Source: a virus. Taken from it: 32,223 nt of DNA. The notes under the pieces were generated by a model. It was not told where the DNA came from. It did no database searches and saw only the letters and a list, made by a program, of their open reading frames with translations. The stretch lies in the UHGV virus genome UHGV-1520234; one strand, written 5' to 3'. The translations under genes were made by a program, and so were the position numbers. Below, in pieces: positions 1 to 32,223 of the stretch (position 1 is the stretch's first letter; each line of letters opens with the position of its first letter).

Positions 1-217
1 GATAGCCTCATCAATAATAAGGCTTTATGCTAGATGCATTCCGCTTTGCGACTCAACCTTTTTCACCTAAAGGATGACAAAATCACATAAATAATTTAAA
101 AATCATAGCATTAGATTACTTAATGGTTAAATAATAGACTGCAAAACGCGACAAAACACAACATATCCAGTCACTATGAATCAACTACTTAGATGGTATT
201 AGTGACCTGTAACAGAG

Positions 218-259
218 AATTAGCGCAAGGTGATTTTTGTCTTCTTGCGCTAATTTTTT
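218..259 (+). terminator. Intrinsic terminator-like hairpin on the plus strand
   Basis: Perfect 12-bp inverted repeat aattagcgcaag (218-229) / cttgcgctaatt (244-255) with a 14-nt loop, running into a T6 tract (254-259). On the minus strand the stem is not followed by a U-tract, so it looks plus-strand specific. Confidence 0.5.
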
Positions 260-351
260 GTCATAAAACATGTCGCACTCCAGAGAAGCACAAAGCCTTG
301 CAATCCAGTGCAAAGCTTTGTGTGTATCAGTTTTGTCCTGTGCGCCGGATA

Positions 352-768
352 TCAATTGGCCTGCTCCCCCGGAGGCGTAGGCCAGACGGGATTTGATGTA
401 TCAACGCGCATCAGCAAGACCCGGTATTTTTTCCATTCAGATAACGCGGCGGTTTCTTCTGCCGTCGCGATTTCCGCATCAAAAGCATCCTGTCTCCAGA
501 CTATTTCCTTATCAGCCATAGAACGCAATACCGTTCTTTTCTGTTCAGCCTGAATAATCTGTTGTTCAGCGGAGAGTGGCGGGATATCAATCCACGCAGG
601 ATTACCATTTTTATCAGCCCCCAGCGTTTTGCCTTGTGGCGCTACGCCTGTGTAAATTGCCATTGTTTCATCATCAACATCAACGCCATTTTCAGGCCAT
701 GAACCGGCGCTGATATATACCTCTTTTAGTGCTTCCGGATAGAAAGAGCCTTTATAAAATTTATTCAT
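352..768 (-). CDS. Tail fibre assembly protein (Tfa-like chaperone)
   Basis: ORF track 352..798 opens on a TTG; the first ATG with sensible context is at 768 (MNKFYKGSFYPE...). Sequence resembles phage Tfa proteins and it sits directly after the tail fibre gene. Confidence 0.65.
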   Translation of the reverse strand: MNKFYKGSFYPEALKEVYISAGSWPENGVDVDDETMAIYTGVAPQGKTLGADKNGNPAWIDIPPLSAEQQIIQAEQKRTVLRSMADKEIVWRQDAFDAEIATAEETAALSEWKKYRVLLMRVDTSNPVWPTPPGEQAN

Positions 769-770
769 TC

Positions 771-1688
771 TTAATACCCCAGCGCGATAAAACAACAATC
801 TTCGGTGCCCTCTCCGGATGGCGACCAGTTCTGAATACTGATATGCGTTCTGCTGGCAATACGCACATTCATCGCGGCATTGTAGCCAGATGTTCCACGG
901 TTTCCGGTCGCAAACAAGCCTGCATAGGGAAAAGCAAATGGTAAGGCATATCCAGCATCAGCTCCCTTTTGTGTTGCCACCGTTCCCCACTGCAACATAA
1001 GTTTCACCGGGTTTCCTGTCGTCGCAATGCATGGAATGTAGATGTAGCCATTACCTGACATCATTGACCTGAAGCTGTCTAAATCCAGTAACTTCGAGGC
1101 ATTATCTGCTCCAACATCTCGTGTTGCAGCGGTCCCTAACTGGAGCGCATTTCGGAAGGCTGATACATCAGAAATATCAGATCCATTAGCCGATTTCTGC
1201 ATAGCTCCGGAGGCTTTATTTATCGTTTCTCCCAAATCAAGGTATGTGAGAATGTCTGCAATAGTATTTTTCCCGATAATGTCACGGCCTACAGAAGTTA
1301 AATCAGTCTGCGCTGCTGTATCATTTCCAGTGAAATACGGGAGTTTATTTGCACCGGTTTCGAGCCCAGCCAATGCCGTCAGCGTGGCATCAAGGGCCTG
1401 GAAATCCTTCCCAAAAGCGGTTCCCATTTTGGAGATAAACCCGTTCAGGTCACCATCATCAAGCACGTCCAGCCCACTTTTGTTGGCTGTGTACTGCGCA
1501 AGCGCTGCCGCAATAAAGCTGGCCTGTCGAATAACCTTATTGACTTGCGCACTGGATGCTTTCCCTGCTGTAAATCCGGATAAAAGCGCAGGCAACGCTT
1601 CCCATTCCTCCTGCGACATAACATTGGCATTTCGATCCGTTGCAAACGCTTTAAAGTCATTTTTCGCCATCAGAGTAATACTCCCCAT
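771..1688 (-). CDS. Tail fibre protein
   Basis: 305-aa ORF between the baseplate genes and Tfa. An alternative ATG at 1670 (MAKNDF...) forms an ATGA overlap with the upstream gene stop, so the start is ambiguous (1688 or 1670). Confidence 0.55.
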   Translation of the reverse strand: MGSITLMAKNDFKAFATDRNANVMSQEEWEALPALLSGFTAGKASSAQVNKVIRQASFIAAALAQYTANKSGLDVLDDGDLNGFISKMGTAFGKDFQALDATLTALAGLETGANKLPYFTGNDTAAQTDLTSVGRDIIGKNTIADILTYLDLGETINKASGAMQKSANGSDISDVSAFRNALQLGTAATRDVGADNASKLLDLDSFRSMMSGNGYIYIPCIATTGNPVKLMLQWGTVATQKGADAGYALPFAFPYAGLFATGNRGTSGYNAAMNVRIASRTHISIQNWSPSGEGTEDCCFIALGY

Positions 1689-2350
1689 GCCCCTACATCA
1701 AAACCACTGATGAATTCGTTATCCATATCAAAACCAAAAAATTTTGAGCCTTCCGATGGGGTTTCCACCGAAGGCGTTTCAATGCCACCCGCCCACACCC
1801 CGGAGGCTTTTACTGTGAGATACCCCTGTTTAATTGCCGCAATTAACTCACGCGATACATCTGAAATATCAGTATCAGGAAAGACCCAGACCGATATCGT
1901 CATGTCCTGGTTATCGACTATCTGCATTCGCAGCCCGGATCCTGCTGTTGCAGCGTCAAGAATTGCTGGAAGCGAATCATTCCGTCCGTCCCAGTTATTA
2001 ATCGCAATCTTCGCTTTAAGAATGACACGATAAGTTTCATCGCTGAGATACATGTATCCGGAATCAGGATCATATGGCCCCTGCCATACCCCCTGATCAT
2101 ATCCAATCCAGTCGGTATCCCAGCTGAAATAGACACCTGAGATAGGCTGGCTGACAACACGGCTACGTCCGATCCACAATCCCAGAATGTCAAGTTGCAC
2201 ACCAACCGCAGAGTCAATATCAAATGCAGTAATCAGCCCTCTGGTGGCCGCCGCAACATCAATAAGCGGACGGGTCATCAGATCAACATGTGCAAGAAAT
2301 TTAGGTTTGGTGGCGTGATAGTTTGTGATTAGTTCGGTGTATTTGCTCAT
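1670..2350 (-). CDS. Baseplate/tail protein (position of Mu gp48 / P2 gpI)
   Basis: 226-aa ORF with an ATG start, overlapping the upstream gene stop; assignment is by synteny after the baseplate J-like gene. Confidence 0.45.
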   Translation of the reverse strand: MSKYTELITNYHATKPKFLAHVDLMTRPLIDVAAATRGLITAFDIDSAVGVQLDILGLWIGRSRVVSQPISGVYFSWDTDWIGYDQGVWQGPYDPDSGYMYLSDETYRVILKAKIAINNWDGRNDSLPAILDAATAGSGLRMQIVDNQDMTISVWVFPDTDISDVSRELIAAIKQGYLTVKASGVWAGGIETPSVETPSEGSKFFGFDMDNEFISGFDVGAWGVLL

Positions 2351-3546
2351 GACTCCACCGTTATAACGATATTTCCCGGGGTACAGGACGCAGATTCGTT
2401 GTATCTGATATCAATGTTTGATGACGACAAAGCCCCCGGGGATTTCCCAATCGTCAGTTCCTGAATATCGTAATAGCGTGCATTCCCGCCACTCACCACG
2501 CCAAGATTCGCCGGTGAGTAAATGCGACTTAAAAGGACTGAATCACCAATCGTCAGACTATTGATATAGTCGGAAATAGCCTGCTGGATCTGCTGCCCTA
2601 TCTGTGAGGTATAACCCGTAAAAACTTTTAATTTGATCCGGGCATAAACAGGTACATCACTGGAACGCGAGAACTTGATTACATGGGGATTGCCGTATTT
2701 ATCCGGAACCATAACGGATGTTGTACCGTGAGTGGCTGTCCCCTGACCTTTATTCCCTCTGATAGCCTGAGCAATATCCGTCACATCACCGCCATCCACA
2801 ATTACAGCAACAGAGTGTGGTGGTAACCCGTTACCGTCCTCCGAACCAGTATCGTTTTCATAGAGTTTGTGGCGGGTTACACCGGTAACATTAGAAACAG
2901 CACCATCCAGTGCTTCAAATGGGGTTATTGATGGCAACGCAACACTTTGCGACTGACGGATACGTAACTCCGCGTCAGTTTCTGCCGGAGTGCCCACAGT
3001 AGCCGCAGCAGGATTAGTTACCGAAACCCAGCCACGGGTTGGCGTATTAATTTCAGTGATAGTTCCAGCCAGCGCCGCCACTGCACCACTGACGGAACAT
3101 GTTGCGGTCGCCATCACTGTACCATCCACGCCGACCACTACTGAAGCAGGCAAACGCCATATCACATTATTACTGTCTTTCACGCTGCCATTAATGATGG
3201 TTGTTCCGGCAGTTCCTGTAAGAAGCAAATCAACCGTAGAGTTCGTCGCGCCTTTACGTGAAATACCATTTATTTTCACGTTACTGGTCAGTGCAGCCCC
3301 ATAGCCGGTTGCCGGTGAAAAACAGTTGTAGACAGTTATCGCCATATTATTGGCATCATGAATCGCCAGCGCCATCAGAGCCACCATCTGGCCGTCTTTG
3401 CTGTCCGGTTCGAGGTAGGCATCACTGCCATAAATCTGCTGAAAATAGCTAATCAGGGTGCTGAGTATCGTCTGATAATCAGGCGCACTGATCCCCTCCG
3501 CGGTTACCTTTGCAGATAAACCGAGAGAATCAAGGTTCAGAGCCAT
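2347..3546 (-). CDS. Baseplate J-like protein (Mu gp47 family)
   Basis: 399-aa ORF with an ATG start; size and position match baseplate J-like proteins of Mu-like contractile tails. Confidence 0.6.
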   Translation of the reverse strand: MALNLDSLGLSAKVTAEGISAPDYQTILSTLISYFQQIYGSDAYLEPDSKDGQMVALMALAIHDANNMAITVYNCFSPATGYGAALTSNVKINGISRKGATNSTVDLLLTGTAGTTIINGSVKDSNNVIWRLPASVVVGVDGTVMATATCSVSGAVAALAGTITEINTPTRGWVSVTNPAAATVGTPAETDAELRIRQSQSVALPSITPFEALDGAVSNVTGVTRHKLYENDTGSEDGNGLPPHSVAVIVDGGDVTDIAQAIRGNKGQGTATHGTTSVMVPDKYGNPHVIKFSRSSDVPVYARIKLKVFTGYTSQIGQQIQQAISDYINSLTIGDSVLLSRIYSPANLGVVSGGNARYYDIQELTIGKSPGALSSSNIDIRYNESASCTPGNIVITVES

Positions 3547-3899
3547 TACGCCTCCGATGTAACAGTCGTTATTCCATAAAGAGTGTCGATTTCAGCGGAA
3601 AACATGACACGTCGGGTCGTGGTATCCACCGTCGTATTGAAAGAGAGGATTGATTTAACGCCCCGCGTTTCGAGGATGCGCTTACGGATCGCCAGGTTGT
3701 AGGTTTCCGGCTTCTGCTTACCGAGTACGGACTGGATCCACGGAGTCCCCTCGGTGGTGTCGAGAAACCATTGCCCATACCACAATTCGAATCGCGTTTT
3801 TACCGCCTGCGCCACGGCCTCCGGTGAGTTAATCAGCCAGGTATCATCGCCGCTGCCAAAGGTGTAATCACAGTCGGCGTCTTCGCGTCTGTATCGCAT
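3546..3899 (-). CDS. Baseplate protein (Mu gp46 / gpW-gp25-like)
   Basis: 117-aa ORF tightly coupled to its neighbours in the conserved Mu-like baseplate order. Confidence 0.5.
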   Translation of the reverse strand: MRYRREDADCDYTFGSGDDTWLINSPEAVAQAVKTRFELWYGQWFLDTTEGTPWIQSVLGKQKPETYNLAIRKRILETRGVKSILSFNTTVDTTTRRVMFSAEIDTLYGITTVTSEA

Positions 3900-4651
3900 C
3901 AGTTCACCCCGTCTGTGTTGCTTCCGCCTCGCTGAACCCCGCCGTGCGTGTGCGTATCATCAATTGACTTGCCGTTAGCCTTAACGCTCCCCAAGAACTC
4001 AACAGCACCAGTGATTTTTGAAGCCACACCAGAAACAACAGACCCCACCATGCCCCCCATCCAGGTTAACAGGCCATGAATGGTTACTTTCTCAGAAAAA
4101 TCAGCCAGAGGGGCAACCACATCAAGACCACCCGGAGCGACAATTTTAATTTTCCTGGTGTCAGGATTAAGCTCAAAATAGGTGCTGCCGTCGTCACTAC
4201 GCAACTGTGTGGCACTGGTATTAATACCGCTAATCTTCCTCGCCTGCGACTGGGGACCGACAATACAAAACGCATCCGATAAATCATGCATTCTGTCATC
4301 GACCGGCTCCTGTATCCCGCCACTCTGCCACCAGAAATCAATACAACGATCGGCAAAAACGACAAGACACTCATCCCCGGCTTTTACCGGAAAAGTCAAC
4401 GTGCAGCCTCCGCCGCGCGGGAATACCACTGGCACATCCACCAGCAGGGGTAATGTCGTCGACTGGTTGATTCCATTTGAGTCCGGCTCATAGCCTTTAA
4501 TCGCAGGTTGAACAACTACCGTTACCGTGTCCGGATCAAATGACTGGACAATTCCGGGCAGAGAAACACGCAGTGCCGACATGACAGAACCAGCAAGTCT
4601 TACATCGGCCTGTTCTTTGCTACCAAGTTGAGCGCTTAAAGAAACGGGCAT
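3899..4651 (-). CDS. Baseplate spike / assembly protein V-like (Mu gp45-like)
   Basis: 250-aa ORF, ATG at 4651 preceded by GGAG; N-terminal region (PGIVQSFDP...LPLLVDVPVVFPRGGG) resembles gpV/gp45 spike proteins. Confidence 0.55.
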   Translation of the reverse strand: MPVSLSAQLGSKEQADVRLAGSVMSALRVSLPGIVQSFDPDTVTVVVQPAIKGYEPDSNGINQSTTLPLLVDVPVVFPRGGGCTLTFPVKAGDECLVVFADRCIDFWWQSGGIQEPVDDRMHDLSDAFCIVGPQSQARKISGINTSATQLRSDDGSTYFELNPDTRKIKIVAPGGLDVVAPLADFSEKVTIHGLLTWMGGMVGSVVSGVASKITGAVEFLGSVKANGKSIDDTHTHGGVQRGGSNTDGVN

Positions 4652-4670
4652 TCATATGTCTCCAGAAAGT

Positions 4671-4698
4671 AAAAAACCCAGCCAAAGCTGGGTTTTTT
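4671..4698. terminator. Bidirectional intrinsic terminator between ant and the baseplate spike gene
   Basis: A6 tract, stem cccagc (4677-4682), loop caaa, stem gctggg (4687-4692), T6 tract (4693-4698); the hairpin is followed by a U-run on both strands. Confidence 0.65.
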
Positions 4699-4711
4699 AA
4701 GTTGTCAATTG

Positions 4712-5626
4712 TCAGTAACGATGCAGTGAAGGCGGCAACTCTTTGTTCTTAAGTCTTACCCATGCGGAAAGATTCGTTGGTCCGTCTGGCTCATTGATAT
4801 CAACATCTCGTGTGTGGTTGATTAAAACGTCTCTCGCCATTCCGATAACATACGAAAACTCATGACCGTAGTCGTAGCATCTTCCGGAATAGTTCGATTG
4901 AATTTGTTTTAATGCCGGATACAGTTCGCGGAATAATGCCTGTGATCGGTTAGCATAATCCCACAACCATACAAGGCTGTTTGCTTCTTTTGCAGAAAGC
5001 TCGTTGGTGCTCTTCTCTTGTTTGCCAATGAACTCACCTTCAAGTGGAACTCGAGCTGCAAGTGACAGTGCTTCGGTAAACTGCTCCTCACTGATTTCTT
5101 TGTACGAACAGCCAAAATGAGATTTCAGTGACGACCACATGGTGATCATCGCCTTCGCCTGTTTTTCTTTTGGCAGAGACTGACCGCGACTCATGACGAG
5201 TTGTTTAATAGCTTCCTGCTGTTCAGTGGTGATTTTACCCGGCAACGCCTTTTTAGCTTTCGGTGTATTTCCGTAAGACCCCGTTTTACGAATGGATGGC
5301 AAAACTTCAGCTGTCACCCATTTGCGGAATTTGTGCGGGACTGAACCTTTATTGACGGCATCACGGCAGCGCAGAACCAATGTATACATACCTGATTCGC
5401 TCACAATGCTTAAATTCTGCTCACCACCAAGGGTGTAACTTAAAGTTACTCCCTTCTCATCGTCATCAAGTGCAGTAAGCGCCTTGCGTGAGTTAGTCAG
5501 AGTTAAAGCATCACAAACATCTTTTGCTACAAACCACGGCTCACCGCACCTGTTGATGACGCGGATTTCACTGTCGCCGAATTTGAAGATGGTGAAATCG
5601 TTTTGTGCCTTTGCTATACTTTTCAT
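4712..5626 (-). CDS. ant: Antirepressor (Bro-N domain, P22 Ant-like)
   Basis: 304-aa ORF with an ATG start; N-terminus ([30 protein letters not shown]...[12 protein letters not shown]...[12 protein letters not shown]) matches the Bro-N antirepressor signature. Lies downstream of an arc-like gene as in P22 immI. Confidence 0.7.
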
Positions 5627-5697
5627 GTCAATATTTCCCGATCAGATTTGTTGATGTAGAAGCCTCGCCAGTTCCCGCTGTCGGGGCTTCGTTATTT

Positions 5698-5859
5698 TTA
5701 GAGAGCATTCCGCATTTTCTCCCGGTACTTCAACCACCAAGCTAATCCTTGAACCAACACTGAGTTTTCTGACATTCCCTCTTCCTCTGCAATGCGCTTA
5801 ACTTCTTCCTTAAAGCGGTACGGGTAGCGAAGAGTTGTCTTTACTTCATTCTTTTCCAT
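5698..5859 (-). CDS. arc: Arc-like ribbon-helix-helix repressor (53 aa, not in the ORF track)
   Basis: Translated by hand: MEKNEVKTTLRYPYRFKEEVKRIAEEEGMSENSVLVQGLAWWLKYREKMRNAL. ATG at 5859 preceded by GGAGACAGC; same length and RHH pattern as P22 Arc, directly upstream of ant. Confidence 0.6.
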   Translation of the reverse strand: MEKNEVKTTLRYPYRFKEEVKRIAEEEGMSENSVLVQGLAWWLKYREKMRNAL

Positions 5860-5881
5860 GCTGTCTCCTTATTTCACAATG

Positions 5882-5945
5882 AAGGCAAATTGCCTTTAGA
5901 GTCAATTTACCATGATTGCACATGAAGTCAAGTTGCCTCTACAAT
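5882..5945. promoter_or_regulatory. Divergent overlapping promoters (Pant-like leftward, Pmnt-like rightward) with palindromic operator
   Basis: Perfect 15-bp palindrome AAGGCAAATTGCCTT (5882-5896). Minus-strand promoter: -35 TTGACT (5931..5926), 16-bp spacer, -10 TAAATT (5909..5904), placing the palindrome at about +1 to +15. Plus-strand promoter: -35 ttgcac (5916-5921), 18-bp spacer, -10 tacaat (5940-5945), upstream of mnt. Confidence 0.45.
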
Positions 5946-5966
5946 GATTTTTATTTGAGGTGAGTT

Positions 5967-6290
5967 ATGTCAGAAAAATTTCCCAGCCAAATGCAAGACA
6001 AGTTCACCGTGAGGTTTCCTGACGGATTGCGCGATGCTATAGCTGAACGAGCTAAACGTAATGGCAGATCAATGAACTCAGAGATTGTGCAGATACTGGA
6101 AGATGCCTTGAATGCAGAAAATACTCTTGGGGAAATAGCAGATAAAATTAACAGCGTCTCGGTTCCGCTAAATGTTGATGCGCTAGTTCAACTTCAAGCC
6201 CAAGTTATCGCCATGCAAAAAGAAATACAGGAAAAGTTCAGAGAGCAGAACGAAAAGTTGAGAGAACTGCTAAACAAAAAACCCACCTGA
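5967..6290 (+). CDS. mnt: Mnt-like ribbon-helix-helix repressor with C-terminal coiled coil
   Basis: 107-aa ORF, ATG with GAGGTGAG RBS; N-terminal RHH motif (FTVRFPDGLRDAIAERAKRNGRSMNSEIVQILEDAL) and heptad-like C-terminus. It is one of only two plus-strand genes and is divergent from arc-ant. Confidence 0.6.
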   Translation: MSEKFPSQMQDKFTVRFPDGLRDAIAERAKRNGRSMNSEIVQILEDALNAENTLGEIADKINSVSVPLNVDALVQLQAQVIAMQKEIQEKFREQNEKLRELLNKKPT

Positions 6291-6298
6291 CGGTGGGT
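6274..6298 (-). terminator. Intrinsic terminator for the minus-strand transcript
   Basis: Stem acccacc (6281-6287) / ggtgggt (6292-6298) with a 4-nt loop that contains the mnt stop codon; on the minus strand the hairpin is followed by UUUUUUG (plus A-tract 6274-6280). Confidence 0.6.
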
Positions 6299-6314
6299 TA
6301 CGGAGAGGGCAAGA

Positions 6315-6650
6315 TCATTTAACCTTCCGGCAATCATACGTCCAGAACTCCCGAGGCTCGTCCATATTTTTGCGGATAACTTCAACGTTGAGGATCGCTT
6401 TTTTGTTTCGTTTGATGTAGTCCATACCTAACCAACGTCCAGTATTAGGATCAGGTAACATCCATTGCATCATGACATTATCGAAATCGTCTTTTTGTTT
6501 CAAAAAGGTCATTTTTTGTGTTTCTGGCTTTTGACCATTGATGTGCATGAGGCCATCATTACCAGCATCAAAGCGGAATGGTCCGCACTGCGTTGCCGCC
6601 GAAACGGTTAACGGCAGGGCCAAGAATAAACAAAAAAATACTTTTTTCAC
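6315..6650 (-). CDS. Hypothetical secreted protein with N-terminal signal peptide
   Basis: 111-aa ORF starting with GTG at 6650 that overlaps the upstream stop (GTGA), with GGAG 7 nt upstream. N-terminus MKKVFFCLFLALPLTVSAATQ has the n/h/c architecture of a Sec signal peptide; there is no lipobox. Confidence 0.5.
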   Translation of the reverse strand: MKKVFFCLFLALPLTVSAATQCGPFRFDAGNDGLMHINGQKPETQKMTFLKQKDDFDNVMMQWMLPDPNTGRWLGMDYIKRNKKAILNVEVIRKNMDEPREFWTYDCRKVK

Positions 6651-7681
6651 TCTACATCTCCGACTTTGTCCAAAGTGCCTTTTGCCAATAGTTCTTTGCC
6701 ACCTTTAGCCAGGCAAAGCAGGTCCATATACCACGCCTGCCCTCGGGTGTCGCCAGTATAATCAATGCTGCCCACAATGTAATCACCGTCAGTATTAATG
6801 CTGGCAGGCTGTGACATGCCTGGCAGACCGTTAACGTAGAGATTACCGTCGCTTTCAGACTCATCCAGTCGTGCTGGCGATTTCGCTACCTGGTCATTAC
6901 TCAAAGAGGCACGGTATACAGATGCCTGATCCAGACGAATAAGCCCACCGAGCTTAATATTTGGATTAATCAGACATCTGACATTTACGCCAGCTCCCAT
7001 CGTCTGCTGTGGCATACCGATAAGCCCGGTGTTAGCATTCAACACCGTAGCAACACCAATATATTTATCTTCAGGAACAATATTTACCAGATTATTTTCA
7101 TACCACCAGTTAGCTTTACACTGCCCTGCGATATGATTCATCAACCTTGATGTGTTTTGATAAACAACGCGACCCCGGGGAAATACCGTTTCGGGCATGT
7201 CAGGAACTGCGCCGGATTCGATGCCATATGGTTCGAATGATTTCATACCCAGACTGAAAAGATCGCTGTACTTCCAGCCAGCAGCCACTGTGGTTTTCAC
7301 ACTTGCGTTCAGGTGACCTTCCCAGCTGTCAATACACTGCAACATGATCCAACTGTCTGTGGCATTATCTTTACCAGTGACAGTAAAACGGATATCTCCA
7401 TTGAATATCATGCCAACGTTTTCATCAGGATAATTACCCGCTGCATCCGGTTGCCCCTTGTATCCGGCAATAACCTGTATACGCGAAAACTCCTTCTGCA
7501 TAATCCGGTTCTGAGTGGTAGGAGACAGGTTATAAACCTTAAAATTCCCAACGAATCCATTAAATATGGTCGCAGGCATTTTCTGAATATTGAAAGTGAC
7601 TTTAAGCTCAGAAATTTTTATCCCGTCGCCCTTATCATCAACAAGCAATAATTCAAAGTGACGCATCCAGTTTTTCGACAT
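6647..7681 (-). CDS. Baseplate/tail protein (position of Mu gp44 / P2 gpD-like hub)
   Basis: 344-aa ORF with an ATG start in the conserved tail operon; family assignment by synteny only. Confidence 0.45.
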   Translation of the reverse strand: MSKNWMRHFELLLVDDKGDGIKISELKVTFNIQKMPATIFNGFVGNFKVYNLSPTTQNRIMQKEFSRIQVIAGYKGQPDAAGNYPDENVGMIFNGDIRFTVTGKDNATDSWIMLQCIDSWEGHLNASVKTTVAAGWKYSDLFSLGMKSFEPYGIESGAVPDMPETVFPRGRVVYQNTSRLMNHIAGQCKANWWYENNLVNIVPEDKYIGVATVLNANTGLIGMPQQTMGAGVNVRCLINPNIKLGGLIRLDQASVYRASLSNDQVAKSPARLDESESDGNLYVNGLPGMSQPASINTDGDYIVGSIDYTGDTRGQAWYMDLLCLAKGGKELLAKGTLDKVGDVE

Positions 7682-7683
7682 TG

Positions 7684-7986
7684 TTACTCCGTGAAAACAT
7701 AGAGGTGTGAGAGCGTTCCAAGATCGAATTGCGTCGGGTTTTCCTGCCCTGCCACGTCGCAGAGTACCACCAGCGAAAACCCGAGATTCATATATCGATA
7801 CTGCGCCAACAGGTCAGCACCCGTAATCATCGGAATGCCTGAGATAATGGCGGAACCATTGCTGTCAGCAAGATCCAGAACCCAGTACTCTCCGCGCCAG
7901 ATGACAGACAGTTGATAAACCGTACCGTTAATTGTGGTGGCAAAAGTCTGATTGTCAGCAACCAGTGGGATTTCTACGGCCTCCAT
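7684..7986 (-). CDS. Hypothetical tail protein
   Basis: 100-aa ORF with an ATG start, tightly packed in the tail operon. Confidence 0.4.
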   Translation of the reverse strand: MEAVEIPLVADNQTFATTINGTVYQLSVIWRGEYWVLDLADSNGSAIISGIPMITGADLLAQYRYMNLGFSLVVLCDVAGQENPTQFDLGTLSHLYVFTE

Positions 7987-7989
7987 GAA

Positions 7990-8640
7990 TCACCTTCCCA
8001 GAAATAAATTGCTCAGATACCCATCAACAGTGGTGACACCTTTTTGCGCTATCTGTGGCAGCGATTTCAGAATGGAATTATTCGGCGGCACCGTTGTTTT
8101 GGTGCCTGTATTCTGCACAGCAGACGTTCCGACTCCCTCGGTCATATTGTTTTTCGTGGCTACCCTGACTGACTGCGTGGAGGTAATAATTACTTCCCTG
8201 AGGGTAAGTGTCGCCAGAAGCACATTTTCACTACTCTTATCGGTCGTGACCTCCAGCGTTTTTATCAACATATTGTTGTAAATACGCTTGCCGGTTGTCA
8301 CATCGAAAGGAATACGATTCCGCTGCAGGTTAAGCAGTTCCTGATACAGTTCTTTCGGGCTCAGCCCCAGTAAACTGGTAGCCGTCAGGTTACTGGCAAA
8401 ATCAAGCAGCGATCCGCCTCCGGAAAAACCGGTTTCCATCACAACCTCAGAAGGGCGCCTGAATGCGTGTTCTGATATGTAACCAGCGCCCTCACCACTG
8501 GCGCCAGCATTCGTGGGCTGTTCAACCGGATGTTCCGTAATTTCCAGGGCGTCAGTGTGCTTTTCGGTAATAACCACATCAGGAATAATGATTCCTATTG
8601 AGCGGGTTCGCTGCTGCAGTAAAACAGATAAAAAGTCCAT
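7990..8640 (-). CDS. Hypothetical tail/baseplate protein
   Basis: 216-aa ORF whose ATG abuts the tape measure stop codon. Confidence 0.4.
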   Translation of the reverse strand: MDFLSVLLQQRTRSIGIIIPDVVITEKHTDALEITEHPVEQPTNAGASGEGAGYISEHAFRRPSEVVMETGFSGGGSLLDFASNLTATSLLGLSPKELYQELLNLQRNRIPFDVTTGKRIYNNMLIKTLEVTTDKSSENVLLATLTLREVIITSTQSVRVATKNNMTEGVGTSAVQNTGTKTTVPPNNSILKSLPQIAQKGVTTVDGYLSNLFLGR

Positions 8641-10592
8641 TACGCAGGTCCTTTCAATTGCTGTACCGCCCTGGCATTTACAGCCCCCTGCTTGTCAGCG
8701 ATCAGATTAGCCGCCTCCTGAGGGTTGTTAACTCCATGAACATTTATAACAGTCTGCTGGTTAAGGCTGCCAGCGGCGGCCTGATACGCCAGCGGGCTGT
8801 TCCAGTTTGAATAACCTTCTTTGCGCGCCATCGACTGCATCAATGCTCCCATAGTACGGGGATCTGTAAGATTCAATATTGCATTCGGTGATACTCCCAT
8901 CCATTTCGCAACATCCTGTGCATACTTTTTCGGATCGTTGTTATCACCTGCCGGGGCCCAGGTACTGACAATATCCTGAATAGTCTGTAATGCCCGTCCG
9001 GTTGTTTTCCCGGTAAAGTAACGCATGAGCTGGTTTTTCATCGCCTCCCAGCCCTCAAGAGCTGATTCGAAAAACCGGAACCCTTTACCGCTCACCGGGC
9101 GAATATTCCCTGGATTGTTATTCCGATCGGCTAAAGTACGCTTCGTAGCCTGTGCATGTTGTTCCGGCTCAGCACCTGGAATATCTGACTGAATATTTGC
9201 GCCTTTTACGGTATGAGGATTACGACCAAAATCGGTATCAATGCCAAGCCAGCGCAATGAATCTCCAATATTTTGTTTCGTGTAATCCCAGGATGACTTC
9301 GCACTGGTACCAATATTTTCGCGATCGGAGTACAAATAAGCAGCATAAGCCATCCAGCCTTTTAACCATGGCGGTACCGGCAAACCAGATATTTTCCCGA
9401 AAGCCCCCAGGACCTTGGATACCCAGACACCCGCGATGAATGTACCGAGGATTTCCAATGATTTTTGCCAGCCGCCAACACCATCTTTTAGTTCCAGAAG
9501 GTGATCACGAAGCCAGGTGATCGCATCCTTCGCTTTATCTATTGCCGGTTGCCATTTTTCCCAGTCGATAAGACTGTTACCGCCTTCTTTCCATGTTTTG
9601 TAGTCTTCCCACAAGAGACTGAGAGCCACGATCAGACCGGTAATCAGCCCTATAGGTGACATCCAGAAAGTAGAGTTAAGTATCCGCATGGCGACAACCA
9701 GACCGCCGATAACCTCTATCAGGGTTTTCGTTTCGGCATCCAGTTTTCCCCACCACTCGATGATATCTCCGACACCATCGACTATCCGAAATGCAACCCG
9801 CCCGACTATCTCACCCAGCCAGAGGATCCCCTTTATGACCTTTGTGATGGTGACTTCAATTTTGGGAAAATTTTCAATTATCTTTTTGCGCAGGTTATCA
9901 ATCTGCCCCGCCAGTCCGTCCGCAAGATTCGATCCGATTTTGTCCCGCGCCATCCCGGCCATTTCACCGAGCGATTTCAGCGAGGTCATAAACCGGTTTG
10001 ACGATAAGGCAGCCTGATCGGCATTAAATCCGATAGCTTTCGCCATTGCGCTGTACTGCCCGGAGAACCCCCCCACACCCCGGCGCATCGCCATAAGGGT
10101 ATTTTCGTCAATGCCCAGCATCTGCGCATACTGGTTAGCCCGGTAATACGGCATGCTGCTGAGCTTCTGGCCGACGCCCGTAAAGATAGCGGCCATGTCG
10201 CGCATGTTACCGCTGGCGTCACGGGTCTGTACCCCCAGACGATTCAGAAATCCCTCCGCCCCGGGATTATTACGAATAAACCGGGAGAGGTTTTCCAGAG
10301 AAGATCGCGCAGCGTCCACGCTGCCGCCAACCTGCGAAACCGCATAGCCAATAGACTGAATCCCCTGAACCGTCGCGCCGGTGCGCTGTGACGCCCAGTA
10401 GAGATTATCCAGACCGGAGGCGATCTTAGCCGTGAAGGCCACCACGGACAGCGCAGCTCCTTCAACAGCCAGCCCCATTTTGATGACATTTGCAGTTGTA
10501 CCGGCGAGGACAGAACCGAACTTTTTCGCTCCTGCATCATCCACACTGAAGCCAAGCGAGACGAGGAAATCTTTAATAGTTTCAGCGTTCAT
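8640..10592 (-). CDS. Tail tape measure protein
   Basis: Largest ORF in the tail module, with hydrophobic segments. The track start at 10613 is a TTG; the first ATG is at 10592 (MNAETIKDFL...) with GAGAGG upstream. Sits directly downstream of the chaperone frameshift window. Confidence 0.7.
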   Translation of the reverse strand: MNAETIKDFLVSLGFSVDDAGAKKFGSVLAGTTANVIKMGLAVEGAALSVVAFTAKIASGLDNLYWASQRTGATVQGIQSIGYAVSQVGGSVDAARSSLENLSRFIRNNPGAEGFLNRLGVQTRDASGNMRDMAAIFTGVGQKLSSMPYYRANQYAQMLGIDENTLMAMRRGVGGFSGQYSAMAKAIGFNADQAALSSNRFMTSLKSLGEMAGMARDKIGSNLADGLAGQIDNLRKKIIENFPKIEVTITKVIKGILWLGEIVGRVAFRIVDGVGDIIEWWGKLDAETKTLIEVIGGLVVAMRILNSTFWMSPIGLITGLIVALSLLWEDYKTWKEGGNSLIDWEKWQPAIDKAKDAITWLRDHLLELKDGVGGWQKSLEILGTFIAGVWVSKVLGAFGKISGLPVPPWLKGWMAYAAYLYSDRENIGTSAKSSWDYTKQNIGDSLRWLGIDTDFGRNPHTVKGANIQSDIPGAEPEQHAQATKRTLADRNNNPGNIRPVSGKGFRFFESALEGWEAMKNQLMRYFTGKTTGRALQTIQDIVSTWAPAGDNNDPKKYAQDVAKWMGVSPNAILNLTDPRTMGALMQSMARKEGYSNWNSPLAYQAAAGSLNQQTVINVHGVNNPQEAANLIADKQGAVNARAVQQLKGPA

Positions 10593-11222
10593 TATCCTCT
10601 CTCCATTTCTCAATGCGCCGCTGGTTATCCGCTTTTACCGCCAGATGGTCATTCAAGAGAGCAATGTCGTACAAATCGACAGAGCCATCTTTAAGTGCTG
10701 TATAAGGAATTAACCCGGCGTCAACCGGATTGAGAAGGTAAGACAGCCCGTCCGGCAGGCTGTTAAACGTCAGCCCTGTTGCAGGCTCTGCGTCGTGCTG
10801 GTAAGGGGTGTAGGCAAAAAATTTCCCAGCGAATCGGCGACCACCCGCGCCACCAGATGCAGCATGACCAGCAAGTCAATATCATCAAACATCAGTTCGC
10901 CCTGGGTAAATACCGGAACCCATCCGTCCATATGACGCCGCGATACCACCGCAAGACAGGGATGAATAATCGCACTGGTGTCATCTTCGGTCAGGGAAGA
11001 CAGTTCCTCAGCGATACGCGGGAGCATGGTTTCAAACACCGGTTTTAACTGCTCGAATTTCACGGTGTCGATTTTGCCATCAGCAGGCAAACGGGAGCGA
11101 ATGCTCCCGAAATCTGACATCATTCCTGCCAGCACCGGCAGAAGTTTGCGGGTCACTTTCAGCTGATCAAAAACGCTGAGTTTTGCCGCGCGATATTTCA
11201 CGCCTTTGATTTCGAATTCCAT
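10582..11222 (-). CDS. Predicted -1 frameshift fusion product of the tail assembly chaperone (G-T-like)
   Basis: Slippery run GGGAAATTTTTTG (minus strand, plus coordinates 10827..10815; candidate heptamers G_GGA_AAT and A_AAT_TTT) lies 18 codons before the zero-frame stop. The -1 frame is then open for 81 codons, translated by hand, and ends at the TGA at 10584..10582 just inside the tape measure start. Confidence 0.45.
10770..11222 (-). CDS. Tail assembly chaperone (zero-frame product)
   Basis: 150-aa ORF with an ATG start, between the tail tube and tape measure genes. Confidence 0.55.
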   Translation of the reverse strand: MEFEIKGVKYRAAKLSVFDQLKVTRKLLPVLAGMMSDFGSIRSRLPADGKIDTVKFEQLKPVFETMLPRIAEELSSLTEDDTSAIIHPCLAVVSRRHMDGWVPVFTQGELMFDDIDLLVMLHLVARVVADSLGNFLPTPLTSTTQSLQQG

Positions 11223-11225
11223 GTA

Positions 11226-11666
11226 TTAAAACTCCCCGAGAACCTGGTCAATCTTGCCGCAGTCAAACACCCACGGCATCTTATTACCGGTTTTAGCGTT
11301 GGCATTATCCGGTTGTTTCTGGAACGCAACACTACGTGCCGTGATGATGTCGCCGCTGACCTTGTTTCGGATCACAATAACGTTATTCCCCCATGTGGCA
11401 GAAGACTGGCTCTGTGCGTTATACGCCAGCGACAATTTTTTATTTGTCGGTGATGTCATCAGAAGGTTAACGGTAATCGTCCCGCTTTTATCTGCATGGA
11501 GACTGTGCATCACTTCGCCATCAGCACCGATGGTCATGGTGTTTTTAGGACCGCCCATCGCAACCACAATCCCCTCTTCAGAACTTGCAGAACCGTACCC
11601 GAGGTCAATCGAACCGGTCGGCCCGGTCAGCGTCGCAGTGACATCCATAAAAGAATAGGTAGACAT
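11226..11666 (-). CDS. Tail tube protein (contractile-tail type)
   Basis: 146-aa ORF with an ATG start immediately downstream of the sheath gene. Confidence 0.55.
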   Translation of the reverse strand: MSTYSFMDVTATLTGPTGSIDLGYGSASSEEGIVVAMGGPKNTMTIGADGEVMHSLHADKSGTITVNLLMTSPTNKKLSLAYNAQSQSSATWGNNVIVIRNKVSGDIITARSVAFQKQPDNANAKTGNKMPWVFDCGKIDQVLGEF

Positions 11667-11676
11667 TCACTTCCCC

Positions 11677-12822
11677 TTAGCGAACAACGTTAATCTGTAC
11701 GTCAGCGTAATGAACCGCGCCAGCCAGCTTACAGGCCACCTGGATTAACGGTGCTTTGCGCGCTTCGCGGTCGGCCTGCGCCTGTTCGGACAGCGGTTGC
11801 GCATACACGTAATAGCCTTTGGTCAGCGTATCGCCGGAATTCAGCTGTCCGATAGGGCCACCATTCCACACGCCAGTAGCTACCAGACCGTTCGTGACGG
11901 ACTGATCCATGGATTGTTCAACGTTGGAAAGCAGACGGGTCACACCGGCATCAGTCTGCGGAATTTTGGTGGTGCTGGTGTAAAGCAGGTTATAGAGGTT
12001 GGTCTGAACGTAGTTCTGCAACCAATCGAGCCCGTGGCGCTCGTCGAAGAAGTCACCGTTCGCCATGACACCCTGTTGCAGGATCGCCGTGTCGTTGGCG
12101 TAGTACACGAACACATTGCAGTTTTTTGCATCAAGTGCCGATGCCTGGCTGACTGTCAGTGTTTCATACCCGACACCCGGCTCCTGCTTAAACTTGAGCG
12201 TAATCGCGGTATTACTGCCATTGAAATTAACCGTGAATGCCCGGCCAAATGCAGATAACGCAGCGTATTTACTACCCGATGAATATTGAATAAAACTGCG
12301 TGAATATCCGGCGGTTTTCAGTTTTGATGCCAAATCATCGCTGGATGCAGTCTGCAGGCATTTCTCATCGCTTGTCGTAATCGCCAGAATACGGCTTACA
12401 GAAGAGGATTCGATCGCCGCAGCCACTTTCAGCCAGTCTGCATCCGGAATATCTTCATCGTCTGCAATCCCCAGCCCATACCATGAAGTATAATCGAGCA
12501 TGGCATTCACAGCCTGCTCCAGCGTCTCAGGCGTGGCCTGTTCGCTGTCTCCCTTCGTTTTCACCCAACGACCAACAAAAACCTCCTGAGGTTTCGGTGA
12601 TTGTGAGAAAAACACCTGCGCAGCCTTATATTCTGGTGATTCCACGCCAAAATCTTTTCCAATATCTTCCGCGGCAGAATAACGGCGAATGCGCTCACTT
12701 ACCGGAATGATTGTGGACGGGCCGAGAATGAGTAATGCACCAAAATTTCGCCCTGATGCTGCACGCGGCGACATGATCACATCAACATTAACAACGTTTG
12801 ATACAGGCAAGCCCTGTGCCAT
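11677..12822 (-). CDS. Tail sheath protein
   Basis: 381-aa ORF with an ATG start; size and position (upstream of tube, chaperone and tape measure) fit a sheath protein of a contractile tail. Confidence 0.6.
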
Positions 12823-12825
12823 AGC

Positions 12826-13434
12826 TTAATCTCCGAAAAAGATGACTGGTGCTTCCACCAGCGATTTAATACCGTACTCGCGCACAACCTTCCGGCGCAG
12901 ACGCACCGTCATATCGTAGCGGCGGACCCATTGCTGATTAATAAGTTCAGGGAAGGGAGTCAGACCTGTGTAATCGCCAAGAGACAGCCCCAGCGCATTC
13001 AGTGCTGCGTTGTTCTGCGGTACAGATATACCGTCACGAAACCGTGACGCATACACCATCCCCGCTGGTCCATAAAACGAAGCCATACACTCAATCGTTT
13101 CATGCCGCCAGAGCTGAGAGCCATCATCGGTCTGTCTGGTGAATGCCGGACTGTCATCACCTGACCATCCGATAACCCCAAACGCACACCAGTTCGTTTC
13201 AACCGGTAGCAGTGGCGGCTGCTCTTTCTGCCAGCGCGGGCGAACCATCCCGGCAGACAGGCCGGAAACGTTACGCATCCACTGGCTTAACAGCCTGTCG
13301 AGCGCTTCGTCATAATCCGGATCGCCACTGGTTGGTATTAACCATCCGCGCTCTGTGCTGGTGTTATTGCTCAACCGGAATTCCCCCATCAAACGGCAGC
13401 AACTCACAATGCGCCTGAACGAATCCGGCACCAT
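12826..13434 (-). CDS. Hypothetical structural protein (neck / tail completion region)
   Basis: ORF with an ATG at 13434; an alternative ATG at 13389 (MGEFRLS...) shortens the overlap with the upstream gene. Confidence 0.4.
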   Translation of the reverse strand: MVPDSFRRIVSCCRLMGEFRLSNNTSTERGWLIPTSGDPDYDEALDRLLSQWMRNVSGLSAGMVRPRWQKEQPPLLPVETNWCAFGVIGWSGDDSPAFTRQTDDGSQLWRHETIECMASFYGPAGMVYASRFRDGISVPQNNAALNALGLSLGDYTGLTPFPELINQQWVRRYDMTVRLRRKVVREYGIKSLVEAPVIFFGD

Positions 13435-13753
13435 ACGCTGTATACGGGTCGACGAAAGTCACACGATAATCACGGCCCTGATACGTCACGATATCGGCAT
13501 CACGGCCAGTCTGCCCCTGTGTCAGCCGCTCAGTTGTCACGATAAGAATCGCGCCACTGATAACTTGCCCGGACTGCATACGGCGGTTTTCCAGAGAGCG
13601 ATCAACAGTTACGACTCCGGCAAACTGCTTTTTAACTTCGCTGTCGCTGCCGATCCCATCCTCATCCACCGTTTGCACACGGCGTGTTACCCACAAATTG
13701 AAGTCGCAAAAATCGGGGTCAAAAAGCACATCTGTTACATCAAGAGTCGGCAT
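13364..13753 (-). CDS. Hypothetical structural protein (head-tail joining region)
   Basis: 129-aa ORF with an ATG start and a short overlap with its neighbours. Confidence 0.4.
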   Translation of the reverse strand: MPTLDVTDVLFDPDFCDFNLWVTRRVQTVDEDGIGSDSEVKKQFAGVVTVDRSLENRRMQSGQVISGAILIVTTERLTQGQTGRDADIVTYQGRDYRVTFVDPYTAYGAGFVQAHCELLPFDGGIPVEQ

Positions 13754-14294
13754 CTTTATCCCTCACAACATGGGTAATAGCTCTGCGATATTGCCCGGTG
13801 TCAATTAATGGTTTCGCCAGATCGGTTCCGGGAGATTCGCCAGCAACACGCCGGGCAAGTTCCAGTGTTGCCCCCTTGCGCCCCCGACGAGCCCGGGCTT
13901 CAACGGTGCTATCAGCAAGCGGCGTAAAGCCGGTAATGGTCATGTAACGCCTGACGCCATTAACGGCCAGCGTTCCGGCACGGTTGAGTGCGCTTTCTGC
14001 TCCCGCAGCATTACCATCAAGTGCAGCCTGCGCCGCGGCTTTGAGTTGCGGCACCGTCTGCTCTTCTGCCGATTTAACGCCGGGGACCAGGTGAGGTCGT
14101 GGCGGGATGTTCTGCTCTGGTGAGCCGTATTCGTTGAGGTAACCGATGCCCGCATTACCAAACGGAACATCATCCCGCTCGCTGTCTTCCGAAGGGATGC
14201 CGACCAGCACATCTTTTTTGGTTAACGACCTGAGCGCATCCAGAATGGCCTTAGCGTTATCCACCCTCGTTGTTACACCGCTTTTGAAACTCAT
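13740..14294 (-). CDS. Hypothetical structural protein (head-tail joining region)
   Basis: 184-aa ORF with an ATG start, 4-nt overlap with the upstream gene. Confidence 0.4.
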
Positions 14295-14698
14295 AGCTGG
14301 CGACCACCTGCACCGAACATCGTGATCAACTGATAAAATTCAGCGCCATATCGGGTGTTATTCCAGAAACCTGCATCAGGATTCAGCGTCGCGCTGGTGT
14401 CATAGCTGACGCTTACCTTGTCAATGGACTTAGAGGACTGAACACCATTGGTTGAACCGCCCGGGCCGCCAACCAGCATCGCCCGACTATCTGCCGCCCA
14501 GAGCGTCATGTAGTGCGCAACGAACAATCCGGCAAAGTACGGAAACAACTTTTTGCCGGTGACGTTTTCACTCAGCAGTTCATCGGCCAGATTCAGACGA
14601 AACTGGATTTGCGCTTCGGGATATTTGGCAGGGTCAGCAAACTGCGGGAAGTCGCGGCGAAAATCACTTACCGCTGGCAGACTTTGATTCTTTGGCAT
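14291..14698 (-). CDS. Hypothetical head-tail connector-region protein
   Basis: 135-aa ORF with an ATG start downstream of the capsid gene. Confidence 0.45.
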
Positions 14699-14885
14699 TT
14701 TTTACCTCGTTACGCGCGTCTGTGGCTTTGCCAACGGATACTTCCGCGTGCGCACGAGTGAACCAGTGCGTGGCAACGTCTTCCTCCACAGCATGACGGC
14801 CTTTAACAAACTCGCGCCGTGAACAGTCGGGAAGCGTGAGCACAAACGGGGTATGTACGTGTATTACTGCATTATTTTTTGCCAT
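14664..14885 (-). CDS. Small hypothetical protein
   Basis: 73-aa ORF; ATG at 14885 preceded by AAGGA at about -8, just after the post-capsid hairpin. Confidence 0.4.
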
Positions 14886-14898
14886 CGGGTCATCCTTA

Positions 14899-14919
14899 AT
14901 GGCCCCGCCAAGGGGCCAT
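14899..14919 (-). other. GC-rich stem-loop immediately downstream of the major capsid gene
   Basis: Perfect 8-bp stem atggcccc (14899-14906) / ggggccat (14912-14919) with a 5-nt loop, about 8 nt past the capsid stop; no U-tract follows. Confidence 0.45.
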
Positions 14920-14926
14920 GTGGCTG

Positions 14927-15868
14927 TTAAATGCCATCAACGTACGAAATGGTTTCTTTGTACACTGGCTCGACTGCACCCAGCTTGCCGTAGTAAGTGA
15001 CGATCTGATACAGACCGCGATACTGCACCGGCACGCTCTGAAGCGGAACCAGCGGGTAGCGGACGTATTTTTTATCGTTGGTGTACGCAACCATGCGATC
15101 CTTATTCCCCACACCACGGCCTTTCAGCCATTTAACCGCGCGGATATTCAGCGGAACACCGTTCTGGTGATAGCTGATGGTGTTGGTCTGAAGGTACGTC
15201 AACAGGGACTGGTTACCCGCAGATGAAACGATGATGCTGGACAACAGAGCAAACTGCTCAGGCGGGATCAGCAAATCACGCGGAACCACAGAGTAACCGG
15301 AAGCGGCCCACGCATCAGACAGCACCTGGTTAATGCTTGCGCGGATTTCGTCCGGTGTTGAGGTTGCCCACGTTTTGGCAGCGTTGTTGACAGGAACACC
15401 GTTCAGGGTAACAAGGCCTTTCAGGTTTAATGCGGAATCACCAACATACACCTGTTCATCGTTATCCATCTGCCATTTCAGTTGCATCCCGTCATACTTC
15501 TGCGTATCAATCGGGCGTCCGACCTGCTGAGCAGCCTGCAATTCTATGACCGTCCAGCCCAGTTCCATCCCCCACAGGTTCAGCGGGTTACCGGATTTGC
15601 CGATATCCACGTTCACGCCAGCAATAGCGGTTGAGTCTTTGCCTACCCAGTTTTTGCCATTCGGATTTGCGCCAGTACCCGCAGCGGCGAAGCTGGTATT
15701 CGTCCAGCTGGAAATGTCATCTGCGATGGAGACATCTTCACGCAACTGAATATCGCGGGTCCAGGTGTACCCCACCAGTGGCAGGTTCAGCGTCTGGTCG
15801 AGTCGCTCCAGCTCCCCGATGAGAAAGGCACCAGAGCTGTCAACGGTTGCCTGATCAAAAGTAATCAT
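14927..15868 (-). CDS. Major capsid protein (probable)
   Basis: 313-aa ORF with an ATG start, downstream of scaffold-like genes and followed by a stem-loop; assigned by position and size. Confidence 0.55.
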   Translation of the reverse strand: MITFDQATVDSSGAFLIGELERLDQTLNLPLVGYTWTRDIQLREDVSIADDISSWTNTSFAAAGTGANPNGKNWVGKDSTAIAGVNVDIGKSGNPLNLWGMELGWTVIELQAAQQVGRPIDTQKYDGMQLKWQMDNDEQVYVGDSALNLKGLVTLNGVPVNNAAKTWATSTPDEIRASINQVLSDAWAASGYSVVPRDLLIPPEQFALLSSIIVSSAGNQSLLTYLQTNTISYHQNGVPLNIRAVKWLKGRGVGNKDRMVAYTNDKKYVRYPLVPLQSVPVQYRGLYQIVTYYGKLGAVEPVYKETISYVDGI

Positions 15869-15879
15869 TCGTCTGTTCC

Positions 15880-16383
15880 TTAAATCTTCCAGGAAATTTC
15901 TGCATTGCCGTTAGCATCACCGGCACCTGTGAATTCAGCGTTGGTCAGCACCACATTTTTGCCACTGACTGACGTGGACATGAATCCACCCAGCGGCACT
16001 TTGATGGATTCATCAGTGGAGACGACAACGTATACCGGGTCGCCTTTTTTGATGGTGCTGGCATCAAAATCAGAACCGAGATTAACGGTCACGTAGCCAC
16101 GCTTCATGGCGTCGCCCGGGAAGTTCTTGCCACTCCCCACCTGGAGAACCATGTCCGGCTGCGACGTGGTCGGATAAGGGCGCACATAGATCCCCTTCAC
16201 CTTGTCTGCGGTATCACCATCTGCCAGCGGTACGAAAAAACCGTCAGCATCGTATTTACCAGCCAGCCCATAGGCAGCAAAGGCGTTATCGGATTTAAGG
16301 ACCACCGGTTCGACGGTTAAGTCCTGCGGGCGAGAGATAGCCCCGGCAATGCCAACAGGCATCCGGTACAGATATGCAGTCAT
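15880..16383 (-). CDS. Head structural protein (possible decoration/accessory protein)
   Basis: 167-aa ORF with an ATG start between the scaffold-like gene and the capsid gene. Confidence 0.4.
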   Translation of the reverse strand: MTAYLYRMPVGIAGAISRPQDLTVEPVVLKSDNAFAAYGLAGKYDADGFFVPLADGDTADKVKGIYVRPYPTTSQPDMVLQVGSGKNFPGDAMKRGYVTVNLGSDFDASTIKKGDPVYVVVSTDESIKVPLGGFMSTSVSGKNVVLTNAEFTGAGDANGNAEISWKI

Positions 16384-16387
16384 TGGA

Positions 16388-17620
16388 TTATCCTTTGCGG
16401 TTAGACCAGAATTCGGCGTTTTGTTTGTTCAGGGAAGCGATGCTGGTCATGCCCATATTTTGGCGTTGTGCATCGCCCATGGTGGTACGGGTGTTTCGCC
16501 CTTTGGCAATCTCTGACACGGCATTAAACGCCATGTTGACCGATTGCTTGGGCAATTTGCGGATATCCGCATCACCGACAACCTGGCGAACCAGTGTTTT
16601 GTCAGCGGCAGCCAGCACATCACGTTTGAACGCGGTCGGTTTCACCTTACGGCTCAGATCGATACCCGGGACGATAACCTCGGCACGATAGGCAGAGTCA
16701 CCGGTAATCGTGGTTTCCTCTTCGTCGTCCTCGCCATCGCCGGTCGGATCTTTTTTGTCTTTTTCGTCAGGCTTATTGTCGTTATCGCACGTCGCATTTC
16801 CTTCCAGCTTAGCCAGCAGGGCTTTGAGCAAGGTTTTGATATCGTCCTCGCCGTCGCCGGTTGGACCTCCGCACATCTCTGGTGCTTTGTCCGGTAGCGG
16901 TTGCTGCGGGGACAGGTTGATGTTGAGATTAACGCCCTGCGGCAAATCCCCCTCATCTCCTGTAACCGATGCGGGAGCCGACTCCACCAGTTCGTTCATG
17001 GTGTCAGCGTCACCCGTTTTGATGGCCGTGCGCATGCGGGTCCACCAGCTTTTCTTTTGATTTGCCATTGTGTCTCTGTCTCCAATTGCACAACGATTTC
17101 CGGCTCTGCCTTTAGGGACAAGAGCCACATGGTTTCCGGTAATATCGACCTGCTCAGCTTTACCTAGCTCGGTCTGCTCGTACTCCGCGTCATAGCCGCA
17201 CGACACTTCGCGCAGGCCATCTTCGATAAGCTGAATGGCGTTTTCGTCTTTGACGATAAGGTCAGCCAGCATCAAATCAGACTGCTTACCCGTCCCGCGC
17301 CGGACATTCTGGAGGTGCCCGACAGCAAGCTCTTTCCAGTTCTCGGGATTTACCAGCCGCACATTCCCGTTTTCATCTTCAGGATGCAGAATCGTGATGC
17401 TCATCCCTTCGAATGAGGCAAGCGTGGCCGGATGGAATACCTGCTCAGGAGAACGCGTGACGACTATTTCACCGAACTTATCGGGTTTCAGTTTTGGCAG
17501 GTCATCAGCACCATAGAGCTGCTTACCTGTTCGTCCTATCGGCACGTCTCTGCACAGCAACGAGCCGTCAGCCAGCTGATAGCGGGTTTCCCCCAGCCGG
17601 GTATTGAAAAAATATTTCAT
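16388..17620 (-). CDS. Putative scaffold / prohead protease-like protein
   Basis: 410-aa ORF with an ATG start; contains a highly acidic region with a duplicated PTGDGEDD motif, typical of scaffolding proteins. Confidence 0.45.
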   Translation of the reverse strand: MKYFFNTRLGETRYQLADGSLLCRDVPIGRTGKQLYGADDLPKLKPDKFGEIVVTRSPEQVFHPATLASFEGMSITILHPEDENGNVRLVNPENWKELAVGHLQNVRRGTGKQSDLMLADLIVKDENAIQLIEDGLREVSCGYDAEYEQTELGKAEQVDITGNHVALVPKGRAGNRCAIGDRDTMANQKKSWWTRMRTAIKTGDADTMNELVESAPASVTGDEGDLPQGVNLNINLSPQQPLPDKAPEMCGGPTGDGEDDIKTLLKALLAKLEGNATCDNDNKPDEKDKKDPTGDGEDDEEETTITGDSAYRAEVIVPGIDLSRKVKPTAFKRDVLAAADKTLVRQVVGDADIRKLPKQSVNMAFNAVSEIAKGRNTRTTMGDAQRQNMGMTSIASLNKQNAEFWSNRKG

Positions 17621-17634
17621 GTGTTACCTGCGAT

Positions 17635-18408
17635 TCAGGCGGGATAAGATTGGGAGGTGGGAAAAACGATTTCTTTATAACAGCGACAATTCGGGAGCTC
17701 GCCAGCGTGGCCTGTCATGCCGTCAAGCGTTGGAGGTTTGCCCCATTCGACAAATTTACCTTCCATTTCCCGATGAGAATGCCTGACGTCACCATCTTCG
17801 GCTGTACGCCAGATATAACCATTCGAACCAATTGACAGCGCACGCGCCTGATCCAGCGCGCCGGTTGCACGTCCAAGTTCAGTACGGGCAATCAGGTCAG
17901 CTCTGGACTTTGCTATATCACCCGATGCGGCTATTTCTTTAGCAAAATATTCTGCTCTCCCACCGGTCACAACAGCTTCTGTCGCCCGATTCTGGATGTC
18001 GTACACCCTGTCAGCCGCCTCGAGGGGGAGCGATTTGATGTACTTGACCTGTTCGGCGATGATGGATTGCATCACCTGGCCCACAGGAGCGCTTTCCACA
18101 AGATTGCGGAGCTCGCGACTGATGTTCTTGCTGTGTTGCCGCCAAACTTTCTCGTTCTGCCGGGTTAGGTCCGCAGTAAAGTTTTCCGCGACCTTTGTCG
18201 CCCAGGGGGTGATGATTTCACTGTAGCGTTCCAGCGCCTCAATAATTTCCGTGATACTGTCATTTGAACCATCGTAGCGACCATTTACGATGTCTCCGAC
18301 CGCCCGCGCTATCTGCCGTAGGCTCGTTCGATATCGGATCTCCGCCTGGCGGCTCTGGCGGTTTGTCGTCAAGTTCGCCGATGCCTGGCGGCGCTTCGTC
18401 TTCGGCAT
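17635..18408 (-). CDS. Head morphogenesis protein (Mu F / SPP1 gp7 family)
   Basis: 257-aa ORF; ATG at 18408 with GAGGA upstream; C-terminal motifs (NGYIWRTAEDGDVRHSH...PNCRCY) resemble Mu F-like proteins. Its start lies 148 nt inside the portal gene in another frame. Confidence 0.6.
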   Translation of the reverse strand: MPKTKRRQASANLTTNRQSRQAEIRYRTSLRQIARAVGDIVNGRYDGSNDSITEIIEALERYSEIITPWATKVAENFTADLTRQNEKVWRQHSKNISRELRNLVESAPVGQVMQSIIAEQVKYIKSLPLEAADRVYDIQNRATEAVVTGGRAEYFAKEIAASGDIAKSRADLIARTELGRATGALDQARALSIGSNGYIWRTAEDGDVRHSHREMEGKFVEWGKPPTLDGMTGHAGELPNCRCYKEIVFPTSQSYPA

Positions 18409-19726
18409 TCTCGATATCCTCGTCGGTAATAGATGCCCCGATGCCGGTTACGTCAGAATTTTCGCGCAAATCAGTCATAGCGGCTTTCAGTGTCATCAGA
18501 CCATCACCCAGCGCCGTACTGATTGCGTTGGTAGTGTTTAACGCCACCGTTGAGCGATCGACATCAGACATTTGCCAGAGCGGGTTAAACTCAAACGTGA
18601 AATCGTCCGGCAGCGGCTTGCCAAGCTCCGAACGATGCATGATGTCCAGTATCCGCCGCACCGGAAGACGTAAACGCCTCTCCTGTAACGAGCTTACCCG
18701 GTCGTAATAGTTGGCAAGGTCTGCATCGCCGGTAGAAAATCCTTTCGGGGACTGTCCGAACAACCGCACCAGTGGGATACCAACAGCGCCACTAATCTGC
18801 TCAGCGAACTGCGAAAGGATGTCATCCAGACCACTGAAGCTGTACTGATGGGTTTCAAACTTATCCCGCGAGTCCATGAGCGTCATGCCTTCATTGCTCT
18901 GGAACTGTCGAATCAGGTCGATATTCTTCAGCAACGCTTCATACGCAGGACCACCAAGTGCGATAAGCTCGCGTAGCTTCTCCACGCTGTAGGTACGCAA
19001 ATGCGCCTTGTAGACCAGCTGCGCCGCGCCGACAGTAGCGCTGTCGAACGCGGTAAGACGATCCCAGATACGCTCTACAACCGACATTCCCCATTCGTTC
19101 TCGGTCATCTTCTGCTGGAATGGCAGCGTGACGCCATCAAAGCGAATCAGACGACTGTGATGAATGCGCCAGGCAGGAATTCCCGTTGCTGTGGTCACCA
19201 CATCGTAAAACTCAGGTTTACCCAGGTCCGGCCCCATATCTTTAATGCGGCGGGTCAGCACTGGGTTAATCATCCAGCGGTCGAGCGGGAGAATGCCCTT
19301 AAACTTGCCTTCTCCAATGGTTTCGGGTCGCAGCGGGGTCATTGGTGCCTGCCCCTCAATCATGATGAAACCCACCGCGCCGCCGTAGAGACGCGACCAT
19401 TTCAGCACGTCGTTCAGCGCATCCCAGATTTGCAACTCATCCAGTTGTGATTCGAGAATGCCGCGATCTTTTGCATCAATTTCCGAAGTGATGCGAATGC
19501 CTTTGCGGGTCATATCATCCGGGATAGCATCGACCGCTTCGCCGATGATCCAGGACGAACGATAGGACCATTCCACCAGCATGCGGTTGCGACTGGTGAA
19601 GTTAGCCCGGTAGGTCGATGCTGAGTGCTGGTTAGGCGTCTGCATTCCCACGCGGGCGACAAAGTTCTCATAGCCATCAGCGGTGGCCTGCGCAGTTCTC
19701 CGCAGGGCTTGTTTGTTTCGTGCCAT
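18260..19726 (-). CDS. Portal protein
   Basis: 488-aa ORF immediately downstream of the large terminase (ATGA overlap), with an acidic C-terminal tail. Confidence 0.7.
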   Translation of the reverse strand: MARNKQALRRTAQATADGYENFVARVGMQTPNQHSASTYRANFTSRNRMLVEWSYRSSWIIGEAVDAIPDDMTRKGIRITSEIDAKDRGILESQLDELQIWDALNDVLKWSRLYGGAVGFIMIEGQAPMTPLRPETIGEGKFKGILPLDRWMINPVLTRRIKDMGPDLGKPEFYDVVTTATGIPAWRIHHSRLIRFDGVTLPFQQKMTENEWGMSVVERIWDRLTAFDSATVGAAQLVYKAHLRTYSVEKLRELIALGGPAYEALLKNIDLIRQFQSNEGMTLMDSRDKFETHQYSFSGLDDILSQFAEQISGAVGIPLVRLFGQSPKGFSTGDADLANYYDRVSSLQERRLRLPVRRILDIMHRSELGKPLPDDFTFEFNPLWQMSDVDRSTVALNTTNAISTALGDGLMTLKAAMTDLRENSDVTGIGASITDEDIENAEDEAPPGIGELDDKPPEPPGGDPISNEPTADSAGGRRHRKWSLRWFK

Positions 19727-21348
19727 CAGGCCTGTCTCCCTAGCAGCTCCCAGATGTTCAGGGCTGAATTCATTGGCGCGTAGCTGATCATCACCGAGTC
19801 GGCAAGGTTTGGCGACCGGGTTCCATCAGGCTGTTTATCAATAACGATTTTTCCCACACCATTAATGGAATAGGTCGGCTGCGAAAGCTCGATGATGAGT
19901 TTATCTTTGAGTGCCATGCCACTGCTGATTGAGATGATTTCGTCCGGGTTGTAAGCCATACCTTCAATCACGGCGCGCCAGGTATTCTGAAAAAGTTTAC
20001 GTAACCGCCACCAGCTCTGGGCTTTGGCGTTAGCGAAGAAGTCCTTGTTCAGACGTGCGGCTTGCCCGTTGTCACCGCGCACCGCTTCGTCGTCCGGATC
20101 AAACACCGCGCCGCTACCGCGAAACGGTGTAGCGAGTATTGACGGTCGACGCGCAGCGTTACGCTGTTCGTTGATAGCGCGTGCATCGCCGCGAACGCCA
20201 GCGCCCAGCCCGTCCTCATCAAAGCGAAACTCTTCGAGGTTGTCCTGTTCGCAAAAACCGAAGACCTTCTCGACGGACTGATAAATGTCGCTGCCCACAC
20301 CGGACCATTCCCGCACATTCTCCAGGAGGAAGCCATGACGGGTGGAAAAGGCATTTTTGTCCCTGCCTTCGTCGGCGACATCCATCGCGCCAAGTCGTTT
20401 GCCTGTTGGCTGGATCCCCAGTTTGATATGTGCATCAACGGCAGCCTGTACCCATTCGGATGGAATCAGGACGCCTTCCGCTGATGCGCTGTAGTTCAGG
20501 TCAAGTTCCTGTGCCACCACCACCGGATTATCGATTTTCTCGCATTCCCTGCGATACCACTCTTCATCCTTGCGAGGATCATCCCGCCAGTGGAATGTGA
20601 ATACCGGTATCTTCCCGCCATGACGCTTCTGAGCGAACGGGTTCGCCATGCCGTTAACTGAACTCAGGTCGATACGGCAACGCGTCGTTTGTGACAACGC
20701 CGCATCAATCAGCAAAGGACGCTGAAGGAATGCAGCCTCATCAACCAGATAAAGCGTGGTACGGTCACCACGACCAATATTATCGCCAGCCTCGCCTTTG
20801 ATAACGGCACCAGTTTCAGGAAACTCAACACGCATATATGGCGCGTGCTTCTTCTCGCTCCACGAACCGCGAAACTCTACAGGTAGCGTTTCCACGAACT
20901 TGCGCGCCTTCCAGAACAACGCTTTCGGGTCACCAGTGCTGTCGACGTATTCCTCTTTACGGGAGCCGAAACCGATAACCATTTCTTTGTTGAAGAGACA
21001 AAGCGAGCAGGCCAGTCCGATCGCGGTCCAACTGAGCCCCATTTCACGGGATTTTTCGGTAATACCATTCTCCCGATTACCCCAGCGTTCCATAATCCAG
21101 TGGATCCACTCCTCCTGCTTAGGGAAGAGTAAAAACGGAATGGTCACCGGCAGGCCATAATCAATATTACGCGGGTCCGTTGTCATGCCCCAGTCGATGA
21201 TGAACTGAGCCGGGTTGGTCCGGTAAAACTGCTTCAATACGGGCAATATTTCAGGATTCTGGCGAATGCGCTGTAGGCGTTCCATCCGCCATTCAAAAAC
21301 TATCTGGTAATCAGGATGTTTAAAATCGAAGGGGAATGGTAACGGCAT
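19726..21348 (-). CDS. Terminase large subunit
   Basis: 540-aa ORF with an ATG start following the small terminase; contains a Walker B-like LYLVDEAAF and a nuclease-like C-terminal half. Confidence 0.75.
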
Positions 21349-21350
21349 AC

Positions 21351-21902
21351 TTAGCCCATCATTTTTCTATACGCCTCTGCAGCCTGCTCCGGAGTTAAGT
21401 TGGTAATTTCTGTTCTGACTGGTCCTCCATCAGCGCCAGTCACTTCATTTTTGACGTTGTCTTTAAACGCCTGAACAGAAACATGACGCCCAAGCAACTC
21501 AAGGTTTTTAACCTTATCAGGCCATTTGATTTTCTTCAGGAGTGCGGCGCTATCTGCGGATACCATCTCCACGACATCCATTCCCGATAACGTTGTGCGC
21601 CATACCTTAGGCCAGTCTTTAATGGGTTTTAGCTCACCGTTTTGCAGGAGAATGTCAAGCACATCCATCTGGTCGATTTCAATAAGGCGATTAAGTACAT
21701 ATTCTGCATTAATACCAACAAGATCATTGCGTTGCGCTTTCAGTTCGGCGATTCTTAACTTGATGTCAGGTTTTGACAGGTTTTCGGATGCGGTACGGTT
21801 AGCTGTCTTTGCGCTGTACCCCGCCCGAATAGCCGCTTGCGTGGCGTTTAAATCGATGAGGTACTCGCGACAGAACATTTCTTGCTTGTCGGTGAGTGCC
21901 AT
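21351..21902 (-). CDS. Terminase small subunit
   Basis: 183-aa ORF with N-terminal [22 protein letters not shown], a recognisable small-terminase DNA-binding motif; directly upstream of the large terminase. Confidence 0.7.
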
Positions 21903-21926
21903 AGTTTTCTCTAGAGGGTTTCTTTA

Positions 21927-22163
21927 ATGAACTCAAAGCAAATTTTTTACCGAAATACAGGTCATGATAATGAAACTTATATATTCCTGGACAAATTGGA
22001 CAATGGCTCCTACCAAGTCAGGGTTGGTCATTCGTCGCCTGTGAGCCATTTTGAATGGGAGGGTGATGAAACCATTCAGACAGTGGAAGAGTTTCTAGGT
22101 TCTAACCCATCATATACTGAACGTGTTCATCAACTAATTTCTGAGTTTGAAGCAGAATCGTAA
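21927..22163 (+). CDS. Hypothetical small acidic protein, antisense to the late operon (moron candidate)
   Basis: 78-aa ORF, ATG at 21927 with GAGGG 8 nt upstream; AT-rich with rare codons (ATA, AGG, CTA, CGA); divergent from terS with 24 bp between the start codons. Confidence 0.4.
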   Translation: MNSKQIFYRNTGHDNETYIFLDKLDNGSYQVRVGHSSPVSHFEWEGDETIQTVEEFLGSNPSYTERVHQLISEFEAES

Positions 22164-22458
22164 TCACCACCCAAGCGACTCAACTGATATCTAGTTCATC
22201 ATTACTAGGACTAAAAGTAGATTCCTGACATTGAGGGACCTCTTTATCCGCTTGTGGGGATATCAGTTAAGTTATCCCGTGTAGGGTATAAGCCATTGTC
22301 GAGACCACTCATTGAATGGTCTCTGCAATAACCGATGTCTTTCCATCAGTCCGCCACCACAAAGAATCTTTTTTGCCATAATGCAGGAGGTTCATCTTTC
22401 AGTGGCTGCCAGTGTTATTTCCCCACTTACTGGCTTGGGTTGTTTCGCTGTACTGCCG

Positions 22459-23001
22459 TTAATTAGTGAGTCCGGGGATTACGGTTTGCCCGTGCTGTTC
22501 AAGGCGTTCAATTCTCGCCAGTAGCTGAGGCTTCTTAATTTTTCCCCAGCGATTAAGCAGGCGCCCTGACATGCTGGCAACATCCTTCTCTTTCATGTAC
22601 TCCAGCATTACGGCATTTCTCTCTTCTTCAAATTGACGATGACCAACCTGAAGCATGGCGTACATCCAGTTAAATGCGTTGATGTAAGCAATTTTGATAC
22701 GCATTGCTTCTTTTTTGGTGTAGGACATAACCAAAAGCATCAACCCATCCTTGCGGAGACGGTAGAATTTTTGCGGCTTACCATTCTGTAACTCATTGTT
22801 TTTATAGCAAAGCTCAAAGTTGAGCTTTGTATCAAACTCAGGAGGGCAAGCTTCTATGGTTCGTTCAATGTCACGAACCACGTTCTTCGGCAGCTTTCCA
22901 AATGCTTTTGCCACCATAAAAGAATCTGTAACCGGATCGTTGTTTGCTACAAAAATTAGGTCTCTGAAATCTATATCGTTAACAACGGTTGGGTAGTTCA
23001 T
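22459..23001 (-). CDS. rha: Rha-family phage regulatory protein
   Basis: 180-aa ORF with an ATG start; N-terminal region (VAKAFGKLPKNVVRDIERTIEACPPEF...NFELCYKNN...YRLRKDGLMLLVMSYTKKEAMRIKIAYINAFN) matches the Rha-domain pattern. Located between lysis genes and terminase, as rha is in P22. Confidence 0.55.
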   Translation of the reverse strand: MNYPTVVNDIDFRDLIFVANNDPVTDSFMVAKAFGKLPKNVVRDIERTIEACPPEFDTKLNFELCYKNNELQNGKPQKFYRLRKDGLMLLVMSYTKKEAMRIKIAYINAFNWMYAMLQVGHRQFEEERNAVMLEYMKEKDVASMSGRLLNRWGKIKKPQLLARIERLEQHGQTVIPGLTN

Positions 23002-23149
23002 TGCGTCTTTACCTTTTAGAAAGATGAGCCTGTTCGCACAGAAAAGCCGTCCCCGAGATGGTCGCCACCATATACGGCAATTCTCAGGCTCAGCTTTCTG
23101 AAAGACTCGGGATTGTTACGCGCTGCGATGCGCGGTTTACTGCAGATGC

Positions 23150-23173
23150 AAAAAAGCCCCGCAAATGCGAGGC
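23150..23173 (-). terminator. Terminator-like hairpin between Rz and rha
   Basis: On the minus strand GCCUCG...CGGGGC (one G-U wobble) followed by UUUUUU (plus A-tract 23150-23155). Confidence 0.4.
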
Positions 23174-23347
23174 TAAATCCTGGTATTTGTAATGACTGGC
23201 TCTTATCTCAACGCAGCCCCTTACCGCGCGCCAGATGCTCAATATCAAGCATCAGCAATGAGATGTTTAATCTGGATTCACTCCAGAAGTGATCACCACC
23301 CTGTCTACAGAGCCAGATGTGAAGGATGATGAGTAAAATTATCGCTA

Positions 23348-23806
23348 TCATCGAAGGCATTGCGTCCTGATGTATTCCTGCAGGTAGTTAACCTGCGCGG
23401 TTATCCTGTCGATTCCACTTCGGAGACGGTAATAATTGAGTTCAGCATCTGCTGTAAGTCTTGGGCTTTCTCCATCGCCCATGCTGCTGGCTCCGGTCGT
23501 TGACTTTGCACAGGTGGCGGCGACTTGCAGGCGCTTACGCCCAGCAGAAACATCAGCACGAAGACTTTCGATAGTCGCGTTAGCATCAGCAAGCTCCTTT
23601 GTGTATCTGGCGTCGAGTTCTGCTACATCACGCTGACGCATCTGCATGTCAGTAATTGCCACGTTCGCCAGCTTCAGTTCTCTGGCATTTTTGTCGCGCT
23701 GGGCTTTGTAGGTAATGGCGTTATCACGGTAATGATTAACAGCCCATGACAGGCAGACGATGATGCAGATAACCAGAGCGGAGATAATCGCGGTGACTCT
23801 GCTCAT
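23348..23806 (-). CDS. Rz: Rz i-spanin
   Basis: 152-aa ORF with an ATG start and 4-nt overlap with R; the N-terminal ~95 aa are near-identical to lambda Rz as I recall it, while the C-terminal third diverges. Confidence 0.85.
23401..23586 (-). CDS. Rz1: Rz1 o-spanin lipoprotein, embedded out of frame within Rz
   Basis: ORF in the +1 frame wholly inside Rz; first ATG at 23586 gives [20 protein letters not shown] with lipobox VSAC followed by a proline-rich segment, the typical Rz1 architecture. Confidence 0.7.
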
Positions 23807-24279
23807 ACCTCAATCTCTCTGACCGTTCCGCCAGCTTCTTTGAATTTTGCAATCAGGCTGTCAGCCTTATGCTCGAACTGACCATAACCAGCGCCCGGAA
23901 GAGAAGCCCAGATATTGCTACAACGGTCGATAGCCTGACGGATATCACCGCGATCAATCATCGGCAAAGCGCCACGCTCTTTAATCTGTTGCAATGCCAC
24001 AGCGTCCTGGCTTTTCGGAGAGAAGTCTTTCAGGCCAAGCTGCTTACGATAGGCATCCCACCAACGGGAAAGAAGCTGGTAACGTCCGGCAGCTGTTGAT
24101 TTGAGTTTGGGGTTTAGCGTGACAAGTTTGCGAGGGTGATCGGAGTAATCAGTGAATAGCTCTCCGCCAACAATGACGTCATAACCATGATTTCTGGTTT
24201 TCTGTCGTCCGTTATCAGTTCCCTCTGACCACGCCAGCATATCGAGGAACGCCTTACGTTGATTATTGATTTCCACCAT
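23803..24279 (-). CDS. R: Endolysin R (lytic transglycosylase, lambda R-like)
   Basis: 158-aa ORF with an ATG start, overlapping S by 17 nt as in lambda; sequence essentially matches lambda R as recalled. Confidence 0.9.
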
Positions 24280-24586
24280 CTTCTACTCCGGCTTTTTTAG
24301 CAGCGAAGCGTTTGATAAGCGAACCAATCGAGTCAGTACCGATGTAGCCGATGAACACGCTCGTTATATAAGCGAGATTGCTACTTAGTCCTGCGAAGTC
24401 GAGAAGGTCACGAATGAACCAGGCGATAATGGCGCACATCGTTGCGTCGATTACTGTTTTTGTAAACGCACCGCCATTATATCTGCCGCGAAGGTACGCC
24501 ATTGCAAACGCAAGGATTGCCCCGATGCCTTGTTCCTTTGCCGCGAGAATGGCGGCTAACAGGTCATGTTTTTCTGGCATCTTCAT
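24263..24586 (-). CDS. S: Holin S with dual start (S107 antiholin / S105 holin)
   Basis: 107-aa ORF beginning [10 protein letters not shown]; ATG codons at 24586 and 24580 reproduce the lambda Met1-Lys2-Met3 dual-start motif; near-identical to lambda S. Confidence 0.9.
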
Positions 24587-24705
24587 GTCTTACCCCCAAT
24601 AAGGGGATTTGCTCTATTTAATTAGGAATAAGGTCGATTACTGATAGAACAAATCCAGGCTACTGTGTTTAGTAATCAGATTTGTTCGTGACCGATATGC
24701 ACGGG

Positions 24706-24741
24706 CAAAACGGCATGAGGTTGTTAGCGCAACCTCTTGCC
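24706..24741 (-). other. Stem-loop upstream of S
   Basis: Imperfect inverted repeat ggcatgaggttg / caacctcttgcc with a U-run following on the minus strand; lies in the stretch that matches the lambda sequence just upstream of S. Confidence 0.4.
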
Positions 24742-24884
24742 ACCCGCTTTCACGAAGCCAGCCATTGAGCTGGTTTTCTTTTATGCAAAGCACACCGCAC
24801 CGTAGCCACAGCGGATAAGGTGATTATTTTTGTCTGTCTGGTATTTGGTTTGATGTGCTTTCAGAAAGGCCGTGCTTAAAACGC

Positions 24885-24912
24885 AAAAAGCCCCGAGCTA
24901 TTAACTCAGGGC
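24885..24912 (-). terminator. tR'-like intrinsic terminator ending a short PR' leader
   Basis: Minus-strand transcript GCCCUGAG-UUAAUAG-CUCGGGGC followed by UUUUUG; about 60 nt downstream of the predicted PR' start. Confidence 0.55.
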
Positions 24913-24948
24913 TTTATTTAACGAGTGCATTTATCCATCGTTGAGTCA

Positions 24949-24977
24949 AATTTACCCAATTTTATTCAATAAGTCAA
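24949..24977 (-). promoter_or_regulatory. Late promoter PR' with qut region
   Basis: Minus strand reads TTGACTTATTGAATAAAATTGGGTAAATTTGACTCAACGATGG: -35 TTGACT (24977..24972), 17-bp spacer, -10 TAAATT (24954..24949). This matches lambda PR' as recalled; sequence then diverges from lambda downstream of about +10. Confidence 0.7.
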
Positions 24978-25019
24978 TATCATGCCGTTAATATGTTGCC
25001 ATCCGTGGCAATCATGCTG

Positions 25020-25643
25020 CTAACGTGTGACCGCGTTCAAAATGTTGTCTGCGATTGACTCTTCTTTGTGGCATTGCACCACCAGAGCGTCATACAGCGG
25101 CTTAACAGTGCGTGACCAGGTGGGTTGGGTGAGGTTTGGGATTAGCATCGTTACAGCGCGATATGCGGCGCTTGCTGGCATTCTTGAATAGCCGACACCT
25201 TTGCATCTTCCGCACTCTTTCTCAACAACTCTCCCCCACTGCTCTGTTTTGGCTATATCAACCGCACGGCCTGTACCGTGGCAATCTCTGCATCTTGCGC
25301 CCGGCGTCGCGGCACTACGGCAATAATCCGCATAAGCGAATGTTGCGAGCACTTGCAGTACCTTTGCCTTAGTATTTCCTTCAAGCTTTGCAACGCCACG
25401 GTATTTCCCCGATACCTTGTGTGCAAATTGCATCAGATAGTTGATAGCCTTTTGTTTGTCGTTCTGGCTGAGTTCATGCTTACCGCAGAATGCAGCCATT
25501 CCGAATCCGGCTTGTGATTGCGCCATCCCCATAGCAGCCATCACATCAGTACCGGAAAGAGAGTCAGAAGCCGTAGCCCGTGGTGAGTCGCTCATCATCG
25601 GGCTTTTTGGCGAATGAAATTTAGCTACGCTTTCGAGTCTCAC
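25020..25643 (-). CDS. Q: Late antiterminator Q (lambda Q-like)
   Basis: 207-aa ORF, essentially the lambda Q sequence as recalled; the start codon here is GTG, overlapping the ninI stop (GTGA). Confidence 0.9.
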
Positions 25644-26305
25644 GCGCCTTCTCCCTGTACCTGAATCAATGTGAGATTTCCGCAGAACACTGCGCCGGTA
25701 TCGATATACATCTGGTTGGCAAATTTGAGTGGTTTCACTGCTGGCGTGTGACCAAAGATGAACGTGTCCGCGCCTTTAATTTCTTTCACGATCCCGATTT
25801 GTGAGTTGCTGATTCGTTCGCGGTTCCAGATTACCTGCTGATGATCAACTGGCTTTCCAAATTCGTATTCTTCACAAGGATAATCGGCGTGGCAGATGAC
25901 ATGTTTTTTACCTTTGCTCACCAGTTCGATGATTAACGGAAGTTCTTCTGCTTTATGGGCAAGAGCTTTAGCCAGAATTTCTTTGTCGTAATCGAGATTA
26001 AAGAACCAGCCACCGCCATTAAGCAGCCAGTGATTAACGTTTCCACGCTCTGATAAGCCATCAATCATCATTTGCTCATGGTTTCCACGTACAGCTCTGA
26101 ACCAGGGGAATGTGATTAATTCCATACATTCGACGTTCTCTGTACCGCGATCAACCAAATCGCCAACCGAGATAAGCAGGTCTTTTTTGGTGTCGAATCC
26201 TATCGTCTCCAGTTTTTTCATCATGTTCGTGTAGCATCCGTGCAGATCGCCAACTACCCAAACATTTCGGTATTTGCTGCCATCAATTCTTTCGTAATAG
26301 CGCAT
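25640..26305 (-). CDS. ninI: Ser/Thr protein phosphatase (lambda NinI-like)
   Basis: Track ORF begins at a TTG at 26380; the homologous start is ATG at 26305 ([25 protein letters not shown]...) with GGAG upstream, giving 221 aa. Metallophosphatase motifs GDLHG, GDLVDRG and GNHE are present. Confidence 0.85.
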
Positions 26306-26489
26306 CTCTTTCACTCCATCCGCGATGAACCATAAGAACGTCGTTGACGATGGCGTGCATTTTCCCGTCTTTATCATCAACGTATTTTCTGACCGTGCCG
26401 CGACTACATTTCAGTCTGCGTGCTACTTCTGTCTGGTTTCCGTATGCTTCAACAAGCATGTCTGGAATGGTTTTTACTGAGAACGTCAT
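26283..26489 (-). CDS. ninH: NinH
   Basis: 68-aa ORF with ATGA overlap to the ninG stop; same length and position as lambda NinH. Confidence 0.75.
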
Positions 26490-27097
26490 GCGGCCTCACT
26501 TCTGCTATTTCGCAGGTCTTTGAGTTTCTTCTGATACTCCGCCTTGATGGCCATGCACTCTTCGACAGTCCAACGATGGCGGCTATGGTTTGATTCGATT
26601 TCGTCTACTGCTTCCTGCCCGATGCGGCTAATCAGTTCGACGCGATACGGAACGAGATTTCCGCTTTTGTGCTGGTTGCACACCACGCATTGCTTGTGAA
26701 TATTGCGTTCATCAAATCGGAGTTGAGGTGCCGCAGCAGTTGTCCGGTAATGTCCGGCATCCCACTGAGCAGACGTGAGCGTTCCGCACGAGATACATGG
26801 TAAGTCGCGGTCTCTTTCTCTGATGAAAGCGTTTACGGCTTGTTGGGCTTGTTTAATCCAGTAACTGCGGGGCTTTAAGGCGAGTTTTCGAATCTTAAGT
26901 TTATCTTTCTGTTTCTGCTCCTCTCGTCTTCGTTTCTTCTCTGCTGCTTTTTCCGCTTTTTCGCGTTCTTTACTTCGTCGTTCGAGTGCTATCTTGGTTC
27001 CACACTCTGGAGAGCACCACCACTGATTAGCGAATGCAGGGTGAAACCATTCCCGACATTCATCGTTTTTACATCGTCTTCGCGCTGGTTTAGCCAT
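26486..27097 (-). CDS. ninG: NinG recombination protein (Rap-like)
   Basis: 203-aa ORF with an ATG start overlapping the ninF stop; cysteine-rich (CxxC pairs), matching lambda NinG in size and position. Confidence 0.8.
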
Positions 27098-27266
27098 CGT
27101 CTTCTTCCTCGTACATTGAGCTATTCGGATCGCTCATCAGTTCTGCGCAGCAGTGCTCACACACGTGAACTTCCAGCACATGCAGCTTCTGGCCGCAGTT
27201 AGCGCACGTTAAAGCCCGCTCGACGCTTTCTTTCTGGTATTGAAGGGATTGGGATGGGCTAAGCAT
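27090..27266 (-). CDS. ninF: NinF (58 aa, not in the ORF track)
   Basis: Translated by hand: [58 protein letters not shown]; ATG at 27266 overlaps the upstream stop (TAATG). Confidence 0.65.
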
Positions 27267-27625
27267 TATTGGATTCTCTGCATCATGAGAAAGACAATCA
27301 TGGCGGCGCGGAGGGGATTTTCATGTATAGCTCGCTTAGATTTACAGTAGGCCACACCGCGTGCACCCCACTCGTCTTCATCGAGATTGATAATGCTAAT
27401 CCTGTATTTTTCAATAATCGGCCATGCGTCTGCTGGGTTTGCGCATGGGTTAAAGGATCCGCGCTCAACTTCTACTTCAACTGCGTCTCCGTTTACAACG
27501 TCTCCCTCAAATGAGACAAACACCATATCGCCATTCTCACCTTCTTTGTAATCCGGTGATCCGTTATGAATGGCTTCGAATACCGCCACGTTAATTTCAA
27601 AATCACTTAACTGTGAATAATCCAT
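27266..27625 (-). CDS. Hypothetical acidic protein inserted between ninE and ninF
   Basis: Track ORF begins at a GTG at 27667; ATG candidates at 27631 and 27625 (MDYSQLSDFEINVAV...), the latter with GAGGA 8 nt upstream. Canonical lambda has no gene between ninE and ninF. Confidence 0.5.
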   Translation of the reverse strand: MDYSQLSDFEINVAVFEAIHNGSPDYKEGENGDMVFVSFEGDVVNGDAVEVEVERGSFNPCANPADAWPIIEKYRISIINLDEDEWGARGVAYCKSKRAIHENPLRAAMIVFLMMQRIQ

Positions 27626-27627
27626 TG

Positions 27628-27804
27628 TCATTTCCTCGCACGATGTCTTAGCCACCGGATATCCCACAGGTGAGCCGTGTAGTTGAAGGTTTTTACGTCA
27701 GATTCTTTTGGGATTGGCTTGCGTTTATTTCTGGAGCGTTTCGTTGGAAGGTATTTGCAGTTTTCACAGATTATGTCGGTGATACTTCGTCGCTGTCTCG
27801 CCAC
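27628..27804 (-). CDS. ninE: NinE-like protein (about 58 aa, not in the ORF track)
   Basis: Hand translation from a GTG at 27804: [57 protein letters not shown]; AGGAGG lies only 3 nt upstream, so the exact start is uncertain. Confidence 0.5.
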
Positions 27805-27944
27805 ACGTCCTCCTTTTCCTGCGGTAGTGGTAACACCCCTGTTGGTGTTCTTTCACACCGGAGACACCATCTATTCCAGTAAGGTTGGTTTGGTCGGAAG
27901 CGGTTATCTTCTTTGCATTCACCGCACCGATAACATCGCATCAT
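27771..27944 (-). CDS. ninD: NinD-like small zinc-finger protein (57 aa, not in the ORF track)
   Basis: Hand translation: [57 protein letters not shown]; ATG overlaps the ninC stop (ATGA); two CxxC pairs. Confidence 0.55.
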
Positions 27945-28813
27945 GCAGCCTCCCTCCCGAAGTCGAAATCAAGCTGCCCTCCAAATATTTCGCATGACTC
28001 AGAACAAGAGCCGGTATCGAATCTTTTAGCTCGTACCATGTCCTGATACAGGGCTTGATAATCATTTTCTGAATACATTTTCGCGATACCGTCCAGCGAC
28101 ATTCTTCCTCGGTACATAATCTCCTTTGGCGTTTCCCGATGTCCGTCACGCACATGCGATCCCGTGATGACCTCATTAAAAACACGCTGCAATCCCTCCT
28201 CATCTTTGCAGGCAAGTCCGATTTTTTGCGTTGATTTTTTAATGCAGAATATGCAGTTACCGAGATGTTCCGGTATTTGCAAATCGAATGGTTGTTGCTT
28301 CCACCATGCGAGGATATCTTCCTTCTCAAAGTCTGACAGTTCAGCAAGATATCTGATTCCAGGCTTTGGCTTTAGCCGCTTCGGTTCATCAGCTCTGATG
28401 CCAATCCACGTGGTGTAATTCCCTCGCCCGAAATGGTCATCACAGTATTTGGTGAAGGGAACGAGTTTTAATCTGTCAGTGCAGAACGCGCCGCCGACGT
28501 ATGGAGTGCCATATTTCTTTACCATATCGATAAATGGCTTCAGAACAGGCAGTCGCGTCTGAATATCCTTTGGTTCCCATACCGTATAACCATTTGGCTG
28601 CCCAAGCTCTGGGTTGATATCAACCTGCAATACGGTGAGCGGTATATCCCAGAACTTCACAACTTCCCTGACAAACCGATATGTCATTGGATGTTCACAA
28701 CCTGTATCCATGAAAACGTAATGCACGTCTTCACCTGCCCGTCGCTTTTGCTCCATTAGCCAGAGCAAATATGCTGACGTCCTGCCACCGGAGAAACTAA
28801 CGACATTTATCAT
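27941..28813 (-). CDS. ninC: NinC (PAPS reductase-like family)
   Basis: Track ORF extends upstream to 28873; the ATG at 28813 ([18 protein letters not shown]...) overlaps the ninB stop and gives 290 aa, the lambda NinC length. SFSGG P-loop-like motif typical of the PAPS reductase/ATP-PPase fold. Confidence 0.8.
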
Positions 28814-29250
28814 GCAGCCCTGTCTCCCCATCGCGCTTTCCACTCCAGAGCCAGTCGCGCTTCGTCTGACCACTTAACGCCACGCTCTGTACCGAATGCC
28901 TGTATAAGCTCTAATAGCTCCGCAAATTCGCTTACACGCATCCTGCTGGTTGACTGGCCTATTACCACAAAGCCATTCCCGGCAAGGTTAGGAACAACAT
29001 CCTGCTGCTTTAATGCTGCGGTAAACACACACTTCCAGCTTTCTGCATCCAGCCAGCGACCATGCCATTCAACCTGACGAGAGACGTCACCTAAGCAGGC
29101 CCATAGCTTCCTGTTTTGGTCTAAGCTGCGGTTGCGTTCCTGAATGGTTACTACGATTGGTTTGGTTGGGTCTGGAAGAATTTGCTGTACTGCGTGAATA
29201 GCGTTTTGCTGATGTGCTGGAGATCGAATTTCAAAGGTTAGTTTTTTCAT
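28810..29250 (-). CDS. ninB: NinB recombination protein (Orf family)
   Basis: Track ORF begins at a TTG at 29268; ATG at 29250 (MKKLTFEIRSPAHQQ...) with a G-rich RBS gives 146 aa, the lambda NinB length. Confidence 0.8.
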   Translation of the reverse strand: MKKLTFEIRSPAHQQNAIHAVQQILPDPTKPIVVTIQERNRSLDQNRKLWACLGDVSRQVEWHGRWLDAESWKCVFTAALKQQDVVPNLAGNGFVVIGQSTSRMRVSEFAELLELIQAFGTERGVKWSDEARLALEWKARWGDRAA

Positions 29251-29270
29251 GACTTCCCTCTCCCCCAAAT

Positions 29271-29298
29271 AAAAAGGCCTGCGATTACCAGCAGGCCT
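29271..29298 (-). terminator. tR2-like intrinsic terminator between the replication genes and the nin region
   Basis: Perfect 8-bp stem aggcctgc (29275-29282) / gcaggcct (29291-29298) with an 8-nt loop; on the minus strand it is followed by UUUUUAUUUG. Confidence 0.55.
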
Positions 29299-29327
29299 GT
29301 TATTAGCTCAGTGATGTAGATGGTCAT

Positions 29328-31208
29328 TTAATACTCCGTCACGTTTTCCTGTCGCCACGCCTCGTCATATTCCGATTTCGGCATATTGGCGATGTAGCTA
29401 TATGGCGATCCTGATTCAAGTTGCAGGAACTGGTGCGATTGCTCGTCAAGGAACAACGGGACACCACCTTCCCAACCTTCGCCGTTACGTTGTTTTTCAA
29501 GCATCAAAACAGATGCCGGAGATGCCAGTAGCTGTTCGTCCTTCTCTGACATCTTTTCACCACTCTGAACTCTCTGTAACGCTCTCTCGCGAGCCTTGTT
29601 ACGCCAGATGATGAAAAGGTTGTCTGTCAGGTCTGTTATCGCTCCAGAGCCTTTTACGTCCATTTTCCCGGTTGGTTTTTCTTCGCTGTCTCCTTTTCGC
29701 GAGTGAGTAACGAGAATGACGTGGGAGTTTGTTTTGTTTTTGAAGTCGCAAATCGAGTCAACAAACGCCTTCTGCCCGTTATAGTCATCGTCGCCTATGC
29801 CACATTTCATCAGGCTGTCGATGATGAATAACTGGATCCCGTATCGGCGGCGAGCGTAGTCGAATATTTCGATCAGCCTGTCGGCTTTCGCCGTTCCGGT
29901 CAGGCCAAACACCCAAAGTCTTTCGTCATAAAATTTAAATGCAGAGTCAATTTCCAGCACTGGCGGAATCTTGCAGCACGTCGCCTGACGGGTAAGGCGC
30001 TTAAGGAGAATACCAGGCTTCAGCTCAAGTGACGCGATGCACGTCTTCACACCCTGACGCATTGCCTCAAGTGCCATATGCCCGACAACCTCCGTTTTTC
30101 CGTGACCGTTCACACCATTGACCAGCGTCAACTCTGCCTCACGGAACTGGAATTTATCTGCCAGAGATTCCCACGGTGGATTAAACAGATACTGCTGCTT
30201 GCCGTAGAAAGCGTTGATAGTGTCCTGGTAAAACTCTCGCGCGCTGTAGAGTTCTTCAGGATCGAAGTAGGATGCCGTGCCGATGTACTGCCAGATTTCA
30301 TCCTCGGTAACACCGTTCATCAGGCATTCGTTGATGTCTTTGTACGGCAGAGTAACAAGACGGCAACGATGTTCACCGAGTCGGCTTGCGATTTCCCTTG
30401 CGGCTTCACGACCAACATCATCAACGTCCATCGAGATGAATATTTCCTCAAACCTGTCGAGGTTGTGATACTCAAACTCAATCCACTGCTGCTTAGCGCC
30501 TTTCCCGCCACCAAACGGCACGGATAACGCCGAGATGCCGTATTGCGCATAGCTCATACAATCAATTTCGCCTTCGCAAAGTACAACCGCCCTCACGCCA
30601 GCGTCCAGAGCCTGCCATCCGAACAGACAAGGTTCGCAATCACCTTCTGCCATAATGACTTTCTTCCCGTCCGGGCGCTCAGTGCTGATTCGCTTGACCT
30701 GCAACAACTCACCATCGCGTTTGTACGGAAGCACCAGAGCATCCAGTTCTCGTTCTCCATTCCACACCTTGCCGCTGACAACCTCGTAGCGCTTTACGAC
30801 TTCTGGCGATATGCCACGCGATTGCAGGTACTCAAGATGGGATTCTGTTCTGGTAACGTAGCGGGCGATTTTCTTGCGATCAGGCCTGGAGAATTTCTTC
30901 TCACGTCTGGCATCGAAATGGTGATCGTCATCCTTGATACCGAGAAATGCTTTCGCTTCCTGCATAGCCTGATGCAGGTTAATTCCACGACATGCCATCC
31001 ACAAATCAAGCATGTCACCGCCGTCTCCCTCAGCGAAATCAGCCCATTTTTTCTTGCCGCTAAGGTTGACCTTAAGGCTGTTTCCCTTGTCACCGTTGAC
31101 GTTACCGGCAACCCACTCATGCCCCTCTTTCTTGCCGTTTGGCAACAGGTGCGGAGCCACCCTGTCAACCTGCGCCCAAAGCAGGTCACTGAGTTCACTT
31201 GGCGTCAT
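29328..31208 (-). CDS. Bifunctional DNA primase / replicative helicase (Toprim N-terminal, DnaB-like C-terminal)
   Basis: 626-aa ORF with an ATG start; central acidic Toprim-like segment (VVLCEGEIDCMSYAQ) and a C-terminal Walker A (GVNGHGKTE) with a Walker B-like LFIIDS. Confidence 0.75.
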   Translation of the reverse strand: MTPSELSDLLWAQVDRVAPHLLPNGKKEGHEWVAGNVNGDKGNSLKVNLSGKKKWADFAEGDGGDMLDLWMACRGINLHQAMQEAKAFLGIKDDDHHFDARREKKFSRPDRKKIARYVTRTESHLEYLQSRGISPEVVKRYEVVSGKVWNGERELDALVLPYKRDGELLQVKRISTERPDGKKVIMAEGDCEPCLFGWQALDAGVRAVVLCEGEIDCMSYAQYGISALSVPFGGGKGAKQQWIEFEYHNLDRFEEIFISMDVDDVGREAAREIASRLGEHRCRLVTLPYKDINECLMNGVTEDEIWQYIGTASYFDPEELYSAREFYQDTINAFYGKQQYLFNPPWESLADKFQFREAELTLVNGVNGHGKTEVVGHMALEAMRQGVKTCIASLELKPGILLKRLTRQATCCKIPPVLEIDSAFKFYDERLWVFGLTGTAKADRLIEIFDYARRRYGIQLFIIDSLMKCGIGDDDYNGQKAFVDSICDFKNKTNSHVILVTHSRKGDSEEKPTGKMDVKGSGAITDLTDNLFIIWRNKARERALQRVQSGEKMSEKDEQLLASPASVLMLEKQRNGEGWEGGVPLFLDEQSHQFLQLESGSPYSYIANMPKSEYDEAWRQENVTEY

Positions 31209-31312
31209 GATTCCCTCAGATTGAGATTTTTAAACCAGAAATCGACAAACGAAATACTTAACCAGCCGTGGTTATAACCAGCGACCAGTAGCGATTTGAT
31301 TTTTGATTTCAT
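31205..31312 (-). CDS. Small coupled ORF between O and the primase-helicase (35 aa, not in the ORF track)
   Basis: Hand translation: MKSKIKSLLVAGYNHGWLSISFVDFWFKNLNLRES. ATG sits 3 nt after the O stop and the stop TGA overlaps the primase-helicase ATG (ATGA). Confidence 0.3.
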   Translation of the reverse strand: MKSKIKSLLVAGYNHGWLSISFVDFWFKNLNLRES

Positions 31313-31315
31313 GGT

Positions 31316-32176
31316 TCACCTGTCGAAAAACACGTAGCCAGTTTTCGATACGGTGATTGCGGATGATGGTTTGGATTGTGGTTGAATGGTTTCTGGCTTT
31401 TCGTCGTTCCAGCGCTGACCGTTCAAGTAGCTCGATGGTAACAACCTGTCGAATCCGAACTGCTTACCATTCCTGCATGCGATGTCTTCTGCCAGCATCG
31501 TGGCAAACTCGCTTGCCGTACCCCTGGTAGTTTTACGCCATTCCCTGAACTGTGTTCTGAATGCCGAAGCTGCGTTTTTTTTCCCGGCTTTCCGCATGCC
31601 TGCACACCAGAATATTTCCTCGAATGCCTTGTCGGTTTCTTCGTGACGGTCAGGTGATTTTTCACACTCCGTCCGAACACTTTCGGACATAGTGTTTTTA
31701 TTATTTCTTTTTTCTTTTGTAATAGTTTCTTTTGTGTGTCCCTGTTTTGGTGACAGCGCTGTCACCGTTTTGGTGACACTTTTTGTCACCAATGCAGTGA
31801 CATTATCACCAGAGTAGTGACACCCTTCGATTTGCCATTCCTCGATGTTCTTGTTAGGCCCGATTTGCTGGCCTTCGCGAAGGATAACCTTCATCGCGAT
31901 AAGCTCATTCTTGGCCTTGTTTACCTTCTGTCTTGGCAGCCTGGTAATTTGAGCTAACTGACTATCAGAGATGCAATCCATCTTTTTACCGTAGCCGTAT
32001 GTTTTACGGCATATGGCGTGGGCAACCTTGCTCTGATTTTTCGTTAAATCTGCGCCGATAAGCTCTTCATACAGGGCATTTGCAAGACGGGTATAACCAT
32101 CTTCAACTTCTGCCACACGACGCTCCACAGGCCGTTGTGAAGGCCTTAAATGTGTTACGGTTGCAAGATTACTCAT
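31316..32176 (-). CDS. O: Replication initiator, lambda O-like N-terminal domain
   Basis: 286-aa ORF with an ATG start and GGAGAAAGG RBS; the N-terminal ~110 aa align with lambda O as recalled (DGYxRLxNxLxExxxGADLTKxQxKV...KTYGxxKxMDxIxDSQLxxITxLP...GPNKNIxEW); iterons lie within the coding sequence. Confidence 0.75.
   Translation of the reverse strand: MSNLATVTHLRPSQRPVERRVAEVEDGYTRLANALYEELIGADLTKNQSKVAHAICRKTYGYGKKMDCISDSQLAQITRLPRQKVNKAKNELIAMKVILREGQQIGPNKNIEEWQIEGCHYSGDNVTALVTKSVTKTVTALSPKQGHTKETITKEKRNNKNTMSESVRTECEKSPDRHEETDKAFEEIFWCAGMRKAGKKNAASAFRTQFREWRKTTRGTASEFATMLAEDIACRNGKQFGFDRLLPSSYLNGQRWNDEKPETIQPQSKPSSAITVSKTGYVFFDR
31694..31735. other. AT-rich putative DNA-unwinding region of the origin
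   Basis: AT-rich stretch (tttttattatttcttttttcttttgtaatagtttcttttg) immediately on the O-downstream side of the iterons, the same order as in the lambda ori. Confidence 0.5.
31735..31825. repeat. Replication origin iterons inside the O gene
   Basis: Four spaced inverted-repeat units built on GTGACA/TGTCAC half-sites: perfect 18-bp palindrome ggtgacagcgctgtcacc (31749-31766), ggtgacactttttgtcacc (31772-31790), gtgacattatcacc (31797-31810), gtgacac (31818-31824). Confidence 0.6.
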
Positions 32177-32223
32177 GACCTTTCTCCTTCTGCATCAGCT
32201 TCACTTTTTCCAACTCAGCCCGG

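Follow-up and report, generated by a model that had tools for sequence, protein, structure and literature searches.

Type-specific iterons that lie inside gene O and co-vary with the N-terminal domain of the initiator have been classical for the lambdoid phages since about 1980, and the principle is reflected in the records of lambda, phi80, P22, and ES18. In the ES18 record, the iterons are annotated as rep_origin. Plasmid iteron origins, by comparison, are composed of direct repeats that are bound by initiator monomers and are located outside the rep gene. Work on lambda and Stx phages revealed that O dimers bind iterons of 19 bp, which are imperfect inverted repeats, and that plasmids are no longer established when the iterons carry synonymous mutations (PMC7466680).

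The window analyzed here is the whole 32,223-nt stretch of the virus genome UHGV-1520234. Its segment 31671-31822 is very probably the replication origin of a lambdoid phage or prophage of Escherichia coli, built like the lambda origin and contained in the linker-coding part of an O-like initiator gene. This gene (31316-32176, minus strand) encodes a protein of 286 aa with a Phage_rep_O domain at aa 20-114, the origin-bearing linker, and an ES18-type C-terminal domain (phrog_33384). The match to Phage_rep_O (PF04492) covers positions 1-95 of the 95 in the profile and scores 127.7 bits, the curated cut-off being 28.7 (E = 2.5e-37), and the PHROGs match is designated as "replication initiation O-like". 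In gene sense, the origin consists of four 19-bp dyad iterons, a 47-bp AT-rich stretch, and a short GC-rich palindrome, in this order. The iterons and the AT-rich stretch correspond to gene nt 355-487 (aa 119-163), directly past the Phage_rep_O domain; aa 119-147 are encoded by the iterons and aa 147-163 by the AT-rich stretch, both lying between the N-terminal and C-terminal domains. Four features of a lambda-type origin in a Phage_rep_O gene are found here: the position, the iteron array, the AT-rich region, and the palindrome on the far side. The sequence anatomy, the homology of position, the conservation at the DNA level, and the covariation with the protein are directly seen.

Two other assignments were considered and rejected. 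A plasmid iteron origin of the RepA, pi, or TrfA type is ruled out, because the units are dyad-symmetric and located inside the gene, in contrast to direct repeats outside rep; the likeness to plasmid iteron origins is functional only. The locus does not belong to the rep-lambda specificity either (lambda, 434, 21, ES18, and Stx phages, with ATCCCTC/GAGGGAT), as its half-site is TGTCACC/GGTGACA.

Of the 22 copies of the hexamer GTGACA/TGTCAC in the 32.2-kb window, six are clustered within 31750-31822. The Poisson probability for at least six half-sites in one 73-nt window is ~9e-9 after correction for the number of windows. The pattern TGTCACC-N5-GGTGACA with at most two mismatches has four matches in 31737-31822. 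When three mismatches are allowed, there are 8 matches in the window against 1.2 expected, and none of 100 shuffles reached 8. The four iterons are all on the minus strand and are given here in gene sense. ITN1 (31804-31822, TGTCACTACTCTGGTGATA) is promoter-proximal and has two mismatches to the consensus, ITN2 (31784-31802, TGTCACTGCATTGGTGACA) has one mismatch, ITN3 (31760-31778, TGTCACCAAAACGGTGACA) is a perfect match, and ITN4 (31737-31755, TGTCACCAAAACAGGGACA) has two mismatches. They start at gene nt 355, 375, 399, and 422, and thus the spacing is 20/24/23, or about two helical turns. The distal arm of ITN4, AGGGACA, continues into the conserved CACAAAAGA block, like that of lambda ITN4. 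Far from this array, a near-iteron (TTTCACCTAAAGGATGACA, two mismatches) was recognized at window positions 61-79; it is isolated, and the number of such matches is around the chance level. It adjoins the stretch of the lowest GC content in the whole window (~15% GC), and positions 61-135 are probably an intergenic or prophage-end region.

The AT-rich region (31690-31736, minus strand; CACAAAAGAAACTATTACAAAAGAAAAAAGAAATAATAAAAACACTA in gene sense) is presumed to be the DNA-unwinding element. Its GC content is 19% over 47 bp, compared with 49.7% for the window, and it ranks 26th lowest among 32,177 windows of the same size (the lowest 0.1%). The first ~35 bp are homologous to the AT-rich region of lambda and are kept in all specificity classes. 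Two nucleotides past the AT-rich region, the GC-rich palindrome GTCCGAAAGTGTTCGGAC is found at 31671-31688 on the minus strand. A palindrome to the right of the AT-rich region is a part of the lambda origin, and 31671-31688 occupies the same relative position. It is identical in ES18, and CCCCC..GGGGG palindromes are seen at the same position with other types of the C-terminal module. This palindrome lies outside the interval delimited by the first-pass annotation, and the element reaches ~20 bp further.

The lambda origin and that of the window are both located where a Phage_rep_O gene codes for the linker, and they have four 19-bp dyad iterons with an A-rich 5-nt centre. The annotated ITN1-4 of lambda start at locus positions 735, 755, 779, and 802, with the same 20/24/23 spacing as in the window. 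Both arrays abut a homologous CACAAAAGA(A/C)ACTATTACAAAAGAAAA block, into which both ITN4s run; the homologous AT-rich block is CACAAAAGAxACTATTACAAAAGAAAA, and a palindrome lies beyond it. The differences from lambda are found in the half-site (ATCCCTC in lambda, TGTCACC in the window), in the N-terminal domain, which is ~52% identical and has another stretch at residues 79-87, in the unrelated C-terminal domain, and in the partner, which is a phage primase/helicase in the window in place of P and the host DnaB. The first-pass annotation had described an origin of the lambda layout inside an O-like initiator gene, with an AT-rich stretch of ~40 bp after the repeats. All of these points hold: the gene product is a Phage_rep_O protein, the iterons, the AT-rich block, and their geometry match those of lambda, and the rep_origin of ES18 is annotated at the same position.

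The initiator of ES18 (gp59, encoded by gene 59) is almost identical to the window initiator in the C-terminal half. ES18 also shares the same small ORF, the same primase/helicase (gp61), the same palindrome, and the same layout. In contrast, its N-terminal domain is of the lambda type (~50% identical to that of the window initiator), and lambda-type iterons, TCCCTC-N5-GAGGGA, are present at the same place. The crossover between ES18 and the window lies in ITN4 and the AT-rich block. PhiR12 phages represent the opposite combination; their N-terminal half and iterons match the window at 99.8%, but the sequence then continues with a C-terminus of the lambda type, P, and ren. Here the crossover, at ~31704, falls into the conserved part with which the AT-rich block begins. 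ES18 can be considered as a natural module-swap control. The origins of P22 (gene 18), phi80 (gp15 sites), HK97/mEp213, mEpX1, and phiEt88 belong to the same family and have the same overall layout, while each has its own half-site and another 79-87 stretch. The 7-N5-7 iteron seen in the window is found in all of them except phi80.

A block of ~45 bp at 31704-31749, comprising the distal arm of ITN4 and the start of the AT-rich region, is common to all specificity classes and all types of the C-terminal module. The homology breakpoints fall at its edges, at 31749 for ES18 and at ~31704 for the PhiR12 phages. This block looks like a recombination linker for reassorting N-terminal/iteron and C-terminal/helicase modules.

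By homology with lambda O, dimers of the N-terminal Phage_rep_O domain would bind the four iterons, with one half-site per monomer, and would fold them into an O-some-like complex. This complex would destabilize the adjoining AT-rich DNA, and the C-terminal domain of the initiator would then recruit the helicase to the opened AT-rich DNA. The helicase is expected to be the Toprim/DnaB-like primase-helicase of the phage itself, whose gene lies just downstream (29328-31208, minus strand; 626 aa; Toprim and DnaB-like/AAA_25), and not the combination of P and host DnaB used by lambda. Homology and covariation support this function, and we infer from them that the initiator binds the iterons, opens the AT-rich DNA, and recruits the helicase. 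At least four C-terminal modules are found joined to the same N-terminal/iteron module, and each of them co-occurs with one partner: the ES18-type with a primase/helicase (32 loci), the P22 gp18-type with a DnaB-like helicase (14 loci), the Klebsiella-type with a DnaB-like helicase (9 loci), and the lambda-type with P (8 loci). By analogy with the O-P interaction of lambda, recruitment of the phage primase-helicase is most likely the role of the C-terminal domain.

The half-sites alternate in orientation, and the array can thus be parsed in two ways, head-to-head or tail-to-tail. The four inverted repeats recognized in the first-pass annotation are real and are located where it placed them, but their register has to be corrected, because it had taken the perfect 18-bp palindrome GGTGACAGCGCTGTCACC (31749-31766) as an iteron. 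Under that register, the initiator would bind GGTGACA-N4/5-TGTCACC in the tail-to-tail orientation. The perfection of the 18-mer agrees with this, and the alternation of half-sites generates dyads under either parse. However, the tail-to-tail spacers are 1, 5, and 4 nt long and variable in sequence among relatives, the centre of the 18-mer being GCGC, TAGC, GGGT, GGGG, or GCCC, whereas the head-to-head parse gives four 19-mers whose centre is always 5 nt and A-rich. The tail-to-tail parse also yields just three full units, and the experimentally defined 19-bp units of lambda match the head-to-head register position for position. A tail-to-tail binding unit is therefore highly improbable. Because the tail-to-tail spacers vary in both length and sequence, the 18-bp palindrome is best regarded as the junction between ITN3 and ITN4, not as a binding unit, and the unit is taken to be head-to-head TGTCACC-N5-GGTGACA. 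A different question is whether the repeats are a mere by-product of a V-T-rich linker peptide, with no function at the DNA level. ITN2, read as (N)V-T-A-L-V-T, and ITN3, read as (S)V-T-K-T-V-T, do encode V-T-x-x-V-T, and to this extent the earlier description of the repeats as V-T-rich was right. It does not apply to ITN1 (C-H-Y-S-G-D) or ITN4 (L-S-P-K-Q-G-H), and the hexamer is thus read in three frames (C-H, V-T, and L-S-P). Relatives were collected from IMG/VR by similarity of the N-terminal domain alone (80 loci, 63-99% identity), and TGTCAC-type repeats are present in the corresponding segment of all 80. Exactly four iterons at the 20/24/23 spacing are found in 59 of the 60 distinct full-length segments, and the remaining one has six. 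TGTCAC is essentially invariant among these relatives, while the 5-nt centres and the gaps between iterons vary. Third codon positions have a nucleotide diversity of 0.133 in the half-sites, against 0.480 in the conserved N-terminal domain (66 distinct sequences), and changes of the half-site follow those of the DNA-binding domain and not those of the linker or the C-terminus. A peptide by-product is thus effectively refuted, with a very remote chance of being correct. The use of three frames together with the low third-position diversity indicates that the constraint is essentially on DNA; the dual constraint on DNA and protein proposed at first is weak, and the V-T peptide appears to be a consequence of the DNA repeats and not a co-constraint.

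Binding of the initiator to head-to-head iterons could still serve mainly control, such as copy number, autoregulation, titration, or exclusion of related phages, with replication starting elsewhere. The phage has a T7 gp4-like primase/helicase, not P and DnaB, and such enzymes can use origins of other kinds. Iterons of lambda placed on a plasmid inhibit rep-lambda phages, possibly through titration of O (PMC3349717). Nevertheless, the iterons, the AT-rich block, and the palindrome are kept whichever helicase module follows, and a site used purely for titration would hardly be expected to retain the AT-rich block across all specificity classes. A role limited to control is thus considered improbable. 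It is even harder to regard the repeats as hairpins acting as RNA or DNA structures, for example as an antisense terminator, in place of protein-binding sites, and this possibility is close to negligible. A consensus scan detected terminator-like stems followed by a T-run on the plus strand at 31748-31767 and 31760-31778, and the single-strand folding z-score is -6.4. Any array of dyad repeats with A-tracts between them will show such features, and the terminator-like matches were rejected as by-products of this kind. No promoter is predicted here for antisense transcription, the search against Rfam returned sub-threshold chance matches only, with no family match, and the loop-forming spacers are not conserved.

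The reading as a lambda-type origin raises the question of specificity. The repeated 7-mer was extracted from ~240 viral loci in a class-agnostic manner, and a one-to-one relation between the half-site and residues 79-87 of the initiator was revealed for these loci and the named phages. LPRQKVN accompanies TGTCAC in 70 distinct loci, IHHTHVC accompanies ATTAGC in 48, LSRQNVN accompanies TGTCTC in 6, ISR[PS]KAN accompanies TGTTAC in 5, and ISREKVN accompanies TGTGAC in 1. Among the named phages, the half-site is ATCCCTC in lambda and ES18, TTCCCG in phi80 (annotated in its record as gp15 binding sites), TTTACC in P22 and PhiR30_1, ATTAGC in mEp213 (HK97-type), TGTCTC in mEpX1, and TGTTAC in phiEt88 and Midgardsormr38; the hexamers of the last three phages are one base off the TGTCAC of the window. 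Residues 79-87 are RLPRQKVNK in the window initiator with the half-site TGTCACC, compared with KLPVKRCNE in lambda with ATCCCTC. Since both the half-site and this stretch differ from those of lambda, the origin should fire only with its own class of initiator. The distinct initiator-iteron specificity suggested in the first-pass annotation is thereby supported, as changes in the half-site are accompanied by changes in the N-terminal domain systematically across the classes.

A test for class-specific residues detected no single residue unique to the TGTCAC class, and specificity seems to be distributed along the 79-87 stretch, which may represent the recognition helix. The profile search against PDB for a solved homolog of the initiator returned insignificant matches only (E about 0.5), and the single-sequence AlphaFold model of the initiator, with pLDDT 44, is unusable. 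Because the sequences are related, shared ancestry confounds their covariation. A generalization with about equal chances of being right or wrong is that the O-type initiators comprise at least eight mutually orthogonal origin specificities, mostly in one rigid 7-N5-7 geometry, with the half-site set by residues 79-87; the annotated sites of phi80 are shorter than 7-N5-7. Two IMG/VR loci (L087 and L089) constitute a divergent sub-branch of the TGTCAC class, with about six tightly packed iterons, GTCACCA(C/T)GGTAGTGAC, located ~60-230 nt past the RKTYG motif, and with an altered helix region, RLPRQKVNAVKKELLS. A truncated locus (L088) has similar iterons and the helix region RLPRQKVNTAKNELIA. 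The six-iteron arrays of L087 and L089 parallel the six-iteron origins of Stx phages.

In the window initiator, codon 68 (31973-31975, minus strand) encodes Cys in the context KKMDCISDS. Arg is present at this position in PhiR12_1 and in all 80 of the same-class IMG/VR relatives and is near-universal across the classes, with Trp in P22. Cys68 could be a neutral private change or could indicate an impaired initiator in this prophage.

The last 3 kb of the window encode the initiator, the primase-helicase, and NinB, all on the minus strand, as are all long ORFs of the window (1-32223). Between the initiator and the primase/helicase, a 35-aa ORF (MKSKIKSLLVAGYNHGWLSISFVDFWFKNLNLRES) is present at 31205-31312 on the minus strand, and its stop codon overlaps the start codon of the primase. 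It matches phrog_21848 (4e-26, unknown function), occupies the position of ES18 gp60, and travels with the module of the ES18-type C-terminus and primase/helicase. A small DUF2740/orf48-like gene (32169-32223) directly precedes the initiator gene. It is labelled as "tail protein" in several RefSeq phage records (Midgardsormr38, P22, and mEp043). For an early-operon gene of 48 aa, this name is implausible, and it looks like an annotation error that has propagated between records. The structural half of the window is similar to vB_EcoM-689R2 and to phages of the SEN34 type, the SEN34 record having an annotated tail sheath, while the early and nin/lysis half is similar to Sf101 and mEp043, and the early region is ~99% identical to mEp043, Sf101, SEN22, and vB_EcoP-720R6. 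The window thus combines two lambdoid lineages in a mosaic.

The same origin, at 99% identity or more, was found in mEp043, Sf101, SEN22, vB_EcoP-720R6, and PhiR12_1-5. At this threshold, 13 phage records contain it, as do 175 of the 5426 complete E. coli genomes (~3%). The stringent exact pattern was detected in 20 species, mostly from Enterobacterales, and the genera bearing it include Pantoea, Xenorhabdus, Serratia, Arsenophonus, Providencia, and Erwinia. No origin is annotated in the records that were inspected (mEp043, Sf101, and E. coli 7/2), nor is it discussed in the Sf101 paper, the lambdoid Chi paper, or the co-transfer paper. The searchable literature contained no mention of the TGTCAC half-site as a phage iteron and no experiment on this iteron class; the comparative papers on phi80 and phage 82 from 1979-81 were outside the reach of this search. 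Phage 82 may belong to the TGTCAC class, and no record of it was among the matches at 99% or more. This kind of origin is well understood, and only the TGTCACC type of repeat appears to be undescribed.

The understanding of how such origins work is unchanged. The analysis supplies a base-precise annotation of the origin, which is missing from the inspected phage and prophage records. It also extends, by one specificity class, the classic rule for lambdoid phages that the iterons move together with the N-terminal domain of their initiator. Owing to this rule, several lambdoid prophages can reside side by side in one cell, and none of them fires or titrates the origin of another. The closely related classes are a ready data set on how the DNA-binding domain reads its site. 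If the half-site is indeed set by residues 79-87 across mutually orthogonal specificities, the single-base neighbours (TGTTAC, TGTCTC, and TGTGAC) would make it possible to read the recognition code and to engineer orthogonal replicons.
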